Shown: piece after piece, positions 1 to 64,000 of the stretch | Numbering within the stretch: position 1 is the stretch's first letter | How the letters are laid out: each line of letters begins with the position of its first letter | DNA from: Fidelibacterota bacterium | Lineage (GTDB): Bacteria > Fidelibacterota > Marinisomatia > Marinisomatales > Marinisomataceae | NCBI GenBank assembly: GCA_016777965.1 | Contig: JADHQL010000002.1 | Location: 50,642-114,641, forward strand | Direction: 5' to 3' | Length of the DNA stretch: 64,000 nt | Translations under genes and position numbers: made by a program | Notes under the pieces: generated by a model | Database searches by the model: none | What the model saw: only the letters and a program-made list of their open reading frames with translations | What the model was told of the DNA's origin: nothing

Positions 1-471
1 TTTATATATTGGGATTTTTTGAAGACTTTCATCGTTAGGAATATATTCTTTAATTGTATTTAATTCCTCTCTAGATAAATATAGAAAAGATATATCTTCA
101 TTATCTTTGAATCTATCGTACAGTTCAGCCATTGATGGCATTTCAGCTAAGCAAGGATTACACCATGTAGCCCAATAATTAATAAAAAGATTTTTCCCCT
201 TAAAATCTTGAATTGAAAAAATATTTCCATCGAGATTTGAGAATTGCAATACATTAGTGTCAAAATCAATATTTGTAATTTTCATATTTTCTGGAGAAGG
301 AGCTTCAAGCTTAGGAGGTTCCATTATTTCATTCAGATAAAGTATAGAAAGTTCTTTATATCGACTTTTATATTTTTTATAGTCGTTATTAGTATCGATA
401 TATTTATAGGATAAAAAAGCTAAACATAAAACCAAGACTCCAATTATTGCATATAGTTTTTTTGAGCTCAT
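1..471 (-). CDS. TlpA/ResA-like thiol:disulfide oxidoreductase (thioredoxin fold); C-terminal part runs off the window
   Basis: Absent from the ORF track because it is truncated. Hand translation of the reverse strand from ATG (471-469) gives MSSKKLYAIIGVLVLCLAFLSYKY (signal anchor) ... GKNLFINYWATWCNPCLAEMPSMAELY. The WCxPC active site sits in a typical TlpA context. Confidence 0.8.
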   Translation of the reverse strand, partial: MSSKKLYAIIGVLVLCLAFLSYKYIDTNNDYKKYKSRYKELSILYLNEIMEPPKLEAPSPENMKITNIDFDTNVLQFSNLDGNIFSIQDFKGKNLFINYWATWCNPCLAEMPSMAELYDRFKDNEDISFLYLSREELNTIKEYIPNDESLQKIPIYK

Positions 472-523
472 TTTAACTTATAATATTATAGATTTTTCAA
501 ATAAACTACTTAAATTGTTTTGT

Positions 524-727
524 ATGGAAAAATTAGGTTATTTTTTGTTAGTTGTCTTTTATGCACTTGCAATAAATTTTGCTCTTTCTGAAGTAGAGGT
601 TTTTTACCCAGACGGTCTTTTAATATTATTATTTGCAAGTGGGTTATTGATACTTTTTATTAAAGTGCTTAATGAGCGAATAAACAATAAAGACGATAAT
701 TACTACTCAAAGGAGATTGATAAATAA
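524..727 (+). CDS. small hydrophobic membrane protein, unknown function
   Basis: The track ORF 515..727 starts at TTG; the first ATG is at 524. There are two predicted TM stretches. The stop overlaps the next start (TAATG). Confidence 0.35.
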   Translation: MEKLGYFLLVVFYALAINFALSEVEVFYPDGLLILLFASGLLILFIKVLNERINNKDDNYYSKEIDK

Positions 728-1038
728 TGATAGTAACTACTCAAGACAAAATTGAAAATAAATCCATCTCTAAAGTTCTTGGAGTTGTTAGTGGGCAATC
801 AATTAGAGCTAGACATTTAGGTAAAGACATTCTTGCTGGTTTAAGAAATATTGTTGGTGGTGAAATTACCGAATATTCTAAATTGATGGCAGAGTCTAGA
901 CAGCAAGCAATGGATAGAATGATTCATCGAGCTGAAGAATTGAATGCTGATGCAATTGTTGGCGTAAGATTTACCACATCTATGCTACAAGCAGGAGCGT
1001 CTGAAATTTTCATTTATGGTACTGCAGTAAAGCTTTAA
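727..1038 (+). CDS. YbjQ/UPF0145 family protein (putative heavy-metal-binding domain)
   Basis: 103 aa. The sequence ...GVVSGQSIRARHLGKDILAGLRNIVGGEI.EY..L....R..A..RM...A..LNADAIVGVRF is the characteristic YbjQ pattern. Confidence 0.85.
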   Translation: MIVTTQDKIENKSISKVLGVVSGQSIRARHLGKDILAGLRNIVGGEITEYSKLMAESRQQAMDRMIHRAEELNADAIVGVRFTTSMLQAGASEIFIYGTAVKL

Positions 1039-1051
1039 CTATTAACGGTTT

Positions 1052-1381
1052 ATGAAAGATTCACATAAAATCCCAAAAGATGTTAAAGGTTGTTATGCTG
1101 TAATATTCTCATATCAACTAAGCAATGATTTAGAAGGGTATGCTGATATGGATCAAAAAACTATTGATGCGGTGGTAGATATTCCTGGATATCTTGGTTA
1201 TGATAAATTTGGTGACGGAAATGAGAACACATTTATATCATATTGGAAAGATATAGAAAGCATAGATATTTGGAAGAAAAATTTTTTACACATCGAAGCA
1301 AAAAAACATGGTAAACAATGGTACAAAAAAATGAGAGTTCAAACAGTTCAAATCCATGACGATATTAATTTTTGGTCATGA
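1052..1381 (+). CDS. antibiotic-biosynthesis-monooxygenase (ABM) domain-like protein
   Basis: 109 aa. ABM-like pattern: IPGYLGYD...FISYWKDIESIDIWKKNFLHIEAKKHG. Confidence 0.6.
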   Translation: MKDSHKIPKDVKGCYAVIFSYQLSNDLEGYADMDQKTIDAVVDIPGYLGYDKFGDGNENTFISYWKDIESIDIWKKNFLHIEAKKHGKQWYKKMRVQTVQIHDDINFWS

Positions 1382-1872
1382 ATCAAAAAATATTCCAGGT
1401 CAATAATCTCCATTTTTATTTTCGAATTTTATTTAATGACAATAAGCTTTTTGACTTATCATTTTCGGAAGATAAAAATAATTTAATGGAAAGGCAGTTA
1501 TCTTTAAAAATTAATAAAAATAGTTCTTCAAAATTTGCTAAAGAGGTCCAAAATCAATTGAATGCTTATTTTGCTAGAAAGTTGAAAAAATTTGATATTC
1601 CAGTTCAAATTGAAGGTTCAGATTTTTCATTAAAAGTTTTTAAGGAAATGTCCAAAATTCCATACGGAAAAACAAAAAGTTATAAGCAGGTTGCTGAAAA
1701 AATTAAAAAACCTAAATCTGCTAGAGCAGTTGGAAGAGTGAGTGGATCCAATAAAATCCCAATTATCATACCGTGCCACAGAATAGTTGGAAGTAATGGA
1801 GAGCTTGTAGGTTATAGCGGTGGAGGTGGATTGCTATTTAAATCGTATTTGCAATTATTGGAAAAATCATGA
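1378..1872 (+). CDS. ogt: methylated-DNA--protein-cysteine methyltransferase
   Basis: The active-site motif IPCHRIVG is followed by GELVGYSGG. ATG 1378 overlaps the previous stop (ATGA); the track start at 1372 is TTG. Confidence 0.9.
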   Translation: MNQKIFQVNNLHFYFRILFNDNKLFDLSFSEDKNNLMERQLSLKINKNSSSKFAKEVQNQLNAYFARKLKKFDIPVQIEGSDFSLKVFKEMSKIPYGKTKSYKQVAEKIKKPKSARAVGRVSGSNKIPIIIPCHRIVGSNGELVGYSGGGGLLFKSYLQLLEKS

Positions 1873-2849
1873 AAAAAATATTACTACTATTAATTTTTTC
1901 TCAGATTGTAGCACAGGAAACGTTAAATGAAACTATTGTTTTTGAGAGTAGAAATCCATTTTCTTTTGAAGAGGTAATCACTGATCTTGATAATCAAGAA
2001 ACACAAACTGTTACTGGAATCTTAGGATTTCCAGCAGATTTTGATGCAGAAAAAAAATATCCCCTTATTGTTGGGGTTGCTGGAAGCTTAAACTGGGGTC
2101 CACATCATTTAAATTATTTAGAAATGTATCGCTCATTAGGGTTTGCTACGTTTCAATTACAAAGTTTTGATAGTAGAGATGTTCAATCTACAGTTGGTAG
2201 TCAGGTGGAAGTCACCTCAGCAATGATGATTCTTGATAGTTATCTTGCGCTTGAAACACTGTCTACGCATCCAAATATCAATATAAATAAAGCTGGAATA
2301 ACAGGATGGAGTTTAGGAGGCACTGTGTCGTTATACTCTGCCTGGATGCCGTTAATGAATGCTATCAATAATGGAGAATTTAGATTTGCTGCTCATTTAC
2401 CAATCTATCCTGGCTGTCTCGCATATCCGTATCCTGACGAATCTATGATTTTTAGTCAAGCACCAGTGCATATTTTAATTGGTGAATTAGATGACTGGGT
2501 TCCTGCTTCTGCATGCACAAATTTTCTTGATAAATTGAACGAAAGTGGGTTACCACACAATATAGATATTACCATTTATGAAGATGCTCACCACTCTTTT
2601 GATAGAGAAATGGAACTAACTAAAATGGAGCATGGATATACGCTCGGAGATTGCTTTTTTCCAATGAATGATCAAGGTACGTTATTTTTAAGTGAATTTT
2701 GGAAAATCCCAATTAATTCTCCCACAATGCAAAAGTTAGCATTATTAACCTGTGCAGGAAGGGGTCCAACAATGGGCGGAAATGATAATGCGCGTGAAAA
2801 ATCATTTAAATTTGCTGCAGATTTTTTTAAAAAAAATCTTATGAAGTAA
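1869..2849 (+). CDS. secreted alpha/beta hydrolase (dienelactone-hydrolase-like)
   Basis: N-terminal signal peptide. Nucleophile elbow GWSLGG, then later ELDDWVP and DAHHSF, consistent with a Ser-Asp-His triad. Confidence 0.7.
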   Translation: MKKILLLLIFSQIVAQETLNETIVFESRNPFSFEEVITDLDNQETQTVTGILGFPADFDAEKKYPLIVGVAGSLNWGPHHLNYLEMYRSLGFATFQLQSFDSRDVQSTVGSQVEVTSAMMILDSYLALETLSTHPNININKAGITGWSLGGTVSLYSAWMPLMNAINNGEFRFAAHLPIYPGCLAYPYPDESMIFSQAPVHILIGELDDWVPASACTNFLDKLNESGLPHNIDITIYEDAHHSFDREMELTKMEHGYTLGDCFFPMNDQGTLFLSEFWKIPINSPTMQKLALLTCAGRGPTMGGNDNAREKSFKFAADFFKKNLMK

Positions 2850-2902
2850 TTTTTAAAAAATTCTCTTAAAAAGTAATTTTTTTCCTTAGTTTAAGTTAGG
2901 AG

Positions 2903-5293
2903 ATGCGTACAAAAATTCTATTTCTAATAATTGTTTCATTTACAATTATAAATTATGCTATTAATGCATTTTTAAAGCCAGTTGAAGTTTCATATTCTGG
3001 TATTAATACTGAGTTATCTTTATCAAATGATGTTGAGGTATTATTTGATGATTATGGCGTTCCAAGCGTTTTTGCTGAAAACGATTCTGATATGTTTAAA
3101 GTTGCTGGTTACATTGGAGCAAGAGACAGGTTATTTCAGATGGCTTTTATGAAATATGCATATAAGGGTCAATTAAGCTTAGTGGTTAATGACACATTAT
3201 TCGCTGAAGATCGCTTTTTAAGAACCTTAGGTTTTGAAAAAACTGCAAAGAAGACATTAGATAAAGTTTCTCCTAACATTATGAAGCATTTGGAAGATAC
3301 ATGTTATGGAATAAATGCGTATGTTCAAAATTTAAGTCCTAATGAATATCCTCTTGAGTTTAAGTTATTACAGATAAAAGAATTACCAGTATTTGAACCG
3401 TTGGATATTATTGCTTTAAGTACAATGATGGCCTGGGAATTGCAAGGTGGATGGGACTCAGAGCTCTTTTTTGGAGCGATTAATGAGCAGCTTGGACCTG
3501 ACTATTTAGCAGAGATATTACCCTCATATAAAGAAGATTATGTGACTATAGTTTCCAATGACGTCCTACTTAAAAGTTATCAGCAATTTGCAAGCGATAC
3601 GAAGAATTTAAGAAACCTATTAAAAACAGATAGAGATGGCTATGGTTCTAATGCATGGGCTGTATCAGGATCTAAAACAGTTTCTGGAAAACCACTATTA
3701 GCAAATGATCCTCACTTGGCCTATAATCAGCCACCATGGTGGTACGAAATACGATTAAAAAGTGACAACTTTAATTTTGGTGGTTATGGTCTGTATGGAT
3801 TTCCTTTACCAGTTATTGGACATAATGAGCATATTGGATGGGGTTTTACTAATGTGATGACTGATGATATGGATTTTTATATCGAATCATTGAATGAAGA
3901 TAAAACAAAATATTATGTTGATGGTGAATGGAGAGATTTATTAATTGAAGAAGAAGAAATCACTTTAAAATCTGGAGATGTAAGAAAAATTACTATTCGT
4001 TCGACTCACAGAGGTCCAATTATTAGCAAGATTCACAGAGATGCTAAAGCTTTAAATAAGGCTATATCATTTCAATGGACAGAATATGATGCTTTTGATG
4101 AGACTACAGCATTGTTTATGCTAGCTCAAGCATCTAATTGGGAGGAATTTTCTGAGGCTTCTAAAATGTTTGGTGCTCCTGGACAGAATTGGACATATGC
4201 TGATAAGGAAGGGAATATTGGTTGGAGACCTAGTTCAAAGGTCCCTATAAGGCTTGATGCTGAAATGCTAATTCCTTTTGATGGCACTACCACAAAGCAT
4301 GATTGGCAGGGCTACATTCCATTTGATGAGATGCCATATTCTTTTAATCCTGATAAAGGATATGTTTCGAACGGAAACAATAAAATTATTGGGGATGAAT
4401 ATCCATACTATATATCAAGATATTGGGCAGATCCAAGTCGTGGAGAGCAGATCGATAGAAGATTAAGAATCGATGCTAAATTTGATGTTGATGATATGAA
4501 ATCTGTGCTCAATGATATTACCTCGCCATTTGGAGAAGAATATGCTCCAATTTTTACTGAAAATTATACGCTAGGTTTTTCAGATGAAGGGGATGAGATT
4601 TATAGCATGTTAAAAGGATGGGATGGCGTTGAATCTATTAATTCAGATGCTACAGTAGCCTTCCATGCAGTATATCTTCAATTAGTTCAAAATCTATTTC
4701 AAGATGAACTGTTTAGCTTTAGTAATGATTCGTTTGACACATTTTATAGCTTGAAATACATCCGTTCACTAGCTATAAGAAAAATATTTGATGGTGAGGC
4801 TACATTATGGGTAGATAATGTGTTAACTGATGAACAAGAAACATTAAATGATATTGTGAATAAGTCTTTTCATGATGCACATGTATTTCTTTCAGAAAAG
4901 TATGGAAATCCCAAAGATTTAACATGGGGTCAAGTACACCAAGTTACTTATCGTCACCGTCTTGATAAAGATCCATTGGTAAAAAGATTAATTAATTTTA
5001 GCGTTGGGCCATATCCTATGGCAGGATCAGGTATGACTCCAAGAGCAGCAAGTTATTCTGTGAGCGAGCCATTCAATGTTCGAGCTGGGTCTTCTATGAG
5101 AAGAGTGATTGATTTTTCAGATTTTGATAATGGATTTAGTATTTTACCAACTGGACAGTCAGGATTATTTAGATCAAAGCACTATGATGATCAAACTGAC
5201 ATGTACAATAATGGAGAATTTAAACCATTCATGTTTAATTATGATGCTCTTAATGAAGTAAAATCTTCTAAAATGACTTTCAAATCGAAATAA
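2903..5293 (+). CDS. penicillin acylase family protein (Ntn hydrolase; possible acyl-homoserine-lactone or other N-acyl amidase)
   Basis: 796 aa with a signal anchor. The internal autoprocessing site ...DGYGSNAWAVSG matches the beta-subunit N-terminal Ser-Asn motif. Overall size is typical of the family. Confidence 0.85.
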   Translation: MRTKILFLIIVSFTIINYAINAFLKPVEVSYSGINTELSLSNDVEVLFDDYGVPSVFAENDSDMFKVAGYIGARDRLFQMAFMKYAYKGQLSLVVNDTLFAEDRFLRTLGFEKTAKKTLDKVSPNIMKHLEDTCYGINAYVQNLSPNEYPLEFKLLQIKELPVFEPLDIIALSTMMAWELQGGWDSELFFGAINEQLGPDYLAEILPSYKEDYVTIVSNDVLLKSYQQFASDTKNLRNLLKTDRDGYGSNAWAVSGSKTVSGKPLLANDPHLAYNQPPWWYEIRLKSDNFNFGGYGLYGFPLPVIGHNEHIGWGFTNVMTDDMDFYIESLNEDKTKYYVDGEWRDLLIEEEEITLKSGDVRKITIRSTHRGPIISKIHRDAKALNKAISFQWTEYDAFDETTALFMLAQASNWEEFSEASKMFGAPGQNWTYADKEGNIGWRPSSKVPIRLDAEMLIPFDGTTTKHDWQGYIPFDEMPYSFNPDKGYVSNGNNKIIGDEYPYYISRYWADPSRGEQIDRRLRIDAKFDVDDMKSVLNDITSPFGEEYAPIFTENYTLGFSDEGDEIYSMLKGWDGVESINSDATVAFHAVYLQLVQNLFQDELFSFSNDSFDTFYSLKYIRSLAIRKIFDGEATLWVDNVLTDEQETLNDIVNKSFHDAHVFLSEKYGNPKDLTWGQVHQVTYRHRLDKDPLVKRLINFSVGPYPMAGSGMTPRAASYSVSEPFNVRAGSSMRRVIDFSDFDNGFSILPTGQSGLFRSKHYDDQTDMYNNGEFKPFMFNYDALNEVKSSKMTFKSK

Positions 5294-5301
5294 AATTTTT
5301 C

Positions 5302-5330
5302 TTGAATCCCTACAAATAGGTGTTTAAACT
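5302..5330 (+). promoter_or_regulatory. candidate sigma70-like promoter (TTGAAT-17 nt-TAAACT)
   Basis: TTGAAT at 5302-5307 and TAAACT at 5325-5330 with a 17-nt spacer. This would place the transcription start near the leader ATG (5337). Pattern match only, and such matches are easy to find in AT-rich DNA. Confidence 0.25.
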
Positions 5331-5336
5331 AATCCA

Positions 5337-5396
5337 ATGAGAAAATTTTATAACTATTATTTTTATTTTATAAGCAGGGGGACTGTAGACGCCTAA
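5337..5396 (+). CDS. 19-codon Phe/Tyr-rich leader peptide MRKFYNYYFYFISRGTVDA (candidate attenuation leader of the aromatic operon)
   Basis: Hand-read: ATG AGA AAA TTT TAT AAC TAT TAT TTT TAT TTT ATA AGC AGG GGG ACT GTA GAC GCC TAA. An in-frame stop lies at 5325-5327 upstream. AGGTG at 5318-5322 is a possible SD. The ORF is too short for the ORF track. Confidence 0.6.
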   Translation: MRKFYNYYFYFISRGTVDA

Positions 5397-5452
5397 CGGT
5401 AAATTTATATCGATTCTACACAAACCCTAGTAAAACCCGCTAGGGTTTTTTG
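5376..5452 (+). promoter_or_regulatory. candidate antiterminator/terminator switch of the leader region
   Basis: Antiterminator pairing: AGGG (5376-5379) plus TGTAGA (5384-5389) with TCTACA (5415-5420) plus CCCT (5425-5428). It shares 5425-5428 with the terminator 5' arm, so the two folds exclude each other. Folded by hand only. Confidence 0.45.
5423..5452 (+). terminator. intrinsic terminator hairpin with U-tract, upstream of chorismate mutase
   Basis: AACCCTAG (5423-5430) pairs with CTAGGGTT (5440-5447) around a 9-nt loop. A T-run extends to 5451. The hairpin lies 17 nt before ATG 5469. Confidence 0.7.
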
Positions 5453-5468
5453 TTATATGGAGGAAATT

Positions 5469-5729
5469 ATGAATGAAAAAATATTAAAAAACAGAGATAG
5501 AATAGATAATGCTGATGAACAAATCTTTGATTTACTGTTGCAAAGGTTGGATGCGGTAACAGCTATTGGTCATATAAAAAAGCTAGAAGGTTTACCAGTT
5601 CTAGATCAAGAAAGAGAAAATGCAATCTATGCCAAAATTGAGGCGCGTTTTTCTGCCGCAGAAGCTAGCTTTTTAAAATCAATTTATCAGTCAATCATAT
5701 CAGAATCAAAAAAAGTAGAGGAGTTATAA
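5469..5729 (+). CDS. chorismate mutase (stand-alone AroQ class)
   Basis: About 86 aa. R..ID..D..I..LL..R......IG..K is the AroQ pattern. ATG 5469 is preceded by GGAGG (5459-5463); an alternative ATG at 5457 is the track start. Confidence 0.85.
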   Translation: MNEKILKNRDRIDNADEQIFDLLLQRLDAVTAIGHIKKLEGLPVLDQERENAIYAKIEARFSAAEASFLKSIYQSIISESKKVEEL

Positions 5730-7069
5730 TGTCAAAGTGGTCCAAAGATTCTTGGAAAAACTTCAAGATTAAACATATTCCACAATACAATGATTTAGAT
5801 CAGCTTGAAAAAGCATTAAAGAAGCTAGAAGGATTTCCACCATTAGTTTTTGCCGGAGAATGTAGAAATTTAAAAGAAGACCTTGCTAAGGCTAGTAAGG
5901 GTGATGCATTCTTAGTTCAGGGTGGAGATTGTGCTGAAAGCTTTAAGGAATTTAATGCAAATAATATTCGAGATACTTTTAGAGTTATTTTACAAATAAG
6001 CGCTGTAATAACTGCAAAACTAAAAGTACCAGTCATAAAGCTTGGAAGAATTGCTGGACAATTTGCCAAGCCAAGATCTTCTGATTTAGAAACAATAGAT
6101 GGAAAAACTTTGAACAGTTATTTTGGAGATTCAATTAATAGTATTGAATTTTCTGAGGAAAAAAGAGAGCCAAATCCTGCAAGACTATTGAGAGCATATT
6201 CTCAGTCTGCTTCAACTTTAAATTTACTGAGATCCTTTGCGCAGGGTGGTTTTGCAAATTTACGTAAAGTGAACTCGTGGAATATGGGATTTGTTAAGGC
6301 GAGTAAAGAGGGTAAAAAGTATGAGGAAATAGCTGCCAAAATTAATGAATACTTAGATTTTATGGATGCTGTGGGAGTTAATACATCAACTGTCATTGAC
6401 TTAAATACTGTAGAGTTTTTTACAAGTCATGAAGGATTACATCTTCCATACGAAGCAGCATTAACACGCGTAGATTCACTTACAAACGAGGTTTATTGTA
6501 CTTCAGCACACTTTGTGTGGATTGGAGATAGAACTCGCTTTGTTGATAGTGCTCATGTAGAATTTTGCAGAGGTATAAGCAATCCGATTGGTATCAAGTG
6601 TGGACCAAGCCTTGATCCTGAAGAATTGATTAAGATTATTGATATTATCAATCCTCAAAATGAAGCTGGTAAAATTTCATTAATATTAAGGTATGGTAAA
6701 GATATTATTGACGATTACTTGCCTGGATTAGTTGAAGTAATTATGAAAAATAATAAAAATGTATTGTGGATCTCTGACCCAATGCATGGAAATACAGTCA
6801 AATCTTCCTCAGGTTTAAAAACTCGAGATTTTAATGCTTTGCTAATTGAAACATCAAAAGCAATTAAAATTCTTAAAGATAAAGGTTGTCATTTAGGTGG
6901 GATTCATTTAGAGATGACAGGACAAAATGTTACTGAATGTACTGGAGGAATTTATAAAGTAAGCGACAAAGATTTAAGTTCAAGATATCATACGCATTGT
7001 GACCCAAGATTGAATGCTAATCAAGCACTAGAGTTGTCATTTAATATTGCAAAGGAATTGCAAAGATAA
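5729..7069 (+). CDS. 3-deoxy-7-phosphoheptulonate (DAHP) synthase, class II
   Basis: 446 aa. The N-terminus W.....K..PQY.D...L......L...PPLVFAGE...L...LA....G.AFLVQGGDCAESF is typical of class II (plant/actinobacterial type). TAATG overlap with the upstream gene. Confidence 0.9.
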   Translation: MSKWSKDSWKNFKIKHIPQYNDLDQLEKALKKLEGFPPLVFAGECRNLKEDLAKASKGDAFLVQGGDCAESFKEFNANNIRDTFRVILQISAVITAKLKVPVIKLGRIAGQFAKPRSSDLETIDGKTLNSYFGDSINSIEFSEEKREPNPARLLRAYSQSASTLNLLRSFAQGGFANLRKVNSWNMGFVKASKEGKKYEEIAAKINEYLDFMDAVGVNTSTVIDLNTVEFFTSHEGLHLPYEAALTRVDSLTNEVYCTSAHFVWIGDRTRFVDSAHVEFCRGISNPIGIKCGPSLDPEELIKIIDIINPQNEAGKISLILRYGKDIIDDYLPGLVEVIMKNNKNVLWISDPMHGNTVKSSSGLKTRDFNALLIETSKAIKILKDKGCHLGGIHLEMTGQNVTECTGGIYKVSDKDLSSRYHTHCDPRLNANQALELSFNIAKELQR

Positions 7070-8320
7070 ATGCAAGTTCAAGGAACATTACAACTTCCAG
7101 GAGATAAATCTATTTCTCATAGAGCAATAATGCTTTCAGCGATAGCTGATGGAGTTAGTTATGTTAGAAATCTAAATGATGGAGCTGACCTTCAATCCAC
7201 AATAAATATTTTGAGAGATTGCGGAGCTTCAATTAAACAAAATGAGAATGAGATTATAATTTACGGAAAAGAACTTTATTCACCGTCTAAAGAACTTGAT
7301 TGCGGTAATTCAGGTACAACAACTAGACTAATTGCAGGCCTATTATCATCCCAAAAATTATCATTTACCTTGATAGGAGATAAATCATTGTCAAGAAGAC
7401 CTATGAAGCGAATAATCACACCTTTGGTACAAATGGGTTGTAAAATTTCCTCGAATGATGGATTATTGCCTTTGTCAATAGATGCTTCTGATGGTGTTAG
7501 TGCTATACATTATAATATGAAAGTTGCAAGTGCCCAGGTTAAATCAAGTATACTTTTTTCCGCATTAGGCGGAAATAATGTATCAAGTGTTAATGAGATT
7601 ATTCCGACAAGAAATCATTCAGAAATTATGTTAAAGAATATGGGAGCATCAATTGAAAGTGAAGGAAGTAAAATTATAGTTTATCCAATCAAATCCAAGT
7701 TAAAGTCGATTGATATTTCTGTACCCTCTGATCCATCCTCAGCAGCATTTTTTGTTGCTTTGGCAGTTATTAATAACAATTCAAATTTAAAGCTGACTAA
7801 TGTATTACTTAACGATTCCAGAATTGGATTTATTGAAGTTTTAAATAAAATGAATTGTTTAATAACAAAATCAAATGAGTCAGTTCATAATGGTGAAAAG
7901 GTAGGAGATTTAACTATTAGCGCATCTAATCTTAAAGCAATAGAAATTGAATCAAAAACTATACCATCAATCATAGATGAAGTGCCAATATTAGCTGTTG
8001 TAGCAGCTTTTGCAAAAGGCATAACGGTTTTTAAAAGTGTAGAAGAGTTAAAATATAAAGAATGTGATAGGTTAAGCGCAATTATACATAATCTAGAAGC
8101 ATTTGGAATCAACGCATATGAAAAAAATAATGACTTATTTGTCGAGGGAGGTAAGGTAGAAAGAATGTCTAAAATAACTACCTTTGATGATCATAGGATT
8201 GCTATGGCATTCACAATTTTAAGCCTTACTTCTTTTGAAAAATATGAGCTTGATAATATGCAATGCGTTGATATTTCATTACCAAATTTCTTCAATTATC
8301 TTAGCGAGGTAACCAAATGA
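7070..8320 (+). CDS. aroA: 3-phosphoshikimate 1-carboxyvinyltransferase (EPSP synthase)
   Basis: LPGDKSISHRAIMLSA, GNSGTTTRL, and a C-terminal DHRIAMAF. Confidence 0.95.
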   Translation: MQVQGTLQLPGDKSISHRAIMLSAIADGVSYVRNLNDGADLQSTINILRDCGASIKQNENEIIIYGKELYSPSKELDCGNSGTTTRLIAGLLSSQKLSFTLIGDKSLSRRPMKRIITPLVQMGCKISSNDGLLPLSIDASDGVSAIHYNMKVASAQVKSSILFSALGGNNVSSVNEIIPTRNHSEIMLKNMGASIESEGSKIIVYPIKSKLKSIDISVPSDPSSAAFFVALAVINNNSNLKLTNVLLNDSRIGFIEVLNKMNCLITKSNESVHNGEKVGDLTISASNLKAIEIESKTIPSIIDEVPILAVVAAFAKGITVFKSVEELKYKECDRLSAIIHNLEAFGINAYEKNNDLFVEGGKVERMSKITTFDDHRIAMAFTILSLTSFEKYELDNMQCVDISLPNFFNYLSEVTK

Positions 8321-9135
8321 AATTTGCAGTGATAGGAAACCCCATCGATAAAAGTTTAAGCCCTCAGCTTCATGAAATTCTTTATGAGAAATTGAATATT
8401 TTGAACTGTACTTTTGAAAAAATTCATATAGAAAATGATAAGCTTGATGATTTTTTTAATAATGATTTTGGTTTATTTAATGGTATTAATGTTACTATTC
8501 CGTTCAAAAGTAGAGTAGTAAAGTTTTTGGATGATATTGACGATGAGGCAAAAATATTAGATAATGTGAACTGTATATCAAAATCAAATAATATGATTTG
8601 TGGATTTAATACTGATAAGTATGGATTTGATATGCTGTTAAATAAAAATGTTATAGTTATAAAGGGAAGTAGCTGTATTGTTCTTGGCGCAGGATCGTCT
8701 GCAAAAACTGTAGTTAAATGCTTAATTGATAAGGGAGTTGATAGGATTATTATAAAAAATAGATCTATCGATAATGCTCACAAGCTTCAAAATTTTGCTC
8801 ATACCCTTGGTTTCAATAATATAGATTTATTTAATTCTAATCATGCAATTTTTGATATTGCAATTAATACAACTCCAATAGGAATGTATAAGAAAGACTG
8901 TGACAATTTTTTTGATATTCCTATCCAAGATCATGCAGTATTAATCGATCTAATTTATACCTCTAAAGAGACTTCATTTTTAAAAAAATTTAATAAATGT
9001 TCCAAAAAGATAAATGGGCTTGATATGTTTATTTTTCAAGCTTTGAAGTCTATTGAAATTTGGAGAGAAACTAACTATAATTTGGATTCACAAATTGAGT
9101 CTGTAAGAAAACAATTGGAGAACTTAAAATGTTAA
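8317..9135 (+). CDS. aroE: shikimate dehydrogenase
   Basis: VIGNPI.KSLSP..H at the N-terminus, NVTIPFK, and the Rossmann motif VLGAGSSAK. 4-nt overlap with aroA. Confidence 0.9.
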   Translation: MKFAVIGNPIDKSLSPQLHEILYEKLNILNCTFEKIHIENDKLDDFFNNDFGLFNGINVTIPFKSRVVKFLDDIDDEAKILDNVNCISKSNNMICGFNTDKYGFDMLLNKNVIVIKGSSCIVLGAGSSAKTVVKCLIDKGVDRIIIKNRSIDNAHKLQNFAHTLGFNNIDLFNSNHAIFDIAINTTPIGMYKKDCDNFFDIPIQDHAVLIDLIYTSKETSFLKKFNKCSKKINGLDMFIFQALKSIEIWRETNYNLDSQIESVRKQLENLKC

Positions 9136-10289
9136 AAAAAATATCATACATGACTGCCGGAGAATCACATGGAAAAGGTTTAATAGGTATTATCGAAGGT
9201 ATACCTGCTGGTCTTCAGCTTTCAGAAGAATACATTGCAGTTGATCTGTTAAGAAGGATGCAAGGTCATGGTAGAGGAAAAAGAATGCAAATTGAAAAAG
9301 ATTTTGCAGAAATTTTTTCAGGAGTACGCCATGAGTACACACTTGGATCACCTATTTCTCTTATCATTAAAAATTTAGATTGGGTTAACTGGGAAGATAG
9401 AATGGCAGTAGGTAAACCTAAAAAAGAACATAAAAAGGTAACAATGCCTCGACCTGGACATGCAGATTTAGCAGGCATGATGAAATATGATTTTGATGAT
9501 ATACGAAATGTTTTGGAACGATCTTCTGCAAGAGAAACTGCAATGAGAGTTGCAATTGGTGCTATTTGTAGAAAACTATTAGATGAGGTTGGAATAACCA
9601 TTGGTAGTAGAGTATATCAAATTCATGATGTTGTTGATACTAAAGAAGTTGACCATTCTTTAACGATGTCTCAATTAAATGATTTAGCCGATAAATCTTC
9701 CGTAAGATGTTTAAATAAAAATGCGGAAGAAAGAATGATTAACGTTATTGATGAAGCAAAAAGTAATGGAGATTCGGTTGGAGGTTCTTTTGAGGTTATT
9801 GCCAAGGGAATGCCTTATGGTTTAGGAAGTTATATCAATGCTGATGGAAAGCTTCAAGCTAGAATTTCCCAAGCAATGATGTCTGTGAATGCTTTTAAAG
9901 GCGTGGAGGTTGGAGCTGGTTTTGCTTCATCAGCAGCATTTGGAAGTGAACTTCATGATGAAATATTATTTGAAAATGACAAAATCACTCGTTCAAGAAA
10001 TAATGCTGGGGGTATTGAAGGTGGAATGAGTAATGCTCAACCAATACATGTAAAGGTGAGTATGAAACCTATTTCAACGCTCATAAAGCCCTTAAGATCG
10101 ATAGATTTGAATACTATGGAGCCCAAGCTTGCGCATAAAGAAAGGACAGATTCTTGTGCAGTTCCTGCGGCATCAATCATTGGGGAAAGTATGTTGGCCA
10201 TTGTCCTTGCGGATGCATTGCTTGAAAAGTTCGGAGGAGATAGTATTAAGCAATTAAAAAAACACATTAAAAGCAGTGGAAAATACTAA
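9129..10289 (+). CDS. aroC: chorismate synthase
   Basis: TAGESHGKGL, RPGHADL and ERSSARETA motifs. Confidence 0.95.
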   Translation: MLKKISYMTAGESHGKGLIGIIEGIPAGLQLSEEYIAVDLLRRMQGHGRGKRMQIEKDFAEIFSGVRHEYTLGSPISLIIKNLDWVNWEDRMAVGKPKKEHKKVTMPRPGHADLAGMMKYDFDDIRNVLERSSARETAMRVAIGAICRKLLDEVGITIGSRVYQIHDVVDTKEVDHSLTMSQLNDLADKSSVRCLNKNAEERMINVIDEAKSNGDSVGGSFEVIAKGMPYGLGSYINADGKLQARISQAMMSVNAFKGVEVGAGFASSAAFGSELHDEILFENDKITRSRNNAGGIEGGMSNAQPIHVKVSMKPISTLIKPLRSIDLNTMEPKLAHKERTDSCAVPAASIIGESMLAIVLADALLEKFGGDSIKQLKKHIKSSGKY

Positions 10290-10788
10290 TCAAATATATT
10301 TAATTGGAATGATGGGTTCTGGAAAATCTTCCACTGCAAAAGCCCTCTCTTTGAGTTTGGGATGGAATTTTATTGATATTGATAATGAACTAACCAAGTC
10401 ATTCGATATGTCTATAAATGAGTTATTTTTAAGGGGAGAAGAAAATTTTAGAAAGTTAGAATTTGCTGAATTGCAAAAACATATTTTAAAAGAAAATACT
10501 ATTATAGCTGTTGGTGCAGGAGCAGTATCCTGTAAAGATAGTTACGAATTGTTAAGCTCAAAACACTGCATTTATTTAAAAACATCTAAAAATATCTTAT
10601 TAGATAGGCTTAAAGATGACTATTCTAGGCCGTTATTAAATGTTCAAAATAAAGATGAGGTATTTGAAGAAATTATGCTTAAAAGAGAGCAAAAGTACGA
10701 AGCATTATGCAAAAGTAAGGTAATTACTGATAATCAGACTATTCAGGACAACTGCTACCAAATTATGGAGATAATTAATGTCCAATAA
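10276..10788 (+). CDS. aroK: shikimate kinase
   Basis: Walker A motif IGMMGSGKSS. 170 aa. GTG start with a 14-nt overlap with aroC. Confidence 0.9.
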   Translation: MENTNQIYLIGMMGSGKSSTAKALSLSLGWNFIDIDNELTKSFDMSINELFLRGEENFRKLEFAELQKHILKENTIIAVGAGAVSCKDSYELLSSKHCIYLKTSKNILLDRLKDDYSRPLLNVQNKDEVFEEIMLKREQKYEALCKSKVITDNQTIQDNCYQIMEIINVQ

Positions 10789-11845
10789 GATTAAAGTTGA
10801 TTTAGGAAAAAATAGTTACAATATCAGTTTAATTGAAGGTTTCAAAAATTCAGTTGTGAAGTTTGCATCTTCTACAAAATCACAATGTATGTTAATTACT
10901 CAAAAAGAGATTCTAAATCTTTACAAAGACGAAATAAACGAGCTTTCTAATTTACCTAATGTAAATATTTTTTTGATTGATCAGGGTGAAAATGCGAAAT
11001 CATTTGAGTCTATTTCTTTAATTGTAAATGAGATGGCAAAAAAACATTTTGATAGATCATCATTAGTTTTTGCAGTAGGCGGAGGAGTAGTTGGAGATGT
11101 TGCGGGCTTTGCATCATCAATTTTTATGAGAGGAATTAAATATATTCAATATCCAACCACGTTACTTGCAATGGTCGATTCTGCTATAGGTGGAAAGACA
11201 GGAATAAATTTAAAGGATGGTAAAAATTTAGTTGGAAGAATATATCAACCTATAGCTGTAGAAATTGATACAAATTTTTTATCAACTTTGCCAGATAGAG
11301 AACTGCAAGCTGCTCTTGCAGAGGTTATAAAATATGGCTTTATTTATGATAGAGAATTTTTTGATTATTTAGTTGTTAATTCAATAAAAATTGAAAATAA
11401 AGATATAGATGTTTTACAAAAAATAATTATCCAATGTTGTGAAATAAAAAGCGGCATTGTTAGTGAAGATGAAAATGAGAATGAATTAAGAATGATTTTA
11501 AATTTTGGTCACACAGTTGGGCATGCACTTGAATCATTTACTAATTACAAAAATTTATTACATGGAGAAGCAATTTTTTATGGAATGAAGTGCGCATTAT
11601 ATCTTTCCAATAAATTTGGAAATTTATCTAATGATGAATATGATATATCCACTCAATTATTATCTAAATTTAAATTACCAAAACTTGATATTGATAACAG
11701 AGAGACTTTTATTAATTTTGTCAAGAATGACAAAAAATTTAGAGAGAAAAAAATTAGATTTATTTTATTAGATGAAATTGGTAAATCAAGAATGAGTGAA
11801 GATATCACATTTGATCAAATCAAAGAAAGTTTGAGCGTGTTATGA
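10778..11845 (+). CDS. aroB: 3-dehydroquinate synthase
   Basis: GGGVVGDVAGFAAS-type glycine-rich motif, PTTLLAMVDSAIGGKTGIN, and metal ligands in the GHT.GHA context. Confidence 0.95.
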   Translation: MSNKIKVDLGKNSYNISLIEGFKNSVVKFASSTKSQCMLITQKEILNLYKDEINELSNLPNVNIFLIDQGENAKSFESISLIVNEMAKKHFDRSSLVFAVGGGVVGDVAGFASSIFMRGIKYIQYPTTLLAMVDSAIGGKTGINLKDGKNLVGRIYQPIAVEIDTNFLSTLPDRELQAALAEVIKYGFIYDREFFDYLVVNSIKIENKDIDVLQKIIIQCCEIKSGIVSEDENENELRMILNFGHTVGHALESFTNYKNLLHGEAIFYGMKCALYLSNKFGNLSNDEYDISTQLLSKFKLPKLDIDNRETFINFVKNDKKFREKKIRFILLDEIGKSRMSEDITFDQIKESLSVL

Positions 11846-12273
11846 AATTAATTATCGTGAATGGGCCAAACCTGAACTTGCTTGGCGAAAGAGAGCCTGA
11901 AATCTATGGTAGTGAGACCCTGAATCAAATCAATACATGGATTCAGAATCATGAATTGTGCCACAATTTAGAACTTGAATTCTTTCAATCGAATTTGGAA
12001 GGTAAAATAATTGACTTTTTACATTCAAAAAGAGGAAAAGTAGACTATTGTATATTAAACGCTGGCGCACTGACTCATTATTCATATGCATTAAGAGATG
12101 CCATAGTTGGAACTCAAATTCCTACGGTTGAAGTACATTTGTCAAATATTCATAAACGAGAAAATTTTAGAAAAACTTCCGTTATTAAAAATGTTTGTAT
12201 TGGACAGTTTTTTGGTGAAGGAAAACAAAGTTATATAAACGGTATAAAGCATATTTTGGAGATAAAAAAATGA
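11842..12273 (+). CDS. aroQ: 3-dehydroquinate dehydratase, type II
   Basis: The N-terminus I.NGPNLNLLGEREPEIYG and the later LNAGALTHYS..LRDA are hallmark type II motifs. Confidence 0.95.
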   Translation: MKLIIVNGPNLNLLGEREPEIYGSETLNQINTWIQNHELCHNLELEFFQSNLEGKIIDFLHSKRGKVDYCILNAGALTHYSYALRDAIVGTQIPTVEVHLSNIHKRENFRKTSVIKNVCIGQFFGEGKQSYINGIKHILEIKK

Positions 12274-12836
12274 AAGTAGGTATTCAAGGAATTGAAGGAA
12301 GTTTTAGCGAAGAAGCTGCAAAATCATATTGTGAAAAATTTGGAATTAAAGATTTTGAATTAAAATATCTTGTTAGTTCAATGAACGTGCTTGATAGTTT
12401 ATCAAGTAATTCAATTGATACAGGAATATTTGCTATGGAAAATGCTCAAGGAGGAGTGGTAATTGAAAGCGTAGAAGCTTTAGCAAAAAATCAGTGTCAA
12501 ATCATTGACATGTTTTATGTAGAAATCAGCCAAAATTTATTAGCAATAGAAGGAGTTTCAGTCGGAGATATTGAAGAAATTCATTCACATGAACAAGCAT
12601 TAAAACAATGTAAAGACTATTTGGCTGAAAAATTCTGGTCAAAAAAGCTAGTTGAGAAGGATGATACTGCTAAGGCAGCTAAAGATTTAGCTGAGGGAAG
12701 ATTGTCGAAACAAGTAGCAGTTATTGCAAGTAAATTTTCCGCAAAGAAATATGGACTTAACATTCTTGAAAATGATATACATGATCTAAAGAGAAATTTA
12801 ACTTTATTCTTGGCTGTAAAGAGGTTAGACTCATGA
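12270..12836 (+). CDS. pheA: prephenate dehydratase, catalytic (PDT) domain only, no ACT domain
   Basis: 188 aa. N-terminus GIQGIEGSFSEEAA, then ENAQGGVV and H.QAL.QC. The protein ends right after the NLTLF segment, which corresponds to the usual N.TRF. The next gene overlaps by 4 nt, so there is no room for a regulatory domain. Confidence 0.8.
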   Translation: MKVGIQGIEGSFSEEAAKSYCEKFGIKDFELKYLVSSMNVLDSLSSNSIDTGIFAMENAQGGVVIESVEALAKNQCQIIDMFYVEISQNLLAIEGVSVGDIEEIHSHEQALKQCKDYLAEKFWSKKLVEKDDTAKAAKDLAEGRLSKQVAVIASKFSAKKYGLNILENDIHDLKRNLTLFLAVKRLDS

Positions 12837-13546
12837 ACAAAGTTAGCATCATAGGGTTTGGTAGATTTGGAGCAATGCTCCATGCTTTACTGTCTAAAGG
12901 TTTTCAAGTTGATGTTTTTGATAAAAACCCTATCGATAACTCAGAAATCAATGAAGTTTCTCTTGAAGATGCTCTTAAAAATGAGACTATTTTCATTGCT
13001 GTTCCTATTAGAGATTTTAAAGAGCTAATAGTCGATATCTCAGATAAAATTGAAAGCGGAAAGACTTTAATAGATGTTTGTTCGGTAAAGGTATTTCCCA
13101 AAAAAGTGATGAAAGATAACTTGCCTGCTCAAACAGACATAATAGCAACACATCCATTATTTGGTCCTGATTCCTTAAAAGATAGTGGTTCAGTTATGAC
13201 AATGGAATCTGTGCGAAATAATTTTGAAAGATACGATTTTTGGAAAAACTATTTTGAAAGTCAAAATATTACCATTGAAGAAATTTCTGCTGAAGAGCAC
13301 GATATGATGGCTGCAAGATCACAAGGATTAACCCACTTTGTTGGAAGAGTAATTGATGATTTTGGAACAAATCAAACTAGAATTGATACAGAAGGCTATA
13401 AAGCATTGCATAAGCTTGTCAGTCAAACATGTAACGATACCTGGGAATTATTTGAAGATATTCAAAATTTTAATCCATATACCGAAAAAATGATTTCGGA
13501 ATTAAATGGAAGTTTCAAAAAAATTAGCGAAATTATAGATAAATAA
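12833..13546 (+). CDS. tyrA: prephenate (or arogenate) dehydrogenase, short form
   Basis: Rossmann N-terminus VSIIGFGRFG, then DVCSVK and HPLFGP motifs. 237 aa with no C-terminal ACT domain. Confidence 0.8.
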   Translation: MNKVSIIGFGRFGAMLHALLSKGFQVDVFDKNPIDNSEINEVSLEDALKNETIFIAVPIRDFKELIVDISDKIESGKTLIDVCSVKVFPKKVMKDNLPAQTDIIATHPLFGPDSLKDSGSVMTMESVRNNFERYDFWKNYFESQNITIEEISAEEHDMMAARSQGLTHFVGRVIDDFGTNQTRIDTEGYKALHKLVSQTCNDTWELFEDIQNFNPYTEKMISELNGSFKKISEIIDK

Positions 13547-13556
13547 GGGGAACATT

Positions 13557-13919
13557 ATGGATAATATTTTAAATAAAATTAGTATCAGCTTAATTATTTT
13601 AGGCATAGCATTTTATGCTATTGCTATGACTTTTACTGCGCTCATTCCTTCAATTTTAGGGTTGTTGATGCAAATTGTTTTATTTTTAGGAAGAACTTTT
13701 CCAAAATTTCACAAACATTTTGCACATGTAAATGTATTGATATTAATTCTTGGTATTGGAGCTACTTTTGGAACTGTTTCTGATTTAGCTGGTTATCTTT
13801 TAAGTGGCAACGAGCTAGAAAGGCCTTTAGCAACCGTTGAACAGTTTACAACTTTTGTTTTATGTCTTGTTGGATTTATAATGTCAGTAAAGTCATTTAT
13901 AAATGCTAGAAAGAGTTAA
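13557..13919 (+). CDS. small integral membrane protein, unknown function
   Basis: 120 aa with about 4 hydrophobic helices. No recognisable motif. Confidence 0.5.
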   Translation: MDNILNKISISLIILGIAFYAIAMTFTALIPSILGLLMQIVLFLGRTFPKFHKHFAHVNVLILILGIGATFGTVSDLAGYLLSGNELERPLATVEQFTTFVLCLVGFIMSVKSFINARKS

Positions 13920-13982
13920 TTGAAACTTTTTTTAAATAACAGTGTTTAAAGAAGTACATATGATTAATAAACAGGAGAAATC

Positions 13983-14504
13983 ATGAAACAATTACTTATT
14001 TTATCAATATTCTTAACAAGTATTTTTGCTCAAGGTCAGTTGCAACGTAAAAATTCAGAAGATATGGAAAAAATGGAAATGCGTAAAAAACGTGTTGAGC
14101 AATTACAAAATCAAAAAGAATCTACTATGATTGGGCTTCAAACCAATTATTTAGATTTATCACCTGAACAAGCACAACAGTTTTTTCCAATGCAAAAAGA
14201 GTACAAAGACCAAGTACGCGAAGCACAAAAGCAATATCGCGAGAAGGTAGGTAAGCTGCGATCTAAAGCAAAGGATGTATCAAAGTTTGACGTAGATACT
14301 GCAATAAAGTATCAGCTTGAAATGAAGGAAGAGTTAGCTAAACTAGAATCTGAGTTTTTGAAAAGTACTACTAAGGTTTTAAGTAACGAACAAAGAACAA
14401 AGTTAGTTTTTCAAGAAGAAAGAATGAAGTCTGAGGCTACAAAACGAGTCGCTAATAGAACTTCAGAGATTTCAAAAAGAAAATTTGACAGAAAGAAAAA
14501 TTAA
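13983..14504 (+). CDS. periplasmic Spy/CpxP-like (LTxxQ-motif) protein
   Basis: Signal peptide, highly charged helical sequence, and two L(S/T)xxQ motifs (LSPEQAQQF, LSNEQRTKL). Confidence 0.6.
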   Translation: MKQLLILSIFLTSIFAQGQLQRKNSEDMEKMEMRKKRVEQLQNQKESTMIGLQTNYLDLSPEQAQQFFPMQKEYKDQVREAQKQYREKVGKLRSKAKDVSKFDVDTAIKYQLEMKEELAKLESEFLKSTTKVLSNEQRTKLVFQEERMKSEATKRVANRTSEISKRKFDRKKN

Positions 14505-14536
14505 GATAATTTTATAGTACGAAAAAAAGGAGTTTT

Positions 14537-15424
14537 ATGAAAAAACTATTATTAATGTTTGCACTAATTTTTATGGTCACTTCATGTGATGATAACATGT
14601 CATATATGGAAGAAATGACCGATTTACAGCTTATTGAAGCTATTGCTAATAATCCAAATAAATTTGAAGTGGATGGCGTAGATATTCCTCAAGCTTCACA
14701 GTTTGTGGTTGCAGCAGAATATTATGATTATATGTTGATAAGTGCTGAAATTTCTCCAGAACATGGATATTTAATTTCAATGGGAGATATGGCGCTTGAT
14801 GCTGGTGATGTTACTGAAATTTTCTTTGCTAAAGATGGTAGAAAGTTAGGTAATAGAGAAGGAATGGATGATAGGAAAAGACATAATAAAAGATGTTTTA
14901 AGTTTGTATTTCCAATGACTTTTTCATTAGGAGAAACATCATATACTGTTAATGACTACAAAGAATTCAGAGCAGCAATGAAAGCTCATTATGAAGAAAC
15001 TGGCGAAAAACAAAGACCTGCATTTGCTTTCCCAATTCAAATCCAGTTTAAAGGAGAAGAAGAAGCAGTTGCAGTTAATTCAGACGAAGAATTAAAAGCA
15101 GCATTTCAGTCATGTAGAGGTGAACAAAATGATAAGAAATGTTTCACATTTGGTTTTCCAGTAAGCTTTACAATGCCAGATGGTACAATTCTTACTGCTG
15201 AAGACGAAGAGGACTTAGAAGAAAAAATGAAAGCTTTCTATGAATCGTACGAAGGCAGAAAGAAAAGACCTCGTGTTGTTTTCCCTGTAGATTTAATGTT
15301 TGAAGATGGATCCTCACTTACAGTGAACTCTGTTCAAGAAATGAAACAGGCTTGGAGAGATAATTGTAGAAAAAGAGGTAATGATGATGAAAGTGAAGGC
15401 GGAAGCGAAGGTACTCGCGGATAA
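14537..15424 (+). CDS. lipoprotein with internally repeated CFxFxFP modules, unknown function
   Basis: Lipobox MVTSC. The C-terminal 160 aa form 4 related units (see the repeat feature). The tail is acidic and Gly-rich. Confidence 0.7.
   Translation: MKKLLLMFALIFMVTSCDDNMSYMEEMTDLQLIEAIANNPNKFEVDGVDIPQASQFVVAAEYYDYMLISAEISPEHGYLISMGDMALDAGDVTEIFFAKDGRKLGNREGMDDRKRHNKRCFKFVFPMTFSLGETSYTVNDYKEFRAAMKAHYEETGEKQRPAFAFPIQIQFKGEEEAVAVNSDEELKAAFQSCRGEQNDKKCFTFGFPVSFTMPDGTILTAEDEEDLEEKMKAFYESYEGRKKRPRVVFPVDLMFEDGSSLTVNSVQEMKQAWRDNCRKRGNDDESEGGSEGTRG
14894..15367 (+). repeat. intragenic protein-level repeats: 2 x (about 75-80 aa) Cys-bracketed modules, each made of two FP-x-h-x-F half-units
   Basis: The four units are CFKFVFPMTFSLGETSYTVNDYKEFRAAMKAHYEETGEKQRP, AFAFPIQIQFKGEEEAVAVNSDEELKAAFQSC, CFTFGFPVSFTMPDGTILTAEDEEDLEEKMKAFYESYEGRKKRP and RVVFPVDLMFEDGSSLTVNSVQEMKQAWRDNC. 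Confidence 0.7.
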
Positions 15425-15446
15425 CTCCATTTTTATTGATTGTTTG

Positions 15447-15479
15447 AAAAAGGGCTACAAAATTTTAGCCCTTTTTTTT
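15447..15479 (+). terminator. rho-independent terminator
   Basis: AAAAAGGGCTA (15447-15457) pairs with TAGCCCTTTTT (15466-15476) around an 8-nt loop. A T-run extends to 15479. Confidence 0.8.
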
Positions 15480-15529
15480 ATATCTAAAGAGAATTGCATT
15501 TTCAACTTTTTTTACTAAATTGCCAAACT

Positions 15530-16183
15530 ATGAAGATTTTTTTAGATACATCAGACGTAAAAGTCATTCGTAAATATTGTGAAATAGGACTCATAGATGG
15601 AGTAACTACGAATCCTACTTTAATGAAACAAGCGGGAAGAAATCCAGTAGAGGTAATTTCTGAGATTTCCTCCTTATTTAACTCAGATGCAAGTATAAGT
15701 GCTGAAGTGGTTGCTGATTCTGCAAAAGATATGATTATACAAGCCGAACAGTATCATTCAATAAACAAAAACGTTACAATTAAAGTTCCTTGTACCTACG
15801 AAGGATTAAAGGCATGCAAAAAATTGTCTGATAGAGATATTAAAGTTAATGTAACATTAATTTTTTCTTTAAATCAGTCAATTCTTGCTGTAAAGGCAGG
15901 TGCAACTTACATCTCACCATTTATTGGAAGATGTGAAGATAATGATATAGATGGAATTGATTTAATTTCTTCAATAAGAAAAATATTTAAATTAAATAAT
16001 ATCACAAAAACACATATACTAGCCGCTTCAATAAGAAATATTGATCATATTAATGATTCATATAAAGCTGGAGCTGATATTGTAACACTTCCTCCAAAAA
16101 TTTTTGAAGAAATGTATAAACATTTTTTAACTGATCAAGGACTTGCTCAGTTCGATAAAGATTGGAAAGAGTTAAATAAATAA
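15530..16183 (+). CDS. tal: transaldolase / fructose-6-phosphate aldolase (short, subfamily 3B type)
   Basis: MKIFLDTSDV......GLIDGVTTNPTL, the Schiff-base Lys context VTIKVPCT, and ATYISPFIGR. ATG 15530 is preferred over the track's TTG at 15494. Confidence 0.9.
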   Translation: MKIFLDTSDVKVIRKYCEIGLIDGVTTNPTLMKQAGRNPVEVISEISSLFNSDASISAEVVADSAKDMIIQAEQYHSINKNVTIKVPCTYEGLKACKKLSDRDIKVNVTLIFSLNQSILAVKAGATYISPFIGRCEDNDIDGIDLISSIRKIFKLNNITKTHILAASIRNIDHINDSYKAGADIVTLPPKIFEEMYKHFLTDQGLAQFDKDWKELNK

Positions 16184-16186
16184 TTT

Positions 16187-16259
16187 GGGGCTGTAGCTCA
16201 GTTGGGAGAGCGCGTGGATGGCATTCACGAGGTCGTCGGTTCGATCCCGTCCAGCTCCA
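16187..16259 (+). tRNA. tRNA-Ala (anticodon GGC)
   Basis: Hand-folded cloverleaf with acceptor GGGGCTG/CAGCTCC, including the G3:U70 Ala identity pair. The anticodon loop is ATGGCAT and the T-loop TTCGATC. There is one U-U mismatch in the T stem. CCA is not encoded. Confidence 0.85.
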
Positions 16260-16347
16260 CATTCAAATTGTTTATAAGGTTTACTATTCCAATTATCGTA
16301 AAAATTCCCTAATATTATTAAATGTTAAAAAATAGGGGGAGGTAATT

Positions 16348-17292
16348 GTGAAAGATAAATTCGCAGTGCAATCAATATTTCTTTATGTTTTATTTCTAGT
16401 TCTTGTAAATAATCTATCTATTAATTATGAAGGAGTAGAATCTTCAGGAGAGTTTATGCCATTTAATGGCGATGAAAATGAGCTTAACGGAAATGCGTAT
16501 GTTTTGGCTAGTGATGATTATATGGCTAAGGCAAAGGAGCTATCTGAAGCTTACTCAAATCTCGATAAAGATAAAGTAAAATCACTTTTAAATGATGATA
16601 TGCAAGCTTTTGCTGATCAAATGGATAAATATGAGTCATATTCATGGAATTCATGGGCAATGATTCCATTAAGAAACATTGGAGCTGATGGAGCATTTGT
16701 AGTATCAATGTCTTACGATCAATCAAAGCAAAGCAATGGATCCAAACAGGCTTCAAATTACATTGACGTCATATTTTACAATGATGATGATCAAGGTAAA
16801 GTTTCCGGTATTTGGAGCACAAATCGTGTTGATGTTGAAAACAGTGAGTATGGTTTAAATGAAGGCGGAAAATTTTTTGGAAGAGGAGAAAGTGAGTATA
16901 CTGGAAGACCTCTAGTTTTCTCAAACAGAGGTGAGGTAGAAACTCTAGAAAAGCTTTTTGAGGCTTATAATAAAATGGATGGAGAAGCTGTAGCTTCTTA
17001 TTTTGCAGATGAGTGGACTTTTAGAGCTGCAGAAGGCGGTACATCTGAAAGAACAAGCGAAGGAATGAAATCTTTGTTTGATAATCTTTCTGCTGTCGAA
17101 TGGACTCCATTTTCTATGGCTCCTCTAAAAATTAAAGATACAGACCCGCAGTCAGGAGTAACTGTTTATTCAAGAGAAAAAAGAGTGAACAATGATGGTG
17201 AAGTATGGGAAAAAGAGCTTGTAGAGCTTTTTTATTTTGATCTTGATGGTAAGATTAGTGGAGTTGAGCAATTCCAAAGAGATATAGAATAA
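16348..17292 (+). CDS. exported protein with two NTF2/SnoaL-like halves (paralog 1)
   Basis: GTG start after AGGGGGAGG. N-terminal hydrophobic anchor. Shares long motif blocks with the next gene. Each half ends in the NTF2-like pattern ...F.F(D/N)..GK(V/I)SG. Confidence 0.6.
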   Translation: MKDKFAVQSIFLYVLFLVLVNNLSINYEGVESSGEFMPFNGDENELNGNAYVLASDDYMAKAKELSEAYSNLDKDKVKSLLNDDMQAFADQMDKYESYSWNSWAMIPLRNIGADGAFVVSMSYDQSKQSNGSKQASNYIDVIFYNDDDQGKVSGIWSTNRVDVENSEYGLNEGGKFFGRGESEYTGRPLVFSNRGEVETLEKLFEAYNKMDGEAVASYFADEWTFRAAEGGTSERTSEGMKSLFDNLSAVEWTPFSMAPLKIKDTDPQSGVTVYSREKRVNNDGEVWEKELVELFYFDLDGKISGVEQFQRDIE

Positions 17293-17315
17293 TTTTTTAA
17301 TAAAATGAGGTAAAA

Positions 17316-18275
17316 ATGAAAAATAAACTAGTTATAATATTTTCAGTATTCTTTTTGTTTACGGCTTGTGAACAATCGACTACTGTAAATTACGAGGGCG
17401 TTGAATCTGCTGGTAAATTTGAACCTGGTGAGGACAATGAACTTAATGGCAGTGCATACGTTTTAGCTGACGATAAATATATGGATATCGTTCAGCAGTC
17501 AACAGATGCATACAATGCAAGAGACTGGAATGCTATGAAATCTCTTTACAGAGATGAATTTGTTGAAAATATGTCAGAGGGTATGACTGAATATTTCGAT
17601 AATGAGGTCGAAACTCTTAATATGGATATTTTCGCAATGCTTCCTGTAAAATTAAAGGGTGATGATATTACTCGAGTTTTGACTTGGTCTGTTGAAGACA
17701 GATTATTTCAAAATGGACAAAAAGAAAGACATAATCTTTTTGAAATCTACTTTATTGATGAAGAAGGAAAGTTAGGTGGTTGGAATCAATGGTATAGACC
17801 AAATCCTAATCCAGAGTTTACTACTCACGGTTTACCAGAGGGTGGAAAATTTGTTGGAAGAAATCCTGATAACGATTGGTCTGGAAGACCTTTTGTATTT
17901 TCAAACAGAGGAGAAGTAGAAAAACTTGAAGCCTTTCTTGAGTTGGCAAATAATATGGATATTGATGGAGCTTTAGAGTATTTCACTAATCCGTTTACTT
18001 TCAATGATTCGGAAGTAACTCATGATGATATGAGAGAACTTTTTGAAGGCAGAAAGTCACAAACTTGGGATGCATGGGCAATGATTCCAGTAAAAATCAA
18101 AGATACTGATCCACAATCTGGATTAATTGTATGGTCAACTGCTAGAGTTGAATCAAAAGAAGGAGATGTTTGGGAAGCGGATGTTTCTGAAACATATTTC
18201 TTTGATTTAGATGGAAAAATTAGCTCTGTAACTCAGTATGCTAAACCAATATCGTCAACTGAAGATTCAGAATAA
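17316..18275 (+). CDS. lipoprotein with two NTF2/SnoaL-like halves (paralog 2)
   Basis: Lipobox LFTAC. Shared blocks with paralog 1 are NYEGVES.G.F.P, ELNG.AYVLA.D.YM, GRP.VFSNRGEVE.LE, IKDTDPQSG and YFFDLDGKIS.V.Q. Confidence 0.6.
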   Translation: MKNKLVIIFSVFFLFTACEQSTTVNYEGVESAGKFEPGEDNELNGSAYVLADDKYMDIVQQSTDAYNARDWNAMKSLYRDEFVENMSEGMTEYFDNEVETLNMDIFAMLPVKLKGDDITRVLTWSVEDRLFQNGQKERHNLFEIYFIDEEGKLGGWNQWYRPNPNPEFTTHGLPEGGKFVGRNPDNDWSGRPFVFSNRGEVEKLEAFLELANNMDIDGALEYFTNPFTFNDSEVTHDDMRELFEGRKSQTWDAWAMIPVKIKDTDPQSGLIVWSTARVESKEGDVWEADVSETYFFDLDGKISSVTQYAKPISSTEDSE

Positions 18276-18287
18276 TCTTAAATAAAA

Positions 18288-18321
18288 CTTTTTGTTGGGC
18301 ATATTTTTGCCCAACAAAAAG
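18288..18321. terminator. 13-bp perfect hairpin (likely terminator/insulator after the paralog pair)
   Basis: CTTTTTGTTGGGC (18288-18300) pairs with GCCCAACAAAAAG (18309-18321) around the loop ATATTTTT. There is no clean U-tract on the plus strand, but one is present on the minus strand. Confidence 0.5.
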
Positions 18322-18348
18322 AATAATTACCTTAAATTAATTACCAAT

Positions 18349-18963
18349 ATGAACAATAAATTTATCATTTTAGCACTAATTTTAATTACACTAGGAGTTT
18401 TCTTAATGAATATGACACCTGAAGAAAGAGTTGCAGTTATATCTACAAAACATGGAGATATGGTAGTTGAGTTTTACCCAGACGTTGCACCAATGCATGT
18501 CGAAAGTTTTATTGCTTTAGCAGAAGAAGAGTATTTTAATGGAACCACTTTCCACAGAGTGATACCTGGCTTTGTTATTCAAGGTGGAGATCCAAATTCA
18601 AAATTAGATAATAGATCATTACATGGAACTGGAGGACGTGCTGGAAAGTTTTTTGGGCTTGGAGATGAAAATGACCAAAACACCTGGCTAATTCCAGCTG
18701 AATTCAATGATATTCCTCATACCAAAGGTATTTTATCAATGGCTCGAACAAATGATCCAAATAGCGCATCAAGCCAATTTTTTGTTTGCCACGATAATGC
18801 ACCTTTTTTAGACAAAAACTATACTGTTTTTGGAAAGGTTATTAAAGGTCTTGAAGTAATAGACTTAATAGTAAATGCTGAAAAAGACATGAACGATAAT
18901 CCATTAGAAAAAATTGAAATGACAGTTGTTATCAAAGATAGAAGCGAAGTAGTAAAAGATTAA
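18349..18963 (+). CDS. ppiB: peptidyl-prolyl cis-trans isomerase, cyclophilin type (membrane-anchored/periplasmic)
   Basis: FHRVIPGFVIQGGDP, SMAR...PNSASSQFF and TVFGKV motifs. ATG 18349 is preferred because the track start (TTG 18292) lies inside the hairpin. Confidence 0.9.
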   Translation: MNNKFIILALILITLGVFLMNMTPEERVAVISTKHGDMVVEFYPDVAPMHVESFIALAEEEYFNGTTFHRVIPGFVIQGGDPNSKLDNRSLHGTGGRAGKFFGLGDENDQNTWLIPAEFNDIPHTKGILSMARTNDPNSASSQFFVCHDNAPFLDKNYTVFGKVIKGLEVIDLIVNAEKDMNDNPLEKIEMTVVIKDRSEVVKD

Positions 18964-18987
18964 TTTAATTTTTATTTCGGGGGACAA

Positions 18988-20109
18988 ATGAAATATAATT
19001 CTTTTCAAACACCTGAGAGAAGGCTCTTGGGAGCTGGACCAACAAACCTATATCCTGAAATTTCAAAATCCTTAACAAAGCCTGAAGTCGGACACCTTGA
19101 TCCAAAATTTGTTGAAATGATGGATGAAGTTAAATCCATGCTAAGATATTTATTTCAAACAAAGAACGAATTTACCATTGCTATTTCTGCTCCTGGAAGT
19201 GCCGGTATGGAAGCAAGCTTTGTTAATTTGGTAGAACCTGGAGATAAAGTTATTGTTTGTGTAAACGGTCTTTTTGGCGGTAGAATGGTTGAAAATGTTG
19301 AAAGAATTGGAGGAGAAGCAATTGTTGTAAATGACGAATGGGGAGATCCAGTTTCTCTTGACAAGCTTGAAGATGCATTGAAAAAGAATCCAGATACAAG
19401 CGTTGTTGCTTTTGTACATGCTGAAACCTCAACAGGCGTCAGAAGCGATGCTAAAGAAATTGCTGAGATTGCAAAAAAGTATGATTGTTTAGTCATTGCT
19501 GATACTGTCACTTCATTTACTGGAATTCCAGTTTTGACAGATGAATGGGGATTGGATGCAGTATATTCCGGAAGTCAAAAATGTCTTTCTTGCGTTCCTG
19601 GATTATCTCCATTGACATTTTCTGATAAAGCTATTGAAAAAATTAAAAAAAGAGATTCAAAAATTCAAAGTTGGTTCTTAGACCAAACTTTGGTTTTAGA
19701 TTATTGGAGCGGACAAGGAAAGAGAAGTTACCATCACACAGCTCCAATTAATTCAATATTTGCCTTACATGAAGCTTTGAGGCTTGCATGTGATGAAACC
19801 CTTGAAAATTTATGGAAAAGGCATTTTGATGCTCATTTAAGACTTAAAAAAGGTCTAGATGAGATGTCATTTGATTTTGTTGTTGAAAAACAATATAGAC
19901 TACCTCAAATGAATTCCATTCACATTCCCGATGGTTATGATGATTTTGAGATTCGAACAAAATTATTAAATGATTATAATTTAGAAATTGGAGCAGGTTT
20001 GGGAAAATTTGCAGGAAAAATTTGGAGAATTGGGCTGATGGGATACAACGCAAGAAATGAAAGCGTTGATTATTGTCTTGATTCTCTAAAAAATGTTTTA
20101 AATAAATAA
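18988..20109 (+). CDS. class V aminotransferase (alanine-glyoxylate / serine-pyruvate aminotransferase family)
   Basis: 373 aa. PLP-lysine context YSGSQKCLS. N-terminus LLGAGP.N as in AGXT-family enzymes. Confidence 0.85.
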   Translation: MKYNSFQTPERRLLGAGPTNLYPEISKSLTKPEVGHLDPKFVEMMDEVKSMLRYLFQTKNEFTIAISAPGSAGMEASFVNLVEPGDKVIVCVNGLFGGRMVENVERIGGEAIVVNDEWGDPVSLDKLEDALKKNPDTSVVAFVHAETSTGVRSDAKEIAEIAKKYDCLVIADTVTSFTGIPVLTDEWGLDAVYSGSQKCLSCVPGLSPLTFSDKAIEKIKKRDSKIQSWFLDQTLVLDYWSGQGKRSYHHTAPINSIFALHEALRLACDETLENLWKRHFDAHLRLKKGLDEMSFDFVVEKQYRLPQMNSIHIPDGYDDFEIRTKLLNDYNLEIGAGLGKFAGKIWRIGLMGYNARNESVDYCLDSLKNVLNK

Positions 20110-20898
20110 TTCAGAATTATCATTCAAAATTTCTTTAGCTGTATCATATCCAATATCAATCAGTTCATTTGCTTTATGAAAATCCCATCCGTAAAAATGG
20201 TCTATTGGAGGTTCAATTAAAATATTAGGTTCATTATTTTTAAAGCTAAGGTGAGTAACATTATTAAGAATAATTTTAGCTGACCTATCAACAATATCAA
20301 CTATATTATATTTGCTGTCTTTCTTTTTAGAAGCTTGAAGACCGTAAAGGTTTACAGCAATTGTTCTATCAGATCCCATATCAATGATTGACTGTAATGG
20401 TACTGGATCAATTAATCCACCATCAACGCAAAGATTATCATTTACGTACGTTGGAGTTAGTACTCCAGGAATAGCAATACTTGCTTTAATTGCGTTGATT
20501 AAATCCCCTTTGTTTGACTCTATTTTTACATTATTTACTATGTCAGTTGCTACGGTTGTTAAAGGTATATTAAGCTCTTCAAATGTTCTTATATCGGTTA
20601 GTTCTTTAAAAATCTTAATAACCTCATTTCCATTCATAATTGATAGTTTTGGAAAAATAGGATCAAGTTTAAAAAGTACGTCTTTCATAAAGCTATTTCT
20701 TGATCTGACTTCTTGTTCGAATGTTTTAAGATTTCCAGAGGTATACAAAGCACCAATAAATGACCCAATGCTCGTTCCAGAAACATATGATATTGGTATA
20801 TTTAGTTCATCAATTGCATTTAATACGCCAATATGCGCATATCCTCTAGCAGCTCCACCACCTAATGCAATACCAATTTTGTAATTTTTTTTCATCAA
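20098..20898 (-). CDS. patatin-like phospholipase
   Basis: Oxyanion motif GGGAARG, GTSIGS (GxSxG), and catalytic Asp in VDGGLIDPVP. Its 3' end overlaps the convergent aminotransferase by 12 nt. Confidence 0.9.
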   Translation of the reverse strand: MMKKNYKIGIALGGGAARGYAHIGVLNAIDELNIPISYVSGTSIGSFIGALYTSGNLKTFEQEVRSRNSFMKDVLFKLDPIFPKLSIMNGNEVIKIFKELTDIRTFEELNIPLTTVATDIVNNVKIESNKGDLINAIKASIAIPGVLTPTYVNDNLCVDGGLIDPVPLQSIIDMGSDRTIAVNLYGLQASKKKDSKYNIVDIVDRSAKIILNNVTHLSFKNNEPNILIEPPIDHFYGWDFHKANELIDIGYDTAKEILNDNSELFI

Positions 20899-20954
20899 TA
20901 TTTTTATTATACTAAATAAATTATTAACTAATAAACTAATAAGGAATATTAACT

Positions 20955-22823
20955 ATGTATTTTAGACTTTTATTTTTTTACATTTTCATGTTTATGGCAT
21001 GTACACCAAATGACACTTCCAATAGTTCTGCAGTTCCACTAAGATCAGAAATTGATGACAAATATAAGTGGGACTTAACTAAAGTATACCCATCTGATGA
21101 GGCATGGGAGGAGGATTTAAAAAAGGTTAAAGAGCTTTCACCAAAGTTTGCTGATTATAAAGGAAAACTCTTATCAAGCTCTGCAAATTTATTAGAAGCG
21201 ATTGAATTGTCAGAAGAGATTAGCCAACTATTTGGAAGATTATTTCATTATTCAGCAAATTCTTTAAATACGGACTTAAAAAATGAAAAATACCAAGCCA
21301 TGTATCAAAGGGTAAGAAACGCAGCTATTAAATCAGGAGAATATAGTTCATATTATGCACCTGAGATGCTTGAGAAAGATTATTCAGTAGTTGAATCTTT
21401 TATGGATTCAGAACCTAAGCTGGCGATATATGAAAAAAGTTTTAAAGATTTATACCTTGATAAACCTCATACATTATCTGAAAACGAAGAAAGAATATTG
21501 ACCATGACTGGTAAAATGAGTGGTGTTCCAAGCGAGGCATATGAAATAATGAAGTCTACAGACTACAAATGGGGAACATTTCAAGATGAGTCTGGAAATG
21601 AAGTTACTATGTCGGAAGGAAGATATGGAAAATACACAAGCTCTACTGATCGAAGAGTAAGAGAAGATATGTATAAAGCTTTATATGTTCCTTTTGGTAA
21701 TACAATAAACACAATGTCAGTTTTAATGAAAGGTAATGTTGAAAAAAATGTTTTTTATGCAAATGTTAGAGGGTACAATAATACTCTAGAGGCTAGACTT
21801 AAAAGTGCTGGAATTTCTACTGATGTATATAAGAATCTAATTGCAAGTGTGAATGATAATTTAGAACCATTGCACAGGTGGGCTTCAATTAAAGCTAAAT
21901 ATTTAGGATTGGAAAAGATTGAACCCTTCGATACATATGCACCTTTATCTGAATTTTCTCGAGATTATACTTATGAAGAAGCGCAACAGATTGTAAAAGA
22001 AGCTTTGATGCCTCTTGGTCCTGAAATTCAAGAAATTATTGACATGATGTACAATGAAAACCTTATTGATGTTTTTGAAAACCAAGGAAAAGAAAGTGGA
22101 GCCTATCAATATTCAGTTTGGGGAGTTCCTCCTTATGTGAAGCTCAATTTTTCTGGAAAATTAGATGATGTATTTACTTTGGCGCATGAACTTGGCCATG
22201 CTTTTCACTCTTATTTAAGTGAAAAAAATCAGCCATATGTTTATAGCGGTTATAATACATTTAATGCTGAGGTAGCATCTGTTACTACTGAATCATTGCT
22301 AATGGACTATCTTATGGCCAATGCTCAAAATGACCAAGAACGAGCAGTTCTTATTCAGAAATATATTCAAGACATTGGATCGACATATTATAGACAAGCT
22401 AGATTTGCTGAGTTTGAATTAACAATACATGAAGCAGCTGAAAGAGGTGAAATTCTTACTGAAGACTTTTTGACTACCACTTTCGGTGATATTTATAGTA
22501 AATATTGGGGTCCAAGTATGCAAATTACGGAAGAAGAAGCATTTTCATGGGCTCGAATACCTCATTTCTACAGAAACTATTATGTTTATGCCTATGCAAC
22601 TTCATTTGCTGCTGGAGAAAAAGTTTCTGAGAGAGTTCAAAACGAAGGGCAAGCAGGTATCGATGGATTCATTGCTTTTTTATCGAGCGGTAGTTCAGAT
22701 TATCCAGTAGAATTACTTAATTTGGCTGGAGTAGATATGACCACTTCAGAACCATTTGAAGCTGTTTCTAGAAAAATGAATTTCTTGATGGATGAGCTGG
22801 AAAAGATTTTAGATAAATCTTGA
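20955..22823 (+). CDS. pepF: oligoendopeptidase F (M3B metallopeptidase), lipoprotein-type signal
   Basis: HELGHAFH zinc motif. 622 aa. N-terminal ...MFMACTP. Confidence 0.9.
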   Translation: MYFRLLFFYIFMFMACTPNDTSNSSAVPLRSEIDDKYKWDLTKVYPSDEAWEEDLKKVKELSPKFADYKGKLLSSSANLLEAIELSEEISQLFGRLFHYSANSLNTDLKNEKYQAMYQRVRNAAIKSGEYSSYYAPEMLEKDYSVVESFMDSEPKLAIYEKSFKDLYLDKPHTLSENEERILTMTGKMSGVPSEAYEIMKSTDYKWGTFQDESGNEVTMSEGRYGKYTSSTDRRVREDMYKALYVPFGNTINTMSVLMKGNVEKNVFYANVRGYNNTLEARLKSAGISTDVYKNLIASVNDNLEPLHRWASIKAKYLGLEKIEPFDTYAPLSEFSRDYTYEEAQQIVKEALMPLGPEIQEIIDMMYNENLIDVFENQGKESGAYQYSVWGVPPYVKLNFSGKLDDVFTLAHELGHAFHSYLSEKNQPYVYSGYNTFNAEVASVTTESLLMDYLMANAQNDQERAVLIQKYIQDIGSTYYRQARFAEFELTIHEAAERGEILTEDFLTTTFGDIYSKYWGPSMQITEEEAFSWARIPHFYRNYYVYAYATSFAAGEKVSERVQNEGQAGIDGFIAFLSSGSSDYPVELLNLAGVDMTTSEPFEAVSRKMNFLMDELEKILDKS

Positions 22824-23326
22824 GCTTAAATAAACAGATAAGAAAAATTCATTATTGGATATCTCCAATAATTTTTATCCCAGTAGTCATTATTTTTACT
22901 ACTGGGATATTACTCCAGTTTAAAAAACAGTCAAATTGGATTCAGCCAAATACAGAAATTATTTCAGATAGCAAACCTGAGGTCTTATCTTCTTATCTTG
23001 AAGTTTCAAAGAATGTTATAGAAGCTGAAATTAGTGGTTGGGATGACATTGACAGAATAGATATACGTCCTAGTAGGGGGATAGCAAAAATTAGATCAAT
23101 AAATAGTTGGGAAATTCAAATTGATTTGGAAACATTAGAGATTTATTCAGTTAGCTACAGAAGATCAGACATCATTGAATCTATCCACGACGGATCATTT
23201 TTTACAGATTATGTCAAATTTGGATTATTCGTGCCTTCTGGGATATTATTAATTGTTTTAAGTTTTACAGGAATATTTATGTTTTTACTTCCTATATTTA
23301 GAAAGAAAAAAAAAGGAAAGCCTTGA
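22820..23326 (+). CDS. PepSY-associated TM-helix-like membrane protein
   Basis: The N-terminus IRKIHYWISPIIFIPVVIIFTTGILLQF is typical of PepSY-TM proteins. A second TM lies at the C-terminus. 4-nt overlaps on both sides. Confidence 0.55.
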   Translation: MSLNKQIRKIHYWISPIIFIPVVIIFTTGILLQFKKQSNWIQPNTEIISDSKPEVLSSYLEVSKNVIEAEISGWDDIDRIDIRPSRGIAKIRSINSWEIQIDLETLEIYSVSYRRSDIIESIHDGSFFTDYVKFGLFVPSGILLIVLSFTGIFMFLLPIFRKKKKGKP

Positions 23327-24432
23327 TGAGAAAATATCTTTTAGTATTATTATTTAGTTTGTTAGCATCTCAAGAGTCATTAAATGAAGATATAAATTTA
23401 TCAATCGTTTCAACATCAAATGTATATTCTGAATTTTATGATTGCGGTTGTCCAAAAAATCCATTGGGAGGTCTAGCTCGAAAAACATTTTTTTTGAAAA
23501 ACATGATGCCTGGTCGAGATTCTATATTAATAGATGCAGGAAATGCCCTATTTGATAGCAATCAAATAAACCCCGATAATTTAACCATAGAGAATAAAAG
23601 ATTTAAAGCCAGGAATTTTGTTAAGACCTTAGAATTTTTGGGTCAAGATATAGTAAATATAGGATCTAATGATTTCAAGGGCGGAATAGATTTTCTGTTA
23701 GATGTTACAAGGGATTCGTCTGTAAACTTTATTTCTGCGAACTTGTATGACAAAGCTACAAACACTCTATTATTTAAGCCTTACCACATTATAGAGAAAG
23801 ATGATACAAAAATAGCTTTCATTGGATTAAGTCAATCTGCAAGGGTTAATTCTATCATAAATAAAAATTTTATTGAAGAAGGAAATAGATATATTGCTGA
23901 GCTTGAATCATCTGTAGATATCATTATTTTACTTGTTAATGTTTTAGATAATAATATTTTAGACTTATCTAAATCTTTCGAAAAAGCAGATTACATCTTT
24001 ATAAGTGGATCAACAGCACGAACAGAACCTAGGACAAAGCAATCTGACAATGGAGCTTTAGTTTATAGTGGCGGTATACAAGGAAAGCATTTAAGTATAC
24101 TTGATATAAGAATAAAAGCGCCAAATAAAGCCATAGAAGACGTTTCAGCGCCGTTTAATCGCTTGCAGGATATAGATTATCGCTTAAATCGATTAAAAGC
24201 CAAGAATCCATCAAAAAAACTTGAAGAAACTTATGCTAATCAACCAAATGTTCTTTCATTAATAGAAAAGTATCAAAAAGAAGCTACAGAGTTAGGTATA
24301 TCATTGGCTGCATATCAAAATAGGAGTATATTTTTCAGTGTGCCATTGACCCCAAATATACCAGACGACAAAGATGCCGCTACTTTCATTAAGGATATTG
24401 CTGATAAAGCCGGTTTTTCTCTCAAAAACTAA
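23323..24432 (+). CDS. secreted UshA/5'-nucleotidase-like metallophosphoesterase-fold protein with substituted metal ligands (probable pseudoenzyme)
   Basis: Collinear with the calcineurin-like N-domain pattern, but IVSTSNVYSEF replaces the usual ..HTND.HG. GGLARK is retained. LIDAGNALF replaces GD. IGSNDFKGG replaces GNHEFD. FISANL is retained. Confidence 0.5.
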   Translation: MMRKYLLVLLFSLLASQESLNEDINLSIVSTSNVYSEFYDCGCPKNPLGGLARKTFFLKNMMPGRDSILIDAGNALFDSNQINPDNLTIENKRFKARNFVKTLEFLGQDIVNIGSNDFKGGIDFLLDVTRDSSVNFISANLYDKATNTLLFKPYHIIEKDDTKIAFIGLSQSARVNSIINKNFIEEGNRYIAELESSVDIIILLVNVLDNNILDLSKSFEKADYIFISGSTARTEPRTKQSDNGALVYSGGIQGKHLSILDIRIKAPNKAIEDVSAPFNRLQDIDYRLNRLKAKNPSKKLEETYANQPNVLSLIEKYQKEATELGISLAAYQNRSIFFSVPLTPNIPDDKDAATFIKDIADKAGFSLKN

Positions 24433-24485
24433 CTTTATTTTTTTTCTTTTTTATAATTTAAAATTGTTTTATTATGACATGTTAT

Positions 24486-24558
24486 GCGAGTGTAGCTCAG
24501 CTGGTAGAGCACAACCTTGCCAAGGTTGGGGTCGCGCGTTCGAATCGCGTCACTCGCT
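24486..24558 (+). tRNA. tRNA-Gly (anticodon GCC)
   Basis: Hand-folded with acceptor GCGAGTG/CACTCGC, anticodon loop TTGCCAA, T-loop TTCGAAT and discriminator U. Confidence 0.9.
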
Positions 24559-25046
24559 CAATTCTTTGTCCATTCAAAAAATGAATCAATAATTCTCCTG
24601 TGAACATCCATTGAGCTTTGTTTTAATTCTTTAATTCTCAATGCATAGTACCAAGCTAAAATTTTAATATCTATATGTTTAATCATAATACCTGCTCCAT
24701 ATCTTTCAGATAATGTGGTATTAAACTTATTAAGGTGATAAACCGTTAATTTTTTTGAACTTTGCTTTAATGACTTATTTTTAAATGATTTAAAAACAAT
24801 ATATGTTTCAATAGCAGTTTTTAGGTTCATTTCTTTTTTCCCGCCTTCTTTTGCTTTAAACATTCTATCTAATTCTTTTTTTTGTTTTTTACAATCATCC
24901 CATGAAAGGGTAGGACCAAGCTTTCCAATAGTAATATTATAATACCTTTTTTTATTTTTTAATGGATCAAATGCATATGTAGAATACATTACATATCCAT
25001 CTTCTTTACCATTTCTTTTTCGTTTATATATACTACTCATAATCAA
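24558..25046 (-). pseudogene. tyrosine-recombinase (phage integrase) N-terminal fragment: arm-binding and SAM-like core-binding region only, catalytic domain missing
   Basis: 162 aa. IYKRKRNGKEDGYVMYSTYAFDP...YYNITIGK is an arm-type N-terminus, followed by a helical LKTAIETYI...LKQSS.K..VYHLNKF..., ...SMDVHRRIIDSFFEW region. No R..H.R..Y catalytic region is present. The stop codon overlaps the last base of tRNA-Gly. Confidence 0.55.
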
Positions 25047-25186
25047 AAATTATACTTAATTTAATGTTAATATAAACAATATAATAATATAACACACATT
25101 AATTATACACACTTTGTTAATAACTTTCTAAATTCATAAATATGTTAACTTACAGTAATCTAATGTTTTGTTAGAAACTTTTTTTT

Positions 25187-25642
25187 ATGAAAGAAAAAAT
25201 TGAAATAATAAGCAATAATCGTAAAGCATTTCATAGCTATACCATAATTGATAAATACGAATCTGGAATGATTCTTTTAGGTAGCGAAGTCAAAAGTTTG
25301 AGGGAAAAAAAACTAAACCTTAAAGATAGTTTTGTAACACTAAAAAAGAATCGCTTCTACCTAGTAAATGCTCATATCAGTCCTTATTCACATACTGGAA
25401 TAAAAGGTCATGAACCGACAAGGGATCGAGAGCTGCTTCTTCATAAAAAAGAAATAATCAAGTTAAAGAATGTTGTTGCTCAGAAAGGTCTTACTATTGT
25501 ACCTTTAAAAGCATACTTTAAGAGAGGAATTGCAAAAATAGAATTTGCTACCGCTCGAGGAAAAAAAATGTATCAGAAAAAAGAATCTTTAAAAATTAAA
25601 GATCTCGATAGAGAGGCAAAAAGAGAAATGAGAGAGAGATAA
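25187..25642 (+). CDS. smpB: SsrA-binding protein
   Basis: I..N(R)KA.H.Y.I....E.G..L.G.EVKSLR and LLLHK.EI motifs. 151 aa. Confidence 0.95.
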   Translation: MKEKIEIISNNRKAFHSYTIIDKYESGMILLGSEVKSLREKKLNLKDSFVTLKKNRFYLVNAHISPYSHTGIKGHEPTRDRELLLHKKEIIKLKNVVAQKGLTIVPLKAYFKRGIAKIEFATARGKKMYQKKESLKIKDLDREAKREMRER

Positions 25643-26853
25643 TGACTTTTTTACCTGTTGACGAACAATTAGAGATAATTTCTCGCGGGTCAGAGGAGGT
25701 AATCCCTCTTAATGACTTACGAAAAAAGCTTGAAAAATCTATATCTGATAATAAACCCCTAACAGTTAAGCTTGGTTGCGATCCGAGCAGACCTGACCTC
25801 CATATTGGTCATGGTGTAGTGCTACAAAAATTAAGAGACTTTCAAGATTTAGGCCATCAAGCAGTGTTAGTAATTGGAGATTTTACTGCTATGATTGGCG
25901 ACCCATCTGAGCGTAATAAGACACGTCCTCAGCTTACTTTAGAAGAAGCAAAAGTTAATGCAGAATCATATATTGAACAATCTAAAGTATTACTTGATGT
26001 AAATAATCTTAAAGTTATATTTAATAGCACTTGGCTTAATAAAATGAACTTTGAAGACGTTATTAAATTAAGCAGCAAATATACAGTTGCTCGCATGATT
26101 GAAAGAGATGATTTTAGCAAAAGATTCGAGTCAGAAACTCCTATATCTATGCATGAATTTTTATATCCTTTAGCACAAGCAATGGATTCTGTTGAAATTA
26201 ATGCTGATGTAGAGCTTGGAGGAACTGATCAAAAATTCAATTTACTTGTTGGAAGGGATATTCAGAGAGAGTACGGTCAAGACCCTCAGTCAATAATTAC
26301 GCTTCCATTGTTAGAAGGGACCGACGGAGTAGAAAAAATGTCTAAATCTTATGATAATTATATAGCTTTGGATGATTCTCCAGAGGATATGTATGGAAAA
26401 ATTATGTCAATCAATGACTCAATGATTCTAAAATATTATAAACTTGCTGTCTTTGCTGACAGAGAAAAAATTGAAGAAGTAAAATTACTTCTTAATGATA
26501 ATGCTAATAATCCTAGAGATATAAAAAGAAGTTTAGCAAAAGAATTAGTTAAAAAATATTATTCTGAGGAAAAAGCTCATTTAGCTCAAATTTCTTTTGA
26601 TCAAATATTTGTTAAAAGAGATAATCCTGAAAATATGCAAAGTCGTAAAATAGATTCTGATGTTGGATTGCTTGAACTTTTAACAGAAGAGGGTTTATTA
26701 GCTAGCAAGGGGGATGGCAAAAGGTTATTAAGTCAAAATGCTATAAAAATTAATGGTGAAGTTTGCAATGATGTCAACTTCATTGTTTCTCCATCGAATG
26801 AAGAGCTTGTCATTAAGGTTGGCAAGAGAAGATTCCTTAAGGTTACCTCTTAG
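25642..26853 (+). CDS. tyrS: tyrosine--tRNA ligase
   Basis: HIGH motif (DLHIGHGV), KMSKS motif, and a C-terminal S4-like domain. TAATG overlap with smpB. Confidence 0.95.
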   Translation: MTFLPVDEQLEIISRGSEEVIPLNDLRKKLEKSISDNKPLTVKLGCDPSRPDLHIGHGVVLQKLRDFQDLGHQAVLVIGDFTAMIGDPSERNKTRPQLTLEEAKVNAESYIEQSKVLLDVNNLKVIFNSTWLNKMNFEDVIKLSSKYTVARMIERDDFSKRFESETPISMHEFLYPLAQAMDSVEINADVELGGTDQKFNLLVGRDIQREYGQDPQSIITLPLLEGTDGVEKMSKSYDNYIALDDSPEDMYGKIMSINDSMILKYYKLAVFADREKIEEVKLLLNDNANNPRDIKRSLAKELVKKYYSEEKAHLAQISFDQIFVKRDNPENMQSRKIDSDVGLLELLTEEGLLASKGDGKRLLSQNAIKINGEVCNDVNFIVSPSNEELVIKVGKRRFLKVTS

Positions 26854-26929
26854 ATATTATTTTTTTGTTACTCAATTAAAATAAATCATATAAATTCAAA
26901 GGTTTATATTTAAATGATTTGGAAAATTT

Positions 26930-27259
26930 ATGTCTGATAAAACTGTAAAAATTACTGATGAAAACTTTGAAGAGCTTGTTATTAATTCTGATAAGCTTGT
27001 AATTGTTGATTTTTGGGCTGAGTGGTGCGGTCCTTGTAAAGCTATAGCACCAATTTTAGATAAAATTAGCGACCAATTTGGCGATAAAGTAGTTGTAGGT
27101 AAGGTAAACGTCGATGAAGTTAAGCAAACGCCCGTAAAATACGGTATAAGAAGCATTCCAACCCTTTTATTTTTTAGCAATGGCGAGATTGTTAAACAAG
27201 AGGTTGGTTTACAGTCTGAACAGACGTTAATTGATAATGTTAACCAAATCATTAGTTAA
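26930..27259 (+). CDS. trxA: thioredoxin
   Basis: 109 aa. VDFWAEWCGPCK active site, then GIRSIPTLL.F..G. Confidence 0.95.
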   Translation: MSDKTVKITDENFEELVINSDKLVIVDFWAEWCGPCKAIAPILDKISDQFGDKVVVGKVNVDEVKQTPVKYGIRSIPTLLFFSNGEIVKQEVGLQSEQTLIDNVNQIIS

Positions 27260-27272
27260 CAATATTAATTAA

Positions 27273-28211
27273 ATGACAGATAAAACTATTCATAATACAA
27301 TCATTATTGGTTCGGGTCCTGCCGGACTGACTGCAGCTATCTACGCTGGAAGAGCAAATTTGAAGCCTATTGTCTTTGAAGGAAATCAGCCTGGTGGACA
27401 ATTGACAATTACTACAGATGTTGAAAATTTTCCTGGATTTCCTAATGGTGTTATGGGTCCTGAGATGATGGACTTATTCAGAGATCAAGCAAAGAAATTT
27501 GGAGCTGAATGTTTTTTTAAGCATGTTACAAAAGTGGATTTTAGTTCAAAGCCCTATAAAGTTTATGTTGGAGATGAAGAATTTCTATCACAAACTGTTA
27601 TTATTTCTACTGGAGCTTCTGCTAGAATGCTAGGATTAAAAGAGGAAGAAGAGCTTATGGGTTATGGAATTAGCACTTGCGCAACTTGTGATGGATATTT
27701 CTATAAAGATAAAAACATCGTTGTCGTTGGAGGTGGTGATTCAGCAATGGAAGAAGCATCGTTTCTCACTAAATTTGCAAAAAAAGTAACTATCATTCAC
27801 AGAAGAGAAGTATTTAAAGCTTCAAAAATTATGTTTGATAGAGCTAAAAATAATCCCCTCATTGACATAATGGTTAATAAAAGCATTGATTCTATTATCG
27901 GTTCACAAAAAGAAGGAGTCTCAAGCATTGAGCTTAAAGATACTGTTTCAGGTGAAAAAACTACTTTTGAGTGTGAAGGTGTTTTTTATGGAATTGGTCA
28001 CAACCCTAACACAGATCTTTTTGATGGAGTAATTGATTTGGATAATAATGGATACATTATTACTAAACCTGATTCCTCATTGACAAATATTCCAGGAGTT
28101 TTTGCATGTGGAGATGTTCAAGATGATCATTATCGACAAGCTATTACTGCTGCTGGGTCTGGTTGTATGGCCGCTATTGATGCTGAAAAATATTTAGAAG
28201 ATATCGAATAG
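27273..28211 (+). CDS. trxB: thioredoxin-disulfide reductase
   Basis: FAD motif IIGSGPAG, redox CATCDG, NADPH motif VVGGGDSAMEEA, and GVFACGD. Confidence 0.95.
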   Translation: MTDKTIHNTIIIGSGPAGLTAAIYAGRANLKPIVFEGNQPGGQLTITTDVENFPGFPNGVMGPEMMDLFRDQAKKFGAECFFKHVTKVDFSSKPYKVYVGDEEFLSQTVIISTGASARMLGLKEEEELMGYGISTCATCDGYFYKDKNIVVVGGGDSAMEEASFLTKFAKKVTIIHRREVFKASKIMFDRAKNNPLIDIMVNKSIDSIIGSQKEGVSSIELKDTVSGEKTTFECEGVFYGIGHNPNTDLFDGVIDLDNNGYIITKPDSSLTNIPGVFACGDVQDDHYRQAITAAGSGCMAAIDAEKYLEDIE

Positions 28212-28237
28212 TTTTGCTGTCCTTTTTGGAGGATACA

Positions 28238-28924
28238 ATGGAACTAAAACAAATATATGATGTTCAAAACCTTAAGCTGAGGTTTAAAACTAAAAAAGCT
28301 TTAGATATTAAAACTTTAAAGTTTCACAACGGATTAATCTACGGCATTTGTGGAAATTTTGGCTCAGGCAAGACTTCTTTATTAAAAGTCTTAGCTGGAG
28401 AAACTAAAGAAACAGGCGGTACCGTTCTTTATCAAGGAAATGAATTTAAAAAAGGTTTTTTTGGGAAAATAAAGAAACACCAAGATATTCAATATCTTGA
28501 TGTTAAATCAGTTAATTCTTCTTTAACTGTTGAACAATTCATAAAGAAAAAATTTCCTAATAAAACTCAGCAAATAAAATCTAGTCATTTTACTAGTTTT
28601 CAAATGGAAGAAGTTTGGAAAACCCCTATTAACCTAATTTCAGACGGGGAAAAGCACTGGCTAAAAACTATTATTGGAGTAGAAAAAGATCCAAGAGTAT
28701 TGTTAATTGATGACTATGGACTATCAATTGATTCACGAACAGAGATAATGCTTAGAAAAAAAATTGTCAAAATGAATAATATCCTTGGAACAACAGTTTT
28801 ATTGTCTTCAAGCAATGATTATTTTTTGAAGCAATTTGCTAGTGTAATAATTTATTTAGATAATGGACATGTTTCAAAAGTTAGAAAAGGTTTTAAAAAG
28901 AATTCATCATTCAAAAATAAATAA
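28238..28924 (+). CDS. orphan ABC-type ATPase with degenerate catalytic motifs
   Basis: Walker A GNFGSGKTS is intact. The signature is ISDGEKH instead of LSGGQ. Walker B is VLLIDDYG, with no catalytic Glu. The H-loop region is LLSSSND, with no His. No adjacent permease. The track start is TTG 28214. Confidence 0.65.
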   Translation: MELKQIYDVQNLKLRFKTKKALDIKTLKFHNGLIYGICGNFGSGKTSLLKVLAGETKETGGTVLYQGNEFKKGFFGKIKKHQDIQYLDVKSVNSSLTVEQFIKKKFPNKTQQIKSSHFTSFQMEEVWKTPINLISDGEKHWLKTIIGVEKDPRVLLIDDYGLSIDSRTEIMLRKKIVKMNNILGTTVLLSSSNDYFLKQFASVIIYLDNGHVSKVRKGFKKNSSFKNK

Positions 28925-30515
28925 GCTTTTTTTTATTCAATTTATTTTTTTCTTTGATGTTCTTTTTGCTCAAATTGATCAACGATTCGATTTGTATGAC
29001 TGGGAGATTATAAGACAAAATGAATCTATAAATTCTATTTCAGAAGGATATCAATATATTTTCTTTGCCACTGATGCAAATGGTATTTTAAGATTTAATA
29101 AATTTTCCAGAAAATTTGAGTCAAACCTTTTTTTAGGCCAGGGAATTAAATCAAATAAAATTGAACATGTTTATGTTGATAGAAATACAGGTATACTTTG
29201 GATTATTGGAAATAGAGGATTAGAATTTTCTAATACTAGAGAGGGTAACTGGAATAGGATTCAACTTGATAATTTATCAATCAACTCTTTAAAAAGTATC
29301 GAAGATTTAGGATCTTCAAAAAATTTCTTATGGATAAAGACATCTTCAACGTTTATCAAGCTAGATCATGTTAGTGGATCTTTTCTTGGAGTTTTTGCCT
29401 ACCCAGATGAAAAAGATATTGATTGGAGTGACATCGGTTTTAAAAATAAATTCATTTATAAAGATTTTTCATTTGAGGAATACTTTATCGAACAGGGCTG
29501 GCTTTTAGGCGATGATTCTGCGGCTGATAATAATGGTATTTTTCATGATTATAATTCATTTTTGATGAGTGAAAATGGATTTGGTTGGATTGGATTATCA
29601 AATGGACAATTACTCTATATTGATGAATTTAGTAAAACTATAACTCCTAAAACAGTTGGTATTGCTGTTTCAGTACCCTTAACAGTTTCAATCAAGAATG
29701 ATATATGGCTAGGAGGCATCAATAATTCCAAGGTCAGCGGGATATCTTCAATTGATAATAGTTTTAGTGAAATAAATAATTTTTTTGAAACAAATTATTC
29801 TGGATTTTTCAATGGTGATTTTTATTCTAGCGAGATAATTAACAATGAAGTATGGTTTGGTTCTGATGGAAAAGTGATTGTTTATAATAAAGAAAGTGAT
29901 TTTTTTAGAACTTTAGGCTATGAAAAGGGCATACCTTCACAAAGAATTGAATTTATCGAACATTTAGATGATAAAATTTATATAGCTTCTAGAAATGATT
30001 TGATTGTACTTGATATAAAAAGCAAGAAAATTATTAATTCCCAAATTTCAAATTTTGTAAAAAGGAATAATTTATCAATTAATTATTTAGATGCTATCAA
30101 TGATAAACTTTATTTATCCCTCAATGGTAGAGTTTACGTTTTTGATAAAGAAGAGAATATAAATGTTGAAAAGTTTGAATTCTTAGTTAACGATAATTTT
30201 AGGGTGAATGGAATTTACGGAAACGAGAACTCCTTATTTTTTTCTTCTGAAAAAGGAATTTTAAGTAATGGAGATAATAAATTTGTTCCATCAGGCTTAT
30301 ACTTCAACAATAGGGTAAATGATATTATACTAATAAATGATAATTTATACATAGGAACTTCTGGCGGCTTAGCGATCTATGATTTAGTTGAAGAACAGTT
30401 AAACAATTTCTATGATTTTTCTTTTATTAGAAATATTTTTGAATTGGAACAAGTTGATGAATTTTTGGTATTACTTACAAGTACCGGTTTAATTAAATTA
30501 AGACTATCCTTATGA
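28863..30515 (+). CDS. secreted beta-propeller protein (two-component-regulator-propeller-like repeats), unknown function
   Basis: Signal peptide FFFDVLFAQ. Nine or more degenerate repeats of the type (D/N)x(I/L)(W/Y)(I/L/F)Gtx.GLxxhD, e.g. TGILWIIGNRGLEF, NEVWFGSDGKVIVYN, DNLYIGTSGGLAIYD. The start overlaps the upstream gene by 62 nt, so the start is uncertain. Confidence 0.55.
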   Translation: MDMFQKLEKVLKRIHHSKINKLFFIQFIFFFDVLFAQIDQRFDLYDWEIIRQNESINSISEGYQYIFFATDANGILRFNKFSRKFESNLFLGQGIKSNKIEHVYVDRNTGILWIIGNRGLEFSNTREGNWNRIQLDNLSINSLKSIEDLGSSKNFLWIKTSSTFIKLDHVSGSFLGVFAYPDEKDIDWSDIGFKNKFIYKDFSFEEYFIEQGWLLGDDSAADNNGIFHDYNSFLMSENGFGWIGLSNGQLLYIDEFSKTITPKTVGIAVSVPLTVSIKNDIWLGGINNSKVSGISSIDNSFSEINNFFETNYSGFFNGDFYSSEIINNEVWFGSDGKVIVYNKESDFFRTLGYEKGIPSQRIEFIEHLDDKIYIASRNDLIVLDIKSKKIINSQISNFVKRNNLSINYLDAINDKLYLSLNGRVYVFDKEENINVEKFEFLVNDNFRVNGIYGNENSLFFSSEKGILSNGDNKFVPSGLYFNNRVNDIILINDNLYIGTSGGLAIYDLVEEQLNNFYDFSFIRNIFELEQVDEFLVLLTSTGLIKLRLSL

Positions 30516-31732
30516 AAAAAAATATCTTAATAATTCTTTTTACAACTCTAATTGGAGCTCAAGGAATCAATTCAAATATCAACTCCTTCAAAACAAATGT
30601 AGTTCTGAGACCTTTAGAGAATAATATCGAAGTAATTGCTTTTGTTGAAATTTTTAATAGAAATCTCCAGTTTTTGAAGGAAGACTCCAACTTCGTGTCT
30701 TCTTATGATCTCAATATTTCACTTATATCTGAAGATGGTAGTAAGATTGATGAAAAATCTTTTTCAGAAACTATTGTAGCTGAAAACTTTTCTCAAACTG
30801 TTTCAAGAGCTAATCCCATAGTAATTACCAGTTCTTTTAAAATTCCATTGCAAGAGTTTAACATAAATTTTTCATTAAAAGATATGGACACAAAGCTTAC
30901 AGGAAAGAAACAAAAAAAATTCACAAAAAAGAATTTACCATCAGGAAAATATTCCAAAATTTTTGACCCAATATTTGTAAAGAATAAAAAAGGAAGTTGG
31001 GAATTTGGCCTTGATAAGTATCCGATTAGTATAAAAAAAGTCGAGGTTGAGGATAATATATTAGAATTTTATCAATATTTTGCTATAGATAAAGGAGATT
31101 ATTTTTTAGATATATCGTTAACTTCAGATAAAAAAACAGTCTGGAATAAATCTTTTGAAGGAGAATCAAACAAGAATTATGACTACAAATTCCTTCAGAT
31201 TCCCATAGAAAACATTGATACATCAGATTTGAGGGTAAAAATTCAAGTTTCTCAAAATGGAAATGTTTCATCTAAGTCTTTTCCTATTGAGTTTAGGAAT
31301 GATTATTTAATGCTTTCTTCAATTAAAAATGTAAACGCAGCATTAGAACAAATGAACTATATTTTAAATACAGAAGAAAGAAAAGAACTAAGAGAATTAA
31401 AGAGCTCAGATAAAGAAAAGTTTTTTAAAAAAGTATGGGCAAAGAGAGATCCAGATGTTACTACTAAAGAAAATGAATTAATGATAGAGTATTACAAGAG
31501 AGTTGCTTTTGCGGAAGAAAATTTTTCCAGAGGCACTTCTGGAGGTTGGCGATCTGATATGGGTATGATTTATATTCTTTTCGGAAGACCTGATGATATT
31601 TCAAGATCTATGAACCCTCAACAAAGCTATAATTATGAAACATGGTATTATTTTCAAATTAATGAAGAATTTAGATTTGTAGATGATTTTGGTTTTGGAG
31701 ATTACAGGCTAAGAACGCCATTTATGTACTAA
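30512..31732 (+). CDS. GWxTD domain-containing protein
   Basis: Signal peptide. The C-terminal block FW.KRDPD..T..NE...EYY.RV.FA...F......GW.SD.G..YI.FG.PD......... matches the GWxTD domain signature (here GWRSD). Confidence 0.75.
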   Translation: MKKNILIILFTTLIGAQGINSNINSFKTNVVLRPLENNIEVIAFVEIFNRNLQFLKEDSNFVSSYDLNISLISEDGSKIDEKSFSETIVAENFSQTVSRANPIVITSSFKIPLQEFNINFSLKDMDTKLTGKKQKKFTKKNLPSGKYSKIFDPIFVKNKKGSWEFGLDKYPISIKKVEVEDNILEFYQYFAIDKGDYFLDISLTSDKKTVWNKSFEGESNKNYDYKFLQIPIENIDTSDLRVKIQVSQNGNVSSKSFPIEFRNDYLMLSSIKNVNAALEQMNYILNTEERKELRELKSSDKEKFFKKVWAKRDPDVTTKENELMIEYYKRVAFAEENFSRGTSGGWRSDMGMIYILFGRPDDISRSMNPQQSYNYETWYYFQINEEFRFVDDFGFGDYRLRTPFMY

Positions 31733-31736
31733 TGCT

Positions 31737-32255
31737 ATGGACAGTAAAAATAAAAAAATCTCAAAAATATTAGATAAATATAAATCATCTTTTTCAAGTA
31801 CCGATCTATCGAGTTTGGAATCCTTGCTATCAAATGATTCAGTAGTTAATGAAAATTATTTATTATATACAGACGGTGCCTGTGAATTTGATAATGACTA
31901 TAAACCTATTAATGCTGGTATTGGAGGCTTAATAAAGCTTAACAATAAAACGTTATTTTCTTTCTCTGAAAATGTTGGTGTTAAAACAAATAATGAGGCT
32001 GAATATTTAGCTTTGATTAAAGGTTTAGATCTATGTGTCAAAAACAATATTTCAAATGTATTAATTTTTGCCGATAGCGAGTTAGTTGTAAAGCAAATTA
32101 ATGGAGATTATAAGGTCAAGAATGAAAGAATGGCTGCTTTGCATAAAAAAACCCATGATTTACTTAAAATGTTATCTTCTTGGGAAATCAATCATGTCCT
32201 TAGAGATAAAAATACTGAAGCAGATGATTTAAGCAAGCAAGGTTTGAGTAAATAA
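31737..32255 (+). CDS. rnhA: ribonuclease HI-like protein (RNase H fold, about 40-aa N-terminal extension)
   Basis: The DEDD-type residues sit in contexts LYTDGAC, TNNEAEYLALIKGL, FADSELVVKQ and NTEADDLS. Confidence 0.75.
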   Translation: MDSKNKKISKILDKYKSSFSSTDLSSLESLLSNDSVVNENYLLYTDGACEFDNDYKPINAGIGGLIKLNNKTLFSFSENVGVKTNNEAEYLALIKGLDLCVKNNISNVLIFADSELVVKQINGDYKVKNERMAALHKKTHDLLKMLSSWEINHVLRDKNTEADDLSKQGLSK

Positions 32256-32297
32256 AAAACTAATGTTTAATATTAAATATTTCATAAATTATGTTCT

Positions 32298-33338
32298 ATG
32301 AGTTTCTTTGAATCAATAAAAAATTCAATTTCAGATAGCTTTAATTGGGTAAGTGGTGATATTGCAATAGACCTTGGAACAGCTAATACATTGATTTGGT
32401 TATCTGGCAAAGGTATTATTATTAATGAACCATCTATTATTGCCCGTTCTACAAAAACTGGAGCCGTTCTAGCAGTGGGAGATGATGCAAAAGAAATGCT
32501 TGGTAAAACTCATGAAGGTATTGAAACGATAAGACCGCTAAGAGATGGTGTTATTGCTGACTTTACTGCAGTGGATGAAATGCTTCAGGGTTTTATTAGA
32601 AAAGTAAATTTAAATAGACTCACAAGACCTAGAATGGTCATATGTGTTCCTTCTGGAGTAACAGAAGTTGAAAGAAGAGCTGTTAGGGATTCCGGAGAAA
32701 AACAAGCAGCTAGAGAAGTATTTTTGGTTGACGAGCCTGTAGCTGCTGCTATTGGTATAGGTCTTGACATCAGTAAACCAGTTGGAAACATCATTGTTGA
32801 TATTGGCGGAGGAACTACTGAAGTCGCTGTTATTTCTCTTAATGGTGTTGTTACTAAAAAAGCAATAAGAGTAGCTGGAGATGAAATGGATGATGCTATT
32901 CAACATTGGTTTAGAAATGAACACAAATTAGAAATTGGCGCTCGAACAGCAGAGCAAATAAAGATTTCAGTAGGCTCAGCAATGAGAACCCCATCAAGAA
33001 ATATTCTTGTTAAAGGAAGAGATTTAGTATCAGGTATACCAAAAACTATCGATATTAGAACGGATGAGATAAGACAGGCATTAAAAGATCCTGTTAAAAG
33101 AATTTTGGATGTAATAAAAGATGCTCTCGAGGCTACACCAGCTGAACTTTCTTCTGATATTATCGACAGAGGTATTGTTCTTGCAGGTGGCGGTTCTCAG
33201 CTCAGAGGTTTAGATCAAGTTCTTAGAGAGAAAACTGGTGTTCCTGTAAATGTTGCTGATGAGCCTCATCTAGCAATTGTTAAAGGTTGTGGTGCAGTCA
33301 TCGAAGATTTGGAAAAATATAAGCATGTTCTTCTCTAA
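32298..33338 (+). CDS. mreB: rod shape-determining protein MreB
   Basis: DIAIDLGTANTLI, NEPS, VDIGGGTTEVAVISL and GIVLAGGGSQLRGL motifs. Confidence 0.97.
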   Translation: MSFFESIKNSISDSFNWVSGDIAIDLGTANTLIWLSGKGIIINEPSIIARSTKTGAVLAVGDDAKEMLGKTHEGIETIRPLRDGVIADFTAVDEMLQGFIRKVNLNRLTRPRMVICVPSGVTEVERRAVRDSGEKQAAREVFLVDEPVAAAIGIGLDISKPVGNIIVDIGGGTTEVAVISLNGVVTKKAIRVAGDEMDDAIQHWFRNEHKLEIGARTAEQIKISVGSAMRTPSRNILVKGRDLVSGIPKTIDIRTDEIRQALKDPVKRILDVIKDALEATPAELSSDIIDRGIVLAGGGSQLRGLDQVLREKTGVPVNVADEPHLAIVKGCGAVIEDLEKYKHVLL

Positions 33339-33340
33339 GC

Positions 33341-34135
33341 ATGTCTAGAATCCAATTAATTTTTCAAAACTATCAGGAAAAAATAACACTAGCTTTTTGC
33401 TTAATTGTTTCATTATTGCTCATTTTTAATAATGATTCAGATTTGATTAAGAATGCTAAAATAAATTCTTTAAATAGTTTTTCATTTCTATATCAACCAT
33501 TTAATTGGCTAGATAATCAACTTTTTTTAAATAAGAAATTGGAAGTTTTGTCCTCTGAAAATTTACGTTTAAGTCTTGAAAATCAAGTACTTAAAGTACA
33601 TGAAACTGAAAATATTCGATATAGAGAGTTTTTGAATTTTAAGAGAAGAGAAAACCTTGATTTTGTTGGTGCAGATGTCATTTCTAAGGGCGTTAATGCT
33701 AACATGTCATCAATTATAATTAATAGAGGATCTAATGACGGAGTATCAAAAAATCTCCCAGTTCTATCTTCCAATGGAGTAATTGGTAAAATTACTGCAG
33801 TATCTAGCTCTACATCTGAAGTTCAACTTATTAGCGATGTCAATTTTAGATTAAGCGTTAAAATTGCTCCTGATGAAGTAGAGGGTATCATGAGGTGGGT
33901 TAGTGAAGATATTTGTGAAATAGCTGAACTTAAGAAAATATCTGATATTGAAATTGGTGACATTGTTTTAACCTCTAATCTAAGTATTTATTTTCCTCCT
34001 AATCTTCCGGTAGGTGAGGTTGTGAGTATTTTTGAAAAGTCCGATAGCTCAAACAGAATTGTTACAATGAAATTATTCTCTGATTTATCTACAATAAATC
34101 AACTATTTGTATTGTTGAATGAGGATGTGAAATGA
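33341..34135 (+). CDS. mreC: rod shape-determining protein MreC
   Basis: Position after mreB, an N-terminal TM, a coiled-coil (LSSENLRLSLENQVLK), and beta-rich G..GV..N.PV....G.IGKI and VLTS..S..FP..LPVGEV motifs. Confidence 0.85.
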   Translation: MSRIQLIFQNYQEKITLAFCLIVSLLLIFNNDSDLIKNAKINSLNSFSFLYQPFNWLDNQLFLNKKLEVLSSENLRLSLENQVLKVHETENIRYREFLNFKRRENLDFVGADVISKGVNANMSSIIINRGSNDGVSKNLPVLSSNGVIGKITAVSSSTSEVQLISDVNFRLSVKIAPDEVEGIMRWVSEDICEIAELKKISDIEIGDIVLTSNLSIYFPPNLPVGEVVSIFEKSDSSNRIVTMKLFSDLSTINQLFVLLNEDVK

Positions 34136-34608
34136 GGTTTTATTTAAAGTACTTTCCAATAGCTGTTCTATTGCAATTAATTTTTTCAGAACTTCTTACA
34201 ATAAATGGCTACCAAGCAAACATCATGCTGATATATGTAATTCTATGTTCAATGCCTCTCGGCAATACTTCACAATCTACTTTATATGGTTTTTTAGTAG
34301 GCTTATTTACTGATTTTGTTCTTTTCAGTGGAATTTATGTTGGAGCATCAAGCTTGGTTTTTTCAATTTGTGGATTTTGGGCTTCAAAAATAAGTTTTAA
34401 TTTTGTATTTAGAAATTTTGATATTTATTGGATTGCTTTTGTGCATCTTGGTGTTTTCATTTATTCATTATTTAGATATGATTATTTCTTTTTTAATGAT
34501 TTTTTCCTTTTCTTGAGCAATTGGTTTTTTGTCACATATTTTACATGTTTCGTTGGATTTATTGTAATTAAACTCTTTTCTTTGAAGGACAAAATTATTA
34601 ATGCTTAA
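34132..34608 (+). CDS. mreD: rod shape-determining protein MreD
   Basis: 158-aa polytopic membrane protein following mreC with a 4-nt overlap. Confidence 0.7.
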   Translation: MRFYLKYFPIAVLLQLIFSELLTINGYQANIMLIYVILCSMPLGNTSQSTLYGFLVGLFTDFVLFSGIYVGASSLVFSICGFWASKISFNFVFRNFDIYWIAFVHLGVFIYSLFRYDYFFFNDFFLFLSNWFFVTYFTCFVGFIVIKLFSLKDKIINA

Positions 34609-36367
34609 AATTGAAAATAAAGCAGATATTTTTCATTACAGGACATTGCTATTCATTCTAGTTTTATCAATATTAACTCTTCTTTCTAGGTATTTTTATC
34701 TCCAAGTAATTGAATATGAAAGATATTCTTCCAAGTCTCAAGTTAATAGTGTAAGAGCTCAGGCTACTTATGCGCCGAGAGGATTAATTTTGGATAGGAA
34801 TGGAGTTGTGTTAGTAGAAAATTATCCTACATATATTTTAACAGTAACGCCATATGAGCTTGATAACAAAGAAGTTCAATTTCAGATAATTTCGGATATA
34901 ACTGATATATCAATTGATGAACTTTTTAGAAGGTATAAAAAGTATAATCAAGGAAGATTTCTACCTACCGTCATTGCAAAAAATCTTACTTTCGCAGAGA
35001 TATCTCAAATTGAAGAAAGGCGTTTGGAGCTTTCTGGTTTTCAATATAAAAGATTTGATGAAAGGCTTTACAATGATGCGCTCAAAGATGCGCACTTTCT
35101 TGGTTATCTCAGGGAGTTAGATCGTGAATCAATACCTTTTTTGGATAAATCTCAGCTATATCGAGCTGGCGAACTTATTGGTTGGCAGGGGCTTGAGAAG
35201 CAATACGAAACTGAATTGAGATACTCTAAGGGAATCAAATATATTGAGGTTGATACTTATGGAAGAGAAATTAATACGATTAATGATAATAATATTCCAG
35301 CTTATCCTGGTAAAAATTTGACTTTATCAATTGATTCTAAACTACAACAGTTTTCAAAGAACCTTCTCATTGATCGAAAAGGAGTCATTTTAGTTTCTAA
35401 TGTTGATTCCGGTGATATTTTGTCTATGGTAAGTAACCCATCCTATAATTTAGATATTTATCGAGGAGAAACAACTGACTCTGATTGGAGTAATTTACTT
35501 TCGGATGATGACAAACCAATTATTAATAGGAACATAGCTGGCCTTTATCCTCCAGGATCATCTTTTAAAATTATTACCGCCATTAATCTTATCGAGGATG
35601 GATTATTAGACCCTGGAGATAGTTTAATGTGCACAGGGTCTTATATCCCTCCAGGAAGTTCAAATACATTCAATTGTTGGAAAGAAGACGGGCATGGATT
35701 GGTCGATTTAAATAAAGCCATTGCTCAGTCATGTAATGTTTATTTTTACGAGACAATACAGTTAATTAAGTTATCAGATTGGACAAAAACAGCTAAAATA
35801 TTTGGTTTTCATAATAAAACTGATATTGATCTCCCTAATGAATTAATTGGACAAATTCCTGATAAGGAATTTTTTATAAATACCTATGGAAGATGGGGTT
35901 GGTCTGAAAGGGGGGTATTATTAAACTTAACACTTGGTCAAGGAGATATCTTAGTTACTCCATTACAATCATTAAGATATATTAATCATATTGCATCAAA
36001 AGGTAGGACTGCTAAGCTTAAACTCAATGTTAATAAAAAAGTTGAATATTATGATGACATAATCCTTTCAGAACAAACATGGGATAGGGTTATTAAAGGG
36101 TTATATGATGTAGTTAATGCAGAGGGTGGAAGTGGATGGAGAGCAAAGCAATCGGAAGTAAAGTTATACGGTAAAACAAGTACTGCTGAAAATCCGCACG
36201 GGGAACCGCATGCATGGTTTAATGGATTCTTTGATTTTGAAGGACAAACTTATTCGTTGGTTATTTTAGTAGAGAATGGCGGAGGGGGAGGAGCAGTTGC
36301 TTCGCCAATAGCTGGAGAGATTGTAAGATTTTTTACAAATGAACAAGTTGAAATGGTTAATAAATGA
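34601..36367 (+). CDS. mrdA: penicillin-binding protein 2 (elongasome transpeptidase)
   Basis: N-terminal TM, R..I.A.RG.I.DRNG, and the transpeptidase motifs PGSSFK (SxxK), a later SCN, and KTSTAE (KTG-like). Confidence 0.9.
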   Translation: MLKIENKADIFHYRTLLFILVLSILTLLSRYFYLQVIEYERYSSKSQVNSVRAQATYAPRGLILDRNGVVLVENYPTYILTVTPYELDNKEVQFQIISDITDISIDELFRRYKKYNQGRFLPTVIAKNLTFAEISQIEERRLELSGFQYKRFDERLYNDALKDAHFLGYLRELDRESIPFLDKSQLYRAGELIGWQGLEKQYETELRYSKGIKYIEVDTYGREINTINDNNIPAYPGKNLTLSIDSKLQQFSKNLLIDRKGVILVSNVDSGDILSMVSNPSYNLDIYRGETTDSDWSNLLSDDDKPIINRNIAGLYPPGSSFKIITAINLIEDGLLDPGDSLMCTGSYIPPGSSNTFNCWKEDGHGLVDLNKAIAQSCNVYFYETIQLIKLSDWTKTAKIFGFHNKTDIDLPNELIGQIPDKEFFINTYGRWGWSERGVLLNLTLGQGDILVTPLQSLRYINHIASKGRTAKLKLNVNKKVEYYDDIILSEQTWDRVIKGLYDVVNAEGGSGWRAKQSEVKLYGKTSTAENPHGEPHAWFNGFFDFEGQTYSLVILVENGGGGGAVASPIAGEIVRFFTNEQVEMVNK

Positions 36368-37584
36368 CTTTTTTTAATAATTACATTTATAGATCTAATA
36401 AATACTTGGGTAAATTATATTTAATTGTATTATCGTTAATTACTTTTGGACTTATTACTCTTTACAGCATTTCTTCTGATCCATTATCAATAAATAGTTC
36501 ATTTATGAGACAACTTGTTTTTATAATTTTTTCATTATTTGTGTTCTTTATTCTTAATCAAGTTAATGTTAAAACCATTCATGATAATTCAACTTTAATT
36601 TATATTATTTCATTTTTACTATGTTTTGTACCGTTCTTTTTAACACCTGTAGAAAATACTTATAGATGGATAGATCTTGGGTTCTTTTATATTCAGCCAG
36701 GAGAATATTTGAAGTGTGCTACAATTATTATAATAGCAAAGTATCTTTCCAATCATCATCTAGAAGTTAAAGAAGGCTATATAGTTTTTATACCAATCTT
36801 AATTGCACTCTTATCATCATTTTTAGTTTTAAATCAGCCAGACTTGGGAACAGCAGTTATTATTTTTGCTCCAGTATTACCCATGATGCTCTGGGCCGGG
36901 GTTAATGGTTTTACGCTTTTTCTTTTGATAGCTCCTGTAATTACCATTATTGCCGCTTCAAACAATATTATTTTTAATATTTGGGGAGTTTTAATGTTCA
37001 TTATCTTCATGACTTTTCAAGGAAGTCTTTTGAAAAGAGTTTTAATATATTTTGCAAATATCTTCACTGGCTTATTATTCCCCTTTTTTTGGAATGATTT
37101 TTTAAATGGTTATCAAAGGCAAAGATTCATTGACTTTTTAAGTCCTGATTTAGATCCAATGGGTTCATCATATCATATAATCCAAAGCATAACAGCAATT
37201 GGTTCCGGAGGAATGTTTGGAAAAGGGTGGGGTCAAGGCTCTCAAACGCAATTAAAATTTCTTCCTGTGCAAGAATCTGATTTTATATTATCAGTTATAG
37301 CTGAAGAATTTGGTTTTTTTGGTATAGCTGTTATAATGTTTTTATTCTCTATGCTTATTAAAACTTTATTAGATATTGCTTTTAAATCATCTGACTATTT
37401 CTCATCTTTAGTTATAATTGGTTTAACATCAATCTTATTTTCACATATTTTTGTGAATTCAGCTATGACAATTGGTTTAATACCTGTTAAAGGACTTCCA
37501 ACTCCATTCGTTTCAGCCGGAGGTTCTTTTATGTTGCTTTGTTTTATAATGCTTTCATTGGTATCTAATTTGTCAAAAAATTAA
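36364..37584 (+). CDS. rodA: rod shape-determining protein RodA (SEDS family glycosyltransferase)
   Basis: Polytopic protein with NQPDLGTA, F.SPDLDP.G..YHI.QS..AIGSGG..GKGW..G.Q..L.FLP...SDFI and PTPF.S.GGS motifs. Confidence 0.9.
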   Translation: MTFFNNYIYRSNKYLGKLYLIVLSLITFGLITLYSISSDPLSINSSFMRQLVFIIFSLFVFFILNQVNVKTIHDNSTLIYIISFLLCFVPFFLTPVENTYRWIDLGFFYIQPGEYLKCATIIIIAKYLSNHHLEVKEGYIVFIPILIALLSSFLVLNQPDLGTAVIIFAPVLPMMLWAGVNGFTLFLLIAPVITIIAASNNIIFNIWGVLMFIIFMTFQGSLLKRVLIYFANIFTGLLFPFFWNDFLNGYQRQRFIDFLSPDLDPMGSSYHIIQSITAIGSGGMFGKGWGQGSQTQLKFLPVQESDFILSVIAEEFGFFGIAVIMFLFSMLIKTLLDIAFKSSDYFSSLVIIGLTSILFSHIFVNSAMTIGLIPVKGLPTPFVSAGGSFMLLCFIMLSLVSNLSKN

Positions 37585-37641
37585 TTATTATTGGCAGTTG
37601 TAGTTTTGATAGTGTTTCGTTAAATTCTATTGCTCATTATC

Positions 37642-38445
37642 ATGGTTAAAAAAATCTTTTATATTAATAGCGAAATGGAGCCATTTGCGTCCGTTTCAAA
37701 TTTAGCTAAGCTTTCTGTAGATATTCCTCTAGGATTACAAGAGCAAGGCAATGATGTAAGATGTTTAATGCCAAAATATGGATTCATTAGTGAGAGAAAA
37801 TATATTTTAAGAGAGGTCATAAGACTAAAAGAAATTTTATTTAATCATGATGATATTAATTACGAATGTTCTGCCAAAAGTGCTTTTGTACCTAAGTCTC
37901 GTTTACAAGTTTATTTTCTAGAAAATGAAGAAAAGTTTGGCGAATTAAATAATTTGTTATTCAAATCAAAAAATGGGCGATTTCTTGCTGACAATGATGT
38001 CAGATTTGCGTTTTACTCATTAGCTGCAATTAAAATGCTTCCCAATTTATTTTGGTTTCCAAATGTTATCATTTGTAATGGATGGACATCAGCTCTAGTA
38101 CCATTTTTAATTAAGAAATTGGCAGAAAACGATAAAAATCTTTCAAAAATAAAGACTATATACCTTACAAATTCATTAAATAAGGATGTCCTTTTTGATT
38201 CTTCTAATCTTCCATTTAATATGGAAACAAAAAAAGAAATAAAATCATATAATTTAAATCAAATTGGTTGTGCTTATGCAGATGCAACAATTGTAATTGA
38301 CGATGAAGAAAAAGTAAGTGGTAATATTATGAAGTCTAATATATTTAAAAATTCTAAATCTTGCTCTCTAGTTGACTTGACAAAGTCAGATGGAGATTCT
38401 CCAACTCTCTTAGATGAAATTCAAAAAGTTATTAAGGCTTTATAA
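37642..38445 (+). CDS. short glycogen/starch-synthase-like protein (GT5 N-terminal half only)
   Basis: IFYINSEMEPFA.....LA......P..L...G.DVR.LMPKYG parallels the GlgA N-terminus. The protein is only about 267 aa and lacks the C-terminal nucleotide-sugar-binding half. ATG 37642 is preferred over TTG 37630. Confidence 0.6.
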   Translation: MVKKIFYINSEMEPFASVSNLAKLSVDIPLGLQEQGNDVRCLMPKYGFISERKYILREVIRLKEILFNHDDINYECSAKSAFVPKSRLQVYFLENEEKFGELNNLLFKSKNGRFLADNDVRFAFYSLAAIKMLPNLFWFPNVIICNGWTSALVPFLIKKLAENDKNLSKIKTIYLTNSLNKDVLFDSSNLPFNMETKKEIKSYNLNQIGCAYADATIVIDDEEKVSGNIMKSNIFKNSKSCSLVDLTKSDGDSPTLLDEIQKVIKAL

Positions 38446-38449
38446 TCAT

Positions 38450-39727
38450 ATGTTCAGATTCATTTTAGACGCCAAAAAATTGTTAATTTTGATGATTTTT
38501 ATCTTGTCTTGTAGTGAAAAAACAATTATTTACGACGAAATCGAAAATAAAGATTCAACTATACAAACCTCAACTTTGCCTCAAACTAATAGCAAGCTTT
38601 TTCAAACTTATCCTAAATTTAGCACCAGAGATAAATTATTCTTTGGAAGTGTAAAACAATCTGAAAATTTGTACTCATTAGTTCAAATGACCCTTTTTTC
38701 TGGTAATATTCCTCCAGTAAGTCTGGTTGATCTATTAGCAGATTCAATTCAAGTGGATAGTGCTATGGTTTTCTTTCAAACAGAAGATTCTTTGAGCACT
38801 GGATTTGATTTGGGTCTATTTTCTATTACAACTGAAAACGATAGTGTATTCTCAGATTCTTTAAATTTCTATAATCAAGGTGATTTTGTTGATTTTGAAT
38901 CAAATTCTTTTTTATTAAATGAGGTTTATTTATCTCCTGAAGATTTTAATCCAGATTCAACAGGTTTAGATACGGTTAAAATAATGTTTACAGAAGAAGA
39001 TGGGTCATTAAGCAACCTCAAGGAGTATTTTTTAGATTCAGATACATATCCAGCAAGAACTTTTATGCTCAAAAATACTGGAAGTACGCTTGATGAATTA
39101 TTTTCTCTTGAAAGCAATGAATCTGTAAATGGTCCAAAAATGCGTGTATGGTATAAGGCAATTATTGATGAGCAAACAACTTTAGACACTTTTATTACCT
39201 TCTTTGCACAAAAAGATGTTAGTGTGTTTAGCCCACCTGCAATTAATGATCAAGATTTTAATTATATTTCGCTTAACTCAGGCTCGGGCTTAAGATCTAT
39301 CATTGAATTTGATTTAAATCTTTTAGATACATTATCCAGAAATGAGCTGTTTAAAAATTCTAATCTAGTTCTTGACGTAGAAGATTCAAATCTTCTTGAG
39401 GAAGATGAGTTCTATGTTGTTATTAGCGCTATTCAAGATTCAGTGCAAAATTGGAATTTTACATCTCCATTCATTGACACTTCTGTAGGTGGGGAAGATT
39501 CATCTTCTGAATTTGAAACAAGTTATACCATTGATCCAAATTTTGTTGTTTCAAGGAAAATTGAAGATAATCAAGTGAGAATTCCTATTCAGGCATTTTT
39601 GCAGGGATATAAAAATGGTCTATTTCAACATAATGAGTTGATGATTTACAGCGCTCCAGTCAACAGCCCATTTGATAAGGTTAATTTAAACTTGAATACA
39701 ATTGAGGTGATGTATGTTGAGCCGTAA
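38450..39727 (+). CDS. lipoprotein, uncharacterised (size and neighbourhood reminiscent of DUF4270-type proteins that follow the short GlgA-like gene in Bacteroidota)
   Basis: Lipobox IFILSCSE after ATG 38450. Ser/Asp/Asn-rich and beta-rich. The family name is recalled from gene-neighbourhood knowledge and cannot be verified here. Confidence 0.4.
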   Translation: MFRFILDAKKLLILMIFILSCSEKTIIYDEIENKDSTIQTSTLPQTNSKLFQTYPKFSTRDKLFFGSVKQSENLYSLVQMTLFSGNIPPVSLVDLLADSIQVDSAMVFFQTEDSLSTGFDLGLFSITTENDSVFSDSLNFYNQGDFVDFESNSFLLNEVYLSPEDFNPDSTGLDTVKIMFTEEDGSLSNLKEYFLDSDTYPARTFMLKNTGSTLDELFSLESNESVNGPKMRVWYKAIIDEQTTLDTFITFFAQKDVSVFSPPAINDQDFNYISLNSGSGLRSIIEFDLNLLDTLSRNELFKNSNLVLDVEDSNLLEEDEFYVVISAIQDSVQNWNFTSPFIDTSVGGEDSSSEFETSYTIDPNFVVSRKIEDNQVRIPIQAFLQGYKNGLFQHNELMIYSAPVNSPFDKVNLNLNTIEVMYVEP

Positions 39728-40958
39728 GTTTTTTATTCTATTGTTTTTAACTTTTGCTTTTCCTCAAAATGCAATGAGCGGCTATGGTTTTGGTTCATCT
39801 GTTGATAATAGCGATGCTTCATCTGTTGGAGTATCAAACCAGTTACTACCTTCTTTTAAAGATAATGTTTCTATTTCAAATCCTTCTACTTGGCATAATT
39901 TACTATTTTCATATTTAAACACTTCAGTTGGTGTTCAAAACTCTAAATTTCAATCTAGTAGCAGTACAAATTTTTCACTTTCTTCTGCTAAATTGGTAAT
40001 ACCATGGAAACAAAAAATGGCATTTGGAGTTTCTTTTGAGCCATTCTTATCTAGAGAAGTTGTTATTAATGACACTACCACGACTTCTTTCACTTTTAAT
40101 GAGGAGGAATTATTATACACTAGAATGAATAGTTCTTCTGGCGGTCCTTCTAAAGGTTCTTTATCATTTGGTTATAAATTGAACGATTTTGATAGCATTG
40201 GAACTAATTTGAATATTGTATTTGGTTCCTCAAGATATTCTAGAAATCTTATTATTGAAAATGATAATCATTTGCTCCAATCGAGAGATTATTTTTCAGG
40301 AACTATGGTTGATTTATTTTTTTCGACAAATAGAATGAAATTTAAAGATAATCCAATATTTCTATCGGCTTCATTAAGCATGCCTTTAAAAGGCATTAAT
40401 ATAGAAAATGATTCATACCAAGCCTTTATTGATCTGAATGATAACAATTATCATGATGTAAATGATTTTCCAGATATCGGACAAGCTTTATTGCCATTAA
40501 ATCAAAAATTTGATAATGAGTTAAAAATTTCATCCTTCACTTTTGGAGCTGATTATGAGTTTAGTCCTAGAAAGCATGTACAAGCGGAGATTTTATTATG
40601 GAATGATAACGGTGAGCATAATTTAAACAGCTCTATTTATAGTGGATATTTAGAAAGTAAAAATAAAGTAAGTTTGTCTTACATTAAGTTTGCCCAGCCT
40701 TTCTCAAGAGACCGTTATAATTTCAAAGGATCATTATTTTTCCAGAATTATGAAGTTAAAAATCTTGAAAATATTAATGAAGTTGGTTTAGGTTTAGGTA
40801 TAGGATTTAATTTTGGAATTACGGGGAATCAAATTGACCTAGGATATAAGTTAGCAAAAAGAGATGGATTGTTTTTAGTTGGTACTGAAACATTACATTC
40901 TTTCAATTTAGGTATTAGTATTGGCGATTTGTGGTTCGTTAAAAGAAGAGAAATTTAA
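39714..40958 (+). CDS. putative outer-membrane beta-barrel protein, unknown function
   Basis: Signal peptide LTFAFPQNA. Alternating hydrophobic/polar strands throughout with Gly/Ser/Asn-rich loops. 14-nt overlap with the upstream gene. Confidence 0.4.
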   Translation: MLSRKFFILLFLTFAFPQNAMSGYGFGSSVDNSDASSVGVSNQLLPSFKDNVSISNPSTWHNLLFSYLNTSVGVQNSKFQSSSSTNFSLSSAKLVIPWKQKMAFGVSFEPFLSREVVINDTTTTSFTFNEEELLYTRMNSSSGGPSKGSLSFGYKLNDFDSIGTNLNIVFGSSRYSRNLIIENDNHLLQSRDYFSGTMVDLFFSTNRMKFKDNPIFLSASLSMPLKGINIENDSYQAFIDLNDNNYHDVNDFPDIGQALLPLNQKFDNELKISSFTFGADYEFSPRKHVQAEILLWNDNGEHNLNSSIYSGYLESKNKVSLSYIKFAQPFSRDRYNFKGSLFFQNYEVKNLENINEVGLGLGIGFNFGITGNQIDLGYKLAKRDGLFLVGTETLHSFNLGISIGDLWFVKRREI

Positions 40959-40973
40959 TTTTAGGAAAAAAGT

Positions 40974-42308
40974 ATGAAAAATCATTTATATGCTATTGTT
41001 TTTTTAATCATTTTCACTTCTGGTTTACATGCCCAATGTAAAAGAGGTGAGCAGCTAAGAATAACAAATGATGTAGAGATAAAAGTTGTTGATTGTAGAG
41101 AAGCTACCAGACTTATCTATAATGAAGGATGGTATCCATATTCCATTGAATATGAACAAGAAGATAGATGTCCTCAGTTATCTAGTAGTGCTGCTGAATA
41201 CTACAGAAGTAGCAATTGGGAGTTAAGCGCTCAATCATACTCTGAGTTAATTGAGTTAAGGTGTGATCAATGGAATTCAGATTGGGTAAATGCTGACGAT
41301 GTTTATCTTTACTGGTCAATTGCATTACAAAATCTTGGAAAATTTGAAGAATCAGAAAAGGTGTTGACTAAAGGTTTACAGGAGCTTCCTGAAAATACTT
41401 CTTTGATAACAAGATTAGCATACGCTTACAAAAAGCAAGATAAAATTGATGAAATGATAATTGAATATGAACGCTTGATGGACTCTGGATCTAAAGATAT
41501 TGATTCGTTAAGGGATTTAGCTAAGGCTTACGGAAAGCAAGGAAGAACAGATGAACAAATTTCTGTTTTAAAGAAAGTTTTAAACATTGATCCAAATAAT
41601 GCATCAGTTCAGTCAGAATTGGCAAGAGTATATGAAGATTCTGGTGAGGACCCGCTTGAAATTTTTAAAGCAAGATTTGAAGAAAATCCAGATAATGCCT
41701 CCTACGCAATTGAGTATGCTGAAAAATTAATGTCTAATGGTGAAACAGACGAAGCAATTGATGTCCTTGAAAATACTTTAAGTTACAACCGTGACAATAG
41801 TATGATTTATATGTCGCTTGGTAAAGCTTACAATGAAAACTCTGATTTTGATGATGCTGTTGACATTCTTGAAGACTTATTTGAACTTGATAGAAATAAT
41901 TTTAGAGTTGCATTATTAATTTCAGAAAACAACATTGAGATGGAAGATTTTGAGTCTGCGTTTGAATGGGGTCAAAAATCGATGAAAATTTCAAGAAATA
42001 ATGCTGAATCTCTAGCCCATATGGGTAATCTTTATTATAAAGCTATGCAGTCTTGTAGAGGAGATAATTTTTCCCGTTCAGATAAAATTGTAGCTTCGCT
42101 TGCTTACGAATATTTTGATAAAGCTGAAAACAAGGGAAATTCAAAATATTTTAAGCAAAAAAATTGGTTGAAAGATAATGAGGTTTTATTTAATTATGCT
42201 GACTGGTTTATGACTGATAAAGATGTTCAAGCTTCTGGTGAAGTTTCTCCAAGCGGAAGGTGTTATGACTGGGTTTCAGAATCTCTTTCTAAACAATCAG
42301 ATTGGTAG
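40974..42308 (+). CDS. secreted tetratricopeptide-repeat (TPR) protein
   Basis: Signal peptide. There are multiple 34-aa TPR-like units, e.g. LAKAYGKQGRTDEQISVLKKVLNIDPNN and SLGKAYNENSDFDDAVDILEDLFELDRNN. Confidence 0.7.
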   Translation: MKNHLYAIVFLIIFTSGLHAQCKRGEQLRITNDVEIKVVDCREATRLIYNEGWYPYSIEYEQEDRCPQLSSSAAEYYRSSNWELSAQSYSELIELRCDQWNSDWVNADDVYLYWSIALQNLGKFEESEKVLTKGLQELPENTSLITRLAYAYKKQDKIDEMIIEYERLMDSGSKDIDSLRDLAKAYGKQGRTDEQISVLKKVLNIDPNNASVQSELARVYEDSGEDPLEIFKARFEENPDNASYAIEYAEKLMSNGETDEAIDVLENTLSYNRDNSMIYMSLGKAYNENSDFDDAVDILEDLFELDRNNFRVALLISENNIEMEDFESAFEWGQKSMKISRNNAESLAHMGNLYYKAMQSCRGDNFSRSDKIVASLAYEYFDKAENKGNSKYFKQKNWLKDNEVLFNYADWFMTDKDVQASGEVSPSGRCYDWVSESLSKQSDW

Positions 42309-42311
42309 TCA

Positions 42312-43598
42312 ATGTCTATTGTTAAAGAAAAAGACAAAAAAATCTATGATATAATTCAGTCTGAATTAAATAGACAAAATAATTATTTAGAGCTTATTGC
42401 ATCTGAAAATTTTACCAGTAAAGCCGTTCTAGAAACTGCAGGTTCTGTTCTTACAAACAAATATGCTGAAGGCTATCCTGGAAAAAGATATTACGGAGGA
42501 TGCATTCATGTTGACGAGGCAGAAAATTTAGCAATTGATAGAGCCAAAAGACTTTTTAAGGCGGAATATGCCAATGTCCAACCTCATTCAGGCTCATCTG
42601 GTAATATGGGTGTTTATCTTGCTTATTTACAGCCTGGAGACTGTATTATGGGGTTAGATTTGAGTCATGGCGGACACTTAACGCATGGATCCAAAGTTAG
42701 CTTTTCAGGTCAAATTTATAATTCTGTTACTTTTCAAGTAAAACGGGATACTGGATTAGTAGATTTTGATGACTTGCTAAAAAAAGCGAGAGAATACAAA
42801 CCTAAAATTATTATTTGCGGTGCAAGTGCATATCCAAGAACAGTTGAGTTTGAAAAATTTAGAGAAGTTGCGGACGAAGTTGGAGCATTTTTACATGGAG
42901 ATATATGCCATAATTCAGGACTAATAGCTGCTGAAATGCATCCTTCACCTTTTCCACACTGTCATGTTGTTTCTACCAGTACACACAAATCGCTTAGAGG
43001 CCCAAGAGGTGGTATAATTTTGCTTGGTAGCGACTATGAAAATCCATTTGGAAAAGTTGCACCAAAATCAGGAAGAGTGAAAATGATGTCAGAGCTAATC
43101 GATAGCGCTGTTATGCCTGGAATACAAGGGGGGCCGCTTATGCATATCATTGCTGCAAAAGCAGTAGCATTTAAAGAGGCGCTTGAACCATCTTTTAAAA
43201 CTTATATAAGAGGAGTGCTTGATAATGCACAATGTTTTGCTGAAGAGTTTAAGTCTAAGGGGTATGAATTAGTTTCTGGCGGAACAGACACTCACTTAGT
43301 TTTAATTGATTTACAAAACAAAAATATTTCCGGTAAAGCTGCAGAAATTGCTCTTGACGAAGCAGGAATTACTGTTAATAAAAATATGATTCCTTTTGAT
43401 CCCAAAAGTCCATTTGTTACAAGTGGAATTAGAATTGGTTCTCCAGCTATGACGACTAGGGGAATGGGTGTAGATGAAGCTAAAATTATTGTTGACTTAA
43501 TAGATCAAGTCATTTTAAATCATGATAATAAAGAAAAAATTCAATCAGTTAAAAAGCACGTCAATGAGCTATGCTCATCTTTTCAAATATATGATTAA
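42312..43598 (+). CDS. glyA: serine hydroxymethyltransferase
   Basis: LIASENF.S..V......[17 protein letters not shown], and the PLP-Lys context [16 protein letters not shown]. Confidence 0.97.
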
Positions 43599-44457
43599 TT
43601 TATTATATAAGTTTTTAGTTCGTAAAACCCCTCTATTTTTGATTTTTATTATTTTGAATGGTTGTGCTCTAAACAATAAAATGATGCTAGGTTCAGAAGT
43701 AGCAGAAATTGCATTACCATTATCCTTTGAATCTCAAAAAAGGAAAATTCAAAAAAATCCTAATAATCAACTTTTCTATCTTAATGCATCAAAGAGTCGA
43801 GTAACATATGCCTATGGGATTTTGATGGAAAAAGGAGATAGGTTAATGTACAGCGACTATTATAAATCCAGAGAATATTATGAAAAATCCTTGGATTTAT
43901 TTGTTATTTCTAGAAATTATTTATTTAATGCTCTAGAGATTAAATACGAAAACTTCGTTCAAAAAATGAGGAATAAAGAAGAAATAGCTTTTGAAAAAGA
44001 GGATATTGACTATTTATATTGGTTGAGCGGTTCTCTAGCAGGATCAATTCAAGCTAGTCAAGGAGATCCTCAATATTTAATTGATTTACCTAATATAAAA
44101 TGGTTGCTAGAAAATGCCATAAATATTGATCCTAATTGGGAAAATGGAACGCTTAGCGCTGCTATGATGAGTGTATATTTAAATGATTTAAGTGGTGATA
44201 AAAATGCTCAAAAAACAGCTTTATCATATTTTGATTTAGCAGAAAAACAGTCAAATGGCTTAAATGCTTCAATATATGTCACTTTAGCAGAAAATTATGC
44301 TGTATCAAAACAGGATAAAAAATTATTTATTGAGTTGCTGGATAAAGCAATAAATATTGACATAAATAAAGATAAAAGTTTGAAACAATCTAACAAATTA
44401 TCTCAGTCTCGTGCAAAATGGTTAAAATCAAGAGTAGATGATTTATTTTATATGTAA
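43591..44457 (+). CDS. tatT: TRAP transporter TatT component (TPR lipoprotein)
   Basis: Lipobox ILNGCA after ATG 43591 (ATGATTAA overlap with the glyA stop). Family-typical motifs are [21 protein letters not shown], and the C-terminal [18 protein letters not shown]. Confidence 0.8.
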
Positions 44458-44466
44458 ATTATTTTT

Positions 44467-45444
44467 ATGAAAGTATTCAGATGCATATTAACCCTCCTAT
44501 TTTTATCAAATATTATTTTTGCAAGACCCATAGTCATTAAGCTTGCGACTGTAGCCCCAGAAGGTACTGAATACTACAATCTTTTATTTGAAATGGGTCA
44601 AAGATGGCAACAGGAAACTGGAGGTCAAGTACAATTAAGAATTTACCCTAATGGAGTTGTTGGGGGAGAAAAAGATACAATAAGAAAAATGAGGATAGGG
44701 CAGATACAAGCCTCAGCTATGTCGTCTATAGGTCTTGCCGAATTGACCGATCAAATTCAAGCCTTTACATTACCAATGGGCTTTCAAAACTATAAAGAAA
44801 TTGATAAAGTAAAATCTGTGATGTTTGATGACATTTCAGAAGGGTTATCTCAAAGCGGTTTTAAATTACTTTTTCTAGTTGATATTGGTTGGGTATATTG
44901 GTTTTCTGCACAAGAGATTTCGGTTCCCAAGGATTTAATGGATGCAAAAATTTATACTACGGCTGGTGATTATATTTCAGTTGAGCTTTTTAAAAAATTT
45001 GGATTTAATGCTGTACCTGTATCAGAAACTGATATTTTAACATCTCTTCAAACTGGAATGATAAATAGTATGCAAACAGTGCCAATTTTATCTCTGAGCT
45101 CAGGATGGTCAGCTTTGATGCCAAATATGCTTGATCTTAAATGGGGGGCATTTGTAGGAGCAGTTATTGTTGACGAGAGAGTATGGAAAAAAATTAAACC
45201 TGAACATCAAAAAATTATGATGGAAGTAGCAAATGATATTGGAAAAAAATATCAAAAAAGTGGAAGAGAAATGGAAAAAAAAGCTATTGAAGTTATGCAA
45301 GAATACGGTTTGAAGATTAAAAAACCTTCAGATGAAGAAATTGCTGTCTGGAATGATTTCAAAGATGAAATTACTCCTGATATTGTAGAAACATTCTTGT
45401 CGACTGACATCTATGAAAAAGTGATTTCTGCTATAAATGAATAA
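44467..45444 (+). CDS. TRAP transporter substrate-binding protein (DctP/TatP type)
   Basis: Signal peptide. IKLATVAPEGTEYY......W..ETGG.V.LRIYPNGVVGGEKDTIRKMRIGQIQA is the DctP-family pattern. Confidence 0.85.
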   Translation: MKVFRCILTLLFLSNIIFARPIVIKLATVAPEGTEYYNLLFEMGQRWQQETGGQVQLRIYPNGVVGGEKDTIRKMRIGQIQASAMSSIGLAELTDQIQAFTLPMGFQNYKEIDKVKSVMFDDISEGLSQSGFKLLFLVDIGWVYWFSAQEISVPKDLMDAKIYTTAGDYISVELFKKFGFNAVPVSETDILTSLQTGMINSMQTVPILSLSSGWSALMPNMLDLKWGAFVGAVIVDERVWKKIKPEHQKIMMEVANDIGKKYQKSGREMEKKAIEVMQEYGLKIKKPSDEEIAVWNDFKDEITPDIVETFLSTDIYEKVISAINE

Positions 45445-47233
45445 TTATTTAAATCGAGCAATAGATTGGCTTTGTTTATTTCTATTTTTGATTCTCATAT
45501 CTTTTCCAATATTTCAGATTCTTGGAAGATATATTAGTTTTTTTTCAATTCCAGCGTCGCAAGAAATTGTTCAACATATGACATTATGGATTGGTTTTAT
45601 TGGTGCAGTCATTGCAGCAAAATCTAATAAATTATTATCCGTTGTTAGAGAGCCTGTGTTTGATTCTTCAACTAAAGTAGATTTGCCTAAATTTTTTGTT
45701 CATGTTTTTTCGCTATCAATTGTATTTGTTTTATCAATATCATACTTAAAAATGATACAGATTGGTTTTCAGTATCCAGACTATATAGCACCATATATTC
45801 CAACATGGTTTGCTCAGTTAATAATTCCAGTAGGACTAATTTTAATTTGGTATCAAATGATAATAACTAGTAGTACAGATTTAAAATATAGAGTTTTGTT
45901 AATGGTAATTTCAATTATGCCAACCATAATCCTTTTTTTCTGGCAGTTTCCACTAGCGAATCCTTTACTACTATGGACCAAGGTGTTATTTGCGATTTCA
46001 TTAGTAGTTTTTGGACTTCCCATTTTCATTCTATTAGCTTCATTATCAATTTTCTTTTTTTTGTCGGAGCCATCAGAATGGGCAACAAACTATGATTTAA
46101 TTTCTACTATAAGTGATAGCGCATATAGAATAGTTGTTTCTCCAACATTAGCTGCTATACCAATATTTACTCTTGCTGGATATATTCTAGCTGAGAGTAA
46201 TATTTCAGAAAGATTAATTAGATTTTTTAAGGCTAGTCTTGGATGGCTTCCAGGATCAACTGTTCTGATAGTTGTGCTTTTGTGCGCTTTTTTCACTGCT
46301 TTGACAGGGGGTTCAGGAGTTACAATTCTTGCTTTAGGAGCAATACTTTATCCAATTTTAATACATGATGGATATTCTAAACAATTTTCATTAGGAATAA
46401 TCACTACTGCAGGATCATTAGGATTGCTTTTTCCGCCAAGTCTTCCAGCAATAATTTATTCAGTTACTGCTGGAATAAATCCATTAGAATTATTTAAACA
46501 AGCATTAATTCCAGCAATTTTTTTAATGAGTATAATGTTTTTTTATGGTCTATATAAAAGACCAAAAAGTAAAACAGTTGAAAGATTTGTTTTTAAAGAT
46601 GCTTTTGAAAGTGCAAAAATAGCTAAATGGGAAATTGCAATTCCTTTGCTTATAATATTAAGCCTTTTTTCAGGTTTTGCTACTCTTGTAGAAAGCGCCG
46701 CTCTATTAGTTTTATATGTATTAACAGTTGAATTATATATTTTTAAGGACATATCATTCAAAAATTTACCGAAAATTATAATTGATTGTTCTTCTCTAGT
46801 AGGTGGAGTATTGATTATTCTTGGCTTTGCTATGGGATTTACTGGTTATTTAGTGGATGCACAAATTCCTTTAAAAATTCTTGACTTTGTTCAAAGTACA
46901 ATATCATCAAAAATTATATTTTTACTTGCGCTAAATATTTTACTATTAATTGTTGGTTGTCTGATGGATGTATTTTCTGCAATTATTGTTGTTGTACCAT
47001 TGATTGCTCCTCTTGCAACTTATTTTGGAATAGATCCGTTTCATTTAGCAATCATTTTCATTGCTAATCTTGAGCTTGGATATATCACACCCCCAGTTGG
47101 AATGAATTTATATTTATCTTCCTATAGGTTTGACAAAGATATGCCAACCATTTATAGCGCTACATTGCCGTTCTTTTTTATAAGATTAATAGGGGTAATT
47201 TTAATAACATATATTCCTTTGTTCTTTTACTAA
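45437..47233 (+). CDS. TRAP transporter fused small/large permease (DctQ-DctM fusion)
   Basis: 598 aa and polytopic. The N-terminal ~160 aa are DctQ-like and the remainder DctM-like (LTGGSGVTILALGAILYP, GSLGLLFPPSLP, PPVGMNLY). 8-nt overlap with the binding-protein gene. Confidence 0.85.
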   Translation: MNNYLNRAIDWLCLFLFLILISFPIFQILGRYISFFSIPASQEIVQHMTLWIGFIGAVIAAKSNKLLSVVREPVFDSSTKVDLPKFFVHVFSLSIVFVLSISYLKMIQIGFQYPDYIAPYIPTWFAQLIIPVGLILIWYQMIITSSTDLKYRVLLMVISIMPTIILFFWQFPLANPLLLWTKVLFAISLVVFGLPIFILLASLSIFFFLSEPSEWATNYDLISTISDSAYRIVVSPTLAAIPIFTLAGYILAESNISERLIRFFKASLGWLPGSTVLIVVLLCAFFTALTGGSGVTILALGAILYPILIHDGYSKQFSLGIITTAGSLGLLFPPSLPAIIYSVTAGINPLELFKQALIPAIFLMSIMFFYGLYKRPKSKTVERFVFKDAFESAKIAKWEIAIPLLIILSLFSGFATLVESAALLVLYVLTVELYIFKDISFKNLPKIIIDCSSLVGGVLIILGFAMGFTGYLVDAQIPLKILDFVQSTISSKIIFLLALNILLLIVGCLMDVFSAIIVVVPLIAPLATYFGIDPFHLAIIFIANLELGYITPPVGMNLYLSSYRFDKDMPTIYSATLPFFFIRLIGVILITYIPLFFY

Positions 47234-47256
47234 TTTATATTTATCTTTGTTTTATT

Positions 47257-48192
47257 ATGAGAACAAAGCACATTATTTTATCACTAATTTTATTTTCCCA
47301 GTTTGCCTTATCTCAAGGTCAAGCAGGCTCATTATTTTTAACAATTAATCCAGGCGCCAGATCAAATGCTATGGGAGAGGCTCAGATTGGTGTTGCAAAT
47401 GACGCATATGCAACATACTACAACCCTGCAGGATTGACTAATCTGTCTTCGAAAGAATTTTCTTTTATGCATACCAGTTATTTGCCAAATTTGGCTGATG
47501 ATATGGCATATGATTTTCTTACATTTGCTATGCCTTTTAGAGAAGGAGAGTCCATTGGTGGACACTTTACTTATTTGAATCTTGGCGATCAAATTAGCAC
47601 TGATGCAAACGGTAATGAACTAGGTTCTTTTTCTAGCTATATGTATGCATTAAATCTTTCCTATGCTAAACAAATTGACGATTCTTCATCCTGGGGTATT
47701 AACGGAAAATATTTTTATCAAGAATTAGCAGTTATTAACAGTCTTGATGCTTCAAGCGGTAGCTTTGCATTGGACGTTGGTTATTTCAAGCATAATGCGA
47801 TGGATAACCCAAATTTAAAACTTGGAGCAGTTCTAACTAATGTTGGTCCTGGTGTAAGCTTTAATGATGGCGAAGAAGACCCTTTGCCAACACGTTTAGG
47901 TATGGGTATGTCTTTGCTAACTTTTGAAGGTCAAGCTCTTGTTGCTTTTGACTTAAACTATGAGGTGAATGACCAAACATTTGTAACAAATTTAGGATTA
48001 GAATACTATCTAGTTGAAGACTTTGCTCTTAGAGGTGGCTTTATGAGCGATCCATCAGGTAACTTAAATTATGCAACGCTTGGTTTAGGAGCAGATTTTG
48101 AATCATTTGGTTTTGATGTAAGTTATGTGATGGGTGGAGAGCTTGATCCTCATTCTGATATGATCAGGTTTTCATTAAATGGTTCTTTATAA
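47257..48192 (+). CDS. PorV/PorQ- or UPF0164-like outer-membrane beta-barrel (FadL-like fold family)
   Basis: Signal peptide ...FALSQG, followed by GSLFLTINPGARSNAMGEAQIGVANDAYATYYNPAGL. This matches the family N-terminal signature (FL.i..gAR...mG.A.....D..a...NPAGL). The rest of the protein has alternating beta-strand character. Confidence 0.6.
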   Translation: MRTKHIILSLILFSQFALSQGQAGSLFLTINPGARSNAMGEAQIGVANDAYATYYNPAGLTNLSSKEFSFMHTSYLPNLADDMAYDFLTFAMPFREGESIGGHFTYLNLGDQISTDANGNELGSFSSYMYALNLSYAKQIDDSSSWGINGKYFYQELAVINSLDASSGSFALDVGYFKHNAMDNPNLKLGAVLTNVGPGVSFNDGEEDPLPTRLGMGMSLLTFEGQALVAFDLNYEVNDQTFVTNLGLEYYLVEDFALRGGFMSDPSGNLNYATLGLGADFESFGFDVSYVMGGELDPHSDMIRFSLNGSL

Positions 48193-48222
48193 TATCTATC
48201 TACTTAAAAGGTTCATTTAAAA

Positions 48223-48966
48223 ATGAGGCTAATATTATTTTGCATCTCAATTCTTTTTTCTAGCTGTGGTATCTCAAATCCATTTGATGATAATATTGCC
48301 TACAAAACTAGATTTGACGATGGCTTAGCTTTTTTCGAAGAAGAGAAATACGTCAAAGCTTCACAACAATTTAATATTATAGTTGACAGAGCATCACATA
48401 CAGACTTAGGAGATGATGCATTATTTTTCTTGGCTGAATCATATTTTCTAAATAAAGACTATGACCTCGCTCTTGTTGAATTTGAAAAGCTTGTATCAAG
48501 AATGGGTTTTAGTCCTTACATAGAAAAGTCAAGATGGAGAATATGTGAGACTCTTATGTTGTTATCTCCAAATTTTTATCACGATCAAGAATCGAGTAAA
48601 AAGGCTATTTCTCAGATTCAAGAGTTTCTTGATGACTTTCCCAATTCTGAATATTCTAAAGATGCAGATAAGCTTATCAATGAATTGCGAACACGTTTAG
48701 CCGAAAAAAATATGGAAACTGGAAAGTTGTATGTCAAGCTTAAAGCTTATGATTCCGCAATTGTTTCCTATAAAATTGTTGTAAATGAATTTTATGATAC
48801 TAAGTTTTTTAATGATGCTAATATCGAAATTATTAGATGTCTAGTACTTCAAAAGAAAAGCGATGAGGCAAAGCAGTATTTGAATGATCTTGAAATAAAT
48901 GACAAATCAGTTGTTACAGACTCATTTAAAGAACAAGCTTTGAGCGTCATTAAAGATAACTCTTAA
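48223..48966 (+). CDS. bamD: outer membrane protein assembly factor BamD
   Basis: Lipobox LFSSCG. TPR-like helices. F..FPNSEY..DA...I..LR..LA.K....G..Y.K...Y.SA is the BamD/YfiO pattern. Confidence 0.85.
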   Translation: MRLILFCISILFSSCGISNPFDDNIAYKTRFDDGLAFFEEEKYVKASQQFNIIVDRASHTDLGDDALFFLAESYFLNKDYDLALVEFEKLVSRMGFSPYIEKSRWRICETLMLLSPNFYHDQESSKKAISQIQEFLDDFPNSEYSKDADKLINELRTRLAEKNMETGKLYVKLKAYDSAIVSYKIVVNEFYDTKFFNDANIEIIRCLVLQKKSDEAKQYLNDLEINDKSVVTDSFKEQALSVIKDNS

Positions 48967-48979
48967 AGAAGGGTGTAAT

Positions 48980-49561
48980 ATGAAAACATGTATCTTTGGC
49001 GGAACTTTTGACCCTCCTCATATTGGTCACTTGCTTATTGCTCAAACAATCATTGAATCTGAAAACTTTGATAGATTAATTTTTTTACCAGCATATTTAT
49101 CTCCAGTAAAACGAGGCAGAGAAATGTCTTCGCCAGAAAAAAGGCTAAAAATGCTTGATTTGGCTTTGCTAAATAATGATAATTTCGAAATATCTGACTA
49201 TGAAATTAAGAAAGGAGATGTTAGTTATGCTATAAATTCAGTTAAGTATTTTAGAGATGAACTAAATATTGAAAAAAAAAATCTTTACTTTCTTATGGGA
49301 AGTGATACTTTAATGGATTTTCATAACTGGAAAAATCCTAAAGAAATTTTAGATTTATGTAATATCATTGTCGCTACTAGACCAGGATTTACTCCAAGCA
49401 ATATTCCTCAGTGGGTTTTAGATAGAGTACACTTTGCTAATATCCCCCAATTTGAAATTTCTTCAACAAATATTAGAGCGAGATGGAGAGCTGATAAAAC
49501 TATAAGATATATGGTTACAAAAGAAGTTTGGGATTTTATAAACAAGAATGGACTATACTAA
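48980..49561 (+). CDS. nadD: nicotinate-nucleotide adenylyltransferase
   Basis: FGGTFDPPHIGH, and ISST.IR near the C-terminus. Confidence 0.92.
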   Translation: MKTCIFGGTFDPPHIGHLLIAQTIIESENFDRLIFLPAYLSPVKRGREMSSPEKRLKMLDLALLNNDNFEISDYEIKKGDVSYAINSVKYFRDELNIEKKNLYFLMGSDTLMDFHNWKNPKEILDLCNIIVATRPGFTPSNIPQWVLDRVHFANIPQFEISSTNIRARWRADKTIRYMVTKEVWDFINKNGLY

Positions 49562-50484
49562 TGTTATCTAGTTTATTTTTTTTAATCTTTGGATCTTTAG
49601 GTTTATATTTTGGCTCCGAATTTTTAATTGATGGTGCTAAAAGTTTAGCTAAAAAATTAAAAGTTTCTGACCTTGTTATTGGTTTAACCATAGTTTCTAT
49701 AGGAACTTCTTTTCCTGAGCTTGTAGTAGGCCTAATTAGTGCGTTTAAAGGCTATACTGATTTCGTTATGGGGAATGTATTAGGCTCAAATATTGCAAAT
49801 ATTGGTCTTGCTATTGGTTTACCAGCATTATTTTTTAAAATAGACTTTGATTTAAAAAACTCAATTGCACCATTTATTTATAATCTTTTAGCATGTTTGA
49901 TGATATATATTTTTCTTCAGGACAACTTAATTAATTCTAAAGAGGCTCAGGGCCTTCTCTTAGTATTTTTTGTTTATATCATAGCTAGTTTTTTAAGACC
50001 TAATATCACATCATGTAATGGAGAGCTTGAAAATGAAAATGTTTGTCCAGCATATCAATCAGTTCTGAGAATAATTGCTGGGTCGACTATACTTTATTAT
50101 GGGTCAGTATTATTTGTGGATAATGGAGCAATTCCATTAGTCGAACAATTTGGTTTTTCTGAAAAGGCAGTTGGAATGACAGTTGTAGCAGTAGGAACAT
50201 CTTTACCTGAATTATTTGTTACATTGATGGCGCTTTCAAAAAGAGAGGTTGGTATATCTTTAGGAAATATTATTGGATCAAATATTTTTAATATTTTATT
50301 TGTTTTATCAACCATTGCTTTGGTGACCCCAATCGAAACTACTAATGTAAATTTTGAATTATTTTTAGGTGTTGGATTTTTACTTTCATTAATGTTTTTC
50401 ATATATCTCCATAAGGGATTAAATAAGATAACAGCTTCAATACTTTTTGTTGGATACATAACATTTTTATATTTGCAGTTCTAA
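49561..50484 (+). CDS. Ca2+/Na+ (CaCA family, YrbG-like) antiporter
   Basis: Two alpha-repeat motifs, GTSFPEL...GN.LGSNI.NI and GTSLPEL....GNIIGSNIFNIL. ATG 49561 overlaps the nadD stop (TAATG). Confidence 0.85.
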   Translation: MLSSLFFLIFGSLGLYFGSEFLIDGAKSLAKKLKVSDLVIGLTIVSIGTSFPELVVGLISAFKGYTDFVMGNVLGSNIANIGLAIGLPALFFKIDFDLKNSIAPFIYNLLACLMIYIFLQDNLINSKEAQGLLLVFFVYIIASFLRPNITSCNGELENENVCPAYQSVLRIIAGSTILYYGSVLFVDNGAIPLVEQFGFSEKAVGMTVVAVGTSLPELFVTLMALSKREVGISLGNIIGSNIFNILFVLSTIALVTPIETTNVNFELFLGVGFLLSLMFFIYLHKGLNKITASILFVGYITFLYLQF

Positions 50485-51137
50485 TGGTTGAGTTTAAAAA
50501 TATTTCTTTTAGCTATTCAAAAAATTCTGGCGTTTACGATATAGATTTAAGAGTAGATGATAGCGAATTTTGTTTTCTTGTTGGTCCAACCGGCTCTGGT
50601 AAATCTAGTCTTCTAAAAATGATTTATTTTGACATTCTTCCTTTGAAGGGCGAAATAGATGTTTTGGGCTATAATTCTAAAAAAACAAGAAAAAATAGCA
50701 TTCATAAGCTAAGAAAAAAAATTGGTGTAATTTTTCAAGACTATAAGCTCTTAAAACAGAGAACAGTTTATGAGAACATTGCATTGCCGCTTCATATCAA
50801 TGGAGTTGGTAGAAAAAAAATCAAAGATAATGTTGAAGAGGCCTTGAAATTGACCGATTTATTAGATTATCAAGATAAGTATCCTGATCAACTTTCAGGC
50901 GGGGAACAGCAAAGAGTATGTATTGCTAGAGCAATTGTCAAAAATCCTGAACTTATTTTGGCAGATGAACCTACAGGTAATCTTGACCCAGCTGCAGCTC
51001 ATAAGATTTTAAAAATTTTAGAGCAAATAAATAAAGAAGGAACTACTATTATAATGGCAACTCATAATTACAAGCTTATATCAGATAGAGATTATAGAAT
51101 AATTGAGCTTAAGGCAGGGAGTTTGGTAAGTTCATGA
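50484..51137 (+). CDS. ftsE: cell division ATP-binding protein FtsE
   Basis: Walker [10 protein letters not shown], signature LSGGEQQRV, Walker [12 protein letters not shown]. It is followed by ftsX. Confidence 0.9.
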
Positions 51138-51994
51138 TTGATCAATTCGCTTTTTTAATTGCTGAAGGATTTAAGAGTTTTTATCGAAATAAGCTTGCTA
51201 GCTTTTTATGTGTGATTACAATCTTTATTAATTTTTCAATACTAGGCTCTCTTTTTGTAGTTGGTTATAATACAAACTCTCTAGTTGATTTTTTTAGATC
51301 GAAATATTCTTTTGAAATTTTCCTTCAAAATGATGTTGATCAAGATGTCTATACTGACTTTATAGATGAATTATCAAAAAATAAAATAATTGCAAGTACA
51401 GAACTTATTAATAAAGAAAAATCTGCAGCTATTTTTAAAGAAGAATTTGGAGAAGACGTTGTTGAAATGTTGGGCTACAACCCCTTACCTTTATCAATCA
51501 AGGTATTTATTAATGAGGAAAGCTTTGAATTTGATCAAGTTGATTTATTGATTGAGTCAATTAATACATATAATTTCGTTGACGAAATTGAGTACAGAGG
51601 AAGATATATTGACGATATAGAAGATCGGATTAACCTAGCTATTTTCTTGTTTTTAGTATTTGTAATAGCAATCATATTTCTGTCATATCAAATCATTTCA
51701 AATACTGTTAATCTTTCAATGACTAACAGGAGAGATTTTATTGATATTTTAAAGTATAATGGAGCTTCAGGAATATTCATTAAAATTCCTTTTTATATTG
51801 AATCAATTTTATACTCAGTTTTTGGTAGTATTTTTTCATTTTTGTTTGTGAAATACTTGTTTATTTCGTTCAACACATACTTTGGGGTAAACGTGAAATT
51901 GGATGATTATTTATGGTTGTGGATTATTGGATTTTCAATATTTATTGGATTATATTCATCCAATCAATCAATGAAGAGAAATTTAAATGAATAA
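51134..51994 (+). CDS. ftsX: cell division permease-like protein FtsX
   Basis: 286 aa. The topology is TM1, a periplasmic domain, then 3 TM. 4-nt overlap with ftsE. Confidence 0.8.
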   Translation: MIDQFAFLIAEGFKSFYRNKLASFLCVITIFINFSILGSLFVVGYNTNSLVDFFRSKYSFEIFLQNDVDQDVYTDFIDELSKNKIIASTELINKEKSAAIFKEEFGEDVVEMLGYNPLPLSIKVFINEESFEFDQVDLLIESINTYNFVDEIEYRGRYIDDIEDRINLAIFLFLVFVIAIIFLSYQIISNTVNLSMTNRRDFIDILKYNGASGIFIKIPFYIESILYSVFGSIFSFLFVKYLFISFNTYFGVNVKLDDYLWLWIIGFSIFIGLYSSNQSMKRNLNE

Positions 51995-52484
51995 AAAGAA
52001 TAAAAATGGTGATGATTCACCAAAAAAAACTAGTTCAACAAAAAAGCCTACAAAAAAGGATTTAGAGCTAATTATATCTTCCTTAGAGGACAAACAGCTT
52101 CGACTTAAGGCTGAGTTTGACAATTTTCGTAAGAGAAAGGAGTCTGAAATATCATCCTTGTTAAAATATGAAGGTAAAAGTTTTATTTTAGATTTTTTTT
52201 CTGTACTAGATAATCTTTCTAGAGGCATCGATTCTTATAAGCAGAAAGAAGTAAAAAAAGCTCTTTTAATGGTAAAAGAAGATTTTAATAAAAAACTAGA
52301 ATCTAAAGGGGTTAAACCATTTGGTAAAGTTGGAGATAGTTTTGATCCAGAATTACATGAGGCTTTAACAACAACAAATGATTCAAAAATAGATGATGAT
52401 ATCATAGTTGAAATATATGAGTCAGGATACAAGTATAAAGATTTAATCATAAGACATGCCAAAGTAGTGGTAAACAAAAAATGA
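51987..52484 (+). CDS. grpE: nucleotide exchange factor GrpE
   Basis: The helix LRLKAEFDNFRKR, then FDP..HEA and I.E....GY......IR.A.V.V. Confidence 0.9.
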   Translation: MNKKNKNGDDSPKKTSSTKKPTKKDLELIISSLEDKQLRLKAEFDNFRKRKESEISSLLKYEGKSFILDFFSVLDNLSRGIDSYKQKEVKKALLMVKEDFNKKLESKGVKPFGKVGDSFDPELHEALTTTNDSKIDDDIIVEIYESGYKYKDLIIRHAKVVVNKK

Positions 52485-53560
52485 GTGATTTTTACGACAT
52501 TTTAGGCGTTTCAAAGTCTGCAAACGCAAATGAGATTAAAAGAGCTTATAGAAAGATTGCCATGAAGTACCATCCAGATAGAAATCCAGATAATAAAGAA
52601 GCAGAGAAAAAGTTTAAGAAGGCTGCAGAAGCTTACTCTGTATTAAGCGATGAAGGCAAAAGAAGACACTATGATCAATTCGGTCATTCTGCTTATAATG
52701 GAATGGGAGGACAATCTGGTTTTAATTCAATGAATATGGACGATATTTTCAGTCAATTTGGTGATATTTTTGGAGGCAATAATCCTTTTGAATCTTTTTT
52801 TGGCGGTGGGAGAACTTCATCAAGACCTAGAGCGGGTGCTGATTTAAAAGTAAAAATTGTTGTTTCATATAAAGACATAGTTAATGGCGGTGAGAAAAAA
52901 CTGAAAATTAAGCGCATGAAGCGTGCCGAAGGATTAACCTTAGCAGCATGTCCTATGTGTGGAGGAAGTGGTCAAGTAACAAAAGTTACTAACTCATTTC
53001 TTGGTCAAATGAGATCTACATCTATTTGTCCTCAATGTAATGGTTATGGTAAGGTAGTTGATAAGATACCTGCTGGTGCCAACAAAGATGGAATGAAGTC
53101 TGTTGAAGAAACAATAAAAATTAAAATTCCAACTGGTGTAGAAGATGGAAACTATATGACTTTAGATAGACAGGGAAATGAAGATATTAATGGTCAAGCT
53201 GGAGATCTTTATGTTTTCTTTGAAGAAGAAAGCCATGAGTTTTTTTCAAGGTATGGCAATGATGTGTTATTACAAGTTGTTTTAGGATATTCACAGGCTG
53301 TTTTTGGAGATAAAATTGATATTCCTACAATTAATGGAACCGCTATGCTTAAAATTCCATCTGGTATTCAACCTGGACAAATTTTGAGAGTCAAAGGAAA
53401 AGGTTTTCCCTTGATTGGAAAGTCAAGAAGAGGTGACCAGTTGGTAAAGATTCAAATTGATGTCCCTTCCAAATTAGATAGAGAAGAAAAGAAATCAACA
53501 GAAGACCTCTTTAGAATTCAAAAGAATAAAGAAATTAAATTTCAGAGATTTGAGGATTAA
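52481..53560 (+). CDS. dnaJ: molecular chaperone DnaJ (with a reduced, two-motif zinc-finger region)
   Basis: J domain DFYDILGV...YRK.AMKYHPDRNP. G/F-rich linker. Only two CxxCxGxG motifs are present (CPMCGGSG, CPQCNGYG). The C-terminal domains are present. Confidence 0.92.
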   Translation: MSDFYDILGVSKSANANEIKRAYRKIAMKYHPDRNPDNKEAEKKFKKAAEAYSVLSDEGKRRHYDQFGHSAYNGMGGQSGFNSMNMDDIFSQFGDIFGGNNPFESFFGGGRTSSRPRAGADLKVKIVVSYKDIVNGGEKKLKIKRMKRAEGLTLAACPMCGGSGQVTKVTNSFLGQMRSTSICPQCNGYGKVVDKIPAGANKDGMKSVEETIKIKIPTGVEDGNYMTLDRQGNEDINGQAGDLYVFFEEESHEFFSRYGNDVLLQVVLGYSQAVFGDKIDIPTINGTAMLKIPSGIQPGQILRVKGKGFPLIGKSRRGDQLVKIQIDVPSKLDREEKKSTEDLFRIQKNKEIKFQRFED

Positions 53561-53606
53561 TATATTGCTATGTTAGTGAATTATTGTAAATTCGATTGAG
53601 TCAAAT

Positions 53607-54392
53607 ATGAGTAAAGCAAAACAAAAATTTTTTAACGATTATCTAGAAGTTATAACCTTCTTCGTTTTTATCTTAATTTTATTAGTTATTTACATTCCTA
53701 ATTTGATTTGGGAAGAAGAGGATATGTACAAAGAAGAAAGTCGTTTTCGTATGCAAACTGTATACAATGTTGAAAATTTTCACAATATTCTCACAGGTTC
53801 CTATGAAACTGACGGTAAAAAAGCAGTTACCTTAGTTAATGCTGTAAGAGATTCAGTTATGGCTGATTCAACTTTTCTAGGAGAACAGATTGTTAAGCTC
53901 AACGGTGAAGAGTTCTTAGTTGATGTACCAAAAGGTTTTGATGTTGAGTACGATACTACTTTTGGATTAAGAAGAATTTCTAAAGAAACTATTGTTGATA
54001 CTACTGTTACAGTTTTAATGATGTCTGAAGAGACCGGTTTGGAAGATACAGTTTATGTTCAAAAGAAGAATTTATTTGATATTCAGCAAGATCCATTGTT
54101 TATGGGAATAGTTGAGGAGACTACTTTCGAAAGAGTTGAAACTGTTTCTTATTTTGATAGAAGGTTTAGAAAAGAAACTAGTCCATACAACTTTGTATTT
54201 TTACCAGATGATACACAGTTTTTTTGTCCCCTAACAGGCGATCCATATATTATCGAAATCAATGATGAAGGAAACTCAGTAAGAGTTTCTAGTCCAATTC
54301 GCTCATATCGCGATAACAGATATGGCTTTTTTGCACTAAAAACTAGAAGTCATGGTTATATCATTGACGGTTCAAGAAGTTGGGATAATTAG
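53607..54392 (+). CDS. N-terminally membrane-anchored protein, unknown function
   Basis: 261 aa with a single TM (VITFFVFILILLVIYIPNLIW) followed by a soluble domain. No motif recognised. Confidence 0.5.
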   Translation: MSKAKQKFFNDYLEVITFFVFILILLVIYIPNLIWEEEDMYKEESRFRMQTVYNVENFHNILTGSYETDGKKAVTLVNAVRDSVMADSTFLGEQIVKLNGEEFLVDVPKGFDVEYDTTFGLRRISKETIVDTTVTVLMMSEETGLEDTVYVQKKNLFDIQQDPLFMGIVEETTFERVETVSYFDRRFRKETSPYNFVFLPDDTQFFCPLTGDPYIIEINDEGNSVRVSSPIRSYRDNRYGFFALKTRSHGYIIDGSRSWDN

Positions 54393-54396
54393 TTGA

Positions 54397-55788
54397 TTGA
54401 TCTACTTCGTATTAGACAATAATTCCCTATCTGTATTTACTGAATCATCTACGAGGCAAAACTTATCTTTAGCATTTAAAGCTAAGCTCCACTCCAGCAT
54501 TACAAGTACAATAAATAATTCAAAAAAACTCAACTCTATCATTGCAAGAGCATTGGATGAAATTAGCGAGGAAATTAGTTTAGCAAACAACTTAGCTTCT
54601 ATTATTATTGATGATTCAATTCTTTCTCACTCAATAATAATTAAATCTAAAAAATATGATAATATTGATCAGCAAATCAGAGAAGAAAGTCAATTAAAAT
54701 GGGGAGATAAAGCTAGTAATTACTATTTTGTTTCAGAAGAAAAAAAGACTCCAAAAAACATATTTCATTCAGTTGCGATCCATCATTTTTTAAGGGAAAA
54801 AATAAAACTTAATTTTAATAATTTTGGGTTAAGTATAAGGTATATAGTTCCTTTATCATCCATTTTAACTGAAAGCTTAAAACCTTCACAATTTTCTGTG
54901 ATAAAAAATGGAAATAAATATCAATTTCTTGGTAATACTAGAAAAGGGTTTACATTTTTTAAATTGAACTTTTCTGGAGATAGAAAAGTTGAAGAAAAAG
55001 TAATTGGGTTGCTTGATATTCCAAATATTAAAAAATCTGATTTGGATAAAAAAAATCTCAAATTTATATTTTTTAATAAAACAAAAATTGTTGAATATTT
55101 AGCAAACTATATTTTTAATGATATCCCATTATTAAATTTTGCTGAATCTAGTAGTTTTCAAATTTTATCTGGAAAATTAAAAGTTAAAACTCATGCTTAT
55201 TCTCCATCAAGCGGAGAGTTCAAATATGATTCCCTTGTTAAAAATTTATCAGCAGGTTTTCTATCTATATTGTTCCTTTTGTTTGTAGTCTCAATGTTTT
55301 CAAATTATGATTTTTTAAATTTTGAAAACCCTTCAACCTTAAATGAAAAAAAAGAATCAGTTGATGAAATTATAGAAAAAAGATTTACTCCAAATACTTC
55401 AATGATAATGATTCAAAATTTATTAACTCTTGATGACAGATTTTCAGAAGTAACTAATTTTTTATTATTGGAAAATGAATTCATTATTAATGGTAATAAA
55501 ATGGAATACGATTTACCAAATTCATATCCTGTTTTTTCAGAAGATAGGGCAAATTTTAATGAATTATTAATTAGCTTATTTGAAATTGAAAATAACTTAA
55601 AATTCAAAGTTTTTGATTCAGAAGTTCATGATCAATCATTTCAAAATGTAGTTTTAAAGTTTAGTAATTTTGAAAATTCGTTAAATGCACTATCCATTTT
55701 GAGCAAATTTGAAAATATATCATTAAGGAAAGCGTTTCTTGAAGATGATTCAAATAGTGTGCATCTCTATATTTCAATTAAAAAATGA
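54397..55788 (+). CDS. bitopic membrane protein, unknown function (about 280-aa cytoplasmic, TM, about 160-aa external; PilM/GspL-like architecture, speculative)
   Basis: TTG start; there is no in-frame ATG near the 5' end. The single TM is LSAGFLSILFLLFVVSMF. The N-terminus IYFVLDNNSLSVF resembles the first strand of actin-like ATPase folds. Confidence 0.45.
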   Translation: MIYFVLDNNSLSVFTESSTRQNLSLAFKAKLHSSITSTINNSKKLNSIIARALDEISEEISLANNLASIIIDDSILSHSIIIKSKKYDNIDQQIREESQLKWGDKASNYYFVSEEKKTPKNIFHSVAIHHFLREKIKLNFNNFGLSIRYIVPLSSILTESLKPSQFSVIKNGNKYQFLGNTRKGFTFFKLNFSGDRKVEEKVIGLLDIPNIKKSDLDKKNLKFIFFNKTKIVEYLANYIFNDIPLLNFAESSSFQILSGKLKVKTHAYSPSSGEFKYDSLVKNLSAGFLSILFLLFVVSMFSNYDFLNFENPSTLNEKKESVDEIIEKRFTPNTSMIMIQNLLTLDDRFSEVTNFLLLENEFIINGNKMEYDLPNSYPVFSEDRANFNELLISLFEIENNLKFKVFDSEVHDQSFQNVVLKFSNFENSLNALSILSKFENISLRKAFLEDDSNSVHLYISIKK

Positions 55789-56294
55789 TGAAAATTAACT
55801 CTGGAATATTTAGAAATTCTAGCATTGAGATTTTAAAAAATTCTTCATTCAGACCAACTACTTCAATATGTCGAAAAAGTTTTTTTGATACTATTGGCTC
55901 GTTTAATGAGAAGTCTTTTTTGGATATATTTGCTGGTTCTGGAATTATTGGTTTTGAAGCAGCTAGTAGAGGAGCAAAAAATGTTACTTTTGTTGAAATC
56001 AATAAAAGATATTTAAATCAAATCATTTCCAACTCAAAAAATTTTGATTATGATCAATTCAATTTCATGGCAAGAGATGCATATAGATACATTAAAAAAT
56101 CAGAAAATTTTGATATAATCTTTGCTGACCCGCCTTATGAGCTTTATGATCTTGATATTTTTGTTGAAAATGCTCTTAAAAAGCTAAATAAGGGGGGCAT
56201 GTTAATAATTGAATGCTCATCAAAGGAAACGCTTGAAGGATTCGATAAAATTGCTAAATTCGGGGATACAAACTTACTCTATTGGAAAGTATGA
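55785..56294 (+). CDS. rsmD: 16S rRNA (guanine966-N2)-methyltransferase RsmD
   Basis: RPT......FD....., SAM motif LDIFAGSGIIGFEAASRGA, and the DPPY motif. Confidence 0.85.
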   Translation: MMKINSGIFRNSSIEILKNSSFRPTTSICRKSFFDTIGSFNEKSFLDIFAGSGIIGFEAASRGAKNVTFVEINKRYLNQIISNSKNFDYDQFNFMARDAYRYIKKSENFDIIFADPPYELYDLDIFVENALKKLNKGGMLIIECSSKETLEGFDKIAKFGDTNLLYWKV

Positions 56295-56776
56295 AAAAGA
56301 TAATATATCCAGGAACATTTGACCCAATTCATTATGGGCACATCGATATTGCAAGAAGAGCATCAAAATTGTTTGATGAAGTATACATGTGCGTATCTGA
56401 TAATCAGCATAAAAATCCACTTTTCTCACATGAAGAAAGAGTAGAGATGATTGAAGAATGCACGAGTGATCTTGAAAATGTTTCAGCATTCTCAAATCCC
56501 AATAATCTTGTAGTAAAGTTTGCACAAGAAAAAGGAGCTATTGCTATTATTCGTGGTTTAAGACATGTAAGTGACTTTGAATTAGAGTTCCAGATGGCTA
56601 ATGTTAATCATGGTATAAATTCTGAAGTTTCAACGATATTAATGGTTTCAAACGAGAAATTTCTTCACTTAAATTCCAGCATTATTAGAGAGTTGGCAGG
56701 ATACAATACAGATTTATCAAAATTTGTGCCAAAAAATGTTGAAAAAAGATTAATGGAAAAGCTTAAAGGAAAATAA
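56291..56776 (+). CDS. coaD: pantetheine-phosphate adenylyltransferase
   Basis: [16 protein letters not shown], and AIIRGLR..SDFE.E. ATGA overlap with rsmD; the track start 56282 is TTG. Confidence 0.93.
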
Positions 56777-58038
56777 TGGCGAATAAAATACAGATTAAAG
56801 ATGGAAAGTTAATTGTACCAGATCAACCAATAATACCATTTATTGAAGGCGACGGAATTGGACCTGAAATATGGGCAGCATCACAAAGAGTAATTGATGC
56901 AGCAGTTGAACATACATATCATGGAGCAAGAAAAATTGAGTGGTTAGAAGTTTTATGTGGAGAAAAATCATTTCATAAAAATGGAGAATGGCTTCCTGAG
57001 GAAACTTTAGAAACTTTAAGATCTCACTTGGTTGGAATTAAAGGTCCACTAACTACCCCAATTGGTGGTGGAATTCGTTCTTTAAATGTAGCCTTGAGAA
57101 AAGAATTAGACTTGTATGCATGTGTAAGGCCAGTTAGATGGTTTAGAGGGACGCCTGCAGCTATTTTAAATCCTCAAAGAGTAGATTTTGTATTATTTAG
57201 AGAGAATACGGAAGATGTATATGCTGGTATTGAATTTGAAAATGGTTCAGATGAAGCAGGAAAAATAATTGAATTAATGACTGAATTTGGTCAAGCAAAA
57301 AAAATTAGATTCCCTGAATCAAGCTCTTTTGGACTAAAGCCAATTTCTAAAGAAGGCTCTATTAGATTGTTTGACGCAGCTCTTAATTATGCTATTGATA
57401 ATAACCGAAAATCAGTTACCATAGTTCATAAAGGCAATATTATGAAGTTTACTGAAGGTTATTTTAAAAAGTGGTCTTATGCTCATGCAGAAGAACATTA
57501 TGGAGATAAAGTATTTACATGGTCACAATATGACAGAATACAAGAAGAAAAAGGTACTGAAGCAGCAAATACTGCTCAGGAAAAAGCTATTTTTGATGGT
57601 AAAATTATCATTAAAGATGTTATTGCAGATGCCTTTCTTCAACAAATTTTACTTAGACCAAATGAATATGATGTAATTGCTACCATGAATCTTAATGGAG
57701 ATTATTTATCAGATTCAGCTGCAGCTGCAGTTGGAGGTATCGGTATTGCTCCAGGAGCAAATATTAATTATAAATCAGGAAACGCCATTTTTGAAGCAAC
57801 TCATGGAACCGCACCAAAATATGCCGGGCAAGACAAGGTAAACCCATCCTCAGTAATTCTTTCAGCTGTAATGATGTTGAACTACATGGGTTGGAAAGAA
57901 GCTGCTAATTCCATTGAATACGCTTTAGAGAAAGCAATTTTTAATAAAAAAGTCACATATGATTTTCATCGTTTAATGGACAATGCTACTTTATTAAAGT
58001 GTTCTGAGTTTGGTGATGAGATTATCAGCAAATTATAA
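56776..58038 (+). CDS. icd: isocitrate dehydrogenase (NADP-dependent, homodimeric type)
   Basis: [32 protein letters not shown] and [10 protein letters not shown] motifs. Confidence 0.95.
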
Positions 58039-58044
58039 TAAACT

Positions 58045-59019
58045 ATGTTTATCGATAATGCAAAAATTGAGTTGCAAGCTGGAAATGGTGGCAATGGCGC
58101 AGTTGCGTTTCGTCGAGAAAAATACATAGATAAAGGCGGTCCCAACGGTGGAGATGGTGGTCGAGGTGGAAATATTATTTTTGAGACCAATCCCAACCTT
58201 CATACTTTACAAGATATCCGATACAAAAAGATATATAAGGCAAAAAATGGTCAAGCTGGAGGATCTAATAATCGAACAGGAAAGTCAGGAGAGGATTTAA
58301 TCATTCAGGTTCCCTGCGGTACCATTATTAAAAATCTTGAAAACCAAACTATTATCAAAGATTTAATTGAAGAAAATGAATCGCACATAATTTGCAATGG
58401 AGGAATCGGGGGAAAAGGAAATGTGCATTTTAAGTCTGCAACACGACAAACTCCAAGATTTTCTCAAGAAGGAACAAAAGGGGAGTTTTTATCAGTTGAG
58501 CTTGAATTAAAAGTTTTAGCTGATGTGGGGTTGGTTGGATTACCGAATGCTGGAAAATCAACGCTATTGTCTGTAATGACTACAGCAAAACCAAAAATTG
58601 CAGATTATCCATTTACCACATTACAACCTCATTTAGGTATAGTAAAGTATGGAGAATATCAATCCTTTGTAATGGCTGATATACCTGGTTTAATTGAAGG
58701 AGCAAGCGAGGGAAAAGGATTGGGGCATCAATTTTTAAAGCATATTGAAAGAAACAAAATTTTACTTTTTATGATTGATATTGAAGAGCAAAACCCTATT
58801 GATGTTTACAATCAATTGATGGACGAGCTTGTTGGTTTTAACAAAGACTTGCTTGATAAAGATAGATTAATTGTTAGAACCAAGATTGATACTGCATCAG
58901 AGGATGTAGATGAAAGATGGAGTTCTTTCCCAGAAGATTTCATTGATATTTCATCTGCATCAAATCAAGGTTTAAACACTTTAAAAGATAAGCTTGTATC
59001 TTTTCTATCGGCTTCATAG
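58045..59019 (+). CDS. obg: GTPase Obg (short form without C-terminal extension)
   Basis: Obg fold MFIDNAKI...GNGGNGAVAFRREKY...GGPNGGDGGRGG. G1 motif GLPNAGKST and G3 motif DIPGLIEGA. Confidence 0.95.
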   Translation: MFIDNAKIELQAGNGGNGAVAFRREKYIDKGGPNGGDGGRGGNIIFETNPNLHTLQDIRYKKIYKAKNGQAGGSNNRTGKSGEDLIIQVPCGTIIKNLENQTIIKDLIEENESHIICNGGIGGKGNVHFKSATRQTPRFSQEGTKGEFLSVELELKVLADVGLVGLPNAGKSTLLSVMTTAKPKIADYPFTTLQPHLGIVKYGEYQSFVMADIPGLIEGASEGKGLGHQFLKHIERNKILLFMIDIEEQNPIDVYNQLMDELVGFNKDLLDKDRLIVRTKIDTASEDVDERWSSFPEDFIDISSASNQGLNTLKDKLVSFLSAS

Positions 59020-59045
59020 TATTGCTGATGTAAATTTAAAGACTT

Positions 59046-59132
59046 GGAGAGGTGGCTGAGTGGCTGAAAGCGGCACCCTGCTAAGGTGTTATACTCGTAA
59101 GGGTATCGAGGGTTCGAATCCCTCTCTCTCCG
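59046..59132 (+). tRNA. tRNA-Ser (anticodon GCU)
   Basis: Hand-folded with acceptor GGAGAGG/TCTCTCC, anticodon loop CTGCTAA, a long variable arm and T-loop TTCGAAT. 87 nt. Confidence 0.88.
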
Positions 59133-59135
59133 CAT

Positions 59136-59390
59136 ATGAATTTTTCTATTAAAAAAAGTTTAATTTTTATTCTATCCATTCCATTCCTACTTTTAATTTT
59201 GGTGATTGGAGCTCCGTTTAGAATATTTAGCAAACTACCTCCAATCACTAGATCTGTAATTCACAGCCCCTATAGTTTTTGTGTGGAAACATTAAGTCTA
59301 ATTGAATCTAAAATTGATTTAATTTTTAACTTCATGGCAGCTTTATTCATTCTTATCTCAGTTTTTTATATTTTTCACCTCATATTTTAA
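59136..59390 (+). CDS. small two-TM membrane protein, unknown function
   Basis: 84-aa hydrophobic ORF starting 4 nt after tRNA-Ser. No motif, so it could be spurious. Confidence 0.3.
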   Translation: MNFSIKKSLIFILSIPFLLLILVIGAPFRIFSKLPPITRSVIHSPYSFCVETLSLIESKIDLIFNFMAALFILISVFYIFHLIF

Positions 59391-59401
59391 AAGGAGTTAT
59401 A

Positions 59402-59953
59402 TTGGCATTAACATATTCTTCAATGCTTGCATTAGATTCAAAAATCCCTCATTTTGAGCTTAAAAATGTGTTAGATGGTAATATGTATGCTTCATCATCT
59501 CTTTCAAACGATAAGCCCTCATTAATTATGGTAATTTGCAATCATTGTCCTTATGTCATTCATTATCATGAAGAGTTGAAAGAAATGAATAGTGATTTTG
59601 GAGATAAAATCGATTTTGTAGCAATTAGTTCAAATGATATAATTAATTATCCCCAAGATGGACCAGAACAAATGAAAGAACTTTTTTTAAAACTCGGTTT
59701 ATCCTTTCCATACCTATTTGATGAAACGCAAGATATTGCAAAAGCTTTAAAGGCAGAATGTACTCCAGAATTTTATCTTTATGATAATAATGATAAGTTA
59801 GTTTACAGAGGTAGAATGGATAATTCATCTCCAGGTAATGATATCGAAATTTCTGGCAATGATTTAAGAGAAGCTTGTTCAAACCTATTAAATGGAAGCA
59901 CTATCTCTTCAGATCAATACCCTTCAATGGGTTGCAATATTAAGTGGAAATAA
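59402..59953 (+). CDS. thioredoxin-fold protein (AhpC/TSA-like, CxxC)
   Basis: The CNHCPYV redox motif follows a beta strand (PSLIMVI). FP.L.DE.Q..A.A......P.F.L resembles the peroxiredoxin/TlpA-like core. TTG start. Confidence 0.7.
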   Translation: MALTYSSMLALDSKIPHFELKNVLDGNMYASSSLSNDKPSLIMVICNHCPYVIHYHEELKEMNSDFGDKIDFVAISSNDIINYPQDGPEQMKELFLKLGLSFPYLFDETQDIAKALKAECTPEFYLYDNNDKLVYRGRMDNSSPGNDIEISGNDLREACSNLLNGSTISSDQYPSMGCNIKWK

Positions 59954-59956
59954 TTC

Positions 59957-60070
59957 TTATTTAAATCTATCTATAATCGCTCTAATGATATCTCTAATAA
60001 TGATTAGAATGATTGATAGAATAAACAGACCAATTATTGCAATTAAAACTATTTCAAGACTTTCAAACAT
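59957..60070 (-). CDS. candidate 37-aa single-TM peptide translationally coupled to the amidase gene
   Basis: Hand translation of the minus strand gives MFESLEIVLIAIIGLFILSIILIIIRDIIRAIIDRFK*. Its ATG overlaps the amidase stop as TAATG. It is below the ORF-track size cutoff. Confidence 0.35.
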   Translation of the reverse strand: MFESLEIVLIAIIGLFILSIILIIIRDIIRAIIDRFK

Positions 60071-61464
60071 TATAGGTTTGGTGAAGGTTTAAATTGAATT
60101 AATTGTTCTGCTGCATAAGCAAACTCAATTAGTTTTTTATCATCCCATTTTGATCCAATAAATGACATGCCAATTGGTAGATTATCGACATATTCAAAAG
60201 GGATAGTTACATGAGGGTAACCTGCCATTGCTGCATAGCTTCCATTTACCCAAAATTTATATTCAGCAATCGCTTCATCATCACCACCATCATGGTTAAT
60301 TGCCCATGCAGGACTCCATGATAACCCAACCAAAGCTTCAATGTTATATTCCTCAATAAAGCTATCAATTTCATCTCTAGTTTGTAAAACACGCTCAAGA
60401 GCAATTAAGTATTCTTCTCTTTGTGAAGATGTTTCGTTGCTGTCATAAAAATGGCTTTGATCAAAGTGCTTTAGTACGTCATCTTTATTTTCTTCGTTAA
60501 AAGCAATTAATTCATCAAGAGTTTTAAATTCTGAATTTGAGCTTGCTAAATATTGCTCCAAACCAACTTTAAATTCATAAAGCAAGACAAGCAATTCTTC
60601 AGGACCTGGATATTCTCTTTTATCATCAATATCTACGACAACCGCACCAGCTTCTTCTAGCATCATTCTAATTTTCTTCAACATTAATTTTCCATCAGAA
60701 TTCATACTGCCTGTTGGTAAAAGTCCAAATCTTTTTCCAGCAAGGCTTGAATCATTTAAGTCAGCAGAAAAATTGAAATTAAAATCTTCAGGAATATTTA
60801 GAGTTGCTGGATCATTTGGATCAATACCAGCAATGACTTCTAATACTTTTGCTGCAGAAGTCACAGAATTAGCCATAGGTCCGGCAGTATCTTGCGTAGA
60901 AGATATCGGAATGATTCCTGTTCTGCTTACAAGTCCAACTGTTGGCTTTATACCAACAATACCATTGACAGAAGAAGGGCAGCTTACAGAACCATTAGTT
61001 TCAGTACCAATTGCAACATCAACTAGTCCAGTAGCAACTACAACCCCTGAACCGGAACTAGAACCACAAGGAGTACGCATTTCTCCATATGGGTTGATAG
61101 TTTGGCCTCCCATACTAGACCATCCGCTCGTTGAGGAAGAAGAGCGAAAATTAGCCCATTCTGAAAGATTAGTTTTTCCAATAACGAAATAGCCGTTATC
61201 AATTAATTTTTGAGCCAAAAAAGCATTTTTTTCAGGAAAATTATTTTGTAATGCCATTGATCCAGCAGTGTTAGCAAAACCTACAACATCTATATTATCT
61301 TTTACAGCAATAGGTTTTAAGCCTTTCTTTAAATTTTCTTCAATTTGCTCATTAGATAATTTGCTAATATAAATATTATATTTTTGTTCAATATCTATAT
61401 TTTCACTTGATTTAGAGCATCCACAGATGAAAAGAATTACCAAAATAAATATAAAATTTCTCAT
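60070..61464 (-). CDS. amidase-signature (AS) family amidase, lipoprotein
   Basis: The Gly/Ser-rich AS motif GGQTINPYG....PCGSSSGSGVVVATG...AIGTETNGS. Lipobox LFICGCS after the Met at 61464; the track start at 61503 is upstream. Confidence 0.88.
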   Translation of the reverse strand: MRNFIFILVILFICGCSKSSENIDIEQKYNIYISKLSNEQIEENLKKGLKPIAVKDNIDVVGFANTAGSMALQNNFPEKNAFLAQKLIDNGYFVIGKTNLSEWANFRSSSSTSGWSSMGGQTINPYGEMRTPCGSSSGSGVVVATGLVDVAIGTETNGSVSCPSSVNGIVGIKPTVGLVSRTGIIPISSTQDTAGPMANSVTSAAKVLEVIAGIDPNDPATLNIPEDFNFNFSADLNDSSLAGKRFGLLPTGSMNSDGKLMLKKIRMMLEEAGAVVVDIDDKREYPGPEELLVLLYEFKVGLEQYLASSNSEFKTLDELIAFNEENKDDVLKHFDQSHFYDSNETSSQREEYLIALERVLQTRDEIDSFIEEYNIEALVGLSWSPAWAINHDGGDDEAIAEYKFWVNGSYAAMAGYPHVTIPFEYVDNLPIGMSFIGSKWDDKKLIEFAYAAEQLIQFKPSPNL

Positions 61465-61561
61465 TTTTAAAAAACTCCCTTTTTTGTAAAGTGTACTTGA
61501 CATTTTAATCAGTTTAGTTTACTATTATGTAATTTCTAATAAATGAAATTAAGGAGAAATA

Positions 61562-62005
61562 ATGACTAAAATAACACATAAAGGATTATGGTTTAAATAT
61601 TCTTCGTTAAACAAAGAAGATAAAAGCATCTTTAGAAAGATGACTGTTGTTGCACTAGTTTGTGGATTTTGTATCGGAATTGCTTCTGATAAATCAGATC
61701 TCATATTAATGTCTGAAATATTTCATCCTTGGCTTTTTTATATCATACCATTAGTAGCATTATTCTCTTTACCTCTTACTCTTAAATATTCTTTTGACTT
61801 ATATGTCAGACAAGATGAACTATTTAGAAAATATCATGATTTTTCTTTGATGTCTGGTTTTATGGGTTTTGCAGTTTTTGGCGTAATTTTACATTTCATA
61901 TCAGTTTATGCTGAAATTGATGTGCAATGGATAGATTATATGTTATGCTCTATTTTTGGAATGGTTATTGGTCAATTTTACTTTTTTAAAAAATTCTATG
62001 AATAA
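61562..62005 (+). CDS. four-TM membrane protein coupled to a small HTH regulator
   Basis: 147 aa and hydrophobic. The stop overlaps the HTH gene start (TAATG). This pairing is common for small YozG-type regulators. Confidence 0.5.
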   Translation: MTKITHKGLWFKYSSLNKEDKSIFRKMTVVALVCGFCIGIASDKSDLILMSEIFHPWLFYIIPLVALFSLPLTLKYSFDLYVRQDELFRKYHDFSLMSGFMGFAVFGVILHFISVYAEIDVQWIDYMLCSIFGMVIGQFYFFKKFYE

Positions 62006-62202
62006 TGAAAAACAATATTAAAAAACTAAGAGATGAATTGAAAATCAGTCAGAAGGATTTGGCTGAATCTTTGAACGTAAGTAGACAAACTATCAATGCA
62101 ATTGAAACTGGCAAGTTTGACCCGTCACTTACTCTGACAATCAAAATTACACGCTTTTTTAACAAGAGCTTAGAAGAAATATTTATTATGGAGAAACAGT
62201 AA
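62005..62202 (+). CDS. XRE-family helix-turn-helix transcriptional regulator (65 aa)
   Basis: IKKLRDELKISQKDLAESLNVSRQTINAIETGKFDPSL is a canonical HTH_3 pattern. Confidence 0.9.
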   Translation: MKNNIKKLRDELKISQKDLAESLNVSRQTINAIETGKFDPSLTLTIKITRFFNKSLEEIFIMEKQ

Positions 62203-62204
62203 AA

Positions 62205-62618
62205 ATGAAAAAATTAATTTTCCTTATTTGCCTTTCAGCAATTAGTTATGGACAGACTGTAACAAATGGCGGCTTTGAAACCAATGTTTTTAATAGAAAC
62301 ACCGGCGAAAGAGTCTATACTGAGTATTACGATGAAAATCAGGTAAGAATTAAAATGATTCGAACTGTAAAAGGGAGAATGAATCATGGACCGTATAAAG
62401 ATTTTTATGAAAGCGGAGCATTAAGAACAGAGGCAAATTATCGTAATGGAAAATTTGATGGTTTATATACTTTTTACCATGAAAATGGACAGATTTATGT
62501 ACAAGTTGATTATAAGCGAGGGAATTTAAATGGAGATGTATCGTTTTTTGACGATCAAGGCCAATTAATTGAGATGATTAAATACAAAAATGGTAAACCA
62601 GTTAACGGAGAAAAATAA
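62205..62618 (+). CDS. MORN-repeat-variant (YwqK-like) secreted protein
   Basis: Signal peptide. Repeats of the type G.YK.FYE.G.L..E..Y.NGK.DG....Y.ENGQ......Y..G..NG......D..GQ......YKNGK. Confidence 0.7.
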   Translation: MKKLIFLICLSAISYGQTVTNGGFETNVFNRNTGERVYTEYYDENQVRIKMIRTVKGRMNHGPYKDFYESGALRTEANYRNGKFDGLYTFYHENGQIYVQVDYKRGNLNGDVSFFDDQGQLIEMIKYKNGKPVNGEK

Positions 62619-62619
62619 A

Positions 62620-63507
62620 ATGGAATCAAGAATACAAAATGGATTTTTAAGAGCAATTATTTTTATGCCTTTATGGTTAATAACAATGGGAATAGTAGTA
62701 ACCATTGGCTCAATAATAGTTATGACAATTTCAGGAGTTGATATGGCTGATCAAGCAGCTGTCGAAGCTTTATTTGATGTAAGTTTTGATTCACCTGTAA
62801 TGTTAACCTTAACTGCTTTTCAAGTATTGGGAAGTTTTTGCGCTTTGTGGCTCGCAACAAAGTTTATTGATAGAAAACCTTTAATGTCTATTGGATTATC
62901 TGTAAAAGATAAAGCAAACGAAATGTTAGTCGGGTTAGGATTTGCATTAGCATTCATTGGAGGATTATTCCTTTTATTATGGCTTTTGGGTGCTATAACC
63001 ATCACAGGTTATGTTGGTTTTAAACCAGGAGTTTTCTTTGTTAGTATGATGTTATTTTTAGCAGCATTCGATGAAGAGCTTATTTTTAGAGGATATATTT
63101 TAAACAGCATGATGGATTCATCTAGTAGATGGGTTGCACTTGCTGGTTCTTCAGCACTATTTGCTCTGATGCATGCTGGAAATCCAAGTGTTTGGAGCAA
63201 TTGGGTACCAATGACTGAATTATTTGCTGCAGGATTCATTTTAGGTATAAGCTACACTTTTACTAAGAATTTATGGTTTCCGACATTTTTTCACTTTGGA
63301 TGGAATTTTTTCCAAGGACTATTCGGTTTTGAAATCAGTGGAATTAATGTTAATTCATGGAAGATGATTAGTCATGAGAATACAGGTAACGTTCCTGATA
63401 TTATTTCGGGTGGAGCGTTTGGTATTGAGGGCTCAGTAATTACTTTGTCATGTACCATCATTTGTACTTATTTTATCTATAAGTACTATAATGAACTCGA
63501 CAAATAA
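62620..63507 (+). CDS. CPBP-family intramembrane glutamic endopeptidase (CAAX protease/Abi domain)
   Basis: Polytopic protein with motif 1 EELIFRG, motif 2 FALMH, and a later FHFGWN. ATG 62620 is preferred over the track start 62590. Confidence 0.85.
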   Translation: MESRIQNGFLRAIIFMPLWLITMGIVVTIGSIIVMTISGVDMADQAAVEALFDVSFDSPVMLTLTAFQVLGSFCALWLATKFIDRKPLMSIGLSVKDKANEMLVGLGFALAFIGGLFLLLWLLGAITITGYVGFKPGVFFVSMMLFLAAFDEELIFRGYILNSMMDSSSRWVALAGSSALFALMHAGNPSVWSNWVPMTELFAAGFILGISYTFTKNLWFPTFFHFGWNFFQGLFGFEISGINVNSWKMISHENTGNVPDIISGGAFGIEGSVITLSCTIICTYFIYKYYNELDK

Positions 63508-64000
63508 AATATTCTCACTTTGCATTGCACTAGCGTGCTTTGTATTAGCATATAAGTTTTATCCTTCTTCAAACATCCCAGAAGGGATGTTTGAAGATCC
63601 TAATACTGGAAAGCCAATGCTGCTTGGCGAAGTCTTAATTGATGAATTAAAACAAGAACCTTTCGCAGAATGGTACAATGATGAATTTGATAATTATGAA
63701 CTTGATGTTGAGCTTCTAAACGCCATATCAGAACCAAATCAATATAACTATGAGCTTTTTTTAGGAACATGGTGCGGTGATAGCAGAAGAGAAGTGCCAA
63801 GATTAGAAAAAATTTTCATTGAGCTTGGAATTGATTTTAACCAAATAACTATTATCGCAGTTGATAGAGAAAAAGTTAGTCCTAGTAATGAGCAAGAAGG
63901 TAAAGATATTCGATATGTTCCCACTCTCATAGTTAAAAGTAACGATGTTGAAATTGGAAGAATTGTTGAATCTCCTTCATCTGAATCTGCTACACTAGAA
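63491..64000 (+). CDS. thioredoxin-like protein with CxxS motif (WCGDS); 3' end runs off the window
   Basis: Absent from the ORF track. Hand translation from ATG 63491 gives MNSTNKIFSLCIALACFVLAY... ...YELFLGTWCGDSRREVPRLEKIF... ...RYVPTLIV. 17-nt overlap with the CPBP gene. Confidence 0.75.
   Translation, partial: MNSTNKIFSLCIALACFVLAYKFYPSSNIPEGMFEDPNTGKPMLLGEVLIDELKQEPFAEWYNDEFDNYELDVELLNAISEPNQYNYELFLGTWCGDSRREVPRLEKIFIELGIDFNQITIIAVDREKVSPSNEQEGKDIRYVPTLIVKSNDVEIGRIVESPSSESATLE

Follow-up and report, generated by a model that had tools for sequence, protein, structure and literature searches.

A candidate ribosome-mediated attenuator with a Phe/Tyr-rich leader peptide ahead of the shikimate-to-Phe/Tyr operon of a Marinimicrobia bacterium

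Introduction

The short spacer that precedes the aromatic amino-acid operon of this bacterium raises the question of whether it is a switch and, if so, what the switch would sense. The window, i.e. the whole stretch of 64,000 nucleotides that was analysed, had been described in an initial annotation as part of an FCB-like genome that carries a leader-peptide attenuator at this place. The assignment to the FCB group holds, although the genome is not of the Bacteroidetes type and its host belongs to Marinimicrobia/SAR406. On the strength of sequence comparison and folding, we consider it highly likely that a ribosome-mediated leader-peptide attenuator sets the whole shikimate-to-Phe/Tyr operon by the supply of charged tRNA-Phe and tRNA-Tyr.

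Results and discussion

The operon and the leader open reading frame

The first features needed here are the operon itself and the reading frame that stands before it.

5459..5471, plus strand: SD GGAGG (5459-5463) and ATG (5469) of chorismate mutase, the first structural gene (from the sequence and Pfam CM_2)
5469..13546, plus strand: controlled operon of 10 genes (ORFs abut or overlap; identities from Pfam)
5337..5396, plus strand: leader ORF of 19 codons and TAA, product MRKFYNYYFYFISRGTVDA (read from the sequence; conserved in 37/37 relatives)
5346..5369, plus strand: regulatory codon run F Y N Y Y F Y F, with 3 Phe (TTT) and 4 Tyr (TAT) codons (from the sequence)

The ten genes encode, in order, chorismate mutase (CM), class II DAHP synthase, EPSP synthase, shikimate dehydrogenase, chorismate synthase, shikimate kinase, DHQ synthase, DHQase II, prephenate dehydratase (PDT) and prephenate dehydrogenase (PDH), and no trp gene is found among them (5469-13546). 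The earlier description of the common pathway plus the Phe and Tyr branches, devoid of Trp genes, is hence borne out by the ORFs and their Pfam identities. Upstream of the spacer lies a penicillin-amidase gene (2903-5293), and the genome has a GC content of 31%.

The mini-ORF that had been proposed at 5337-5396 is present with the start (ATG 5337), stop (TAA 5394-5396) and peptide claimed for it, and TTT or TAT indeed makes up seven of the eight codons at 5346-5369. It is a short ORF in the 5' leader of an operon that ends in PDT and PDH, and it is enriched in the codons of the products. This reading frame makes up the conserved 5' half of a leader that measures only about 115 nt in all. A caveat raised at the outset was that TTT/TAT strings arise easily in AT-rich spacers; both triplets are common because the genome is 31% GC, and two further ORFs in the 64-kb window reach six F/Y codons in eight. 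The level of 7/8, however, is unique to the leader among 720 ATG-ORFs (10-60 codons, both strands, 64-kb window), was attained in 4 of 20,000 trials when the gap was shuffled with its dinucleotides preserved (P ~2e-4), and was reached in none (0/61) of the equally AT-rich SAR11 control regions upstream of DAHP synthase. The Phe/Tyr run therefore exceeds chance expectation.

Systematic comparison was made with a close set of 37 distinct related sequences, which were retrieved by protein or by a DNA pattern specifying only the terminator 3' arm and the CM start. The metagenome set (L087-L126) shares an exact 16-mer by construction, so that the invariance of GGGTTTTTTGTTATAT in that set is not independent evidence. 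The same ATG and the same TAA occur in all 37 relatives, each having 5-7 Phe/Tyr codons, despite 23 variants of the leader peptide, which differ by F<->Y swaps, TAT->TAC changes and one in-frame 3-nt indel. The alignment that the initial annotation had called for accordingly reveals conservation of the ATG, the F/Y run and the stop position in 37/37, along with compensatory changes in both of the stems described below. In L001 and L003 a different gene stands upstream of the same leader and terminator; judged from these sequences, the leader element travels with the operon whatever the upstream gene. The L002 clade also has an ATG further upstream in the same frame (MFKLYE...), which was rejected as a shared start on account of its overlap with the -10 box and because other clades lack it or have it in another frame.

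Terminator and antiterminator

Two alternative structures follow the Phe/Tyr codons, and they share a stretch of RNA.

5422..5451, plus strand: intrinsic terminator with a 10-bp stem, 7-nt loop and U6 tail (from terminator scan, covariation and energy)
5376..5389, plus strand: antiterminator 5' arm, (A)GGGG...UGUAGA, within ORF codons 14-18 (from RNAalifold, pair counts and energies)
5415..5428, plus strand: antiterminator 3' arm, UCUACA...CCCU, whose last 4-7 nt double as terminator 5' arm (from conservation)

The hairpin and T-run claimed to lie just before the SD were recovered by the terminator scan as an intrinsic terminator, located past the leader ORF and ahead of the first structural gene. 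In its stem, AAACCCTAG(T) at 5422-5431 pairs with (G)CTAGGGTTT at 5439-5448, with the T-run extending to 5451, at a computed energy of -13.0 kcal/mol in the window sequence. Among close relatives, 99.2% of the alignment cells are paired, and two of the pairs display compensatory double changes (U-A/C-G and C-G/U-A). Only 17 nt separate the end of the U-tract from the CM start, and any operon promoter must consequently sit upstream of the terminator.

The competing pairing that had been found by hand, TGTAGA (5384-5389) with TCTACA (5415-5420) together with AGGG/CCCT, proved to be real. RNAalifold predicts it on an alignment ending at the terminator loop, i.e. with the terminator 3' arm left out, and 93% of cells are paired in the close-relative alignment. 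The CUACA element is invariant although the surrounding non-coding flanks vary. In one relative (L103), a G of the 5' arm is replaced by A and its partner C of the 3' arm by U, and this U still wobble-pairs in the terminator. The antiterminator is otherwise almost invariant in the window's own clade, with this single compensatory event, so that its support there comes mainly from conservation and from the distant clades. With respect to the earlier concern that the antiterminator might be non-competitive, the computed energies are comparable, ranging from -13.5 (window) to -18 kcal/mol for the antiterminator vs -13 to -16.5 kcal/mol for the terminator, and the terminator alone folds when the 5' arm is masked to mimic a ribosome at the stop codon.

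The two folds had been taken as mutually exclusive, which holds for one part of the pairing and not for the other: GGGG/CCCU (4 bp) excludes the terminator, whereas UGUAG/CUACA can coexist with it. The antiterminator is thus exclusive with the terminator through an overlap of just 4-7 nt in the window's clade, where the exclusive GGGG/CCCU segment is set off by a 3x4 internal loop. At equilibrium, the full-length fold of L002-type sequences favours the terminator (P ~1.0), and antitermination must therefore be kinetic.

RNAalifold on the nascent leader returned no conserved region-1 (1:2) pause or anti-antiterminator hairpin. L002-type sequences have a 9-bp CUAUUAUUA/UAAUAAUAG helix that is AU-rich and not conserved in register. 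Several other pairings were considered and set aside. In the MFE fold of 5300-5470, a pairing of 5317-5326 with 5386-5395 encloses the ORF; it is not conserved in sequences of the L002 type, and the 5' half of the pairing precedes the putative transcription start. A small hairpin within the antiterminator loop (GAUA..UAUC or CCUA..UAGG) in single folds is inconsistent between clades, and an AAAACCC/GGGUUUU hairpin (5432-5449) was dismissed as an essential part because L002-type sequences do not conserve the arm that stems from the loop. As separate observations, the latter hairpin is found together with the antiterminated state in the window's clade, and a TA...TATAT block at 5400-5410 is invariant in relatives.

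Candidate promoter and probable start of the leader transcript

Conservation upstream of the leader ORF points to two putative promoter elements.

5302..5307, plus strand: candidate -35 box TTGAAT (from conservation)
5325..5330, plus strand: candidate -10 box TAAACT, 6 nt before the leader ATG (from conservation)

Two different upstream genes each have a conserved CTTG block right behind their stop codon, and the pattern TTGnnn-17/18-TAnnnT occurs in 11 of 13 representative leaders vs 1.3% of background ATGs. In the relatives the -10 box reads TAAACT, TAATAT or TAACTT, and the distance from its end to the leader ATG is 6-8 nt throughout. No SD-like motif precedes the leader ORF in any of the 37 leaders; taken by itself this is uninformative, as such motifs precede just 25 of the 51 genes in the window. 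Taken together, the position of the -10 box and the missing SD suggest that transcription would start at or next to the AUG and that the leader ORF is probably translated from a leaderless mRNA; being SD-less, its translation would depend on that start.

Proposed mode of action

From these elements the following course of events can be modelled. A sigma-70-like promoter (-35 at 5302-5307, -10 at 5325-5330) would start transcription at or next to AUG 5337, and the 19-codon ORF would then be translated, probably from a leaderless message. With Phe-tRNA and Tyr-tRNA plentiful, the ribosome would reach TAA 5394 and cover roughly 5376-5406, hiding the antiterminator 5' arm, upon which the terminator (5422-5448 and the U-tract) would form and transcription would stop at about 5451. 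If either tRNA were scarce, the ribosome would stall within 5346-5369 and leave 5376-5389 free to pair with 5415-5428; this pairing would take the CCCU of the terminator 5' arm and let RNA polymerase read into the operon. The geometry is suited to such masking: the arm spans 5376-5389, the stop codon begins at 5394, the last Phe codon ends at 5369, and the ribosome footprint size that underlies this arithmetic is an established value.

Distant Marinimicrobia

Seven distant Marinimicrobia, whose DAHP synthase is about 60% identical and whose gene order is CM-[leader]-PDT-PDH-DAHPS, each have a leader rich in aromatic codons with a terminator behind it. The leader peptides read ..WYFYFNNGGVL, MATKYYYQTYF.., ..NYYSSYFFF.., MLNTFYFYYF.., MCMFNYYYWNY.., ..FTIFYWYY.. 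and MKIFFYYFKY...; some of them are of F/Y/W rather than F/Y type. In six of these leaders that were folded, the 3' end of the ORF pairs with the terminator 5' arm through an entirely different sequence (-15 to -26 kcal/mol), and for the seventh (L012) such a pairing was seen on inspection by eye only. The covariance model derived solely from the close clade aligns along its whole length to the distant leaders with 20.8-37.5 bits, at E-values of 3e-5 to 0.2 that fall below 0.01 in only 4/7. Across all lineages, the stop codon is located within the antiterminator 5' arm or at most 8 nt after it, and 6-11 nt separate the end of the last aromatic codon from that arm; spacing of arm, stop and codons comparable to that of the window is found in 7/7 distant leaders. 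By sequence comparison, the two-structure architecture recurs in unrelated sequence in distant clades.

A wider reading can be put forward tentatively, with somewhat more doubt than confidence, whereby one homologous family of leaderless attenuators governs the aromatic pathway across Marinimicrobia (SAR406) in all of the following details. A sigma-70-like promoter would place the AUG at the 5' end of the message, where ribosomes would load, and one peptide would integrate two aromatic amino acids (three in some clades) for the common pathway and both branches. Since a region-1 pause hairpin would be lacking, read-through would be the default whenever the leader is not translated, contrary to superattenuation of the trp type.

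Alternative explanations

Two alternatives to codon sensing by a ribosome are both improbable. The first holds that the switch is real while its sensor is non-ribosomal (an RNA-binding protein, uncharged tRNA in a T-box-like manner or a small-molecule aptamer) and the ORF is incidental. Alternation of terminator and antiterminator alone indeed does not identify a sensor, and translation of the SD-less ORF is predicted. Yet upstream of the switch conservation is limited to the reading frame and the aromatic codons, and tolerance of third-base and F<->Y changes bespeaks a coding constraint instead of an aptamer constraint. Moreover, the distant leaders have only the aromatic run and the architecture in common, and no T-box or riboswitch match was obtained at gathering threshold or at E<=10 around the leader.

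The second, to which we give an equally small chance, is that the mini-ORF encodes a functional small peptide (a trans-acting or membrane micropeptide), besides or instead of codon sensing. Trans-acting leader peptides exist, one example being peTrpL in Sinorhizobium (PMC7298713), and close relatives show good conservation of a C-terminal RGTV(D/E)A motif. However, the conserved C-terminal codons coincide exactly with the antiterminator 5' arm, so that RNA pairing explains their conservation, while the N-termini vary freely and distant clades have no common peptide motif beyond the aromatic run.

The least probable explanation, that the hairpin is a mere terminator of the penicillin-amidase gene and the F/Y mini-ORF a chance product of an AT-rich spacer, can draw on the terminator scan, which found no other terminator-like site for the amidase gene before 5422, and on the base composition discussed above, but it is contradicted by the retention of leader and terminator behind another upstream gene (L001, L003) and behind CM in distant clades, by an ORF kept in 37/37 with an in-frame indel, by the shuffling and SAR11 results and by the 17 nt that oblige the operon promoter to precede the terminator. 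Codon sensing by a translating ribosome thus remains the preferred reading.

Significance

If true, this attenuator would represent a new cis-regulatory RNA family, absent from Rfam, in a globally abundant and never-cultured marine phylum for which no description of gene regulation was found in the literature searched. As regards SAR406 physiology, the cells would make their own Phe and Tyr, with the whole pathway tuned to tRNA charging. The locus would also offer indirect evidence on sigma-70-like -35/-10 promoters and leaderless translation in an FCB-group lineage, and the short terminated leader transcript, if followed in metatranscriptomes, could indicate whether cells in situ have sufficient aromatic amino acids. 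The understanding of the attenuation mechanism itself would be unchanged.

Comparison with known systems

The Rfam covariance-model scan proposed in the initial annotation was carried out and gave no match at the gathering score across the window or in seven related loci. Phe_leader (RF01859), Leu_leader (RF00512), the Trp, His and Thr leaders, Bacteroid-trp and the leu-phe leader all stayed below that score. The best sub-threshold match was Leu_leader with 15.9 bits (threshold 50) and E=2, spanning 5336-5452. In the 801-nt region around the leader, no T-box or metabolite riboswitch was detected at E<=10, and Bacteroid-trp had no match there at E<=10 or at the gathering score in the window.

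E. coli pheL-pheA and pheM-pheST are leader-peptide attenuators (Rfam Phe_leader RF01859). The present locus resembles pheL-pheA in having a short ORF with codons for the product, an intrinsic terminator right before the first structural gene, and an antiterminator 5' arm that would be masked by a ribosome at the stop codon. It differs in that there is no sequence or covariance-model similarity, the codons are mixed Phe and Tyr here and Phe only there, and a 10-gene operon covering the common pathway and both branches takes the place of pheA alone; in addition, the leader here has no conserved 1:2 hairpin that could be found, no SD and a probably leaderless start.

The initial annotation had considered a mixed Phe+Tyr leader gating a whole 10-gene operon of this kind in an AT-rich FCB-like genome to be undescribed, which was too strong a claim given aroR (PMC11802643) and the inferred flavobacterial attenuation (PMC9723704). 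In Corynebacterium glutamicum, the operon of the DAHP synthase gene aroF is controlled by aroR, a Phe-Tyr-Phe leader (Neshat et al. 2014, related in PMC11802643), which is reported to respond to Phe and not to Tyr limitation. By these descriptions, both systems are mixed Phe/Tyr leaders attenuating a DAHP-synthase-containing operon, although aroR belongs to Actinobacteria and has three regulatory codons, as opposed to a different phylum and seven codons here.

Leaderless leader-peptide attenuators with mapped transcription starts have been described in Deinococcus deserti (PMC4007540), as have polycysteine leaderless sORF attenuators, likewise mapped, in mycobacteria (bioRxiv 10.1101/834739). 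Their ORFs lie at or next to the transcription start and have no SD, a geometry also predicted here from the position of the candidate -10 box; the amino acids sensed and the phyla are others.

Within FCB-group bacteria, leader-peptide attenuation is represented by the Bacteroid-trp motif in Rfam. For Flavobacterium psychrophilum, 'strong clues' for leader-peptide attenuation have been presented (PMC9723704). These cases share with ours the superphylum and the general mechanism upstream of amino-acid biosynthesis operons, while the amino acids and the operon are different and the candidate promoter is sigma-70-like and not of the Bacteroidetes TAnnTTTG type. Nothing specific on aromatic attenuators of Marinimicrobia or Bacteroidetes was found in the literature searched. 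Overall, the locus very probably presents a known kind of switch in a new lineage, mixed Phe/Tyr leader peptides and leaderless leader peptides having already been described elsewhere.

The leader and its operon

The mechanism proposed in the initial annotation, namely a Phe/Tyr-rich leader whose translation would govern the choice between a terminator and an antiterminator ahead of the aromatic operon, was supported in every computational test available, and the element is very probably a ribosome-mediated attenuator. All coordinates of that annotation were borne out when the sequence from 5100 to 5640 was read, and the claimed terminator hairpin was detected by a terminator scan (10 pairs, 7-nt loop). 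The features concerned are:

2903-5293, penicillin amidase gene (Pfam) upstream of the leader
5302-5307, candidate -35 element, TTGAAT
5325-5330, candidate -10 element, TAAACT
5337-5396, leader ORF from its ATG at 5337 to its end at 5396, peptide MRKFYNYYFYFISRGTVDA (ATG AGA AAA TTT TAT AAC TAT TAT TTT TAT TTT ATA AGC AGG GGG ACT GTA GAC GCC TAA)
5422-5431 with 5439-5448, terminator hairpin, AAACCCTAG(T) paired with (G)CTAGGGTTT, then T's to 5451
5459-5463, Shine-Dalgarno-like (SD) motif GGAGG of chorismate mutase (CM), next ATG at 5469
5469-13546, operon of ten abutting or overlapping genes downstream of the leader

The operon genes were identified by Pfam as chorismate mutase (CM_2), class II DAHP synthase, EPSP synthase, shikimate dehydrogenase, chorismate synthase, shikimate kinase, DHQ synthase, type II dehydroquinase, prephenate dehydratase (PDT) and prephenate dehydrogenase (PDH), with no trp gene among the ten. 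A 120-aa ORF without a Pfam match (13557-13919) begins 10 nt past PDH, the last operon gene; the transcription unit may reach past the ten aromatic genes, since the nearest terminator-like site 3' of the operon lies only at 15446-15477.

Tests of the Phe/Tyr run against chance

Seven Phe or Tyr codons within eight consecutive codons were found in the leader ORF alone among the 720 ATG-ORFs of the window (10-60 codons, both strands), and two further short ORFs of this set carried six of eight. The latter, 25160-25234 (-) and 31735-31788 (-), one straddling a gene start and the other antisense to a gene, are probably due to chance because no terminator was noticed 3' of either. Dinucleotide-preserving shuffles of the gap gave an ORF with seven of eight in 4 of 20,000 cases. 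As an AT-rich spacer control, 61 SAR11 loci (29% GC) were examined over the 400 nt preceding DAHP synthase; no such ORF was present, and the two cases of six of eight came from poly-T tracts without a terminator or conservation.

Conservation in the close clade

The best matches of the DAHP synthase (80-81%) were genomes of Candidatus Marinimicrobia/Neomarinimicrobiota (SAR406), a phylum placed by NCBI, as Fidelibacterota, in the FCB group. All four close genomes carried a leader ORF of 19 codons (18 in the clade of locus L002), followed by a terminator and then CM. In two of these loci (L001 and L003) another gene lies upstream and the conserved block starts directly after its stop codon, which assigns the element to the operon rather than to the amidase gene. 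The 86-aa CM occurs as a stand-alone protein only in a narrow clade (68-94% identity); three look-ups of divergent CMs yielded more leaders, and 40 additional loci came from a metagenome scan whose pattern comprised the terminator 3' arm, the U-tract and the first CM codons only, leaving the ORF, the antiterminator and the terminator 5' arm unconstrained. The pooled set consisted of 37 distinct leader regions of 175 nt each.

All 37 leaders shared their ATG and TAA and carried five to seven aromatic codons each; the 23 different peptides fell into five types.

Leader peptide types in the 37 close-clade regions
Window: MRKFYNYYFYFISRGTVDA
Type 2: MSKFYNYYFYFRSRGTVEA
Type 3: MNNFYNFYFYFERRGTVGA
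Type 4: MKNFFNYYYFRSRGTVEA
Type 5: MKSNNNFYYYFNGRGYVGT

Changes within the run were exchanges of Phe and Tyr (TTT for TAT or the reverse), TAT to TAC and TTT to TTC, while losses of an aromatic codon were rare and single (one Cys; Leu in two sequences). The sole length difference was an in-frame 3-nt indel. The N-terminal residues vary freely, and the conserved C-terminal codons are the site of an RNA helix, the antiterminator 5' arm. In the L002 sub-clade (L002, L004, L088 and related loci; MFKLYE-MKNFF...), an additional in-frame ATG overlaps the -10 box some 18 nt before the shared one; as the other sub-clades lack it or have it in another frame, it is probably unused.

Competing RNA structures and ribosome geometry

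In the 37-leader alignment, 99.2% of the terminator cells were paired, two pairs were double-changed (U-A to or from C-G, and C-G to or from U-A), and the covariation score was higher than in any of 500 shuffles or any slid control. The antiterminator that had been found by hand was predicted unprompted by RNAalifold from the alignment shortened to end at the terminator loop, with the register of its G-run shifted by one: GGGG (5377-5380) pairs with CCCU (5425-5428) and UGUAG (5384-5388) with CUACA (5416-5420). It was 93% paired and almost invariant, with one compensatory event (in close-clade locus L103, G to A matched by C to U, the new U still wobble-pairing in the terminator). CUACA is invariant amid otherwise variable non-coding sequence, and the L001-type helix is a nearly continuous 12 bp. 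The terminator is excluded only by GGGG/CCCU in the window's clade, UGUAG/CUACA being able to coexist with it.

The RNA freed by a ribosome on the Phe/Tyr codons, taken to the terminator loop, folded at -13.5 (window) to -18 kcal/mol and the terminator alone at -13 to -16.5 kcal/mol; downstream of a ribosome parked at the stop codon, the terminator was the only fold. At equilibrium of the whole leader, the antiterminated state dominated in the window (P ~0.88) and L001, states were mixed in the close-clade loci L084, L103 and L081, and the terminator dominated in the L002 type, which requires the choice of state to be kinetic, as it is in classical attenuators.

The antiterminator 5' arm (5376-5389) lies within ORF codons 14-18, its end 5 nt short of the stop codon. 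Because ribosomes terminating translation protect about 15 nt on each side of the P-site codon, one at the stop would cover this arm. Upstream of the arm, the final Phe codon ends 7 nt away, at 5369, and stalling of a ribosome at any codon from 4 to 10 would leave the arm free.

Two further conserved segments were observed. A TA.....TATAT block at 5400-5410, in the antiterminator loop, is invariant in 37 of 37 relatives with no consistent helix accounting for it, and might serve as a pause element or as a decoy for UGUAG (CUAUA vs CUACA). In the antiterminated state a smaller second hairpin at 5432-5449 (AAAACCC-GCUA-GGGUUUU), kept in the window's sub-clade and not in L002-type relatives, consumes four U's of the U-tract.

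Distant Marinimicrobia

In distant Marinimicrobia (DAHP synthase ~60% identical; gene order CM-gap-PDT-PDH-DAHPS) an aromatic-rich mini-ORF followed by a terminator occupied the gap in 6 of 6 loci whose gap lay within the fetched flank, and a seventh leader (L012) was revealed by R1, a covariance model built from the close clade only. Leader and terminator lie between the CM gene and PDT, which places CM outside the attenuated unit there. In the window R1 had a single match (128.7 bits), and it also matched all seven distant leaders across its full length.

Distant leaders and their R1 scores (E-values are rough, as calibration was shortened)
L010, 1585-1697, MATKYYYQTYFNDGLRVSP, 37.5 bits, E 3e-5
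L008, 1517-1651, MNYLNEQKFTRWYFYFNNGGVL, 36.9 bits, E 4e-5
L012, 75-190, MKIFFYYFKYAIEGLKNCP, 29.8 bits, E 0.002
L019, 1552-1683, MNYIITKNYYSSYFFFTRERVL, 27.3 bits, E 0.007
L024, 2096-2226, MIKLTAEQFTIFYWYYGSGGLE, 25.2 bits, E 0.02, non-significant alone
L011, 2147-2252, MCMFNYYYWNYRKSGG, 22.7 bits, E 0.07, non-significant alone
L023, 1574-1680, MLNTFYFYYFAKTRGNT, 20.8 bits, E 0.2, non-significant alone

A Trp codon is added to the Phe/Tyr run in three of the seven (WYFYF, YYYWNY, FYWYY). In all six that were folded, the last ORF codons pair with the terminator 5' arm (-15 to -26 kcal/mol) through sequences having nothing in common with those of the window, for example GGGUUGGAG/CUCCAACCC in L024 and CGGGCGGAUGAUG/CAUCAUUUGUCCCG in L011; the equivalent pairing in L012, GGGUUGAAAAA with UUUUUUCAACCC, was read by eye from the sequence only. 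The stop codon lies inside the antiterminator 5' arm or at most 8 nt past it, with the final aromatic codon ending 6-11 nt ahead of the arm, in 7 of 7. The distant clades provide the strongest comparative evidence, and the full-length R1 matches make homology of the leader family throughout the phylum plausible.

Over loci L007-L080, the class II DAHP synthase itself (5729-7069) shares 58-61% identity with its counterparts in many Pelagibacteraceae (SAR11), about as much as with those of other Marinimicrobia clades (60-62%); this likeness could stem from lateral transfer between the two lineages, both abundant in the sea, or from strong conservation alone.

Candidate promoter and probable translation start

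A conserved promoter-like block, TTGnnn-17/18-TAnnnT, precedes the leader ATG. The end of the -10 element falls 6-8 nt ahead of the ATG in every close-clade type and in 5 of 7 distant leaders, against a background of 34 among 2,540 window ATGs (1.3%) even with looser spacing allowed. No SD-like motif occurs in any of the 37 leaders, unlike CM with its GGAGG. From this -10 spacing and lack of an SD we infer that transcription would start at or adjoining the AUG and that the leader would be translated as a leaderless message. The signal at 5302-5330, with its equivalents in L001-L125, is of the sigma-70 type and, although the phylum belongs to the FCB group, not of the Bacteroidetes type (-33 TTTG / -7 TAnnTTTG).

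Comparison with known systems

The Rfam check suggested by the initial annotation returned no family for the leader: Rfam 15 gave no gathering-score match to it in the window and seven related loci, and the best sub-threshold match, Leu_leader (15.9 bits, E=2, non-significant), spans exactly from the ATG to the U-tract. Three tRNA genes (16187-16259, 24486-24558 and 59046-59132) were the sole gathering-score Rfam matches in the 64-kb window. A literature search returned nothing on aromatic attenuators in Marinimicrobia.

The mechanistic design is the classical one of pheL, trpL and hisL. RNAalifold on the nascent leader found no conserved region-1 hairpin (the anti-antiterminator/pause part); if region 1 is absent, read-through would be the default of a leader that is not translated, in contrast to the trp leader of E. 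coli. According to a secondary account, the aroR peptide of C. glutamicum, with Phe-Tyr-Phe, attenuates the aroF operon and responds to limitation of Phe and not of Tyr (Neshat et al. 2014, via PMC11802643), so a mixed aromatic leader has a precedent. Leaderless leader peptides are described in Deinococcus deserti (PMC4007540) and mycobacteria (bioRxiv 10.1101/834739), and in Flavobacterium psychrophilum attenuation by leader peptides has been inferred at amino-acid operons (PMC9723704). The element thus adds a new, phylum-wide example to a known kind of regulator and does not found a kind of its own. What sets it apart most is a mixed Phe/Tyr run of seven codons gating a pathway operon of ten genes, a start that is probably leaderless and an apparent lack of region 1, and each of these variations has precedents.
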